A stretch of 63,624 bases of DNA, counting the filler, from Octopus bimaculoides (taxonomy: Eukaryota): assembly GCF_001194135.2 (NCBI RefSeq). It is 7 parts of 6 records of this genome, joined end to end, with 100 filler letters (N's around TTAATTAATTAA, not from the genome) between each part and the next. Parts side by side here need not be neighbours in the genome. Positions count along the whole stretch, not along the records: positions 17,260 to 32,741 come from NC_068987.1; 6 more parts are not named here. One strand, written 5' to 3'. Positions 1 through 63,624 of the stretch are shown piece after piece (position 1 is the first letter of the stretch; the number at the start of each line of letters is the position of its first letter). Below the pieces are notes generated by a model. The model searched no databases and was not told the DNA's origin. It worked only from the letters and a program-made list of their open reading frames with translations. A program made the translations under genes and the position numbers.

Positions 1-90
<90 letters not shown>
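1..90. repeat. (AAT)n microsatellite
   Basis: 30 perfect AAT units at the window start. Confidence 0.97.
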
Positions 91-91
<1 letters not shown>

Positions 92-699
92 CTGTATTTA
101 ACGTGATTAAATATTGCAACTGGCTTGGAATGTTTCTGAATGGGTTCATTAATATCTTCAAGATGGAGAATGATTAACGCATGTAGACATATACATGTAT
201 GCCCAAAAGGAATTTAAACAAGCATGGAATTTAGAATTTAAAATTAATTATTGCGAATGATTCTTGGGACGATGTATCTCACATATTGACAGATGAAATG
301 TTACAGATTTACATCATTTAAAGACGTGATTGAAAAATATTTTTGAATTTTTATTTGAATAAGTAAAGATTACCTAACGAAATGGAGAAAATGTACGGAT
401 ACCAAGCACTAGACTTGGGTAAACAGCATCAACTTCGTTCTTTCGTGTATGGTGAATGGTACCAATTATTAATTAAAATTAACAATTATTATTTAATTAG
501 TAATTTTTACCCTATATCTGTAAGAATTATATAATGACCGGGTTCGGTCATTATGCGAATAAGAAGTCCAACGTGTATATATAAGCATGTATATATAAAA
601 AAAATTCAAACTGAGATAACAGCCAAGGCTGTGAAGCTTTTAGAGCTGATGTAGTATATATAGTCCAACCAACTCAGTGACCTAAGCTGAATCAGTTGA

Positions 700-1210
700 T
701 TCCATGTTTATATCGAATAGGTTGCTATGATTATTGTCATGGTGATTAGCCCGAAGCCATCTTTCCCTTACGAACCCATTGCAGTAGATATAATGTAATT
801 TACAAATGCACTGACCTTAATATATTACACAACTCTACAGCCATATACATAGATTCAACCAAACCTTTTAAGCAACGATATGCCGCTCACCTCCATTCTT
901 TTAGATACGATAAACATAGTACATCTACAACACTCGCCAACCACATACATCATCTCAAACATACAAATATACCCTATACTCTATCATGGTCCATATTGGA
1001 TCCAAGGCTTCCCTACTGAGGTCAACACTCAACCTTTGCCTGGATGAGGCAATTCACATATTAAAGTACAACTCTCCAGCACAGCTAAATAAACATAACA
1101 AGGCACTAAGCACATACAACCGCCACTTTTTTCACGCACTCAAATTCTACCACAAATCCAAATGCCTAAACGACCATACAGTATATTTCCACGTCCCCCT
1201 TATGTAATCC
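700..1210 (+). mobile_element. Penelope-like element GIY-YIG endonuclease remnant
   Basis: Frame from 780 reads CSRYNVIYKC...IYIDSTKPFKQRYAAHLHSFRYDKHSTSTTLANHIHHLK...WSIL, then after a frameshift LNLCLDEAIHI. The layout matches the GIY-YIG domain at 58.2-58.6 kb. Confidence 0.75.
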
Positions 1211-1526
1211 CAATAACTTTATAAATCTACGTTTTAACTCCTAATCTCACTCATACGCGAATGTTACAGCCATTTAATTATATGAGTGCATGCATACGTG
1301 CGTGTGTCTGTATGTGTATGTGTGTATGTGTGAATGTACGCAAGGTATATATACCTGCGTGTATAGGGGCGATAACACATACAGATGCACGTATATATGG
1401 ATAGGCATGTATACATATACATATGAGTATGAGTTGTATATGTAGATATTGATATGTATAAATATATGTTTATATATATAGTTTTAGGGAAAAGAACCAA
1501 GTTTCATGAACTCATCGATGAAAATC

Positions 1527-1565
<39 letters not shown>

Positions 1566-2106
1566 TAATATATACATGTCTAATATATACATCTGTATAC
1601 ATCTTCATATATATATTTTCTTCTGACATGTTGAATCGCCTAATCTAAATTCCTAAATTCTTCATTCCACCATATTACTGCCCCTCTCTCTGCCCCATCA
1701 CTTGGACACTCTCACTACATAACTGAGACTCCTTTACCTTTTACACTATTTATACCTCACTCTATCACCCTCATCTCCCCATTTCTACTTTCAAGTTATC
1801 TTGCCTGACCACTAACTGGTGCACTTTCCCTGTCTCCGTCTCTTTATTATCTCTCTCATTGCTTTTCTTTTCTCCTATTTTTTTCTTTCTTTACTTTATT
1901 CCTCACTTCCTGTTTCGTTTTTCTTCACTTTTTCTCTTTTCTTTATTCCTCTCCTTCTGTTTACGATTTGACCTTACAAATACATTCCATACTTTTAGGT
2001 CATTTTGAATAAAACCCTCGATTCAATAGCACTGTGTACAAACTCTATACTTGGAATGACCAAGTCGGTAGGTACCGCATATTCTCCTCCATTTTGTCAT
2101 TACTCC

Positions 2107-2171
<65 letters not shown>

Positions 2172-2406
2172 NNNNNNNNNNNNNNNNNNNNNNNNNNNNN
2201 NNNNNNNNNNNNNNNNNNNNNNNNNNNNNNNNNNNNNNNNNNNNNNNNNNNNNNNNNNNNNNNNNNNNNNNNNNNNNNNNNNNNNNNNNNNNNNNNNNNN
2301 NNNNNNNNNNNNNNNNNNNNNNNNNNNNNNNNNNNNNNNNNNNNNNNNNNNNNNNNNNNNNNNNNNNNNNNNNNNNNNNNNNNNNNNNNNNNNNNNNNNN
2401 NNNNNN

Positions 2407-2922
2407 GATTTCAGGGTTATTCCCTTCGTCGGCGTTCGATAGCTACTGACCTTGGTGAGGGAGTCAAAAACTTGGCAATCTTATATCTACTTTTCCAGTG
2501 AAATTCTTCACTGATATCGAAAAGGTGAAAACAAGCAATGTTAATTCTCTAAATGAAGTATTAACAGTAACTGCACGATAAAGTGTAGTATATTGCCACT
2601 TAAGTGTGGCTGACCCCTAGGGGTGGATGTTGCTGTTGCTTTTAGCCCCAGGAGGACATCTCCTCCAGCTGGCTTATCGACACACGACTGTGTCCTGTTT
2701 GCCAAGGGAAGTTATCCCTCTCACCACGATCTGCAGCACGAACGGATCCGGATTTCAGGGTTATTCCCTTCGTCGGCGTTCGATAGCTACTGACCTTGGT
2801 GAGGGAGTCAAAAACTTGGCAATCTTATATCTACTTTTCCAGTGAAATTCTTCACTGATATCGAAAAGGTGAAAACAAGCAATGTTAACTCTCTAAATGA
2901 AGTATTAACAGTAACTGCACGA
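2407..2922 (+). repeat. Direct repeat with 344-bp period (172 bp duplicated)
   Basis: 2407-2578 matches 2751-2922 with one mismatch seen (TTAATTCTCT vs TTAACTCTCT). Confidence 0.9.
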
Positions 2923-3813
2923 GAAATTTGACTCTAATATCCATTACTATTGTAATTTATTCCCATGTCAACATTTCTGTATAAGGCTATATTTGAGTGT
3001 CAAATTTAAGTCAAACATATAAGTTTCCTTACACGTCTTCAGGGAACACATTGAGAACAAACATAAATCAAGCAAAAGTCAAGAATAGGAGATCAATACC
3101 ACATTTCTAGGTTTCGTCCATATTTAAATTTGTCGTTAAATGACTCGTTAAATTCGTCCCTTTCTATAAACAAGGAGAACGATCCCTAAGACGTCTTATT
3201 TAGACTTTTTTGCGGTGAAATCTCTTGCTATATTGGTAACGATTACATGATTTTCTATGAAAAATTATATATATATATATATNNNNNNNNNNNNNNNNNN
3301 NNNNNNNNNNNNNNNNNNNNNNNNNNNNNNNNNNNNNNNNNNNNNNNNNNNNNNNNNNNNNNNNNNNNNNNNNNNNNNNNNNNNNNNNNNNNNNNNNNNN
3401 NNNNNNNNNNNNNNNNNNNNNNNNNNNNNNNNNNNNNNNNNNNNNNNNNNNNNNNNNNNNNNNNNNNNNNNNNNNNNNNNNNNNNNNNNNNNNNNNNNNN
3501 NNNNNNNNNNNNNNNNNNNNNNNNNNNNNNNNNNNNNNNNNNNNNNNNNNNNNNNNNNNNNNNNNNNNNNNNNNNNNNNNNNNNNNNNNNNNNNNNNNNN
3601 NNNNNNNNNNNNNNNNNNNNNNNNNNNNNNNNNNNNNNNNNNNNNNNNNNNNNNNNNNNNNNNNNNNNNNNNNNNNNNNNNNNNNNNNNNNNNNNNNNNN
3701 NNNNNNNNNNNNNNNNNNNNNNNNNNNNNNNNNNNNNNNNNNNNNNNNNNNNNNNNNNNNNNNNNNNNNNNNNNNNNNNNNNNNNNNNNNNNNNNNNNNN
3801 NNNNNNNNNNNNN

Positions 3814-4802
3814 NCAAGTGTAACGAAAACAGCTGAAATATTTGGCGCATCAAGAAATACTGTCTATTGTAATGACAGACCTTGAAATTCCGGAATAAAA
3901 CCATACTTTCAGATAGAGACCGTCGGACGCTTATACGAATTGTTAGAAAAGATCACAAAAGTCAGCTCCCAAAATTACTGCAAAGCTTAATGACCACCTC
4001 GAAAATCCAGTTTCCACAAAAACTGTTCGCCAGGAGCTGCACAAAGACGGATTTCACGGGTGGGCTGCAATCAGAAAACCACTACTTTCAAACACAAACG
4101 TTGCAAAGCATTCAGAGTGGAGTGTAAACATACAGAATTACTCCCGAGAGCAGTGGAAGAATGTTATTTTCTCAGAAGAGTAATCCGTTACCTTATTTCG
4201 GACCACCGGCCGAGTATATGCGTGGGGACGGCCAAAGGAAGTATTTGTCCCAGACTGCCTTCTTCCGACTGTTAAACATGGAGGATCTATAATAATCCGA
4301 GGTGCTATATCTTGGAAATACGCCAGCTCAATGGTTTCCCTTCATGGCAGAATTAATAGTCAAGACATATTATCCGATCAAATTCATTCTATATTTGCGG
4401 AACTGCTTCCTGAGAGAAACGCAATCATTCAGAATGATGATGCCCTAATTCACACAGCTAAAATTGTTACTGAATGGCACGAGGGATATTCTAGTGAAGC
4501 TGAACATCTTATCTGGCCACCACATTCTCCAAATTTCAATATTATTGAACATTTATGTTCCATTTAAAAGAAAAAAATAAAACATGTAAGGAGTCGATAT
4601 CCTTCACCATCATCACAACAAAAACTGGAGACCGCTTTAGCTGCAGAATGAACAAACATTCCTTTGAAAATAATTCTAACTTTGTCCACGTCCCTACCTC
4701 GTAGAATTCAAGGTGTAATTACTGCCAAAGGCGGCCCTATGCCATATTAAAATATATTTGTTTGAAATTTTAAGGTGTTTCCATTATTTTGTTCAAGCCC
4801 TG
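3814..4802 (+). mobile_element. Tc1-family DNA transposon, degenerate, 5' end lost in gap
   Basis: Broken frames give SVTKTAEIFGASRNTV, LSDRDRRTLIRIVRKDH, NDDALIHTAK and WPPHSPNFNIIEHL. The element ends ...GGTGTTTCCATTATTTTGTTCAAGCCCTG followed by TA (TIR plus TSD). Confidence 0.9.
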
Positions 4803-6329
4803 TATATATATATATATTACTTAACACACTCAGTGGTTCGATTTACACTCATTTACTTATTTATTTTTCTAATATATATATATATTGCTATACCCTTCTG
4901 TCCCTTCCTCCTTGTTCCACTTCCTCCCTCCACNNNNNNNNNNNNNNNNNNNNNNNNNNNNNNNNNNNNNNNNNNNNNNNNNNNNNNNNNNNNNNNNNNN
5001 NNNNNNNNNNNNNNNNNNNNNNNNNNNNNNNNNNNNNNNNNNNNNNNNNNNNNNNNNNNNNNNNNNNNNNNNNNNNNNNNNNNNNNNNNNNNNNNNNNNN
5101 NNNNNNNNNNNNNNNNNNNNNNNNNNNNNNNNNNNNNNNNNNNNNNNNNNNNNNNNNNNNNNNNNNNNNNNNNNNNNNNNNNNNNNNNNNNNNNNNNNNN
5201 NNNNNNNNNNNNNNNNNNNNNNNNNNNNNNNNNNNNNNNNNNNNNNNNNNNNNNNNNNNNNNNNNNNNNNNNNNNNNNNNNNNNNNNNNNNNNNNNNNNN
5301 NNNNNNNNNNNNNNNNNNNNNNNNNNNNNNNNNNNNNNNNNNNNNNNNNNNNNNNNNNNNNNNNNTTACTTAACACACTCACCGGTTCGATTTACACTCA
5401 TTTACTTATATTTTTTCTAAAATATGTATGGGCGTATGTATTTAGACGTGACATATTTCGTGGTACTTAGACTAGAAGTAATGACGGTGTTGTTATATCT
5501 CCAAAGTATGATTCAAATGATGCCTGGCCATATGAAATATTAACCATAATTAGCTAGCGGATTCTTCATTGGACAATATTTATAGCAAAAATGTTCCCTT
5601 TTATTTATAGAAGGGAATATTTTGTAATATCTTTGAAATGGAACATACGGTGGCAGAAATCTGAACGCGATAAAGAACTTTTCTAGTTTACGTACCTGGA
5701 AACGTACCAAAAATGTCAAGAATAATTGGAATACGCAGGTTCTGTCCCGACTAAACACAGTCAATAACACAATATGAAATAACTCACATATGACATTCAC
5801 AAACTATTTTGGCTAACCTAGAAAACAACACAGATATAGAAAATATTCTACGTGCACTAGAAGTATGTATTTGTTTCTAGGAAAGAATGCCAGAAAATAA
5901 TGGGATGAAGTAATAATGATCATTAAACTTTTAAACTTTTGCCAAAACATCAGCTGGTATGTTTTAGCAAAAGCTCATTAAATTGACTTCTTCGTCACTG
6001 TATTCCTGAAGATCTGTGAGAATTAATGATGCATGGAATTGTTTCGTTTCAAGCTACTGGCTTCTTTCCCACAAATAGTGCTAATTATATAGATCTCTAC
6101 ATTTGAAACTGCTACATACGATGTAAAGCATAAATATTTCATAATCGGTTAAACATGGCAGATGAATTGTTATAAGTATAGATACTATTGGCTTGTAAAA
6201 CTGAAACTTCCTGTAAAATTTTCAAATACTTAAATGACATAAATTAAGATATGCATATTCATACACACACATATAACTCATTAATATATGGGGAATTTGA
6301 AAATATCGATATATTAACTGTAATATCTG

Positions 6330-7130
6330 GGTTGTTTTTTCTCTTTATGGTGGTGTGCGTTTCGAGGATTTGATTCATTCCATGGTCCGTTCTTAGCAAA
6401 GGAATATTTTGCAGAATGTTGTCGAAGGCTTCATTGTTTACGGTGTGGTGTATAGATATGTATGGTAGGGCTTTTAATTGTAAATCATTTTTAGCTTGAG
6501 ATGTCTGTGTCCGTGGATGTTGAGTCATGGTTGTTGTGTAGGTCGGTAATTCCTGCTCATGAGGGAGCCATTCTCGTACCCATCTCAGTCCCTGATTTTT
6601 ATCGATAGAAGTTGTCTTTGAAGACGAAGAATTTATTCTCCAAGACGTATTTTAGCCATTATATTACGAATTCGTTTCGATGCGGAGTAATTTTGTAGCC
6701 AGAATTGGATTGCCTTTATTCCTAGGCTGTGGGAGATATTAGAATAGAGGTTGACTACATCGAAGGATTCTGGTAGGGTGTTGGTACTTACTGTTTCAGG
6801 GTGGTGGTTGAGCGTAACTAGATCGTCCCTTGTGTAGCCTTTGGTATGCTAGAGGAATGGTTTTACGAGGGTATCTAAAAAGTTACTGAGATGGTGAGAT
6901 GCTATTGTAGGTCTTAGTTTGAAGTCGTTATGAGTGGGTACTTTGATTATAATGTCTGTGGCTCCCCTGCATGCGTTTCTTTTTTTTTTTTCACTTTTTT
7001 GTATCTTAGGAATACCATAGAACTGACTGGATTTACTTTTGAAATCAACCATATATTCGTATGTTCCCTGTATAGGTTTTTAGGTTTCTCATTATTTTCT
7101 ACTGACTGTATTGTTGGACCTTTTCCTAAC
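6330..7130 (-). mobile_element. Penelope-like reverse transcriptase remnant
   Basis: Minus strand reads QFYGIPKIQK, FKLRPTIAS..HLSNFLDTLVKPFL and QGTEMGTRMAPS, all PLE RT motifs, with many stops and frameshifts. Confidence 0.75.
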
Positions 7131-7599
7131 ATGCTTTGTCTTCTAATATGGATAGTACTAGAGTTATATATATAATACTGCTTGTTTTTGTTTTATTTGA
7201 TATATGGGATGAAATCAATTGACGTTTCTCCATGTTCATGTTATGTTGTTAGATTAATATAAAGCTTCGAATGATTTCTATATTTACCTTTATTCTGTAA
7301 ATGTTGTGTTGAAATCTATATAGAAAGATTTCCTTTGCTATCGCTGAACTTGGCCATATCAGGTATGGGTCATAATAAAAGGCTTGCACCGAAAGTAATA
7401 ACAGAAAATATGCATAACGTTTTAATAATAATATAAGTGGACCAAATTTCAGTGGGTGAAACAATACTTCACCCTATATATACATGTATTAATGCTTGAA
7501 ATGAAGAGTAGAATGACAACTAATTAAGGGCCGTTATTTATGTTAATTGTCTTGTTTTCCATAAGGGATCAATTTGCAACTTACTTTATAATGTCTTTG

Positions 7600-8450
7600 T
7601 TATGAAATTGTTCACTGTGATGACAATTCATTTTTTTAACCGAACACTTGGAAGCATTATAATCGACTGTAATGTGGATTGCTGGGACACTGGTCTGCCC
7701 AATTTGCGCTTGGCATTATTTTTAAAACAGATGTATTAGGTAACGAATTACCATGGTGGATGTGGATGATTTTCAGGTCCTTATACGGTTTCTTCCTCCT
7801 AGTGAACTTAAACATTATTTTCATTACTCAATGTACGACTCGCCATAAAATGTTTTGTCGTGTTTCGGAAACTCAAGGAGAATGAAACGTTTGTCATCTT
7901 CCAAATGAGCTAGCGTAAGTCTTTGAGCCGATCGCTGGCTCTTAAACATTATAGGATTTGCATTAACTGAGACTTCGTTTCCGATTCATAAAGTTACAGT
8001 GACCTTTCATTTCTTGTCATTAGTTTGGAAAAGTAAACTTAATTTCGCTGGGTGCAAACGTTTCCAACAGATCAGAGCAAACACCTACACTTCTCTCCCT
8101 CATATTCTATTATATGTGTGGAGACATTAATTGTCCTTACCAAAATCATGTGTAATGCATATTGAACAGAGTCTGGTAGTGCAACAATGATATATGACTC
8201 GTCTGCCCGAGCGTATCACTTCGTTCCTTCACTAGTGATTTTTGTCAGAGATCACAGTTCACAGTCTCCCTCTTTGTCATTTGTTTTCACTGTTGGTTTT
8301 CCTTTCTTCAAAACTCTTCTGGTACCTGTGCACACTGTTCTTTTCCATGACATCATCTCCGTAATCAAACTGTAGACATCAGCAAATGTCGAATGTCGTG
8401 AAGCCCCATTTCGTCTTCAAGGCTATTGACGGCGAGTTGCTTCAATGCGT
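7600..8450 (-). mobile_element. Highly decayed mariner transposase remnant
   Basis: Minus frame YGDDVMEKNSVHRYQKSFEERKTNSENK*QRGR...EVIRSGRRV resembles the mariner HTH region. IIHIHHGNSLPNTS resembles the HDNARPH motif. Confidence 0.5.
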
Positions 8451-10068
8451 ACGCCATTATTTGCCAGGAATGGGGAAGAAGATGAAAAATATAGGGGTGA
8501 GGATGCTAGAAGGACGAAGAAGTCCATAGGAAAGCGTAAGGGAAATACAGTTTCTTGTAGGCAACTTTGATGAGCAAGAACTGACACGGGACGTGGTGTT
8601 AAATAGTGGAATTAAAGTATAGCAGAGACCCAGATATACGAACAACAGAAATCTGATGCACGGAATGAATTTTAATCAGTGACTACAACCCAACTACAAA
8701 GACTATTCTTTCAGCGCACACGTTATGGTCACATCTTGGCCGCGCAATCTACTAGATGTAGCAACCAAATTTTCAGTAAAATATTACATCCTAGTATATG
8801 CAAATGAAAGAGATCACTTCTCGATTTTACTTTTAAAAAGCCCACCAAAACAGACGTACATACAAATGTAAGGGACCTGTCATGTTTTTCTTTTTTTTGT
8901 GAACAATGCAGAATATCTGTGAATGAAGACAAACATATACAAGGAATCTAAAGACCAATGTATGAACTAGCGCTTCATGTCTGGGTGTATACATATATAT
9001 GTGCGCGCACACGAAGACACAAACACACACAGACACACACCACACACACACAGACTCAAACAAATCTCACTCATACACACACACAAACCCCTGAGCCCCG
9101 TTCAAATAAGACTTATGAAATGTCGGAAAATCTAGCACAAATCCGCTGTTTTTATTACTCCAATAATTATGACAGTAGTTATTGAACAGGTTATCCTTTT
9201 GGTTCAACATAGGAATTTACAATGAATATTCTGCAATATATTATAATCCATACGAACATTCAACTAAAAATAAGTTTGTGTTGAGTGTGTGTATTTTTAT
9301 ATCAATTATTTTGATTAGTTGACATACAGCTATTTTTATGTTTACAACAAAGGAAGTGAGTGAACTATTTTTGTTTCAAGCATAAATAGATATTATTTAG
9401 TATACAATAGAATTTTCAAATATGCTGTTGTAATGTGTGTTTGTGTGTGCGCACGCGCGTCTTTACTCGCCATAATTCCTACATCTTGTGGAATATCTGT
9501 ATAAAGGCTTACGAGATACAACATTAAGCACGGGCGAATCCGATTGTGTTGTTTTGCTAAGATGGAACAAGAGATCCTTCTCATCCTTAAGGAAATTTGG
9601 CACATGTACATTGACGGCCTAACAAAAATCAGTACTGGATATCATTACTATAGAATATCTGTAGAAATAACCTTAACAAGTAAAGTTAACGCGCACAGCT
9701 AAGGCAGTAGAACGCGGTATTTTCTTATAAAGACGTTTAGTATATTTAGAGCATATTGTGGTTGCCTAACGAAATATCGTATATTTACATGTCATTTGTA
9801 TATGCATACCAGCTTCCAGGAGTGCGTTTAATATTTGAAATTGCCAAATCGAATTACTATATATATTGTTTATTTAAGCAATGTGGTTAGATGTGTGCTG
9901 ATGAAGAAGCAAAAAACCCTCGAAATATGGCGTATAATCCCATTACTTATTTTTCACCATCGATCTCATCGTTTGCTTATATCTGAAATCTTGTATACGA
10001 AACGTTGTAATAAAAGTTAGTGGTGGCTATAATTTCTATGGAATACCTGTAGAGATAAACTTGACAAG

Positions 10069-10127
<59 letters not shown>

Positions 10128-10494
10128 GTATGTGTTTATAAACGATATATGTACATACACTAACACACATTCACATATACACATATACATGAATGTATAT
10201 ATATATTGTTAATAGCAAATTTACTTCGAAGATTCATTTTTATAGTTCTACATATATCCTGGAAGAAATTTGATACCACCTCCATAGGAAATAATAAATA
10301 CATTAAACATCTCGAAACCTGTTGCAGCGCGATCAAAAGCGGTGATAATATGAACGTGCTATAACAGGAGAATACGGTGAATGCAATAACACTTCCTAAA
10401 CGATCTCTTTTTGGGTTTGTAGGTGATCTAAATTAAAATTTCCATTGAAATTTCATTCATGTTAATTTGTTTTATAAATACTAGCTTAATCATT

Positions 10495-10710
10495 ATTTCA
10501 ACTCTAGCCACAAGGACTTGAAAATTTTTGAGGAGGCGGGCTAGTCGATTATATCGAACCCAGTACGTGATTGGTATTTATCTCATTGACTCCGAAATGA
10601 TGAAAGGCAAAGTCGTATTCGGTGGAATCTGAACTCAGAACGTAGCAGCAGAATAAATACCGCTAAGCATTTCGTCCGGCGTGCTAAAGATTGTGCCAGC
10701 TCGCCGCCTT
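10495..10710 (-). mobile_element. tRNA-type SINE, family A
   Basis: Minus strand AAGGCGGCGAGCTGGCAC...ATGCTTAGCGGTATTT...GTTCTGAGTTCAGATTCCACC, a body shared with at least six other copies in this window. Confidence 0.75.
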
Positions 10711-10797
10711 AACACTAGCTTAATAATAATTTTTTACTAAACTTTTTATTATTTTAAAATTAATTATATCGAAGATTGTGTCTTTCAATTGAAATAT

Positions 10798-11012
10798 TCC
10801 TTTCTAACGTAGGCACAAGGCCTGAAATTTTGGGGGAGTGTGCCAGTGGATTAGATTGACCTCAGTACGAAACTGGTACTTAATTTATCGATCCCGAAAG
10901 GATGAAAGGAAAAGCTGACCTTGAAGGAATTTGAAGTGAGAATGTATAGACCGACGAGATACCGCTAAGCATTTCGTCAGGTATGCTAACCTCTCTCCCA
11001 GCTAGCCGCCTT
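10798..11012 (-). mobile_element. tRNA-type SINE, family A (second tandem copy)
   Basis: Same head, core (CTTTTCCTTTCATCCTTTCGGGATCGATAAATTAAGTACCAG) and tail as 10495-10710. Confidence 0.75.
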
Positions 11013-11761
11013 CTCTCAAGTAACAAGCAGCGGCAAAATTGTAAAATTGCTGAGTGTTCTGTTACCTTGAGCGCCGAACAATAAGTTCCCTTGTCGGAGA
11101 ATAGACTCCACCAAACATAACCGACATGCTCCATTCATATATGAGCAAGTCAGTTGTGGCACAGAAATTTGTATTAAATCTCTTATTGTTCAACAGATTG
11201 CACAACAGAATGTTACCTTGCTCACACAACCATAAGTTTTGTGATAATGTTCTAATATAAATTAAAAGTAATTAAAATGAAATATTGCTCCTTGCATTAT
11301 TTAGGTCAATAGAAATTACTCAAAATACTATTGCCAATAGCAATACATCTGCGTGTAGAACGGACGAAATTGTTTAATAATTTAGCCAACCATAATATAT
11401 CATTTTCGTTTCCTTTCGGCTGTTGAGCTTTGGTAGATCATATGTGCCGTTATTCGTTCAGTGCATGTGAAGACATAATGCCTTAAATCTCTTCATATTA
11501 ACATGATAATTTCATTTTCCTGCAAAATAAGGCAGGTCAGACTACATACATTTTCAAGAAGAACGTTGGTTTTTTTATCCTAGTAAAACAGAATTTATAT
11601 CTTTCTTCATTTCGTGAACAAATGATATTAAGAAAAATAACAGAAAATATATTTTTTCGAAAACCTATGATTATACGTAATGGGTATTTGTAAGGAACAA
11701 ATTAAATAATTTGCATGTGTTCTTGAGAAGTTCATGTGACACATAACTTACGTGATAATTA

Positions 11762-12969
11762 TTGGGTTGTCCGGAAAGTTCGTGCCGATTTTTACAGGAA
11801 AGAAAAAGGTCAATAAATACTTGCCATTACATTTTAATCAACCAAACATGTACCATTTTGTTGCACAATGCGTCTCCATCTTTACTTTAATTTGCAAATA
11901 CCCTCTTTCCAGAACTGAGGTGGTTTCATGGCAAAGAATTCATCAAGGTAACTTTTTATGACATCCACGGAATTGAAATTTTTTACCATAAGGAATTTTC
12001 TGCAGCGACCTGAATAAGGGGAAATCCGAAGGAGCAATATCTGATGAATATGGAAGGTGGATGGTAAAAATATCCCTGCTGAGCGGCAGCAATTTTTGTC
12101 TGGTTCCCAAAGAAACGTGTGGCCTTGCATTAACATGCTGGAAAACAACACCCTTCATGTTGGCCAATTCTGGACGTTTCTCTTGAATTGCTGCTTTTAA
12201 CTCATCCATTTGTGTGCAGTAGTTCCCACTAGACACAAAGTAAGACTTTTTAGGGGGAAGACCCGCTTTTGGGGTGGCTAGGGATGACTCATGTCACTTA
12301 CTCCAGGATCGCTTTCTCTGAACATTTCGGTAGATAATACATTTCTCATCACCTGTCAATTTCCTTTAAAAAAGGCGCGTTTTCATTCCGTTTATAAAAC
12401 GAATCACAGATGAAAATGTTCTTCTCACTCAATTCATGTACCCAAACATCATAGCGATTTGTGGGCCCAATCTTTACCAGGTGCTCATGAACGACGGATT
12501 TTAATAGTTTGAGGCTTTCTGCCAATTCTCGGGTTGTGCAATGTGGGTTATCCTCAATTAATGACTTGATTTGGTCATCATCTGTAGTGGATAGTCTGCC
12601 CGATCGCTCTTTACCAATAAGGCTACAAACTCCAGCTTGGAAACTTGAGAACAACTTCCGTATAGTTCTTTCAGATAAAGAAACATCACCGTAAGTTGCG
12701 CATATTTCTTTGGTTGCTTGTGAGGTATTTTCCCTCTACGGAAAAAAAAATGCAACAAGTGCCGAAAAGGAACTTTCTTATCTTTCATTTAAAGGGTTAC
12801 AGAATCAACACCGGTTATAGGAACATAAACCTTCTTCCACGAAAAGATAGCTTAAACTGTGTTCTAAATGGAAGTGTAGTCAAATTCTATTTTATGGACT
12901 CAAATATGTTCTAAAATAAGTCGAAATATAAGCTACTATAAATTGGCACGAACTTTCCGGACAACCCGA
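11762..12969 (-). mobile_element. Near full-length mariner element with both TIRs; transposase frameshifted
   Basis: 30-bp TIRs at 11762-11791 and 12940-12969 match 28/30, with TA on both flanks. Peptides include ERSGRLST, FQHVNARPHV and YSSDIAPSDFPLFRSLQ (YSPDLAPSD motif). Confidence 0.95.
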
Positions 12970-13439
12970 TATTATTTTGTGTTAACGCGTGTGTATCGCT
13001 TAACAGATTGAAGTATTGTGAAATAGATTGACTTATAAGTTTTTCAATTTCTTCTGATAAATACCAATATTCATTTCATATAAATCATTATCAGGAGAAC
13101 CGTTTCTTATTAGCAAATTTCCTTCGAGCTATGTCAGCAGCATATAAAATGGCATTCCAAATACTGGCATTTTTCGGGTGGGCTGAAGATTCTGAAGAGA
13201 AAAACAAATAGCACTTGTATATTAAACAATAAAGCATTGTTAGTGAGTTTATTTTTTAGGGAATTTGTTATTTAATATATGAAAGACGCGTGTATAGACT
13301 TAATAAAAATACCTTATTCTGCGATACATTTTGGAAATATATTTCATATTCAGGAGTAAATTCAGTAAAATATGCTTTACATAGATTTTAATACAATAAA
13401 TATTTCTTTGAGAAGGATAAATGAGCATAACTTTCACAT

Positions 13440-15359
13440 GTATATTTCTTAACTTTGTAAAACGGCTATGACTTTCTCGTGATTGGAATTCATTGCTATA
13501 CCTTTCAACACGAAGTTTGGGGCCAAGAAACAAAACACGTTTATGAGCTAATGTGATGGGGCTGATTCCAAAAATGATCTTAGTTTTTCATGGTTAGCTA
13601 CCGTTTTTGCTGTACTGAAATTGCTCAATTTTGGAGAAAAGGTCAATTTACGATCTTGGCTGATGACAAAATTTAGTTATAAAAGGTCGTAGAAACCCAT
13701 GAATTTTAGGTAGGCCGAGCAATTTATATCAGCCACTTGAAATAAACTATTTTTATTCCAAAAAAAAAGTGTTTTTGAGTCAAAACGTTTAAAATAGAAG
13801 TACCAAATTTTTCCAATTTATTGACAAAATTCAAATTAATTGATTAAATTTATCAGTAAGACACTTTAGTAAACCTGATAATTAAGGTGACATTATAAAA
13901 CTGAAACCCTAAAATCTTCTGTTTGATATGCATAAATTTATCCCATGACTTTTATCCCTTCAATACGGAAGGAAACCAAGCACATTAAGAGCTTTTGTTT
14001 TAATAGCTGCACAAATCTCCAAAAAAAGACATCCCAATTAAATGCACCTGTTCCATTGTACATGATGAACATCATAGAAACGCTTTAACCACAACGTCTG
14101 CCCTCCCTGCGGGATAACGAAGATACGAAGTAGAATCTTTCCGTCATTTTTTTTATTTACAGTTTTACAAGTCTTACAGTAGGACATTGGGAACGATCAA
14201 ATTATTTAATGTGAATACGCCAAGTGTAATGTAAATGCTCAACCAACGCATGCTCTTTTTTAATCATAGAGATAGATATCAAATGACATGGCTTCAACGA
14301 GAGGATACAAAAATGTTCCCAACTTATTTTGATATATATGCGGTGAGTTCACACCGAAAGCCAACAGGAAACCGATATCTGACTTTTACAAGAAAGCTAA
14401 TCGTGATAACTTTCACGTCGAGTTGGTGATTAGAATAAATTCTGGGTCCCTCTCATTGTTTGCAAGACATGTTTGGAACACATGAGAGAGTGGAATTCAG
14501 GTACCCGAAAATCGCTGAGATTCGCTATTCCTGTGATCTAGCGTGAGCCAAAGAACCACTCTGACGAATGTTACTTCTGCTCAGTCAGTGTTGCAGGACT
14601 GATCCAAAAGAAAGGCAGATCTATCGACTATACCAGTCTTCATGCCGCTATTCGACCAGTGTCGCATTCAGATGATTTACCAATGCCAGGTTTTCACGAA
14701 AATTTGTTGAAACCTGTTGAATGTGACGATACTAATGTAAATGAGTGACACAGCGAAAACGATCCTGACTATGTTCCCAAAACATTGCCAGAGCCGCTTA
14801 ATTAAAATGAGCAGAATGATCTGGTTGGAGACAAAAAAGGACGATGGGACAAACGAATGATGGCTGACTACTGCTGGAATATCAAAAGGGACTAAAAGAA
14901 CATTGAACATGACAAATAATCATGAAAGAGAAAATTCTTTACCATAATTCTTATGTTCACGAAGGTTTTATTTCTTCTGTTAGTTTCGTTAATGATTTGA
15001 TGAAAATACTTGTTGCTCTTGGTATATTCAATCGTGTTATTTTCAAAGATTTAAGGTCTGATTGTTATTGCAAAAATAGTATTTCTCAATACGTAGGCCA
15101 ATGTTTCTTGGTTTAATTACGAATTGAGAGGTTCTTACGATTTTACTTTGATAAATATTGGCATAGAACAATATCAAATATATAGAAAACAAACGAAAAA
15201 ATGCTTTTTGTTTTTCAAACATGAGGCATTTCTGTATATGGAAAACGGTAGCTAACCAAGACAAAGTAAGATCATTTTCAGATTCAGCACAAAAGAATTA
15301 GCTACAAAATATGTTTGGTGTCTCGACACCAATTCAAAAATTTATTTTACTGACCAGTG
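13440..15359 (+). mobile_element. Chapaev-type (CMC superfamily) DNA transposon, internally deleted
   Basis: WVPLIVCKTCLEHMREW...I*REPKNHSDECYFC at 14443-14580 and GRWDKRMMADYCWNIKRD at 14839-14892. The right end reads CAC... on the minus strand (15359). Subterminal inverted similarity links ~13530-13605 and ~15241-15335. The left boundary is approximate. Confidence 0.72.
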
Positions 15360-16084
15360 CTATCTATATGATGTTTCATACAACTGTTTGCGTCAAAGGT
15401 GTCCTTGATGTTAGCAGTTTATGTGAAAAACGTAGTGTTCTATGTTTGCATGTCTGGAATTATATGTACGATCGCCAATAGACTGTGAGCTTCAACTTAC
15501 CATAGCTTGTAGCTTAGGAACAATGCTAGACAACATTCAATTACTTGCCAAAGTTAATGTATTTGAAAATAATTGGAGCGTTGATAAAAGGATAAAACAT
15601 GGCCACAATGATTATAATTAATACCAGTGAAAAATATAAATAATCACATTTGAAATTTAATTACATGCTGCAATCGTAAGGATACATTCAGTTTCTTACA
15701 AAGCAACGCCCACATCGTGTATATTTGGAAGAAACATTACCGAGGCAAATTTAAAGACCATAAAATTCAAGATCACAAATGATCAGCCAGTATTCGTTAT
15801 GACTTGTTAACGTGCCTATGAATGCATGTATGTATGCCTCAATGTATGTGTGCGTAAGTGTATGTATGTATGTATGTATGTATNNNNNNNNNNTCGTACG
15901 TACCAACGTATTTACGTATATACGGAGTCTGATCAATAAGTATCTACACTGTTCCCATAGTAACGTAGCTAAGGCACGCTGAGTGAAACCGCATGGCATA
16001 GATTGATCTTGATCTCTGTTGTAGATGTTACGGTGACATAAATAGATATACATATATACACCGACATAAATACTATAGTTAGTG

Positions 16085-16350
16085 ACGAACGTTCTAGGAT
16101 ACCCGCAAGCAGCAGAACTGAGAAAGACATCGCAAATATGCTTGTAGCTATGAAGACAAATAATTGAATCACCATCTGTGAGTTATTAGGGGATGGGCAC
16201 ATTAGCTACGGTTCAGTTCATTCAATTATCACAGAAAATTCGGGTATGAGACGCGCGTCCGCCAAGTTTGTGCCAAAACTGCTTTTAGCTCACCAAAAAG
16301 ACACTCGGTGTGTAGTTGCACAAGATCTCTTTGACTGTCGAGAACGATAA
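16085..16350 (+). mobile_element. Mariner transposase N-terminal fragment
   Basis: ISYGSVHSIITENSGMRRASAKFVPKLL from 16201 matches the mariner HTH/WVP-linker region. Confidence 0.75.
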
Positions 16351-16604
16351 AAACTTCTTGAAAACTTTGCGTAGGCCTCTGAGCAGGCATCACAAAGCTT
16401 TTGGTAAAATTTGATGCGATATCTGATCAATATGAGCCAAACAACTTCACTCTGCATTCTTAAGCTTCATCACTATGGCAAGAGACCTGATACTTATTGA
16501 TCAGGCCGCGTACATACATACATACATACAGACATACATACATGCATACACACATACATACATACACATATATATGTGTGTGTATATATATATATATATA
16601 TACA

Positions 16605-17158
16605 TGAAGTCTTGTGTCAGTGTGGCCGGAGACGTGGCAAGCCTATTCATGACCTGGTGGGACAAAAAACTGAAAACAACTCTCGAAGAACACTCAATAA
16701 CATTCAAACGATACGGGAGATATGTGGATGACATTAACATCGTAATCAAAACACCATCAAACATATCCCCCCTGTGCGGTCCATGGGAGGGGCAAAAACA
16801 TATTCAAGACTTCATGCATCGCATGCAATTTTCGGGATACAGCCAGAAAGATAGAATCCGGGTATACAGAGGAGCTAACAAGAAATTTGAGGAGATTGTT
16901 GTCAAAGATACAAATGGAACACAACCTAGATACCGTAACAAACAGTGGAATAGACTACAAAGGATTAGTGCAACTACAAAACAAACAAAAAGACAACGTG
17001 GTACAATACCGACAAGTTCCAGGGAGTAATGTTTGTGGACGCCACGCCACTCGGAGAACTGGCCCGCAGATTTCGAAAAATCCTCAAAAGTACCAAGTTG
17101 AGGATAAATGTTATAGAAAAACCAGGGAGATCAATTAGATCAATAATATGTAAAACAT
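16605..17158 (+). mobile_element. Penelope-like element RT/thumb fragment
   Basis: GDVASLFMTWWDKKL...YGRYVDDINIV, then RMQFSGYSQKDR and MFVDATPLGELARRFR...INVIEKPGRSIRSII. It is truncated by a gap; 17260-17990 is likely its 3' flank. Confidence 0.75.
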
Positions 17159-17984
17159 ANNNNNNNNNNNNNNNNNNNNNNNNNNNNNNNNNNNNNNNNN
17201 NNNTTAATTAATTAANNNNNNNNNNNNNNNNNNNNNNNNNNNNNNNNNNNNNNNNNNNNTATATGTAAGGATACATTTTTCTAAATCTTGTACGACTCTA
17301 TATTTCTATCAACCACTTCACCCTTATTCGTCCATTCCATTCTTCGTCTTTCGTTCCCCCTCGTTCACATTCCCTTGCATTCTCTTCTTGCTCACTTTCC
17401 CTCCACTTTTCACTTCACTGTGTCCCTGTCATTTTTCTCGCCCCTCCTTAATTCTTTTGTCCTTCTGCCTCTACCTCTCTCTCTCTTCTCTTCCCACGTG
17501 ACCGGCGTTCGTCTAAGCCTGATCTTTCTTTTGTGGCCTGCCATTGTGCGTGCGACATCGATATTCCTCCCTGTGCCTGTGAAATCTTGTATCCCTGCCG
17601 TAAGGCTTTATTACTACCCACGCCAGCTTAATTTAATTCGCCCTTAGTCGTAAGACATCTGTTGTTATGTCCTGTTATTATTTTGATTTTTATTGTATTT
17701 GTGTAACATTGTTCGATATTTTTCCGTCCTTGTTTTTGTATACATTCGCTGCTTTCTTTCAAGGAATCTAATGCTCTTAGATTAGTTTTTCCTTGGGGCT
17801 GGCCAGATTGGAGCAATATCGAGAATAACCAACCGAAATTGCAAAGATAATCTGGATCTCGACTGAGGAAAGAAAACTCGGAATGACCTGTCCTTGTTTT
17901 CTTTGTATCGTCTATCTGGATGTTTTGTTGTCCCTTTCTTGTATCACCTAACTATCTGGATGTTTTGCTTTCTTGTCCCATTTT

Positions 17985-18015
<31 letters not shown>

Positions 18016-20694
18016 NNNNNNNNNNNNNNNNNNNNNNNNNNNNNNNNNNNNNNNNNNNNNNNNNNNNNNNNNNNNNNNNNNNNNNNNNNNNNNNNNNNNN
18101 NNNNNNNNNNNNNNNNNNNNNNNNNNNNNNNNNNNNNNNNNNNNNNNNNNNNNNNNNNNNNNNNNNNNNNNNNNNNNNNNNNNNNNNNNNNNNNNNNNNN
18201 NNNNNNNNNNNNNNNNNNNNNNNNNNNNNNNNNNNNNNNNNNNNNNNNNNNNNNNNNNNNNNNNNNNNNNNNNNNNNNNNNNNNNNNNNNNNNNNNNNNN
18301 NNNNNNNNNNNNNNNNNNNNNNNNNNNNNNNNNNNNNNNNNNNNNNNNNNNNNNNNNNNNNNNNNNNNNNNNNNNNNNNNNNNNNNNNNNNNNNNNNNNN
18401 NNNNNNNNNNNNNNNNNNNNNNNNNNNNNNNNNNNNNNNNNNNNNNNNNNNNNNNNNNNNNNNNNNNNNNNNNNNNNNNNNNNNNNNNNNNNNNNNNNNN
18501 NNNATACGCCATAAACACCGGGAAACCGGGTCCATGAGCCTGGCTAGTCTTTAAAAGGGCGAAGAAAGAAGAGAAATATATATTATGAATTAGTGTTGCA
18601 AGATTTCTGATATTAAACCGTGTGCTTAAACAGATATTGTTGTCTTTTGAGATGGTTATTTTTTTTTTTTGCCAAATAAACATATGTACTATATGTTCAT
18701 TCTTCACTCCTTATATAACTGTTCTTATTTTAACTCATGGCCATTGTTCGGAAATCTTTTGCCACACATCTGTGACCTCTTCAATGACACTTTCCGTGAA
18801 TTAAAATAAGAACAGAAAGTTATAACACTCATAACTTGCCTGAACATCTTGCGCACCTACAGGTGAAACTCACAGTAGCAATAGATTGACTCATTATTAG
18901 TCTCTACTATATTATATATTCTAGAGTACTCTACTATATATAGGGTACTCTACTATATATAGAGTACCCTTTATTCTGACAGTTACCGCAAAACGTTTAT
19001 ACATACAGTCAGGCAGACAGAAAGCAGACATACATAAACTTAACTACATATATGTACACATACGCAGACACATGGTGTGAGTTATAATTTAAATTACGCA
19101 ACAACTAACCATTATTTAGAATTCCACGTGTATTCCAGTTCGTTTTATTGTCTTGGTATCGTTTGGTTGGTACCCGCTGCTGATCTAGTCAATGCTGCAA
19201 ACAATGACATCCTTCCGGAAAGTTGCGCAGATGAATCGAATTCGAGACTTCGTGGCTGCTATGTGAACTTCTTACTCATTCAACCGTACTGCACGCAGAN
19301 NNNNNNNNNNNNNNNNNNNNNNNNNNNNNNNNNNNNNNNNNNNNNNNNNNNNNNNNNNNNNNNNNNNNNNNNNNNNNNNNNNNNNNNNNNNNNNNNNNNN
19401 NNNNNNNNNNNNNNNNNNNNNNNNNNNNNNNNNNNNNNNNNNNNNNNNNNNNNNNNNNNNNNNNNNNNNNNNNNNNNNNNNNNNNNNNNNNNNNNNNNNN
19501 NNNNNNNNNNNNNNNNNNNNNNNNNNNNNNNNNNNNNNNNNNNNNNNNNNNNNNNNNNNNNNNNNNNNNNNNNNNNNNNNNNNNNNNNNNNNNNNNNNNN
19601 NNNNNNNNNNNNNNNNNNNNNNNNNNNNNNNNNNNNNNNNNNNNNNNNNNNNNNNNNNNNNNNNNNNNNNNNNNNNNNNNNNNNNNNNNNNNNNNNNNNN
19701 NNNNNNNNNNNNNNNNNNNNNNNNNNNNNNNNNNNNNNNNNNNNNNNNNNNNNNNNNNNNNNNNNNNNNNNNNNNNNNNNNNNNNNNNNNNNNNNNNNNN
19801 NNNNNNNNNNNNNNNNNNNNNNNNNNATGTAATGCATGTATATATATGCGTGTGTGTGTGTATGTATATATATATATATTTATATATAAATACGTGTGCA
19901 TGTTCGTGTGTTGAAACTAGAACCATTATATACCTACAGATGTATACATATTCACATACACATGCATACAAATACACCCACATGGCGCGGGTGTTCACAC
20001 AGTGACAATCCTACATGCATTCCTGCTTTAGAGAACTACCAGAAATTTTAGGAGTTGATGTATAATGCAATTATAATCAATACCATAAAAATGACAGGAA
20101 CTCATTTTCTCGACTTCAGAATAAATGAATACGTGTCCGCGGCGAACTTTGTTTTAAGAAGGTAAAGGGACATAAATAGAATGTACAAGAAATTAGTTCC
20201 CCTTAGATAAACATTATCAAATGAACATCTAAGTATCTCTTACATAACAATATTTAATCACTCGCATAACGATGTACAAGGAACTACATTTCAATATCAA
20301 ATAACGAGCAAACATTTGTCATAAATTTTGTTCTAGAATTGACATATTTTTATTTTAAAGACCGAAAAGAATAGTTATTTCTTAATTCGGATTAAGTCCA
20401 GCATTGTGGGTAATTACGGTACCCTTCTCACAGTGTACATTGTTTTAATGACTCTAAATTGTAACATATAGAGTATTTGTAAAATTCCTTGAAACTAAAT
20501 AATACTACTGTGAAATTTACTTGATGAAAATATAGGGAGTTCCATGAAAATTTTATATCAATTTCACCCAAAGGTTTGAAGGCATACAGGTCTTGTAGCA
20601 TATCTGAAAAACAGTATGTCCCGAAATGATTGCAATGTACTGCATTGCTTTTTTTTTTTTAGAAAAGAAATGTTTTATTGTTTCATCTTTTGTT

Positions 20695-21102
20695 CATGAT
20701 GATGATGATGAATGATGATGATGATAGGAAGGATAATGATGAAAGGAAAATGATAGAAACGATAATAGTGATGAAAATATTGATGTTAACAATAACTATA
20801 ATGATGATGGCGGATGATGACGATGACGATGACGATGATGATGATGATGATGATCATTATGATGATAATGATGATGATATGATAATGATGAAAATGATGA
20901 TGATTATGATGTAAAGAAGATCAGAAAGATGATATAATGATGGTGATGAACTGATGATGTTGGTATGAGCAATAAAGATAATGAGACGAATGGTATAAAC
21001 GATAATGATAATGAGAACGATTATGTTAGTGATGATGGTGATGATGATATTGATGATGATGACGATGATGATGATGACGATGATGATGACGATAATGATG
21101 AC
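20695..21102. repeat. Degenerate (GAT)n trinucleotide tract
   Basis: About 400 bp of GAT/GAC/AAT repeats ending just before a polypyrimidine tract. Confidence 0.9.
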
Positions 21103-21103
21103 G

Positions 21104-21134
21104 CTTTTCTCTTTTTATTTTTATCTTTTAATAG
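21104..21134 (+). promoter_or_regulatory. Putative 3' splice acceptor (polypyrimidine tract + AG) ahead of the peptide exon
   Basis: CTTTTCTCTTTTTATTTTTATCTTTTAATAG|G with AG at 21133-21134, about 180 nt upstream of the ATG at 21312. Confidence 0.5.
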
Positions 21135-21311
21135 GTTTCAAAAAATTGTTAGAAAAACGAAAACGAAAGACAGGAGGATATTAATCTGGTGCATTACCAC
21201 ACATCAAACCAGTCGACACATCCCGATATTGAAACTACACCGAACGGATTAATTGAAAAAAACAAATCATTCAATCAATTTAACTGTTTGTTTATGTGCA
21301 ACATACATAAA

Positions 21312-21581
21312 ATGAGAATTACTACAGCCGTCACACTAGCACTTTTGCTAGTTGTTATTCATCCAATTAAACTGTCGTTGGCGGCCCAAACTCCATGTAA
21401 ACCGTGTAAAATAAATGATGAACTCATATTGCAGAAAGCCTGGGTCTGTGGTGAATGTGGCTCCTTATACAAGGACACTGCAATAGAGTACTGTTGCGTA
21501 TGCGACCAGGGATTCTATGACAAATGCCTCATCGCTACGGGTATCGATAAGGACAGAGACACTAATCTTAATCCGCACTAA
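21312..21581 (+). CDS. Secreted 8-cysteine peptide precursor, 89 aa (neurohormone/toxin-like; possible CHH/ITP-like fold)
   Basis: ATG in A-rich context (CATAAAATG). Signal-like MRITTAVTLALLLVVIHPIKLSLA is followed by AQTPCKPCKINDELILQKAWVCGECGSLYKDTAIEYCCVCDQGFYDKCLIATGIDKDRDTNLNPH*. There are no stops, frameshifts or transposon motifs. Confidence 0.85.
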   Translation: MRITTAVTLALLLVVIHPIKLSLAAQTPCKPCKINDELILQKAWVCGECGSLYKDTAIEYCCVCDQGFYDKCLIATGIDKDRDTNLNPH

Positions 21582-21793
21582 CATTCCTGAACGATCTCCT
21601 TTTTTTTTTCTGTTGGCGGATTGGCAGGATTGTTAAAGCGAAGATTAAAAATAACTCGTATTTACTTCTCTTTACGTTCTGAGTTCACATCCTGCTAAAG
21701 TCAACTTTGTTTTTCATCCTTACTAGTACCACTAGTAAAATACTTGGACCAATACAATTTAAAGATACTCATCTCTCCAAATTATTATTATTG

Positions 21794-21831
<38 letters not shown>

Positions 21832-22567
21832 GTTGTTGTTGTTGTTGTTGTTGTTGTCGTTGTTGTAATCGCTATTATTGTCGTTGATTTCATTTGACAA
21901 AATATAAATCTAAGGTCTTGTGGCAAAAGAATACAGTCGAGTCAATTGATTTCAGCAAGGTTTCTTGAAAGTTTTTTTTATAAGCCCTGTTATCTATGAA
22001 ACAAAAAGTCAATTCTGTTAGTAATTTGAACCTTGATTGTAGAAGGGCAAAATTAAAATGTCGTATGATCATTTAGTCCATTGTTCTAATTTTTATGCCA
22101 ACCCTCCAATCCCTATTATTACTACTGATGTTATCCTCTTCCAGTTATTTCGCGCCATTTACTTCTTGGCAATTTGCGGAGTAAAAGTTAGATGGACACT
22201 TTTACGAGATATTTCCCTTCATTAACACAGTTAAATCTATCGTAAAAGGCCAAAGCTTGCCTATTAAAGGCGCCATTTTGTTCGAAAATCTTAGCGTCAT
22301 CTCTATATTGCTTTTGTTTCAATAAATAAACAAACGACAAGATGAACTGGAGTGTGAGAAGGAGAAGAGGAAAGCTTCAGGACCTGTATTACTTCTCAGA
22401 GACTTATAAGTTGGTAGCAGTTGATCTTCGGTTTGATAATCGGCTGTCAGCGTCTCCAGAAATTGTTATTGTTATTATTATTATTTTATGAAAACTCACA
22501 GCTTATTTTGCTGGGTATGATGGGAAGTGGCAGCTGTCCACAGCCAACAGACTAAGGTGACAATTGT

Positions 22568-22659
22568 TTCTTCTTCTTCTTCTTCTTCTTCTTCTTCTTC
22601 TTCTTCTTCTTCTTCTTCTTCTTCTTCTTCTTCTTCTTCTTCTTCTTCTTCTTCTTCTT
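22568..22659. repeat. (TTC)n microsatellite running into a gap
   Basis: Perfect TTC repeats. Confidence 0.95.
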
Positions 22660-23397
22660 NNNNNNNNNNNNNNNNNNNNNNNNNNNNNNNNNNNNNNNNN
22701 NNNNNNNNNNNNNNNNNNNNNNNNNNNNNNNNNNNNNNNNNNNNNNNNNNNNNNNNNNNNNNNNNNNNNNNNNNNNNNNNNNNNNNNNNNNNNNNNNNNN
22801 NNNNNNNNNNNNNNNNNNNNNNNNNNNNNNNNNNNNNNNNNNNNNNNNNNNNNNNNNNNNNNNNNNNNNNNNNNNNNNNNNNNNNNNNNNNNNNNNNNNN
22901 NNNNNNNNNNNNNNNNNNNNNNNNNNNNNNNNNNNNNNNNNNNNNNNNNNNNNNNNNNNNNNNNNNNNNNNNNNNNNNNNNNNNNNNNNNNNNNNNNNNN
23001 NNNNNNNNNNNNNNNNNNNNNNNNNNNNNNNNNNNNNNNNNNNNNNNNNNNNNNNNNNNNNNNNNNNNNNNNNNNNNNNNNNNNNNNNNNNNNNNNNNNN
23101 NNNNNNNNNNNNNNNNNNNNNNNNNNNNNNNNNNNNNNNNNNNNNNNNNNNNNNNNNNNNNNNNNNNNNNNNNNNNNNNNNNNNNNNNNNNNNNNNNNNN
23201 NNNNNNNNNNNNNNNNNNNNNNNNNNNNNNNNNNNNNNNNNNNNNNNNNNNNNNNNNNNNNNNNNNNNNNNNNNNNNNNNNNNNNNNNNNNNNNNNNNNN
23301 NNNNNNNNNNNNNNNNNNNNNNNNNNNNNNNNNNNNNNNNNNNNNNNNNNNNNNNNNNNNNNNNNNNNNNNNNNNNNNNNNNNNNNNNNNNNNNNNN

Positions 23398-23440
<43 letters not shown>

Positions 23441-23579
23441 CACACATATATGAAATATACGATGTATGTCAGATTTAATTGTAAAATACAAAACCCCTCC
23501 CCTTCCAGTTCTCTGATCTCCAAGTCTTATTTCAAGTATCAGCGAATTACGTTGTGTTGTTACTGTGGTAGTTGTTGTT

Positions 23580-23610
23580 GCTATTATCATCGTTGTTGTT
23601 GTTGTTGTTG

Positions 23611-23659
<49 letters not shown>

Positions 23660-23738
23660 CGTCGTCGTCGTCGTCGTCATCATCATCGTCATCATCATCT
23701 TCATCATCATCATACTCATCATGATCATGATCATCATC
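23580..23738. repeat. Compound microsatellite (TGT)n(TTA)n(TCG)n(CAT)n
   Basis: Successive trinucleotide blocks read directly. Confidence 0.9.
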
Positions 23739-23970
23739 AAGGCAGTGAGCTGGCAGAATCGTTAGAGCGTTGGAGAAAGTGCTTTGCGGTATTTGTCCCG
23801 ACTCTACATTTCGAATTCAAACCCCTTCAAGGTCAACTTTGCCTGTCTACTTTTCGGGTTCGATAGCATAAGGTACCGGTCAAATACATGGGTCGATGTA
23901 ATAAAACCTCATCTGCTCCCCTCCCACCCCAAGAAAAAATGTTGAGGTCTTCTGCCAAAAATGATATGAA
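23739..23970 (+). mobile_element. tRNA-type SINE, family A
   Basis: AAGGCAGTGAGCTGGCAGAATCGTTAG...GGTCAACTTTGCC...GGGTCGATGTAAT. Confidence 0.7.
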
Positions 23971-23971
23971 A

Positions 23972-24161
23972 TGTTGGCTTCAAATTTTGGCACGAAACCA
24001 ACAATTTCGTTGGAGGGGGTAAATCGGTTACATCAACCCCAGTGCTTTTTTATTGACCCCAAAAGGGATGAATGGCAAAGTCGAACTCTGTGGAATTTGA
24101 ACTCAGAAAGTAAATGTCGCTAAGCATTTTACCCAGCATTATTCTGCCAGCTCACAGCCTT
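23972..24161 (-). mobile_element. tRNA-type SINE, family A (inverted relative to neighbour)
   Basis: Plus strand GGCAAAGTCGAACTCTGTGGAATTTGAACTCAGAA...ATTCTGCCAGCTCACAGCCTT is the reverse complement of the family head. Confidence 0.7.
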
Positions 24162-24814
24162 AGAATAGAAAGAAATAATATAAATGCGATAGAGTGGCAG
24201 AAACGGTAGAGGGCTGGAGCAATGAGGAAAAAAGAAATCCCTGTTACTCCCCTTTACATTCTCGGTTCAAACCACACTGGAGGGAACTTTGCCGTTCATA
24301 CTACCCTCATTCCACCTTTCTCCACTCAGAGTTAATAAAATACATACCGAGCCTATACAGGGATCAGTCAATCGATTAAAACAAAAAACCAAAACATTAC
24401 CTACAAAAGTTGCTATGGTTTTGCGTTTGTCTGATAACTCAATGTTTAAATGTCAAAATTTATATAATAATAATGATGGTAATAATAAAGTTATATGTAA
24501 TCCCATCTTCACATGTACACGAAAACTCTATTTAAAAATGAATATTTAATGAAAAAAAAAAAACAAAGATAAAAAATAAAAATATGAAAAATGCTTAAAA
24601 AATTATATTTAATGCAAAATAAAATAATGCCAAATAATATCTATTCTTCAAAGTTTATTTTGTTATAACGCTCACCCATTCTCTGTCTAATTGTTCCTCT
24701 CTTACATTATATATATGTGCATATATATATTGTACAAACATAATACATACATACAGACATACATACATATATATATATATATATAATATAATATAATATA
24801 TATGTATATATATG

Positions 24815-25746
24815 GTTACTATGTTGCATGAGCGCTGTACTACCTCTCTATCCAACTTGACCCATGAGGACAGAAGGGCTTTCTTCAGATCTGATACATT
24901 TGGTTAAGAGCGAGGAGAAACATAACTCTCTAAGATTTGACCAGATAACAAAGTCCATGAGATTGATGTCTGGACTTGAGGCGGGGCCATGTCGTGTTGT
25001 CCCCAAAACTGCTGAAATGCTCTTTATACCATGTCTGTATCAAATTGAATATAACGGTCACCAAAGGTTTTTGCGACCTAGCGTAACGATTTCCCGTCCA
25101 ACATTTTCACTCAAACTTCACAGTTGACGAAGATCAAGGGAGACTTTGATCCATCACATGCAACTGCGGCCCACACCATGAGTGAAGCTGGCTTCTGACG
25201 GCATAATTGACTCCTGCTACCTTCGAGTAAGTCTCCTACATTACGTGCATAAGACCTGTAACTCTGCCTGTTGGTAACTGCCTCCACGGTGAAAATCTTC
25301 TATTCAGACACTTTGTTAGCGACTCACTTCATCTCAGCTAACATGGTTTTACCCCTGTCGAGTCTTTTCCTCTTGAAAGTTGCTGAAATTAACTGCTAGG
25401 ATTGTTTCTTGTATGCAGTTAGTTTAAAATCCTCTTTGCAAATCTTGTGATTTGACGATTTCGAAATATCAAGCGCTTTTGCAATTCTTCTTGCACTCCT
25501 GCGGGGATTTCGTTTCATTCATTTCTTCACAGCTTCAACAGATTGTTTGGTACGAATTGATCATTTCCTATCAGGAAGCGGTTTGCCAGAGGTAGTAGCG
25601 GACTCCATATATCGTCTTTAGGCATTGAACACTGTTTTACGGCACACATTCACTGTTTTGTTATGCCCTTGTTGCTCACTCCAGCTGTTGAACCGATATT
25701 CTTTAGGAAGAGTTTTAAAAATGGATAAATCTTTCTGGGACACCCT
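24815..25746 (-). mobile_element. Tc1/mariner superfamily element (maT/DD37D-like), degenerate
   Basis: Minus frames give KRNPRRSARRIAKALDIS, KIFTVEAVTN, SLMVWAAVACDGSKSPLIF and SDLKKALLSSWVKLD. There is a terminal GGGTGTCCCAGAAAG next to TA at ~25746. Confidence 0.8.
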
Positions 25747-25802
25747 ACATATATATGAGAGAAAGAGAAAATGGAATTCACGAGATTCTTTACTAATCAC
25801 TA

Positions 25803-26064
25803 CGATCATTTCGACCCATCGTCCATTGGTCCCCCGTGGGTGAGATTCTGTACTACTAGTTGTGATGTATTATTCGATGCTGATGTGCCACATCAGGTGA
25901 CTTTCCAGAAGGTACTTCGTTCTTTAATCTCCGTTTCGCTTGCCTATAGCTGGTAGCGTACAAGAGAGATCATGATTTAGAATAATTTAAAATCAAGGAC
26001 AGATTAAACAGATACTGTGCTTCTTAACTGTGAGGGACCGATGCACGATGGGTCGAAACAATCG
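25803..26064. mobile_element. Small MITE-like element with ~30-bp terminal inverted repeats
   Basis: TTTCGACCCATCGTCCATTGGTCCC (from 25809) versus GGGACCGATGCACGATGGGTCGAAA (ending 26058), 2 mismatches. Confidence 0.5.
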
Positions 26065-26588
26065 TTGAAAATACAGTTGCATCACTCGGTGGGAATGAGT
26101 TGCTCTCATCCGGTCTGCCTAAAGAGTCAAATTTACTTCCTAAAGCTCTTTTTCTCTTTCATTTGTTATATACTAGACGGACACGAAGTAAATTCAGTTG
26201 TACATATATCCATACTGTTGATGACGTCAAGTAACCGAAATTAAAAAAAAAAAGTTATTAACTATTTAGTTCGTTTTTTTTCTTTTATTTAACAAAACGT
26301 CACTAACCTTTGTGAAAAAAGTTTGCATGTAATATGTATTTTGTGCCTGGAGCGTTTACATACAACATAAAATGTAGACACAAAATACACACTATACGCA
26401 AATTCCTTCAAAGAAAATCTGGTGTAGCACAGTCAACGGTGGTGCCCCAGCATGACCGTAGCTTTGAAGCTGAAATAATTTAAAGAATTTAAAAAAAATT
26501 CTGTTAATTAATAAAAGCTTTTCAAATAGTTAATAATTTTGAAAAAAGTACTTGTTTTAACGATACATACATACATACATACACACAC

Positions 26589-26662
<74 letters not shown>

Positions 26663-26689
26663 CATACCACTTGACAATCGGTGTTAAAA

Positions 26690-26825
26690 TGTTTATGTCC
26701 ACGTAATTTAGTGAGTCGGTAAGAGGAAGGATAGAATAAGGCTTAAAAAAAAAAAAAAGTACTGGTTCGATAGCAGCGCCCCCGGGATAGTCGCAGTCTA
26801 ATGACTGAAACAAGTAAAAGATGTG
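26690..26825 (+). mobile_element. SINE-like repeat, family B, partial
   Basis: Ends GTCGCAGTCTAATGACTGAAACAAGTAAAAG, the reverse complement of the copies at 42410 and 46706. Confidence 0.55.
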
Positions 26826-27256
26826 ACAGTAAAAAGTGCTGGTCATACTTTTCTTTGGATGCAAGAATGGAAATGAAGAAGATGAAAAGATGGAAGAGTT
26901 ATATCGAAGGATAAGCTGTAGGAGGACGTAATATATATGATGAGTGTTGGTTGCAAGTCCTAAGTCATTTGAACTGGCGTATGCACAAGCATCATTTCTT
27001 TCCCAAATAAACTGAATATTATATTCGAGGCTCTAATGAAGCTATAAAGTGTTATTCAGGCATACAACTATGAGTCAACTACATCTCACAGCAGAAACAG
27101 CTGTAAGCTAATGAAGTTCATAAGATAATCATTCATTCCTTTATACTCAGCCAACGCTTCTCTCTGAAACATACGTATATTGAGTTCTACATGGGTTGAT
27201 TAGTCTCGCAATGCCTAAACGAAATATGTCTGTGTATGTGTGTGCATCTCTCTCTA

Positions 27257-27330
<74 letters not shown>

Positions 27331-28064
27331 CCCCTCCTCTTTCTCTCTCTGTATATGTGTGTGTGTGTGTGTGTGAGTGTATGTATGTATGTATGTATGT
27401 ATGTATGTATATGTATCAATGTAGTAAGATCCAGCTGTTAGTGGTAAAATAGTGGGTTAGCTTCTAGCATATACACTGTTTATATAGAAAACTCAAAGGA
27501 AACGATAATCGATTGATAAAATAATAGAAATCAATATATCAAACATATTTTGTTACATATCAAAATTGAAAGGTTATCCTGAAAAAATGATAGATGTTAT
27601 ACAACTATACAGCTTCAGTTCAAAAGCAACTTACGTTCGCGATATTAGAGAAAGGTAATATTGCGTGTGTATGAGTGTGTGTATGTATGTATATGTTGTG
27701 TCGACGTGACCAAGCGAAGAAGTAGGATCGCCCAAGACATATAAATAAAGGTAGTCTGGCCGTGGTAGGTGAATTCAGTAGCTGTTGAGTAGCAGTCGAG
27801 TAGAGATCATCCGAAGGTGCTAGATAGCAGTAGCTTGAGACATAACAGTATATATGTATGTATGTCATTATTCAGTATATTTCAAGATTTCTTGCCAAGA
27901 GAGAAAGAACCGGTTTCTAACCTAATTCTTTCATTGGAATTTCAACATCAACAACAAGGTATTTTGCTTGTATGTATGTATGTATGTATGTATGTGCAGA
28001 TTTATTTGTTTTATGTATGTATTATCATGCATATAGTTGCATATCTAGACATGCTCATATATAT

Positions 28065-28770
28065 TTAAATGATAAACTTCTGGAAAGTTTTACAGATTTT
28101 TACAGTTCTAGTGATGGATTGGATCTGTAATCTTCGAATTAGCTTTCTCCATTCTGGTTTTGAGAAGCCTAATTTTCCAAGATTGGTATTTACGCAGTGT
28201 GTTACATATCTCAGGCCCCCAATAATTACAGATATAAATCTAAACTTGTAATCTGGATAGAATAACTGCAAATTTCTTCAGCATAGGTATTTTTTTTCAC
28301 TTATCTTCAGCTTTATGTTAACAACCGCTGGGCAGCTAATTTCCACAACTGTGCACAGTTTCTCTTCTCTATCCCAAATCATTATATCAGGTCTGTTGTG
28401 CTTACATTTTATTGAGGTTTTCACTGATACATTCCACCAATATTCCTTTTTTATTATGAGTGGCTATGGCTTCTATCATATTGTGGGTTCCTCGGGATTA
28501 TCCTTCCGACGGATTTCATAATAGTGTCCTAGCTACAACATCATGTCTCATCGGTAGATAATACCATGATGACATGTTCAGACAACTGCTTATGATGTGG
28601 GTGATATTTTCAATGTGAACTCCACAAAGTCTGCATCGGTTGTCACATTTTACGGCTTTTCTGCATCTCTATCCCTTTTGTACATCATGTACATGGTTGA
28701 TATTTCCTGTTCCTGGACTGCAAAAGCATACCCTTCAAACACGTAATATTACGTTTCTCTAATATCGCGA
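28065..28770 (-). mobile_element. 3' end of a restriction-like-endonuclease (RLE; R4/NeSL-type) non-LTR retrotransposon
   Basis: EYWWNVSVKTSIKCKHNRPDIMIWDREEKLCTVVEISCP (PD..E nuclease motif), then LFYPDYKFRFISVIIGGLRYV...RLQIQSITRTVKICKTF. Confidence 0.8.
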
Positions 28771-28881
28771 TTCGGCAAAAGTAGTCGATAGAATCTGTAG
28801 AGAGAAAATACCCTAGGGTCGATATGTACAACTATATCTCCATAGTCGCAATCCAATGGCTGAAACAATTAGAATAATAGA

Positions 28882-29085
28882 ATACATACATACATACATA
28901 CATACATACATACATACATACATACATACGTACGTACGTACATACATACATACATACATACATACATACATACATAAATACATACACACACATATCGTAT
29001 ACACCCATGCATACATACATATAAATATACACATATATGTATGTATGTACGTATATGTATATATGTATACACACGCACGCACGCG

Positions 29086-29133
<48 letters not shown>

Positions 29134-29138
29134 TATAT
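28882..29138. repeat. (CATA)n/(CA)n compound microsatellite
   Basis: Read directly. Confidence 0.9.
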
Positions 29139-29813
29139 AATAATATTAGGGACAAAATCCAAAATTACAGGTAAAAACTCAATTCAAATCAATTTATAAA
29201 AAATTAAAATTAAATTGAGCTTTATAGATTATAATATATAAAAGTATATAGTTTTAGATAAAGATAGTATCTTATGATATTTACTTTGTTTTATATTATA
29301 CTCATTTATTGTGCTTTTNNNNNNNNNNNNNNNNNNNNNNNNNNNNNNNNNNNNNNNNNNNNNNNNNNNNNNNNNNNNNNNNNNNNNNNNNNNNNNNNNN
29401 NNNNNNNNNNNNNNNNNNNNNNNNNNNNNNNNNNNNNNNNNNNNNNNNNNNNNNNNNNNNNNNNNNNNNNNNNNNNNNNNNNNNNNNNNNNNNNNNNNNN
29501 NNNNNNNNNNNNNNNNNNNNNNNNNNNNNNNNNNNNNNNNNNNNNNNNNNNNNNNNNNNNNNNNNNNNNNNNNNNNNNNNNNNNNNNNNNNNNNNNNNNN
29601 NNNNNNNNNNNNNNNNNNNNNNNNNNNNNNNNNNNNNNNNNNNNNNNNNNNNNNNNNNNNNNNNNNNNNNNNNNNNNNNNNNNNNNNNNNNNNNNNNNNN
29701 NNNNNNNNNNNNNNNNNNNNNNNNNNNNNNNNNNNNNNNNNNNNNNNNNNNNNNNNNNNNNNNNNNNNNNNNNNNNNNNNNNNNNNNNNNNNNNNNNNNN
29801 NNNNNNNNNNNNN

Positions 29814-29860
29814 TTAGGGTTAGGGTTAGGGTTACGGTTAACAGTCTAGTTAGGGTTAGG
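29814..29860 (+). repeat. Short interstitial (TTAGGG)n-like tract
   Basis: TTAGGGTTAGGGTTAGGGTTACGG...TTAGGGTTAGGG at the edge of a gap. Confidence 0.75.
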
Positions 29861-29879
29861 GGATTAATACGATATACAC

Positions 29880-30110
29880 GGTTACAGCGCTAACTGTTCT
29901 CAACTGAATAGACGTCAGTGATTAGTAGAAATGATCGAAATAAGACAATTTTTTACATGAAATAAATTCGAATACAAAAATTTTTTTCTGTTCTCTAACA
30001 CAAAATAGATAAGTATACGAAGTTTGAAAGTCTTTCGGTACCAAAAACACTACATAAAACATAAATGAAAACTGGTGCCCCTGTTTTAAAATAGATCCTA
30101 TCATTTTAAT
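29880..30110. mobile_element. Non-autonomous repeat related to 34600-34805
   Basis: Both copies share CTGAAT(A/G)GACGTCAGT, ACATGAAATAAATT and a terminal ACTGGTGCCCC.GTTTT.AA.TAGATCC. Superfamily not assigned. Confidence 0.45.
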
Positions 30111-30184
30111 CCTTTTCTATTTTAGTTTTAGTCCGAGAATTGCAGCCATGCTGGAGCATCGCCGTTTGCTTTGCTAGACTTTCG

Positions 30185-30735
30185 CTAAACCTCCTCTGAT
30201 ATGTGACATTTGGTGGATGTGGGAGTTTGACGTTGCTGCCCTCATCTGTGTTTTTTGCCTTGAGGTAGGTTCATCCGAAACTCTTGACAGAAGGAGATCC
30301 AGTTTTGTTTTGAAAACGTCTACATCCACGCTATGCAGGTCTTTCTGGCTTTATGGGAGGATATTGAAAAACTGTGGGTTATTGAAGCCCAAGCTGTTGC
30401 AGTATCTGATCTTGTATCCTGATGGCAATGTTGGGATTTTTGGTACTATGCAGTTTGTGCAACTGACAAAGCCAAAGTTTGGCACAAGTTTTTCTAGGAA
30501 TATCCAGATATATTACTGTATACCTTTCCCGCCTTCGTTCTTTGAGTAGTCTTAACTCTTTCAGTGTATCCCAGTAGCTGATAAGTCGTACTGTGTCGAT
30601 CTTCTTTGAGTACTTTCGCTGGATCGCCTCGTGTCCCGTCGTTAATTTTACACTGCTTGGTTGAACAAAGTTGGGAGCAATGATCCAGACGGCTGAAGAC
30701 GAAAATCCTCCAGAGGACCATCATGGTTTCCTTTT
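30185..30735 (-). mobile_element. CR1/L2-like LINE 3' fragment
   Basis: MMVLWRIFVFSRLDHCSQL; shares its 3' region (CACCAAATG.CACATATCAGAGGAGG) with 49480-50580. Confidence 0.65.
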
Positions 30736-30782
30736 CTCTCTACAAATATATGAGTATATGTAGATACATCTCTTTCTCTCTC

Positions 30783-30845
<63 letters not shown>

Positions 30846-31613
30846 CTCGAAATTTAAGTGTATATTAGTGACTGGTAATTTAATATTATAACTTATAGTG
30901 GTGATATATTTATGAGTATGTAGTGTTTTATTATTAACTTTCGAATGATGAAATAATGTATTTCACTCACAAAAATATTAGTTAAATTAATTTCAATCGT
31001 GTTTTGTTTAGGAAAAAATTTTATAAGGTATGAACTTGCATTATAGTTGTATCTATGGAAAACCGGTGGGATTATTATTTACATGGACTTGATCGCAATT
31101 TAGCATATAATTTAGTTATTGCAATTTACTATTAATACCAATACAATGTAAATTGGTTTAAATGTCTCTTGTAGTTTTAGCCAGGTTAGTGTTTAATCCT
31201 GCCTATATATTGATTGATTGAAATAATGTGATTTTTAAGCTTTACGTTTATATTACACTACGGAAGACGGTAGGAATTATAATTTTTTTATGTCTTAATA
31301 GAGTTGTCGCTGTTTGGTTACGTATTTAGGAGGGGTTGTAATTTACTTATGGAATTTATTTATCGATACGGTTGTACACTGGGTAAATGTGTTTGAAAGT
31401 TGTGGTTCCTTTGGTTTGTTTGTTCCCAAACAACACTTATTTTAGTGCTGTTGACACTGCCGGATTGAATGGTACTGCCCAGGTGTCGAAACCATAATGA
31501 TATTTGTGGGGCAGCTGATGATGGATGATGGAGGTATGTTGAACTGTTGGTATGGCTGTGGAATAGTATTATAACACATCCTTTTGACATATGTATGTAT
31601 GAATATATATATA

Positions 31614-32089
31614 CAGACTGTCTTCATTTAACGACCTACCTATTTAACGACCTACCTATTTAACGACCACTCGGAGTTACGACGAACTTTATGAGCCGTC
31701 ATTACATATTTTACAAAATATAAAAACTTAAGAACTTTGACTGTCGTATTGTGCGCTCACCTAGCCTCACCCTCCGACACTCTCCCACTTGTGGTCAGCC
31801 AAGCAACACAGTGACGCTCTCTGTACCTATATTACTATTTTGTCTCTTTTTTCCATCATCTTTTGTGATAATTTTACTGTTACTTATTCATTTTTCAACA
31901 ATTTATGTTAGTGATTCTTGGCCCTGTACTGCATATACTTTATACAGTACGGTATTCTGTTTTTATATGTACGTACAGTACACTATACCCATAAAAAAAT
32001 ACGTACCCTATGAATATTCGTTTAACTACGAATTTACTTAACGATAGGGCTATTGGAACGTAACTCGGTCGTTAAATGAGGACAGTCTG
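31614..32089. mobile_element. Tigger/pogo-like MITE, 476 bp
   Basis: 23-bp TIRs CAGACTGTC(T/C)TCATTTAACGACC at 31614-31636 and 32067-32089 with 1 mismatch; TA on both flanks. Confidence 0.85.
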
Positions 32090-32090
32090 T

Positions 32091-32730
32091 ATATAGTTAT
32101 GTGCATGTGTGCGTGTATGCATACATAATTCATTTGAAAGCATGAATTGTTTCACTTTCTGAGAAAGTAGAAAACTTATTTCAGTTTCAGTTTCTTGAGA
32201 ATAAAAATATTATTTCTAAATTCAACTAAACAAACATAGAAACAAAATGTATTCATACACTTCAAATATCTCAGTTACCAAAGAAAACAAAACTCACACT
32301 ATTTTGGTAATAGTTCGCTATAGAAAATATCAAAAAAAAGGTCGAGTTTATAAATATGGCAATTTAAAGTATCGTAAAGCATGAAAGTATTAGTACCGTG
32401 TTTGTAGTGATGTATTAGATCGATATATATATATATGTATATATATATATCAGTATATATATAGTTATGTGCATGGGTGCGTGTATGTATATATAATTCG
32501 TTTGAAAGCAAGAGTTATTTCACTTTCTGAGAAAGTAGAAAACTGTTATTTCAGTTTCAGTTTCTTGAGAATAAAAATATTATTTATAAATTCAACTAAA
32601 CAAACATAGAAACAAAATGTAATCATACACTTCAGATATCTCAGTTACCGAAGAAAACAAAACTTACCTTATTTTTGATAACAGAAAATATCAAAAAAGA
32701 AGGTCGAGTGGAGACACATGGTGTAGTTTA
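32091..32730 (+). repeat. Diverged tandem duplication, period ~368 bp
   Basis: Block starting ATATAGTTATGTGCATG at 32091 and 32459; long shared TTTCACTTTCTGAGAAAGTAGAAAAC...CTCAGTTACC segment. Confidence 0.85.
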
Positions 32731-33074
32731 TAAATATAGAANNNNNNNNNNNNNNNNNNNNNNNNNNNNNNNNNNNNNNNNNNNNTTAATTAATTAANNN
32801 NNNNNNNNNNNNNNNNNNNNNNNNNNNNNNNNNNNNNNNNNTATATATGTATATATGTATATATGGAATCCATTCATTCGTAAAGACACAAAAGTGTACT
32901 TGTATACACACAGGCATAAACATCCCCATCTAACAGTATACATATGCGCTTACTTCGCCAACTAAATATAATTAATTGAAATGAAAATAAGAATGACAAG
33001 AACCAAATAGTACTCCTGAATGCTAAATCACTGGCTGTAAGCAATGCCAGAATGTACAATATATTGAAAATCAC

Positions 33075-33782
<708 letters not shown>

Positions 33783-34115
33783 AAAACATCAAGCCACCTC
33801 AACTCTGTCTCTCCCTTAAACAACAATAATATCAACAACCACAAAAACAACAGCAACAAGATGTAATGAAATCTTTAAAAGTAACAACCGGAAAAGTCAA
33901 TGATGAAGTATTTTTAACAACTCTCGGAGGACAAAGAAATCTCGGGAAGTACTTCATGAAGGTGGAGAGTGAACGATGTAGTACTTTAACAGTGTGATGT
34001 TAGTGGAGGTGGTAGTTTAAAGAATTAGGGACGGAGATGGGGGAATAGCGTGGGTGAGTATGAAGAGAATGAGATTGGGTCTGAAAGAGTGGGGAGAAAG
34101 AGAGAAAGAATGAGT

Positions 34116-34173
<58 letters not shown>

Positions 34174-34599
34174 NNNNNNNNNNNNNNNNNNNNNNNNNNN
34201 NNNNNNNNNNNNNNNNNNNNNNNNNNNNNNNNNNNNNNNNNNNNNNNNNNNNNNNNNNNNNNNNNNNNNNNNNNNNNNNNNNNNNNNNNNNNNNNNNNNN
34301 NNNNNNNNNNNNNNNNNNNNNNNNNNNNNNNNNNNNNNNNNNNNNNNNNNNNNNNNNNNNNNNNNNNNNNNNNNNNNNNNNNNNNNNNNNNNNNNNNNNN
34401 NNNNNNNNNNNNNNNNNNNNNNNNNNNNNNNNNNNNNNNNNNNNNNNNNNNNNNNNNNNNNNNNNNNNNNNNNNTTGTGCCTATAATAGAAAGGTTTATT
34501 AGCTACTGCCAATATGCTTCAGCCATTTTTTGACAAGAAAATAATAATTTTATCACCGCCAGAATCGTTTGAGAATCGTTTGTTTACGTAGTCAGCACT

Positions 34600-34805
34600 T
34601 AATGTATTCGACTGAATGGACGTCAGTCATTGGTTGAAATTACAGAAATACGACAACTTTAACATGAAATAAATTGCAATATAATAATTTTTCTTAAGAA
34701 GACTAAGAGAAAAAGATGTTTTATACGACACATTCTACCAGTGTCCCAAGTTTCAAAGTGTTTCGTTAAGAAAATACTGGTGCCCCCGTTTTGAACTAGA
34801 TCCAA
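34600..34805. mobile_element. Non-autonomous repeat related to 29880-30110
   Basis: Shared motifs with 29880-30110, including the terminal TAGATCC. Confidence 0.45.
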
Positions 34806-34859
34806 ATAATGTGTGTGCCAGTCGTGGTAGTGGTAGTGAAGAAGAGAAATTTTCTCTAT

Positions 34860-35390
34860 CTTGCACTCACTGGAAAATCAGAAAAGAAAAAGAGGAACAA
34901 AATTGGGAAGGAAAGAAAGAATTAAAATGCATGAAACAAGTGAGAAGGAAAGAAAAAGAAAGACATAAGGGGAAACAATGAATGAATGAAGAAAAGAAAG
35001 AAAGGCAGCATTCAAGAAGAAGGAAACGAAGAGAAATGAATCTAAAAATGAGATATAGAGAGAAAATAACAATGAAAGAAAGAATGAAATGAAAGAAACT
35101 GAATAGATAAGAGAATGAAAAAGAAAAAGAAAATTAAAGAAGAAAATGATGAAAGAAAGAAAATAATTACAAATATAAAGGAGAAGAACGAAAAATACAT
35201 GAAAAGAAAGTAAAAGTTAAAATAGTTAAAAAGTGAAACAAAAAATTCTATTGAATGAGAATAAGACAAAGAAAGACAATATTAAACAGACAAAAAAGAA
35301 AAATTGAAAAAGAACGGCCGACGAAAGGAAAAAGGTAAAGAAAAAAAGGAAGAAAGAGGGAAAAGAAAGACTACATAAAAAGAGACTTTA
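34860..35390 (+). repeat. Purine-rich (GAAA-like) low-complexity tract
   Basis: Almost entirely A/G on the plus strand. Confidence 0.85.
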
Positions 35391-35412
35391 TTGAGGTTAA
35401 TCAGAATAAGGT

Positions 35413-35789
35413 GGAGGCGCAATGACTCACTGGTTAGGGCAGCGGACTCGCGGTCATAGGATCGCGGTTTCGATTCTCAGATCGGGCGTTGTGAGTGTTT
35501 ATCGAGTGAAAGCACCTAAAGCTCCACGAGGCTCTGGCAGGGGATGGTGGCGAACCCTACTGTACTCTTTCACCACAACTTTCTCTCAGTCTTACTTCCT
35601 GTTTCTGCTGTGCCTGTAATTCAAAGGGTCAGCCTTGTCACACTGTGTCACGCTGAATATCCCCCGAGAACTACGTTAAGGGTACACGTGTCTGTGGAGT
35701 GCTCAGCCACTTGCACGTTAATTTCACGAGCAGGCTGTTCCGTTGATTGGATCGACTGGAACCCTCGACGTCGTAAGCGACGGAGTGCC

Positions 35790-35822
<33 letters not shown>
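35413..35822 (+). mobile_element. tRNA-derived SINE with (AAC)n tail
   Basis: A-box-like TGACTCACTGG (35423-35433), B-box-like GGTTTCGATTCT (35466-35477), about 300 bp body and an (AAC)n tail. Confidence 0.85.
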
Positions 35823-36021
35823 CAGAATAAATAATTTCCAAAGCCCACAATATGCTAATTAGAATCTGTTTGGTATATAAAATTCGAAATACGAGAAGTC
35901 TTTGGAGTTTTTCATTTTTTGACACACACATATACAATATATATGTATATGTGATATATTAAAGAAATTCTCTTCTGAAATTAATGAATTCTCTTCACAA
36001 CGATTCTTATTTACTTTCACT

Positions 36022-36392
36022 TTTTATTACCTTCGCTTTCGCTAAGTCGGAGGTATTGTTTTCAGTCTTGTTTGTTTGTCCGTGGACAAGATATCTCAAA
36101 AACTGCTGGATGGATTCGAATGTAACATTCAGGGATGTTTGGCTTCGTGACTGGTACGAACTGATTAGATGTGGAGATCGATCCGGTACTAGACAAGGGT
36201 TCTGGATTATTTTTCCTGTTTTTTACTTAATTTTCGAGAGTCGTTAAGTTCACTTTTAGTATTCTCGTTTGTCAGAGCTGTCGAGTTTATTTAAGATATT
36301 CTTATTTTAAAAATCATCTCTGGCTAATCGTTGAGAGGGTGTTGGTGTTGCCTTGGCGGACGTTTGCGCTCTCTGAGTGCTCTTGTTCTATT
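36022..36392 (+). mobile_element. Non-autonomous Helentron-type element (HINE/DINE-1-like)
   Basis: 5' TTTTATTACCTTCGC...AAGTCGGAGGTATTGTTTT and 3' CCTTGGCGGACGTTTGCGCTCTCTGAGTGCTCTTGTTCTA: subterminal inverted motif, terminal hairpin and T-rich flanks. Confidence 0.65.
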
Positions 36393-37863
36393 TGGTTTAA
36401 GGCAGAAAGCTGATAAAATTGTTAGAATGTCAGAAAAATTGCTTTGTGGCACTTCTTTAGATTCATCACTTTCTTAGTTAAAACTACACCGAAACTGACA
36501 TTGTCTTTCATCCTTTCGGGAGCGACAAAATAAGTAACAGTTAAATTTTGGGGGCGATGTAATCTCCTAGCCCTCTCTCTTCAGAAATTCCTGGTTTGTG
36601 CTAAAATTTGAAATAATTATATATAGGATTACAAGTTGCAGTATTTCCTTCTATTTTTAAGATAATAGGGGTGATTTTTTTTATAACTAATTCGCATCTA
36701 TTTCTAACAGGTGGACCGATCACTTACAGGTTCTTTCCTTGACTTGATGAGATGGAAATTCCATTATCAGAAAAAGTACCGAATTTCTATCGAAAGAAAA
36801 TGTGTATACAAGGCAGTATACACATGATATGTCAAAGCAACCACAACCAATAACATGCAATCAAACAAACTATCGTGGTCATTATACATACTAAAGTAAC
36901 AGTTACATTTCCCTCAAACTATGCTCTTTCGTCTTAAAAGCGGACACAATAATTCTAATCAGCGGTACGCCATTTCTGTGAATGCAAATGGAATGGCTAA
37001 TTTATAATGCATCTTATCATAAGTCTACTTGATTAGGGATGACCTTTAGCTAAGCAGCACAAGTGACGACAGATAACAACAGCAACTGCTACATCGACAA
37101 ATTGTAGTATAAACGGATAGCTTTTTTGTTTTTCTTTTCTGAATGTTTTCAACGTATAAACATCTTGTACTCCACGGATAGCGAATTTATCCAGTATGAA
37201 ATTTGACTGTTCTCTTCTTTTTTTTATTATTTTTTTTTAGATCCACACACACATGAAAACCTAACAGAGAGCGCTACATACATTCAGCCCTTCACTGAAA
37301 ACAAAAAGCATAATGTTATTACGGAATGTCTCCGAATTATATCAAAACAAAATTGAAGAGAAATACATTGGATGTAAAAAATAAAGGCAAAAGAAGCTAA
37401 GAGTTATTTTATTAAAGTTACGAGGATATCCTCAAGCAAAACATTCAATCCTTTTTGAAATTGAATATCGTCCATTTACTAGATTGTAGTTCTTAAAATT
37501 AGACAAATAAGCATGTTTGCGTACTTTATAGAAATAGCAGTCAAATTTATCTCAAACTGCAGTATACTGTCTTAAATAAATGACGTATTGAGTTATATGT
37601 TACAAGATACAATGGGAAAAGAAGCGGCAGTCACGTTTGAAATGGTTTCCTCGTATGTTTGTTCGATTAATGTTGACATAGGGATAAATAACAATAACAT
37701 GGAATGAGAAATGTTGAAATAGGAATTGATAAAAAATATCAATCACTTTTGAAAATGGTATTAATAATATACTGGGAAAACGCTTTTCGGCGTCTATTAA
37801 CACTGGCCATATGTACTGCGTTGTTTATATGAAAAATTACTTATCTTGTGTATGTGCGTGTGT

Positions 37864-37897
<34 letters not shown>

Positions 37898-37949
37898 GTG
37901 TGTGTGTGTGTGTGTGTGCGTGCGTGTGTGCGTGCGTGTGTGTAAATAG

Positions 37950-40535
37950 ACAGACGCAGGTGGTGTTCCTTGGAGGTCAGCTACAGAAGAGGGGACAATC
38001 CCTTCTAGATTGAACTGAGGCGGAATTGAAAATTAAAATGTGATCTCAAAGATGTTCTGCAAACTCATTCTATGATGTCTGCTGACGACTGTTGGACCGA
38101 CCACCGTCTGGTTGTCACACGAATAAAATGGACTCTGAAGAAGAAGACATTCTCCCTGAGATCAAATCCACCTTCCTGGAGAAAGTACGATACCACTGCC
38201 CTCCGAGACCTCCAGAAGGTCCGTCTTTTTCAAGAATCTGTCGAAAAGTAGTTGAATAAAAAACCACCATGTGACAGCTCTGATCTCAACGCAGAGTGGA
38301 CCATGCTCAAGAACATCGTCCCCAAATCTGCGAGAGAGAACATCGGTTTTCAAAAGCAAACTGGTTCGACTCAAACAGTCTTGAAATCTCCACCCTGATT
38401 GATGTCAAGCGATCGGCGCTCATTGAACAAACCCTCATGTTCCACGAAACTCGCTAGATTCAAGGAAGCCAAGGCATTCTACCAAAGAAGGATTCGCGAG
38501 ATCGAGAATCAATGATGGCAAGCCGAAGCTGTCCAACTCCAATCTTTTGCTGACAGCCGTGACATGAGGAACATTTTTGCTGGAACCAAGGAAATCTACG
38601 GTCCCCAAAGATCATCAACATCCCAACTGAAAACAACAGACAACTCAACTGTCATCACCGAGAAGGATGGGATTCTTCACTGAAAAGAACACTTCGAAGC
38701 CTTGTTACATCGCTCGTCCACTGCTTCTGAAGACCCGCTGAAGAACATTCCTCAACACTTGTCAGACCGGAACTGTCACGTCCCCCTTCCCATATCGAAT
38801 TCATGACCGCTTTCAATCAAATAAAACCTAACAAAGCTCCCGGACCCGACAACATTTCCTTTGAACTCCTTAGAGCGGGTGGACCTGCTCTTCGGGCAAG
38901 ACTCTTCATGCTAATTCTGCAGATCTGGGAGAAGAATAAGATTCCTCAAGATCTCAAAGATGCAGTGATTGTCACCATCTTCGAGAAAGGGGACAGGAGC
39001 CTTTGTGGTAACTATCGTGGCATCTCTCTGATTTCAATCACAGGCAAAATCATCGCTCGAATCTTGTTACGTCTCCAAGTGGTAGCTGAGTCAGTTATTC
39101 CTGAGTCACAGTGTGGTTTCAAAAGGTCAAGAGGTACCATCGACATGAGCTTTTGTGCATGTTAGATCCAGATGAGCCGGGAGCAGTAGAAACCTGTCTT
39201 TTTCATCTTCTACGACTTGGAAAAAGCTTTCGACAGTGTCCCAAGAGAGGTCATGTGGGATATCCTGCATCGTTACAGTTGTCCTGGAGGCTTCATTTCG
39301 CTGATCAAGGGTTTCCATGATGACATGAGGGGAAGAGTCCTTTATCAGACTGACATCTCTGAAGAATTCAAGATCACTTGTGGCCTGAAGCAGGGATATG
39401 TTCTTGCTCCAACCCTGTTTTCTCTCTACATCGCTGCCATGCTCTCCGAAATTCCAACAGAAAACCCTGGAGTGGAACTCAGATGTAGATTTGATGGCAG
39501 ACTTTTCAACCTCTAGCATTTCCGATCAAGACATCACTGTCAAGAGTACGAGATCACTGAGCTTCAATACACTAATGATAACGCAGCCCCAGTTTCAACT
39601 GCAGAAGACCTCCAAACCTCAGCAAACAACTTCAGCAGAGCTTATCAAAACTTCGGCATGAAACTGAACATCACCAAAATCAAAGTGCTCGCTCAACCTG
39701 CTCCTCGTACCAACCTTGACAGCCCCAACATCGAGGATTTCTGCTATCTTGGAAGTTTTCTGTCATCAACTGCAGGATATGGTAAGGATATCGAACGTCG
39801 CATCCAGTCAGGTCATGCCTCTTTTGGTCATCTCAAATCCAGGGTCTTTTGCAATAAGGATCAGTCATTCAAAGCGAAGCTCATGGTCTATCGGGCTGTT
39901 GTCGTACCAACACTTCTGTACGGGTGTGAAACCTGGACTGTTTACCGTGAGGACATGAAGAAACTAGAGCGCTTCCATCAATCCAAACTTCGCTCTATCC
40001 TGAACATCAAATGGGAAGATCGCATCACCAACAACTCTGTGCTTGAAAGATCAGGTTTCCTGAGCGTCGAAGCCTTGATCAGTGACCATTGTCTCCGATG
40101 GTCAGGTCACGTCAGTTCGATGAATGGACATCGCATTCTCAAGATCTGTCGCTACGGTGAGCTGTCTGAAGGAAAACGTTCTCATGGAGCCCCTTTGAGG
40201 CAGTACAAGGACCAGCTAAAATCAATCCAGAAAAGCACCAACATCGACCCCGCACACTGGGAAGATATCTCGGCAAAGAGATCCCTTTGGAGACACACCA
40301 CCAAAACGGGTTCTGCGAACTTCGAGAAAGCCCGAGTCGCAAGACCTGAACTCAAGCGACCGAGAGAAAGCAATGCCTTCTCCTTCCCAAACCAACCGCT
40401 TCTATCACTTGTCCACAATGTCCCCGTATGTTTCATGCAACCCTTAGATTGCGGAGCCATCTGCGGTTCAAACAGCCAGGGAAATGAACTGGATTGCAAG
40501 CTCGGAAACACGAGACGCAGCCAACTAACTAACTA
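37950..40535 (+). mobile_element. 5'-truncated RTE-clade LINE with frameshifts
   Basis: APE end CWTDHRLV; RT motifs KAPGPDNI, NYRGISLISITGKII, PESQCGF, EKAFDSVPR, GLKQGYVLAPTLF and LLYGCETW; C-terminal CPQCPRMFH...RSHL; (AACT)n tail. Confidence 0.93.
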
Positions 40536-41310
40536 TATATATATATATCGAGAGAGAGAAAGAGAGAGACAGAGAGAGAGAGAGGGTGGGGAGATAGACA
40601 GACAGACATAGAGACAGATTGACAGACAGATAGATAGATACATTTCTTTTATTAGCCACACAGGGCTCAACGAAGATGGGACAAATACAATGTAGAGCAT
40701 TTCTTTTTGGGAGGGGGAAGGAAGGAAAAAAAAAGTGGTGGTGTCGATCAAAAGGGATCGTAGGAAGGGAAAAAGGGGGAGTTCGATCAAAAGGGATCNN
40801 NNNNNNNNNNNNNNNNNNNNNNNNNNNNNNNNNNNNNNNNNNTTAATTAATTAANNNNNNNNNNNNNNNNNNNNNNNNNNNNNNNNNNNNNNNNNNNNAC
40901 GCACACAATCAAACAACCTATTAAGAGGTTTTTCACGACAAAGATACACTATTAAACAAAACTAACACTGCAAGCGCTAAGCTCCACTCTCGTGGTGAAT
41001 TAAAATTATACGGAAAACTTGAAAAGAACAAAAACAAAAGATGCCCAAAGAAGTTTTGACCTGTTTTTCCTTTATAAAATATATGTAAAACCTGCTCAAA
41101 AATATCGACTGCTGGGTGACTGCTGTTATATATCATTATACATAAGAATAAACACATCCAAACATCCACACACACACACACACATGTATGTATATAGGGT
41201 GACTCCCCCCCAAAAAAAACGGGAACTTTTGAAAAATGCTGTTCTATATTTTTGAGATGAGGAATTCTGTACATAAGACGGATATGTGTCCTCATCTTGT
41301 TTGTTGTTAG

Positions 41311-41355
41311 CACAACGTTTCGGCTGATTTACTCTCCAGCCTTCATCAGGTGTCC
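41311..41355 (-). ncRNA. Minimal hammerhead-ribozyme-like motif (PLE type)
   Basis: Minus strand GGACAC-CTGATGA-AGGCTGGAGAGTAAATCAGCC-GAAA-CGTTGTG; stem II GGCTG/CAGCC; palindromic AACGTT in stem III. Confidence 0.55.
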
Positions 41356-41392
41356 TAAGATATTTTTTTGCTGATGTTATTATTATTATTAC

Positions 41393-41476
<84 letters not shown>

Positions 41477-41542
41477 CAACAACAACATCAGCAAAAAATA
41501 CCTTAGGAATGAGAACCCAGGGTTGGGTCCAAAACCCTACCA

Positions 41543-41587
41543 GGACACCTGATGAAGGCTGGACAATAAACCAGCCGAAACGTTGTG
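41543..41587 (+). ncRNA. Minimal hammerhead-ribozyme-like motif (PLE type)
   Basis: GGACAC-CTGATGA-AGGCTGGACAATAAACCAGCC-GAAA-CGTTGTG; 6-bp stem II GGCTGG/CCAGCC; 3-bp CAC/GTG stem I. Confidence 0.6.
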
Positions 41588-41774
41588 GTAACAACAAACA
41601 AGATGAGAACACATATCCGTCTTATGTAAATAATGAAATTTTGGAAAACTCAACAAAAATAGGAAAATATCCAACAAAATAAAATTTATTGACAGAAATT
41701 AAGCAACTTGCCTTTAAGAATCGATAATTCAAATTATTAATATCTGAAAATTACATCCTGTAAACAGCAACCCT

Positions 41775-42290
41775 AATACGGCAGCAAGTAACGATATAGT
41801 GTGCAGTTTCGCCACACGGCGTCATCGGACCTTACGTTTTCGAAAATGAAGCGGGGATCACAACGACTGTCACTTCGGATGGATATGTTGAGATGGGGAA
41901 ATCTGTTGCACCTACATTGAACAATTTTCCGCAACTTCCCGATGGTACGACATCGCACACTGCAATAGGATGGTGAGACATCACACACGACAAATTAATT
42001 AATGGCAGCTGTGCGAGATTTGTTCGGTAGCTGTGACATCTCAATATTCGGTGACCATCAATGGGTGCCAATATCATCGGATCCGTTTGTAATTTTTTCA
42101 TGTAGAGCTGTGTTTAGAGTCGAGTCTACACGGCTCTGCCAAGGACACTGGATGAATTGAAACAAAGAATTCAAGACGAAATTCGTGAAAAGCCAACTGA
42201 GATGTTGCTCCAAGCAATGGAGAATCACAACGGCAGAATGGCAGAATACATTTGTAGAGGAGGACGGAATCTACAGACATTAATAATTTG
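41775..42290 (+). mobile_element. Tc1/mariner superfamily transposase 3' fragment (rosa/maT-like)
   Basis: AVSPHGVIGPYVFEN, DGTTSHTA and RVYTALPRTLDELKQRIQDEIRE...GGRNL. Confidence 0.75.
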
Positions 42291-42409
42291 GATCACTGGT
42301 TCCAAAAGAGCAAGTTGTTTAATTTCTGTCAGTGAATTTGGGTTTTCCCTATTTTTGTTGGGGATTTCAAGAGTTCATATATATATCTTTTTTCTTTTCT
42401 ATTTTTCTT

Positions 42410-42610
42410 TATTTGTTTGAATCATTAGACTGCGGCCATGCTGTGGCTTCACCTTGAAAATTTTTTAGTCAAATGTCTCGACCACAGTACTCATTGTGGT
42501 ACTTATTTTATTGGGCTCTTTTGCCGAATCGCTAAGTTACGGACACGTAAACACACCAGCACCAGTTGTCAAGGGTGGTGGCGGGACGGACACAGACACA
42601 ACAAGGTGTG
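42410..42610 (-). mobile_element. SINE-like repeat, family B
   Basis: GACTGCGGCCATGCTG...CTTTTGCCGAATCGCTAAGTTACGGACACGTAAACACACCAGC matches 46706-46910. Confidence 0.65.
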
Positions 42611-42699
42611 CTCGCGCGCGCACACACAAACTAAACCACGAAAGAAACGTCACGCATATACTAAATAGCAACCGCTTTATTTACAGGCTGTTATAGTAT

Positions 42700-43325
42700 T
42701 GATTGAAGAGTACTAATTAAGAAGCCGTTTTTTTTCCCAATGATAAAAGGTGTCACATGATGACAGAATGTTCTGGATCCAAAGAGATGGACTCAATATC
42801 TCGTGTGACTATCGTTAGCGGTGATTACCGTCAGGAACTTTCTGTACAATTGAATGCACCAAACGATTGATGAAGGCTATGAAGATAGCAGCCCACTTGC
42901 AGTGAGTTGTACCGCAGTTGTCGGCCTTGGAGAGGAAGTCATTTTGCCTTCTTTGGATTTCGTCCGACAGGTGCTCTATGGGCTTCAAGTCCGGACTTAG
43001 AGCAGGATATGGCAGTGTCTGGATGTTGCGCCGTTGGAGGAAGTCTATTGTTAATTTGGCTGTATGGGCACGGGAGTTGTCATGTTGGAACACGTGATTC
43101 TGATGACGAGCAAAGTATGACACAATGTGAGGCCTCAACATTAACCGCTCGACATGTTGCGGGCAGTGGTTACTCCATTGCCCCGGCTTTGACTGATGTT
43201 TTGGTAGACCACCGGCCCAAGCTTCTTGTTGAGTGCAATCCTGCCACATACCATGATGCTCTGTCGTAAACACACCAACCTCGGTAGCTGCCTCCCGAAA
43301 TCGCACCTCCACCGTTCTAAATTTT
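42700..43325 (-). mobile_element. Tc1 transposase 3' half
   Basis: VFQHDNSRAHTAKLTIDFL...PYPALSPDLKPIEHLSDEI (Tc1 SPDLNPIE motif). Confidence 0.85.
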
Positions 43326-43842
43326 CTACCTCTGGCGAGCTAGGTACTTTCCTGCCAGACTGGTAGGAGCATCCTTTCCACTCGTGCCGTTGACCTTACT
43401 TCAATCTTCTCGGCTGCTATCGAGAATGTTCTATAAGTTATAGTTTTCTCGCTCTTCTCCTTCAACTCTTCTTGGTGGTGGTGGTAGGGACACTTTCACG
43501 TCGTCCCACCCCCTTTCAAGCATTTCCTTGAACATGCTCAACTCTTCCAGGTTTTCTTCTTCAATTCCTTCTTCTCTCGCCGCTGGTGCATAATTCTTCT
43601 TTTCTATATCCTTATCAATTTTGTTTGCACAGCAAAAAAAAAAAGAAAGAAAAAGAACGTACAGCTAAAAAAACACAGGAGCAAACTTCTTACCACACAA
43701 CCATACACACATACGCACACGCACACACATATGTAATATATATAATATATATATGCCTGTGTGTGTGTGAAACTATCTATCTATCAATCTATCTATATAT
43801 ACATACATATATACATATATACATATATACACACACACTCAC

Positions 43843-43876
<34 letters not shown>

Positions 43877-46130
43877 ATATGTATGCATGTGTACACACAC
43901 ACATATAAACAAACACTTGTATAAATCTTTAAGCGGAGTAGTGTATAGATACGATTGCATCGAAATACCGAGCTGGTGTATACAAACGAAACTTTTGAGC
44001 AAAATAGCAGCCGCAGGAAAAATTGTAATATTGCCCAAAGTGCCATGTAGTGGGACTGAACTATCTTCAATGAGAGTCATTGATGCGTATTAATTTTGCT
44101 ATTACTCGGGTAGTATTATTGCTTTGTGAGTATACTGATTTGTTTATTACGTATTTTATTTAGTACAGATTACTCAAAATCAGTAATAACGACCTAATTC
44201 TGGAAACAATCTAGGGGTTTATAGAATTTCTTGTTTATAGAATATTTCAAGTATTTAGGTATAAATTTATAGTGTTGTTTATAATGGATATGAATTAATC
44301 GTACAATGTGATCTAATTTATAGAATAGAGTGCTTCCGTTAATATTTCTTTTTTTTTTCCCCTATTTTTTATAGAAAGTATTTTAAAGGACATGTATATT
44401 CAAGTAAAGTGCAACTTTTTCCAAATCCCGAACGTTTAGTCACTTCCAAAGGCTACAATTTTGATTTAGCTGTTCGTATAATGTAATAGTTTTTGGCATT
44501 GTAAACCAATTACAAATTCATAATTTGAATTTTTTTTTTGAAGAGTAGCAAACTTTTTCTTACAAAATAGAAGTATGATTGTAAGGACAATAAATTTAGT
44601 CAATGAATCTTATTCAATTGGATTATTTTACAACTAGTCTTGAATTCTTCGTTGAATTCCAGTTTTGTTTATAGTCTGAGAGTATACCGAGAAAAAATGA
44701 ACAAAAAATCTCCTTCAGTAAAGCCTAATTTTTATGTGAGTATTTCACCATAACAGAACAACCTAATCACAATTCCACTAAAAATATTATCTCTTCAAGG
44801 AGGAAAGTACATATAATATTTTAAAAGTACTTCAGAAAATTGATTTTTAAGAGGGCGAAATTGTATATTTCCTATTTTTATAAACACTAGCAAGATGTAT
44901 TTCAACGTGCATCTTCTGAAAATTATTAAACAGGGAATAATTTTTTTTCTGCACGAACTTACAAAAAGGATGATGAATATTAAAAAGGCACAAGGAATCC
45001 ATGTACATTCCGGCAAGACGTATAATTTATTCAAACTGGATTATACTTCGTATTAACCTTACTTGCTGAATACAATTACTAATGATTATAGAAAACCAAA
45101 CCCAGATAGAATTGGTATTGTGGAAGCGAGAAATAAAATTACGTTAGAAAATCTATATCAGTTACCATACTAAATCACTACAATCAAATTTTCCACTTAA
45201 GGATAAGAAAGGGGGATTTTAATTGTATTCAGCCATTTAAGCTCAGTAATCCTGACAACTCCTGATATTAGTAAAATTAGAAAGACTGTCTAGGATTTCA
45301 CGTAACATTAACGAAACATCTCACCTATTCCCAAGAATATATTCCACCATCGATGTCATTACGTAAACGTTGCATATGCGTATGATATCTACCTTTATAA
45401 ACATTGGTGGATAATCTCTCATACAACTTAGATTCGAAATGTTATGTAGTATATTTAGAGACCCTTAACCCAAAAGGTAGTGGACAAAATTCCCATTTGA
45501 AACGTTAAGGGTAACATATATCAAATCACCAGCATCATGTCCTATGACTACACTATCAAGGTAAAATGTTCATCATCACTATATAATCCACCTCCTGCAC
45601 TAATGATTTAATTCGCACTTTGTTAACTGAGTTTTTAGTTAAAGAAATAATAAATGAACTACATAACATTCCAAATCAAAGATGGATGTGAGTTTAATGA
45701 CAGTTTTTTAATAAAGGTTGCATGCGCAATCTTTACATAATGAAATGAATAGATGGCTCCGACGGCGTAGTATATTGGGAAGTTTAAGAACTCTGACGTT
45801 ACTAATAAAAAATTTAGTTATATGTAAGGAACTCAGAAGATTGAAATTTCTAGACAGTACAAGCGATAAAAAAAAAATTACTTTATTCTACACAAGTGTT
45901 TTCAGAGTTTTCATTTGTTGAAAGAGTTTTCAGAGCTGGATAAAAAGTGTACACATAAAATCCATATAATATTCATTCACAATTCTTCAAATGCAGATTC
46001 TAGAACTTCATTTTATTATAATGATTTTGTTTTTAAATACACTAGAACTTATTTCATTTTATGTTATATCGTCTTATTAAAAAAATATTAGTGAGGAATA
46101 GTGGAGTGTTTGGGGGATTTATCTGTGATT

Positions 46131-46173
<43 letters not shown>

Positions 46174-46580
46174 NNNNNNNNNNNNNNNNNNNNNNNNNNN
46201 NNNNNNNNNNNNNNNNNNNNNNNNNNNNNNNNNNNNNNNNNNNNNNNNNNNNNNNNNNNNNNNNNNNNNNNNNNNNNNNNNNNNNNNNNNNNNNNNNNNN
46301 NNNNNNNNNNNNNNNNNNNNNNNNNNNNNNNNNNNNNNNNNNNNNNNNNNNNNNNNNNNNNNNNNNNNNNNNNNNNNNNNNNNNNNNNNNNNNNNNNNNN
46401 NNNNNNNNNNNNNNNNNNNNNNNNNNNNNNNNNNNAAATTCATGCATGCACATATATATATATATATGCATATATATATATAGTCATATACACATATATA
46501 TGCATACATATTTTCATAAATATATACATATATGTAAATGCATATATATATATATATAAACATACATATATGCATATATA

Positions 46581-46618
<38 letters not shown>

Positions 46619-46705
46619 TGCATATACATGCATGCATATATATACATACATATATGCATATATGTACATACATATATGAATATATATATATATATATATA
46701 TATTC

Positions 46706-46910
46706 TTTTACTTGTTTCAGTCGTTTGACTGCGACGATGCTACAGCACCGCCTTTAGTCGAACAAATCGATCCCAGGACTTATTCTTTGTAAGTCTAGTA
46801 CTTATTCTATCGGTTTCTTGTACCGCACCGATAAGTTACGGGGTCGTAAACACACCAACGTCGGTTGTCAAGCGATGGAGGGGTGGGTGACAAACACAGA
46901 CAAACAAACA
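46706..46910 (-). mobile_element. SINE-like repeat, family B
   Basis: TTTACTTGTTTCAGTC...CACCGCCTTTAGTCGAACAAATCGATCCCAGGAC...GGTTGTCAAGCGATGG; repeated elsewhere in the window. Strand is inferred. Confidence 0.7.
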
Positions 46911-47468
46911 CATACATGCACATATATACGCACGTATATATGTATATATACGACGGGCTTCTTTCAGTTACCCTCTAACCTTGGAAATATTGCGCATCTG
47001 CAACGTCAGTTGGACGCAATATACGAGGGAATTGGGAAACTAACAAACAGTTTAACGTTGGAAAATTCCAAGTCCACTTTCAGAGAACAGTGTGGCTGTC
47101 ACAGAAAGCTCCTTAGATATATTCGGCTAATAGTTCACTTAGAAATTTAATACAGAAATATGTAAGGTACAGCATCTATGCACTGAAATCCAGAAGATCC
47201 GATCGAGTTGAATCGTTCGTACAGCCATAATGTTCTGATGATCTAAAGAGCCAGCTATATTTGTATTGATTTTTGAACATACAATTGTATAATGGCGAGA
47301 ACACATTTTAATGTAAGTATGTGAGCATATTTTCATCTTAACAAAAATCATTAGTACATGAAGGCTACGAAACCGCTGTAATCCTAAGGATGTCCAATAT
47401 TTAAATCAATGTATTTAGTGCTGATAACTCTTCACATTCTATGGTTCATACACACACACACACACACA

Positions 47469-47539
<71 letters not shown>

Positions 47540-47888
47540 ACATACATACATAGAGAGAGAGAATTTGGATAGATAGATATGTGTAAGGAATAGTCCCGGT
47601 TATTATAGGGATACGCAGCACCAGCTGAATATCATGACCAAAGGCAGGACCACTACAGAGCAGTTTTTGCGCTGTATGAGAATATAAGACAAGTATCGTG
47701 CTTAAGACAAATCTAGAAATATAAACATCAAAGTTTAAATACAGGTATATGATGTATCTATGAGTATTTATATAAATGAGTTAAAAACCTTGCAGAAAAT
47801 GTTGCACACTGCGACTGAAACCAAGAACACGTCATTGTAAAGCGCTCTTCGTAAGCACACAACTATACTTGCACACAGACGCATACAA

Positions 47889-47938
<50 letters not shown>

Positions 47939-48612
47939 GTATACACACATATAAAAGAAATCAAAACATGAGAAATTGTTTATGAGGTCTTTTTTACATC
48001 ATCTTACGTGCGTTTCCTTAACAGAGGGTGATTATTATTGTAAATTATTTAATCAAGACTTATTGTCAAACCATGCGAGAAAAGTTAGACGTCTCTGAAG
48101 ATTTGACAATAAGTCTTGGTTTTGTAATTTACATTATGTAAATAACAGTCACCCTTTATGAAATGAACGCACATAAGATAGTGTAAGTAAATATGTTATA
48201 AACAATTTCTCATTGTTTTTCTTTTTTCTTTTTTTTACATATTCTCTGCGAAACAGCAAGACACCTCTCTTATGACAAGTGATTTGAATACAATAGCACG
48301 AAAAGATATACACACCAAGTCATAAATTATGGTTGTTTATCGTGCAGTTTAAATTTTAAATTGTGTTAGAAGAATATATATATAATCTATCTTTCTATCT
48401 GTCTGTCTGCCTAATCATCTATCTCTAAATTTTTCATTTCTCCGGCAGTATCGATTAAACTTTCTCCCAGATTTTAGCCGTTGTACCTACTCTAGAAGCA
48501 TTAAAGTATACATATAATATTATTGTTCTTCCTTACGAAATATATAGAACAGCTAAGAAAAAGTGCTCGGGATGAACCCAAAGACAAAGGATAAGAATTA
48601 AAATATAAACTC

Positions 48613-49072
48613 AAATTAGGCAATTATACTCATACATTTATAAATTCGACTTAAATTGCGTATACTTATATGAATACATATCGACACATACGAAAATTAA
48701 AAAGAAAATATTCATAAGATATGAATATATATTTAAGCATACATAAAAATACATCTAAATAAAACCCATGTGGAATACATATGGAAGGAAGTTTGAGAAA
48801 AAGAGGACTGATAAAAACGGACTGAAATTTTTTTTTGTAATCGCTCTTAACTTCAGTACAAAAAAAAAAAAAAATTCAGTCCTTTTTTTTCTCACACTTC
48901 CTTCCATGCATATCCCACATGCGTTTTATTTACATGTATTTTTTATGTATATTTATATATATATTTATATTTTATGAATATTTAAAAAAAATTTCATATG
49001 TCGATATGTATTAATATTTGTATACGCATTTTAAGTGGAATTTATAAATGTATGAGTATGATTGTCTAATTT
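48613..49072. repeat. ~460-bp imperfect inverted repeat (foldback)
   Basis: 48613-~48840 is the reverse complement of ~48855-49072, e.g. ATACTCATACATTTATAAATT / AATTTATAAATGTATGAGTAT. Confidence 0.85.
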
Positions 49073-49479
49073 AATAGAACGACTATTAAAGAGGTTGCAA
49101 GATGTGACGAAAATTTTAGGAAAAATCATAAGGAAATGAGAGGAAACTTNNNNNNNNNNNNNNNNNNNNNNNNNNNNNNNNNNNNNNNNNNNNNNNNNNN
49201 NNNNNNNNNNNNNNNNNNNNNNNNNNNNNNNNNNNNNNNNNNNNNNNNNNNNNNNNNNNNNNNNNNNNNNNNNNNNNNNNNNNNNNNNNNNNNNNNNNNN
49301 NNNNNNNNNNNNNNNNNNNNNNNNNNNNNNNNNNNNNNNNNNNNNNNNNNNNNNNNNNNNNNNNNNNNNNNNNNNNNNNNNNNNNNNNNNNNNNNNNNNN
49401 NNNNNNNNNNNNNNNNNNNNNNNNNNNNNNNNNNNNNNTATATATATATATATATATATATGGTGTATTGTTTTATTAT

Positions 49480-50580
49480 TTTATTAGTTTCAGCTCAAAA
49501 GTTTTTTGCTACAGTGTTATTATCGAGTGCCTCCTCTGATATGTGGCATTTGGTGAATAAGGGAGTTTGATGTAGCTACCTTAATTTTCGCCTCCTGCTT
49601 CGAGGTGGGTTCATCTAGGATTCTCCACAGGAAGAAATCCAGTTTTGATTTGAAAACACCTATATTTATTTACATTGTATCGGTCCTTCAGGCTCTTTGG
49701 GAGAATATTAAAAAGCTGTGGATCATTGAAGCCCAGAATCCCTGAAGCGCGACGGCATTGGTGGGACCTTTGGCACTGCGGCCCGTTCTGGTATTGGTGT
49801 AGCTTTCAATGCCAAAATTTGGCACAGTCCTTTGCAGGATCTCTCAGATGTATATTACTGCATATCTCTCCCGCCTTCGCACCAAGGAGTAGAATCTTAG
49901 CATTTTCAGCATTTCTCTGTATCTGAGTTGTTGCAATGAGACGATCTTCTTTGTGAAGCTTCGCTGGATTGCCTCAAGGTCCGCTGTAAATTTCACACTG
50001 TGGTGTGACCACAGCTCGGAGCAGTAGTGCAGATGGCTGAGGCCGAATATCATACCATAGTCCTCCAGAAGGTCATCATGATTTCTTTCTCTCTGGTTCT
50101 GAAGTTCTCAGGATCCATCCATCCAGCCGTCTGCACTTTGTCGCCATCCTGGTAATGTGCACTTGGAAAGAGATATCATCAATCATGTCGATACCCAGGC
50201 ACTGATATAGGTTCTGGGATTGTAATTCCCTGTGGCTCAATCTATTCTGTAAGTTTTACGTTCCGTTTTGGGCGTTCGTAGCGCAGGGCTTGGAATTTTC
50301 CAGCATTAAACTGCATATTATTGTCCTCAGTTATCTGTAAATTGGGTCCAACTCCTGCTGCAAGTGTACAACATCACTAGGGTTTTGTATTTTCTGTGAG
50401 ACTTTCGTATCGTCTGTGTAGCTAGCAAGGGTGAAAAGTAGTGGTCCTAAGACAGTGCCCTGTGGAATACCACTCACTATTTGTGTTTTCTTTGAGGTGG
50501 CTCTATTGGCCATCACTGCCTGACTTCTAGAGCTGGAGATGAAAATAACCTCTACATTCTCAGTGATAAACATGGTAAAA
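49480..50580 (-). mobile_element. CR1/L2-like LINE, RT 3' half
   Basis: SGIPQGTVLGPLLF, YTDDTKV...LQQELDPIY, NMQFNAGKFQ and LHYCSELWS...LEAIQRSFTK...YSLVRRRERY. Confidence 0.85.
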
Positions 50581-51157
50581 CAGAAAACATAGTTTATAAA
50601 AAAGCACTTTCTTGAATAGTATGTGCATGTAATGTACAGAAGTGTAAAACCATTGAGTGTTAAAAGTAAATATTACTTTATAACACTCTAATCTTACACT
50701 ACAAGCAAAGAGTACTGTGTTAAGGCTTTCTGCTTATATATATATATATNNNNNNNNNNNNNNNNNNNNNNNNNNNNNNNNNNNNNNNNNNNNNNNNNNN
50801 NNNNNNNNNNNNNNNNNNNNNNNNNNNNNNNNNNNNNNNNNNNNNNNNNNNNNNNNNNNNNNNNNNNNNNNNNNNNNNNNNNNNNNNNNNNNNNNNNNNN
50901 NNNNNNNNNNNNNNNNNNNNNNNNGAAAAAACAAAGCGAGGACGAGGAATAAGTACAGTGTCATTAGACGCTCAGGAAAGGAAAGAAAAGAAAGAGGATT
51001 CAACGTTTCGATCGGAGATCTTCGTCAGAAATATAGAAAAAGTTCAAAGAAGGGAAGACAGAGAAAGAAAATCGCCAACGATGCACACGCGGTCACATAT
51101 TGGAATATATATATATGCGTAGATATACAGACCTGCATATATGTCTTTCTGTCTGTT

Positions 51158-51204
<47 letters not shown>

Positions 51205-51411
51205 CACTGTCTGCCTGTCTGTCTGTCTGTATGCATGTCTGTCTATGCATCAAGCGCTATACAAACTGTGAAGGTTTTTGTTAGTTAAACAAAGCAGTGG
51301 TTTTGCTGAGAGATATGTATGTAAGACAAAAAACGTGTAAACAGAAGTAGATTAGATTGATTAATCTAGCGAGAGTGAGTGAGTGAGAAAGAGACAGAGA
51401 GGGACAGAGAG

Positions 51412-51446
<35 letters not shown>

Positions 51447-52244
51447 ACATAAATGAAATATAAAAAGAAATTAACAATTTTCCAACAGTCATACAGTATG
51501 AGAAAGGAGGTTATAAGATGGAGGACAGTCATGTACAATAGGTAGTGTGAAGTATATATGTAATATGATTAAATGATACAGATGATTAACCCTCTAGATA
51601 ATCATGACTTTAAAGTATATGCAGAGATGAGCTTTAATATGGATTATGTGGATAAAATATTTTTCAGTTGTAAAGTAAATATTTTTGGAGCAAAACGTTT
51701 ATTGAGGGCTAATTCTGTTAATTTATATATTTTACCTATGCAATTCCTATTAAAACTTATTTCTATAGGTAAATATTTAAAGAATTAATATTTAATATTG
51801 ATTCAGAAAATTCGAGCATTGTTGCATTATTTGTATAAGAGCGTTATTTGTATAAGAAATCTAAAATATTTTTTACTTGATAATTCGGGTGCTCCTGTAT
51901 ATATGACATATATGTGTGTGTGTGTTTGTTGCATATAATTCGACCAGTCGTTTGATTACAATATTTCTTTTTATTGTCTCATTATATTATTGCATTTATA
52001 ATCGCTCTAAATCTAATTCTTTTTCTACTTTTTTCAGCCATTTCCCTAATCACATTATACAATACTTTCCATATAACAATTGAATGCAATTAATAATATG
52101 TACATAAATACAATATATATATATATANNNNNNNNNNNNNNNNNNNNNNNNNNNNNNNNNNNNNNNNNNNNNNNNNNNNNNNNNNNNNNNNNNNNNNNNN
52201 NNNNNNNNNNNNNNNNNNNNNNNNNNNNNNNNNNNNNNNNNNNN

Positions 52245-52296
<52 letters not shown>

Positions 52297-54687
52297 ATAG
52301 GTAAATAGAAACGCAGCAGTAAAATAATACGGTAGGAAAAATACAGACAATCAAATAATGCATGAAGTCAAACAAGCAAAACACGCGGCGTAATAGCGTA
52401 ACAATATGAAGTACAGCAATAACAATGGAAGGATATGAAGAATGGAAATGGATACATAAATATAGGTAACAGAGATTATAGCGTTCGTCGAAGAAAAGAA
52501 AACTAATAAGAATGGTAAGGTAAAAAATAGAGGCGAAGAGAAGTACACGGTTGCAATTGTTAAGTACAGGAGAGAACAGAAAATGAGGTCGAGAATATAG
52601 AGATACAATGAGCGTTACTATTTTCATTGTACACATTCTTCTATTGTTGGTGTTTCTGTCATATTTCTACGCTTTTTCTGGTTTGCTTGTCTGACTTCGA
52701 GTATTATGTGTTTGTTTGTCTCATAATCTTAATAGTTTTATATGCTTGTTCTTTATCTACTTATATTCTTATCGTCATGCATAACAAATCGTCGTTGCTT
52801 CGAGTGCAAAACAACAACTACTCCAAATGTATGTGTGTGAATGTGTGTGTGAGTGGTTATGTGAATATATTACGTGCGTGTACATCTGTGTAATAGCGTA
52901 GCGTTCAAACTGTGTCAGTAAGTAGAAGCTTAACGATTGCACGTCTTCTCTGTAGTTTAAGTTTTCAAGTTTCGTTATTTGTCACTTTGATTTGTTATTT
53001 CGGCGAGATTTTAGTTAAGCTTGGGCTACTTTCACAATAAGAAACCTAATAGTGATGTTTATTTTTGAGAAACTCAACACTGATAGGTTTCTCATAGTGA
53101 AAGCTCTTAGCATTTTGCCATTGAGCTCTCAGCAATGTAGACAACTTTCTGTGAATGTGCACAAGCAAATGTGCATCACTTGCTTTAGTTATGCACAACC
53201 CACAAACTGATTCGGCATTTTGAATTGTTTCTTTGCTTAGCGATAAATGGTATGTTTCTGTGTCAGCTTTCTGTTTGCAACATATGGCATACTGTTCTCC
53301 AACGTTGAGAAACATGCTATTCAAATTTTACCAATCTTTTACAACATCTAATTTTTTGTTGGAGCATATATATCTCACAGTTTTAAGTATCGTCTCTGTT
53401 CCTCTGAGTATGGTGGCTCATTGCGTAATTTTATCTATTTCTCTCAGTTTTAATCACATGGTGGCCAAGAACGATACCTGGTACTTACTATTTTTTAGGC
53501 CAGCCTATCCGATTCGAAAGAGAGTACGGTTGACTATATCTGTGTTACTCTTGGCTTGAATAAAATAAAAGAGACGAACGCGCAACCTTTATGCTACAGC
53601 GACGCATTTTAGCTTGTGACATGATATCCGATATTAAATTTTATCGACGCCTTTGGCGTATTCAGTGTGTGAAGACTCAGAAAATAAGCATTGTAGAAAT
53701 TGGTTGTATTCTCGAAGAAACTGTATATTCCGAGGTGCACAATATCTTGGCTATTATTATTGGAATTCACATTGTCGAAATAATTTATTATTCTTTTGAG
53801 CATAAATTTCCTCTAGCACTTTCAAAAGATTTAATGTTAGTGATACAGTGCTGCAGCTGATTGGTTGCGTACTACATAATCGTTGTTAATTGTTGTTGTT
53901 ACAGCTCATTAAAATGACCCGACGTCTAAATATTTCTAGTCGTAGAGTAATATCAGAAAATTGACAATGTAGACGTTGCAGAGAATAGGAGGTGGATTAG
54001 AGAGTAAGATGTCGCAATATTGAATTTGCGTGTACTTGGATTATTTTTAGTACTTGGTTTATTTTTTGCTCTTAGAATTGTATCCATTTAGTTGATGAGA
54101 GAAGCATTAGATAAGTGGAATATCTCTACATTTTCTATTTATTACTCGTATTTGTGCAGAAGACATATTGCTATTCGCGATGACTTAATTGGGTAATGTC
54201 TCGCCGTAATGATTGTATTTTCATAGGGCAACAAAGCCTTTGAGTTCAACTTGATCGCCATGACTTCTTTCATGCTGAATTCTGTTCTTAAAAACATTTC
54301 TTTACAGCTATATTGATCCTTTTTTTATATCATGTTGGGAAAGTAACGCACTAATCAAGCGTTTTCCGCCAAAACAGTAACTCCCAAAAGTTCACAATCC
54401 ACCTTTGTTTCTTCTTGTGGAAACTAGCAAACAGACCCCATAAGGTTCGAGAAGTCTTTGGACAAATTCCTTCTAAAAGTCCCGGATACGTCTCCATAAA
54501 CAATAGTTCTCTCCTCGAGTGGGTCATGTTGTCCGATTCCTGATTTTAACGAATTTGCCAGATAATGCTATTAAGTTAGACATGGCCTGGGCCAATACTG
54601 GTCGAAACTTATCAAAGTAAAGTATAACGCAAGAGGTGTAAATGAAGGTAGCGACATCAAACTCCATTCTTCACCAAGTGCCATGCA

Positions 54688-54796
54688 TTATATTATATTA
54701 TATTATATTACATTATATTATATTATATTATATATTATATAATGGAGAAATTGTACAAAATGTACAAATGGATGATGAGTAAATCACCGGCAATGT

Positions 54797-54828
<32 letters not shown>

Positions 54829-55330
54829 NNNNNNNNNNNNNNNNNNNNNNNNNNNNNNNNNNNNNNNNNNNNNNNNNNNNNNNNNNNNNNNNNNNNNNNN
54901 NNNNNNNNNNNNNNNNNNNNNNNNNNNNNNNNNNNNNNNNNNNNNNNNNNNNNNNNNNNNNNNNNNNNNNNNNNNNNNNNNNNNNNNNNNNNNNNNNNNN
55001 NNNNNNNNNNNNNNNNNNNNNNNNNNNNNNNNNNNNNNNNNNNNNNNNNNNNNNNNNNNNNNNNNNNNNNNNNNNNNNNNNNNNNNNNNNNNNNNNNNNN
55101 NNNNNNNNNNNNNNNNNNNNNNNNNNNNNNNNNNNNNNNNNNNNNNNNNNNNNNNNNNNNNNNNNNNNNNNNNNNNNNNNNNNNNNNNNNNNNNNNNNNN
55201 NNNNNNNNNNNNNNNNNNNNNNNNNNNNNNNNNNNNNNNNNNNNTATAATATTATATTATATTATATCATATTATTTTATATTATATTATATTGTTTTAT
55301 ATTATATTATATATTGTATTATATTATAAC
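54688..55330. repeat. (ATATT)n pentanucleotide tracts flanking a gap
   Basis: 54688-54742 and 55246-55330. Confidence 0.8.
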
Positions 55331-55357
55331 AAAAGAGAGGTTGCATTTCCATAATTG

Positions 55358-56250
55358 TTTCTAATATGGGCACAAGGCCAGAAATGTGAGTGGTTGAGCG
55401 GTTTAATTGATTAAAATGACACTAGTACAGAGCTGGCGCTTATTTTATCGTTACGACCGGGTGAAAGTAAAGCTGATCTCGGCAGTGCTTATAGGGCATT
55501 TTTTCACGAATCCAGTAGCAGTCGTAGTGAATTTTGACCGTGTTGACAATATTATTCGTCACAAATAAAAATTAGCTGTGTAGAACTTTTATTGAGGAAG
55601 TAGTAATTTCAAGGGTTACGTCAAATGAAAGGCCTATCATACAGAATGCTCAGATAGTTCTGTTGATGAACCAAAGTCATTTTGTTTTTATGGGTCTACG
55701 TTCTATAGACTGTCCTGGAAAAAATATACACTTCAAACTTCTACATAGCTGTCACAGACTTGAACTAGAAACGATTGAGGACGGCGGTCTCCTTATCTCG
55801 AAACAAGCGCGTTAAGCACACACGCACATATAATTTTTTCTAAGGCCAGCAGTTTTAGTTGGAGGGGAGGGGTTAAATCTATAACATCTACCCGGGTAGT
55901 AAACTGGTACTTATATTATCGACCTCGAATGGATGAAAGATAAAGTCAACCGGAAGAAAGTGAACTCAGAATGCCGAGAACGGGAAGAAATGCTTCCAAC
56001 GATTCTGATAGCCCACTGCTTCATTACGAATGTATTAATAACAAAAGAAGACTATTACACTTGTTCCAACTGCTTATTAAAAGCGGCGAGCTGGCAAAGT
56101 GGTTTGCTCACCGGACAAAATATTGAGCGGCATTTCGTCCATCTTTACTGACGAGGTCGACTTCGCCTTTCATCCTTTCAGATATTGAGCTTTATGTAAT
56201 CTAGTAACTCCCTTCCCCAAATTTCAGGCCTTGTGCCTCTATTAGAAAGG
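55358..56250. mobile_element. Cluster of three family-A SINE copies (-, -, +)
   Basis: 55358-55490 (-), 55835-56010 (-) and 56080-56250 (+, GCGGCGAGCTGGCAAAG...GTCGACTTCGCCTTTTCATCCTTTC). Confidence 0.65.
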
Positions 56251-56705
56251 GTTGTTATAACACTTTATGCCTTATATATTGAATATTTTCCTTCAAGTTT
56301 GTACAACTTGGAATGCCTGTCATTTTATCTTTAGAATTTCTGAGATGTGAATTTATTCCTATTATATATTGTTTCATTGGAATTAGTATGCTCATCCTGG
56401 ATGCTGTTATAGTCGCAATGTTTCAACCGTCGTGCACACTTCACTCTTCTTCCCACCAACTAATAGGAGTATATCTCTAGTAAAGTAAACAAAATAAACA
56501 CGATCTGTTCTAGTAAAAAAAAAAAAGGCTTCTTTACCGCACGTGACAACAACTGAAAAAAAACTNNNNNNNNNNNNNNNNNNNNNNNNNNNNNNNNNNN
56601 NNNNNNNNNTTAATTAATTAANNNNNNNNNNNNNNNNNNNNNNNNNNNNNNNNNNNNNNNNNNNNATAAAGAATAAATGGAGCAAAACGCATATAATAAA
56701 TAAGT

Positions 56706-56801
56706 TCCTTTAATTTAAACGCATGTTTCGAAAATTATATGCACTCTATTCCAAAGGAATAAAAGATGTTATTATATATGTAATTTTCTCTTCAGGGAAG
56801 C
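56706..56801 (-). ncRNA. Degenerate hammerhead-like core in the PLE 3' repeat
   Basis: Minus strand CTGAAGA-GAAAATTA...TAATTTTC-GAAA-CATGCGTT; 8-bp stem II, but no convincing stem I. Confidence 0.4.
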
Positions 56802-58229
56802 ATTTTGCAAATGCAAGACTTGTACCGAATGTGAAAATTACGTATTTGGAAGAACACTATATAGCTTAGTTTAAAAAGACTGTTAGATGTAAGAACGCTA
56901 GGTAACAGGGTGTAGGTATGTAACGCTAGGTAACAGGAAGTAATGAATGCTACAATTAGAGTTTAAATTAAACAGATGACATAATAAACCACAAAAAATT
57001 CTTTAAAATGATAAATTAAGTGTTTGATAAAATATGTATGTAAGTGGAAAGAAAAAGGGAAATAATCCAGTGGATTTGTGTTAAGAGTGTATGTTCATGT
57101 TCGTAAAATTTCTTAAATAATCGTGTAGCAATAAAGTTGCTTATAAAGTGAATATCATATTAATTACAGTAATTAACCTAAGTAAATGGCAATACATAAT
57201 ATAATATTATAAAGTAATGAAAGAATAAATAAATAACGTGAATAAATGTATTTGCAATAAATACATATTTAAAGTTATATTTAAATTCATGTTTAAACTA
57301 AATCAGTATATTCTGCAAAAAAAAACGTGCATCCTTACATATTACTTTATGACATATAGGTATATTAATAAAAATAGAAGCGAATATTAGACAGAATACA
57401 GAAGTAAAGTATGAGTAGAAAAAGAATATTTAAAAATATTCTTATAGATGAAGAAAAGAATGATTTAAACCTGGATTTGAGAGAGATGTACGAAGGGAAG
57501 TAACCATGTATTTTATTTTATTATATTACTTACGAAAACCAGATCATTAGTATATACAAAATATATACGTAAACTATATGAATATAACTATACCTGGAGT
57601 AATAAACTGTACTAACTTGAGAAGGATAGAGTTTAGGGTCAACTACCATTGGAGTTAGTTATAATTGTTATTTTAGATAATATTATATTATTATTATTAT
57701 TGTTATTATTGTTATTATTATTATTATTATTTAGGAGATGGATATGTGATAATAATATTATAAATAAATAAATAATAAAAAAATAAAAGTAACCTTATGT
57801 GTATAGATAATGGGAACAAGTTTGTTAGACAAACTAAAAGTAATGTTAATGTTAAGTTGATATTAAAGTTATGGTCTAGTCTATACAATGCAGAAATGCT
57901 GCATTAACATATATGGGTACTAAGGAGGCAAATAAAAATTACAAAGTTATAATTAACTTGAATATATTTGAGTATGATTATAAAACCAAAGGATAAAAAA
58001 TAATAAACTATAATAAAAAATGTGATAAGAATAAGAGACTTATCTAGCAACAAAGATAAGTTGGAGGAATAGTCCAAATGGGTAAATGCAAGTAATTAGA
58101 AGAGATTTATTACCTAAATTAAATTAAATACAAAGTGGAGAAATTGTACATAACACATGTTATGTAATGGTTAACTAGTGAGAATGTTGGTAGTTAAATA
58201 AAAAATAACTAAATGTAATAAATGGGATG

Positions 58230-60420
58230 AATCAATGAAATGAGCTGAAAGTGTGTTTCCTCCAATGCTGGCATCGGTATGCTCTCCGTGTAATCTGGTT
58301 CACTAAATTATTCTTGGAGAACAGAATGTACAACAGCTCCAAGTTACAAAGAGGACAAAAATCCTTACCCTTGTCGTAGGGTATTGAGGTAGCTAGTATT
58401 GACCATTCTAAAGAGAATTGCTTATTGCAGTCCTTAAGTTTTCAAATTAACTTGCTAAGACCCGTGCTATTATATTTATTCTTATCCCTAAAAGTTGAGT
58501 AATGATTTGAGATTCTCTTAGAAATCTGTGAGGAAGAACAACCTATGTAATAAAAATCATCTGTGTTAGTGGTTACTTTACATTGATAAACCACATTTTT
58601 GGTCTTAGCATTCACATTCAAAAATTTGATTCTATTACAATTAGATTCCGAAATACTAATCTTGTTGTTATAAGAAATATTATTATATTTAATATTGTTG
58701 CTCTTATTAACTTTATTTATATCTATATAACTATTGTTACCATGGGAATGGGCTGTATTGCTGGAATTATTGTTATTATTATTATCATCATTATTATTAT
58801 TATAATTAGTATGGCTGTCTAGATGCGAATCCAAAAGTCTAAAATTATGGGAAGAAATTATTTGCAAAATATATTTTGTATTAGAAAAACCAAATCTAAC
58901 CTTGTGTGTATTGATGATTGGGTAATAGCGAGAACCCCTAGGAAAGTTCCTATTCACCACGTCACGGAACTGCAAAACCAAATTAGATTTAATTTGTTTC
59001 TCAAATGGGATGATGAACCAGATGTTGTCATCAGATTTAGGTGCAGTATTGGTATTGCTATATCTAAAAAATTTTAGTTTTCTATTGTTCTAAGGGGGTT
59101 TAAAATCGGTAAAACCTCCTCTTTTATGCAAAAGATTATATGTATGTTCCTCTTTCTCGGTAAAGTGAGAAGAAGAAAAGGAAGAAATAGAATTGAATTT
59201 ATTTCTGCTAGTAGTACTAATATCTTGATGTTCAAATGTTGAAAATTCACTAACAGAATTAATATATCTGACTTTGTCTTTATAACCTGCCTTGAGTAAG
59301 GCAGAGTTATAAAAGTCAGCCTCTTTGTTGAAAATGCTGGAGTTTGATGAAAGGTTAGACAGTCTAAGTGATATATTCTTAACTAAATTACTGGTGGCTG
59401 ATCTTGGATGGTTGCTAAAAGGGCTAATGTACTTAAGATTCATTGATGGTTTAGGGTATGGGAAGTGAGTATTGCTATGTAAGTCCAGAGTTATATTGAG
59501 GAAGTTAGCTACGAAGACCTCATCCTCAAAAACAATGCCAAAACCCATTCTCCGGAAGAATCTAACTAATCTATTTTTAACTTTTTGAATGTGTTGGTTA
59601 GTGGCATTTTGGAGGTAGAGTAGACAATCATCTCTGTATAGACCTCCATTAATATCTGGGAATTGGTCTGCCAATTCATAGAGTATATATGAACAAACTA
59701 TGTCAGCTATCTCAGACAAATCTGAACTTCCCATAGGGATGTCGAAAGCTTCTGGAGTATCTTTGCGTATCTATAGCGTATTGTGAAATTTTATTATCGA
59801 TTTTCTAGCAGCTAAGATAACACTAATTTCGTCCCTAGAGACCTGCCTTATTATGGGTGAACCAGAGTGCCTTATTAAGTATTATGGGGTTTATTGATGA
59901 ATAGAAATTAGAAATGTCGAACTGTATAAATTTAGTATTACTCTTATCTTTAATGGAAATAAACCATTCTATTACCTGTGATGAATTAGACAATAATCTT
60001 AGTTTTAATTTATCCACTATGTTTTTGCTAAGTACGCCTATGTCTGACCTAGAGCGACAAATTAGACGTAGAGTAGGGTTAGTCCAAAATTTTTTTTTGT
60101 GGTCCTTAAGAACAGAGTGGGGCTGTTTAGGGTCCAAAGGTTCTGTTCTATGTTGTAGGTTGAAATTGTCCATAATTTTTTTAGCTTCCAGATTGGCTTT
60201 CCGGAATATATTTCTATTGGTAATCTTATAATTTTTTTCTATTTCCTTTTTAAGTTATTCCATGTATTTTTCCTTAGATAGTTTATATAGATTTCCTGTT
60301 TTGTCTGACTGTACTAACATTCCATTGGTTCTATTAATTATTTGGGTGACGCTGTGAGGTATCTCAGATGAATGTTCTTTAGAGGTGAGTGGTGAAATTT
60401 AATATTCTTCACTATTGACC
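58230..60420 (-). mobile_element. Penelope-like retroelement, RT + GIY-YIG ORF with stops and frameshifts
   Basis: RLICRSRSDIG, IQFDISNFYSSI, PMGSSDLSEIAD...GLYRDDCL, KYISPFSNHP, NVVYQCKV...YYIGCSS...RISNH and FCPLCNLELLYI. Confidence 0.92.
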
Positions 60421-60595
60421 AAAGAAATTTTACGAACATGAACAAACACTCTTAACACAAATCCACTGGATTATTTCCCTTTTTCTTTCCACTTANNNNN
60501 NNNNNNNNNNNNNNNNNNNNNNNNNNNNNNNNNNNNNNNTTAATTAATTAANNNNNNNNNNNNNNNNNNNNNNNNNNNNNNNNNNNNNNNNNNNN

Positions 60596-62450
60596 CGGAT
60601 TTCGAAAGTACGTGCGTCCGTTCGGCCTCCTTCTTCACCGTTCGAGCACAATTCGAACTTACGTACGTCCTTTCGGCCTCCCTCTGCACCGTTCGAGCGC
60701 AATACGAACGTACGTGCGTTCGTTCGGCCTCCCTCTGCACCGTTCGAGCTCAATTCAAACGTACGTGCGTACTTTCGGCCTCCTTCCTCACCGTTCGAGC
60801 GCAATACGAACGTACGTGCGTCCGTTCGGGGATCCTCTGCACCGTTCGAGCTGAATTCGAACGTAACAGGTCCGTTCGTCCTCATTCTGCACCGTTCGAG
60901 TCGNNNNNNNNNNNNNNNNNNNNNNNNNNNNNNNNNNNNNNNNNNNNNNNNNNNNNNNNNNNNNNNNNNNNNNNNNNNNNNNNNNNNNNNNNNNNNNNNN
61001 NNNNNNNNNNNNNNNNNNNNNNNNNNNNNNNNNNNNNNNNNNNNNNNNNNNNNNNNNNNNNNNNNNNNNNNNNNNNNNNNNNNNNNNNNNNNNNNNNNNN
61101 NNNNNNNNNNNNNNNNNNNNNNNNNNNNNNNNNNNNNNNNNNNNNNNNNNNNNNNNNNNNNNNNNNNNNNNNNNNNNNNNNNNNNNNNNNNNNNNNNNNN
61201 NNNNNNNNNNNNNNNNNNNNNNNNNNNNNNNNNNNNNNNNNNNNNNNNNNNNNNNNNNNNNNNNNNNNNNNNNNNNNNNNNNNNNNNNNNNNNNNNNNNN
61301 NNNNNNNNNNNNNNNNNNNNNNNNNNNNNNNNNNNNNNNNNNNNNNNNNNNNNNNNNNNNNNNNNNNNNNNNNNNNNNNNNNNNNNNNNNNNNNNNNNNN
61401 NNNNNNNNNNNNNNNNNNNNNNNNNNNNNNNNNNNNNNNNNNNNNNNNNNNNNNNNNNNNNNNNNNNNNNNNNNNNNNNNNNNNNNNNNNNNNNNNNNNN
61501 NNNNNNNNNNNNNNNNNNNNNNNNNNNNNNNNNNNNNNNNNNNNNNNNNNNNNNNNNNNNNNNNNNNNNNNNNNNNNNNNNNNNNNNNNNNNNNNNNNNN
61601 NNNNNNNNNNNNNNNNNNNNNNNNNNNNNNNNNNNNNNNNNNNNNNNNNNNNNNNNNNNNNNNNNATTCGAGCGCAATTCGAACGTACTTGCGTCCATTC
61701 GGCCTCCCTCTGCACCGTTCGAGCTGAATTCGAACATATTTGCGTACGTTCGTCCTCATTCTGCACCGTATGAGTCGAATTCGCACGTTCCTGCGTCCGT
61801 TCTGCCCCCTCCACCGTTCGAGCTGAATTTGAACGTACGTGCGTCCGTTCGGCATCCATCTGCACCGTTCGAGCGGAATTCGAACGTACGTCTGTCCTTT
61901 AGGCCTCCCTCTGCACCGTTCTAGCGCAATTCGAACGTACGTGCGTATTCGGCCTCCCTCTGCACCGTTCGTGATTAATTCGAACGTACGTGCCTCCGTT
62001 CGGCATCCCTCTGCACCGTTCAAGCGGAATTCAAATGTACGTCCGTCCGTTCGGCCCCCTCCACCTTTCGAGCGCAATTTGGACGTACATGCGTCCATTC
62101 GGCCTCCCTCTGCACCGTTCGAGCTGAATTCGAACGAACGTACGCCCGTTCGTCCTCATTCTACACCGTTCGAGTCGAATTCGAACGTTCGTGCGTCCGT
62201 TCGGCCTCCCTCTGCACCGTTTGAGCGGAATTCGAACGTACGTCCGTCCTTTCGGCTTTCGTCNNNNNNNNNNTCTGCACCGTTTGAGCGGAATTCGAAC
62301 GTACGTCCGTCCTTTCGGCTTTCGTCTGCACCGTTCTAGTGCAATTCGAACGTACGTGCGTATTCGGCCACCCACTGCACCGTTCGAGCGGAATTCGAAC
62401 GTACGTGCGTCCTTTCGGCGTCACTCCGCACCGTTCGTACGGAATTGGAA
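60596..62450. repeat. CpG-rich 51-bp tandem satellite (gapped)
   Basis: Approximate consensus CTGCACCGTTCGAGCGCAATTCGAACGTACGTGCGTCCGTTCGGCCTCCCT; CCGTTCGAG recurs at 60638, 60689 and 60740. Confidence 0.95.
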
Positions 62451-62550
62451 NNNNNNNNNNNNNNNNNNNNNNNNNNNNNNNNNNNNNNNNNNNNTTAATT
62501 AATTAANNNNNNNNNNNNNNNNNNNNNNNNNNNNNNNNNNNNNNNNNNNN

Positions 62551-63050
62551 GGAATTACCGACTAGAACTTGTTCCAGCTCATCATAAAAATCTTCCACAT
62601 TGCCATTGGTGGGACTGTAGGCTTTCATGATCTTCATGGTTGACTTTCTGGGGTTGAACATTTAGCACTCTTATCAGCCCATTCCTTGCTGACAATGGAC
62701 CCGATGCCTCTGACTGCTTGAGGACCTTCTGCATATCTCAATCTCACAATGCGTCCATCCTTCCATTTTGCATTCAACTCATTTCTCTGACACATTTCAC
62801 AAAGTCCTAACACATCACACTTGATCTTACCCTTCTCTTCCATTAGATGGTTCAGTCCAGTCCCTTGTACCAAAGTTCTACAGTTATAGGTACATATAAG
62901 CTTNNNNNNNNNNGTCCAGTCCCTTGTACCAAAGTTCTACAGTTATAGGTACATATAAGCTTAGTCCTTTTCTGTGGCCGCTTCTGGGCACCAGAGACTT
63001 TTAGCATCCTCTCACTGTTTCATTGGTGCACAGGGGACTGTGGCCCATTT
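62551..63050 (-). mobile_element. RTE-type LINE 5' part (APE endonuclease)
   Basis: LICTYNCRTL...IKCDVLGLCEM...GIGSIVSKEW and AYSPTNGNVEDFYDELEQV. Confidence 0.85.
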
Positions 63051-63229
63051 CCTCATGCTGTTTGAGCCATTAAATGATGCCACCCCACTGGCAAGGCAGG
63101 AAGGCCATTCACCTCTTCAGTTTAACTTACCTTCAGCCTCTACAGAATACTCTTTATACCCACTTTGTTAGTTTGGTGCCTTTGTGGCTAGGTTGGACTG
63201 CCAGGGTATATGTACATATACCCAACCAC

Positions 63230-63624
63230 CACAGCCACACCGAGTCAATGAAGTACATGTAGTGAGCACTTAAGTGAATGGAAAGGAGGAAATGGAGATT
63301 TGCCAAACCTTCTACACCAATATCTTCAAATCTACTGTGGCAGTCATCCTCCATTGTCATACAGAGTACAAGAAGTACCATCTGTTTTGGTGTGACAGTT
63401 TGAAAAAGAGCAAAGCACTGGGCTAGGATGGTATAACATCTGAAACGTAGGCTGGCATAGAGCAGCTGTGGCAAGTCCTTGCTCTGTGTTTCAGTCACTA
63501 CATAAGAGAAGGTCATATACCCTCACAATGGAAAGAACCGAACACCATCCTGTTGTACAAGAAGGGTGATTTCAGGAACTATCACCCAATATATCTCCTG
63601 TCTCACATATACAATCTGTTTATG
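63230..63624 (+). mobile_element. RTE-type LINE, start of RT
   Basis: KALG*DGITSET and EGHIPSQWKEPNTILLYKKGDFRNYHPIYLLSHIYNLF; runs off the window end. Confidence 0.8.

Follow-up and report, generated by a model that had tools for sequence, protein, structure and literature searches.

The Octopus bimaculoides DNA analyzed here (the window, 63,624 nucleotides in its full length, filler included) carries a gene, with a single coding exon, for a secreted and predicted-helical peptide with eight cysteines. Considering the evidence as a whole, we think it likely that this peptide represents an ancient paralogue of the four-Cys CHH DREPs of Spiralia and that it is a probable neurohormone. The assignment of the spiralian CHH DREP peptides to the CHH superfamily is due to Koch et al. 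(2023; PMC10501145), who relied on structure and gene structure and whose supplement includes the DREPs of O. bimaculoides itself (KOF87272.1) and of the bivalve Dreissena (KAH3886336.1). Both of these have four Cys and are distinct from the eight-Cys proteins described here.

The gene contains an uninterrupted ORF of 89 codons at 21312..21581 (+) that translates into MRITTAVTLALLLVVIHPIKLSLAAQTPCKPCKINDELILQKAWVCGECGSLYKDTAIEYCCVCDQGFYDKCLIATGIDKDRDTNLNPH (89 aa plus stop), with the eight Cys at residues 29, 32, 46, 49, 61, 62, 64 and 72. The resulting spacing, C-x2-C-x13-C-x2-C-x11-CC-x1-C-x7-C, reproduces exactly the one given for this ORF by an earlier reading made directly from the DNA (the sequence-only reading). 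An in-frame ATG at 21294, 18 nt upstream, extends the product to a 95-aa form (MCNIHKM...), the one deposited in the protein database (P0001), and both Met are kept in the octopod Argonauta. The coordinates of the gene and of the parts of its product are collected in Table 1. The length of the ORF proves nothing by itself since the 15.5-kb piece of the window in which it lies holds 71 mechanical ORFs of at least 50 aa. Pfam gave no support to transposon-like ORFs elsewhere in this piece, and no paralogue or canonical DREP gene was found by tblastn in the piece or in the corresponding Argonauta locus. Both octopod loci carry one copy each, with tandem expansion absent. The DNA around the ORF is AT-rich and full of microsatellites and assembly gaps.

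Table 1. Features of the eight-Cys peptide gene, in positions of the window.
Feature	Coordinates	Strand	Evidence
Full CDS, longest form, 95 aa plus stop, one uninterrupted coding exon	21294..21581	+	Argonauta blastn match from 21292 to the stop; dN/dS 0.05
ORF of 89 aa plus stop, from the second conserved ATG, AAAATG context	21312..21581	+	Translation
Predicted signal peptide MRITTAVTLALLLVVIHPIKLSLA	21312..21383	+	Hydrophobic core, KD 2.9; equivalent leader in all five family members
Predicted mature peptide, ~65 aa, eight Cys, acidic (10 D/E vs 7 K/R)	21384..21578	+	AlphaFold2 helical model; CHH DREP homology
N-terminal C-x2-C (Cys1, Cys2), specific to the eight-Cys family	21396..21407	+	Family and merged alignments
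Core V-C-G-E-C-G (Cys3, Cys4), aligned with spiralian DREP CxxCG and CHH C23/C26	21447..21458	+	hhalign, HMMER
CC-x-C cluster (Cys5, Cys6, Cys7), in predicted helix 2	21492..21503	+	AlphaFold2, hhalign
Cys8 in Y-D-K-C-L-I-A, aligned with the last DREP Cys and CHH C52	21525..21527	+	hhalign, HMMER
C-terminal tail LIATGIDKDRDTNLNPH	21528..21578	+	Alignment; model low-confidence/disordered from residue 52
ATTAAA, candidate polyadenylation signal, 63 nt past the stop codon	21644..21649	+	Consensus match only

The sole close homologue among 5.8 billion proteins was a 95-aa 'hypothetical protein' of Argonauta hians (P0002), with 80% amino acid identity, encoded by a single exon on a 34.5-Mb contig (L001). 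The sequence-only reading of a solitary gene coding for a secreted eight-Cys peptide is supported, and the host is a mollusc. When the whole 15.5-kb piece was compared by blastn with 20 kb of the A. hians locus, only 21292..21581 aligned, at 77% identity. Most of the nucleotide differences between the two coding sequences (47 of 67) fell at third codon positions. The Nei-Gojobori dN/dS was 0.05, over synonymous sites that were saturated (pS 0.71), and the dN was 0.09 in the mature part vs 0.17 in the leader. These values show a protein that evolves under strong purifying selection, and hence a real and functional gene.

To look for more distant members, we searched 1.84 billion cluster representatives exhaustively with HMMER, using the mature-peptide alignment as query. 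Beyond Argonauta, this yielded three further real relatives. One is P0003, a 97-aa protein from the Logan assembly of run ERR4030425 that ends in ...DTDLH-GKR-ISAFKRFQ. Another is P0008, a 127-aa 'uncharacterized protein' of Dreissena polymorpha (XP_052228346.1) ending in ...NAAGK. The third, P0006, comes like P0011 and P0012 from Tara Oceans metagenome scaffolds, and these proteins of 141-143 aa each contain two tandem copies of the domain. The hits P0004, P0005, P0007 and P0009 (1500-2200 aa) were dropped as repeat proteins with scores summed over many short stretches. Word-indexed searches with the family alignment or with the Dreissena protein gave no further members, and the family is very sparse in the databases. 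As recovered here, it is found in molluscs (octopods and the bivalve Dreissena) plus two unassigned marine sequences. A Logan contig (L002) is the only possible transcript, and it is ambiguous.

The eight Cys were invariant in six domains from five proteins, and every family member has a hydrophobic leader. In the octopus protein the hydrophobic core of this leader, TAVTLALLLVVI, averages 2.9 on the Kyte-Doolittle scale over 12 aa. By the -3/-1 rule, the preferred cleavage would fall between SLA and AQTP, after Ala24, with cleavage after Ala25 being possible; the sequence-only reading had considered the latter, which would expose a Gln as a possible pyroglutamate. Argonauta has Asn at that position, so the feature is not conserved. 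The Argonauta CDS (L001) and the Tara scaffold ORF (L003) are uninterrupted, and in Dreissena the leader and the mature peptide share one exon (L004:12716-12988), the annotated 40-aa N-terminal extension from an upstream exon being probably 5' UTR. Since the window, Argonauta, Tara and Dreissena all lack an intron within the leader-mature CDS, the single coding exon can be taken as a family trait.

The link of this family to the CHH DREPs was assessed with an alignment of 18 DREPs and 2 Conus CHH doppelganger toxins. Compared by hhalign, the two alignments matched over 40 columns with a probability of 93.9% (E 1.6e-7, score 36.75). A column-shuffle null gave scores of 9.85 +/- 2.03 with a maximum of 17.6, and none of 200 shuffles reached the observed score (z = 13.3). 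Besides, the DREP HMM matched five of the five eight-Cys proteins in the same register, and the identity between both groups over the core was 21-47%. The eight-Cys family is clearly homologous to the spiralian CHH DREPs, as judged from these alignments. The four Cys of the DREPs correspond to Cys3, 4, 6 and 8 of the octopus peptide, Cys6 being aligned with the third DREP Cys, and Cys5 and Cys7 being specific to the eight-Cys family. As O. bimaculoides and Dreissena carry separate four-Cys DREPs, the eight-Cys and four-Cys families are best regarded as paralogues. The split between them predates the divergence of cephalopods and bivalves. In Dreissena, the accession numbers of the two proteins differ by just 161.

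The CHH DREPs and the Conus CHH doppelganger toxins (for example Aplysia GBCZ01041960) are also molluscan and also present a signal peptide followed by an acidic, predicted-helical peptide. As in the DREPs, the secretory precursor consists of a leader and one peptide of ~55-70 aa, the Tara member having two tandem domains instead. The shared motifs are [LITV]-P near the N-terminus, C-x2-C-G-x-[FLY]-[YF]-[GK] with a Cys 11-12 residues further on, D-[KQ]-x-F and [FY]-x-K-C-x-[IA]-A. The differences are nevertheless marked. The DREPs have four Cys (two disulfides) against eight here, and CC-x-C replaces a single Cys. The eight-Cys family has an extra N-terminal C-x2-C, located in an insertion of ~8-11 residues just past the shared [LITV]-P motif, and a 2-residue deletion ahead of the last Cys. 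Unlike the DREPs, the octopod eight-Cys members lack a C-terminal basic run. In the DREP genes the CDS is split into two exons by a phase-2 intron that separates the leader/pro-region from the mature peptide, whereas the eight-Cys CDS is a single exon.

An AlphaFold2 run with the six-domain alignment produced an all-helical model (pLDDT 77.8, pTM 0.63), its helices spanning approximately residues 11-28, 31-39 and 41-51 of the mature peptide. An earlier model from two sequences was beta-rich (pLDDT 56) and was set aside as low confidence. In the six-sequence run, three of the five models scored lower (pLDDT 46-68), and together with the two-sequence result this indicates that the predicted fold rests on a shallow alignment. 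The beta-rich model would fit a very different reading in which the ORF codes for a zinc-binding module of an intracellular protein (of PHD, zinc-ribbon or rubredoxin type) or arose by chance in DNA rich in AT and repeats, where ORFs of this length are common. PDB sequence searches did return PHD fingers (Alfin-like, E 0.0034), PRDM9 zinc fingers and rubredoxins, which share a superficial C-x2-C ... CC-x-C ... C pattern. We discarded these matches, obtained both for the protein by itself and for the profile of the family, as products of Cys bias driven by the CxxC, and the PRDM9 scores are sums of repeated 12-residue matches. The octopus peptide has a signal peptide and a helical model, the hydrophobic leader is kept in all the members, the His of the PHD position is absent and, of the residues that would serve as ligands, the homologous four-Cys DREPs have only half. 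A chance ORF is excluded by the dN/dS together with the conservation across octopods and a bivalve. We consider this reading extremely improbable.

When the helical model was compared with the PDB by Foldseek, the first match was the centipede toxin mu-SLPTX3-Ssm6a (2MUN; target-normalised TM 0.78, rmsd 2.0 A, 45 columns), and k-Ssm1a (2M35) ranked third, with E-values that were not significant (6.4 and 9.2 respectively). The structures of CHH, MIH and the spider toxin Ta1a (2KSL) were absent among the matches listed for the six-sequence model. Of the structural expectations raised by the sequence-only reading, an all-helical fold is what the six-sequence model shows, with Ssm6a, at its E of 6.4, as the best match and with neither CHH nor MIH listed. 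Ssm6a is listed in a 2026 review as a HAND toxin of the CHH superfamily, and k-Ssm1a was among the top structural neighbours of a published DREP. The scoloptoxins Ssm6a, SSD609 (2MVT) and k-Ssm1a, the last two being sequence relatives of the first, come from arthropod venoms and have 46-52 aa and six Cys, while here we deal with an octopod mollusc (plus Dreissena) and eight Cys. Their framework, C-x9-C-x2-C-x12-CC-x8-C, fits Cys 2, 3, 4, 5, 6 and 8 of the octopus peptide (C-x13-C-x2-C-x11-CC-x9-C), which suggests that this set, rather than the Cys 2, 3, 4, 5, 7 and 8 of the sequence-only reading, may correspond to the CHH frame. By hhalign, the similarity between the eight-Cys family and the scoloptoxins was marginal (column-shuffle p about 0.05), and the CC doublet that both have in common probably arose in parallel.

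In arthropods, hormones of the CHH/ITP type govern metabolism, the balance of water and ions, moulting and reproduction. To our knowledge, they were believed to be restricted to ecdysozoans before 2023. The ecdysozoan CHH/MIH/GIH/ITP peptides (PF01147; 5B5I, 5XS1, 1J0T) are likewise secreted, helical (here by prediction), disulfide-stapled and of ~65-72 aa. They share with the eight-Cys family the V-C-x-x-C motif followed by a Cys ~12 residues later in the next helix, the F-x-x-C-[LM] motif and an N-terminal Cys 13-15 residues ahead of the CxxC. Sequences resembling the C-terminal amidation signals of CHH are found in P0003 (GKR) and Dreissena (GK). On the other hand, CHH has six Cys in the arrangement C-x15-C-x2-C-x12-C-x3-C-x8-C, which a six-Cys subset of the eight approximates with loops 1-2 residues shorter, and its C-x3-C stands where the eight-Cys family has CC-x-C. 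The phase-2 intron common to the CHH and DREP genes is missing from the eight-Cys CDS.

Direct searches gave little. Pfam PF01147, the CHH/ITP profile with which the sequence-only reading had proposed to check the assignment, had no match at E<=10 in any of six proteins; this profile recovered Carcinus CHH (1.8e-20) but missed the DREPs and Ssm6a, indicating low power for distant members. Other Pfam families at E<=10 amounted, across all the members, to leader-region noise (DUF2706, Moricin). Against a CHH/MIH alignment (PDB sequences 5XS1, 5B5I and 1J0T plus Carcinus CHH), the eight-Cys family alone reached an hhalign probability of 1% and a column-shuffle p of about 0.08, in a comparison of little power that mis-registered even the CHH-scoloptoxin pair. 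Even so, it set VCxxC and F/Y-x-x-C in the register anticipated from the sequence. A PDB sequence search found the CHH-like 5XS1 at E 0.64, which we also put down to Cys bias. Merging the eight-Cys and four-Cys sequences in one spiralian profile raised the score against CHH/MIH to 19.2, over a null of 9.7 +/- 2.0 that did not reach it in any of 150 shuffles (HH probability 12%), and placed the CxxC on CHH C23/C26 and the last Cys on C52. The CHH/ITP-like character proposed for the peptide is thus sustained indirectly, through the DREP homology, and not by the direct CHH/MIH and PF01147 tests.

These figures bear on the alternative that we have an orphan secreted Cys-rich family, genuinely similar to the DREPs, and that the connection of DREPs to CHH would reflect convergence of small helical disulfide peptides. 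In its favour, the values obtained by the family profile against CHH and scoloptoxins fall inside the shuffle null or close to it, hhalign fails to set even CHH and the scoloptoxins in the correct register, the Foldseek E-values lack significance, and there are differences in the number of Cys, in the length of the loops and in the structure of the gene. We regard convergence as quite unlikely.

Under the preferred reading, that of a CHH-like peptide paralogous to the DREPs, we infer that the single-exon gene would produce a prepropeptide in which the signal peptide, once cleaved, is directly followed by the acidic mature peptide of ~65 residues. Its three predicted helices would be stapled by four disulfides. 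Cys3, 4, 6 and 8 would form the DREP core, and the N-terminal CxxC together with Cys5 and Cys7 would most probably fasten the N-terminal segment to helix 2. By analogy with CHH and scoloptoxins, this tie may be comparable to the C7-C43 bridge of ecdysozoan CHH, plus a further bridge. The product would most likely be a secreted signalling peptide, a neurohormone acting on a membrane receptor. A signalling role appears as the most likely one because of the better conservation of the mature part over the leader, the acidic character of the peptide, its occurrence in a bivalve that has no venom and the putative GKR/GK signals of some members. Insect ITP acts through a membrane guanylyl cyclase in Drosophila and through GPCRs in Bombyx, according to the 2026 review, and one could guess by analogy that the receptor of the octopus peptide belongs to one of these two classes.

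A CHH-like ancestry could also have led to an exocrine role, be it as a pheromone, in defence or as a component of saliva or venom. CHH-like scaffolds have been repeatedly recruited into the venoms of spiders, centipedes, wasps, remipedes and cone snails (PMC10501145; 2026 review), and centipede toxins are the best structural neighbours of our model. Extra disulfides are typical of stabilised secreted effectors, and the Tara member is a tandem two-domain precursor. However, strong purifying selection with the mature part better kept than the signal peptide is the opposite of the usual toxin pattern, and it is the pattern that signalling peptides show (Koch et al., 2023; PMC10501145). Furthermore, a member exists in Dreissena, a filter-feeding bivalve, the gene is single at both octopod loci, and the acidic net charge is contrary to a cationic antimicrobial role. 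An exocrine function seems to us unlikely.

The eight-Cys family rather than the four-Cys DREPs might retain the ancestral CHH/ITP architecture, with a bridge from an N-terminal Cys to the helix that follows the CxxC, comparable to C7-C43, plus an additional one; the DREPs would then be derived and simplified. We find this doubtful. If true, CHH/ITP would have its closer counterpart in the eight-Cys family, which might then act on the molluscan orthologues of the ITP receptors (membrane guanylyl cyclase or GPCR).

CHH-like peptides of molluscs and annelids, including O. bimaculoides, were published in 2023 (PMC10501145), and the 2026 review gives four Cys and four helices as the usual condition of the lophotrochozoan homologues of CHH. 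The supplements of Koch et al. (PMC10501145) do not contain the eight-Cys motif strings, and literature searches by peptide strings or member accessions did not find the eight-Cys single-coding-exon branch. The suggestion that this gene may represent an unrecognised lophotrochozoan CHH-fold hormone has therefore to be narrowed: CHH-like peptides in Spiralia were already known, and it is the eight-Cys branch that is apparently undescribed. A second ancient paralogue in cephalopods and a bivalve would make the spiralian CHH-like repertoire larger than reported, and an eight-Cys form with a putative N-terminal disulfide anchor would narrow the structural gap to ecdysozoan CHH. It also offers, for studies of expression, peptidomics and receptor deorphanisation in octopus, a concrete candidate that is highly conserved.

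The conservation reaches the end of the protein. The C-terminal tail of the octopus peptide differs from that of Argonauta by one residue (R/K), and P0003 has a similar tail, ..ATGLQNKDTDLH, followed by the GKR, which we read as a putative amidation/dibasic site. Small genes such as this one escape annotation, and the family counts about five database entries, none with a descriptive name.

In the bivalve Dreissena polymorpha, the eight-Cys member P0008 has a gene model with a 40-aa N-terminal extension in RefSeq/GenBank, which comes from an upstream exon and precedes the genuine leader (MMQRMYKLALILALL...). The annotation has probably translated a 5' UTR exon here; a single exon encodes both the leader and the mature peptide. 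The same genome submission contains the four-Cys DREP paralogue (KAH3886336.1), and since its protein accession is just 161 away from that of P0008 (KAH3886497.1), there is a hint that the two paralogues may share a chromosome region.

The Tara Oceans precursor, from a planktonic organism, has the eight-Cys domain twice in tandem, encoded by one ORF without interruption, and three near-identical variants of it were found (P0006, P0011 and P0012). A splice-acceptor-like ttttcag stands immediately 5' of the ATG of the ORF on scaffold L003. In the case of P0003, from Logan contig L002, a ribosomal protein S26e ORF is located upstream on the same strand, with 260 nt between the two ORFs, and past ...LPKLYV it departs from the usual S26e sequence. 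Either transcripts were assembled into a chimera in this contig, or it represents genomic or unspliced sequence, so it does not count as evidence of expression.

When the profile of the eight-Cys family (A3) was compared with the PDB, plant Alfin-like PHD fingers matched with an E value of 0.0034. The match was carried by CG-x-CG...CC-x-C...F-x-x-KC, so that three-quarters of a zinc-finger ligand pattern are mirrored in a family of disulfide peptides. This likeness is notable yet probably coincidental.

Features mapped around the octopus gene and in the records of other family members
Feature	Location	Remarks
Degenerate (ATG/GAT)n array	window 20801-21101	~300 bp; ends ~190 bp upstream of ATG
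(ATT)n/(GTT)n arrays	window 21781-21886	start ~200 bp past stop codon
N runs (assembly gaps)	window ~17990-18500, 19300-19830, 22660-23400, 29320-29810	
Short broken ORFs	window 24848-25287, 28065-28271, 30174-30724	all (-); transposon-remnant look, by eye
Tandem eight-Cys precursor	L003:65-490	Tara Oceans
S26e ORF	L002:34-321	Logan ERR4030425
P0003 ORF	L002:582-875	Logan ERR4030425
P0008 model exons	L004:10001-10120, 12716-12988	CM035915.1

In the 15.5-kb piece with the octopus gene, the broken minus-strand ORFs gave us the impression of transposable-element remnants; Pfam returned no supporting match for them. Two stretches among these ORFs looked by eye mariner/Tc1-like ('...SPDINLMDFVIW...') and LINE-tail-like ('...FKTKLDLLLSRVSDEP...'), respectively. 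Many long entries in the mechanical ORF list of the piece are artefacts that span N runs. Trinucleotide microsatellites flank the eight-Cys gene on both sides, and these arrays are the source of spurious ORFs that encode poly-Asp, poly-Met, poly-Ile and poly-Leu.
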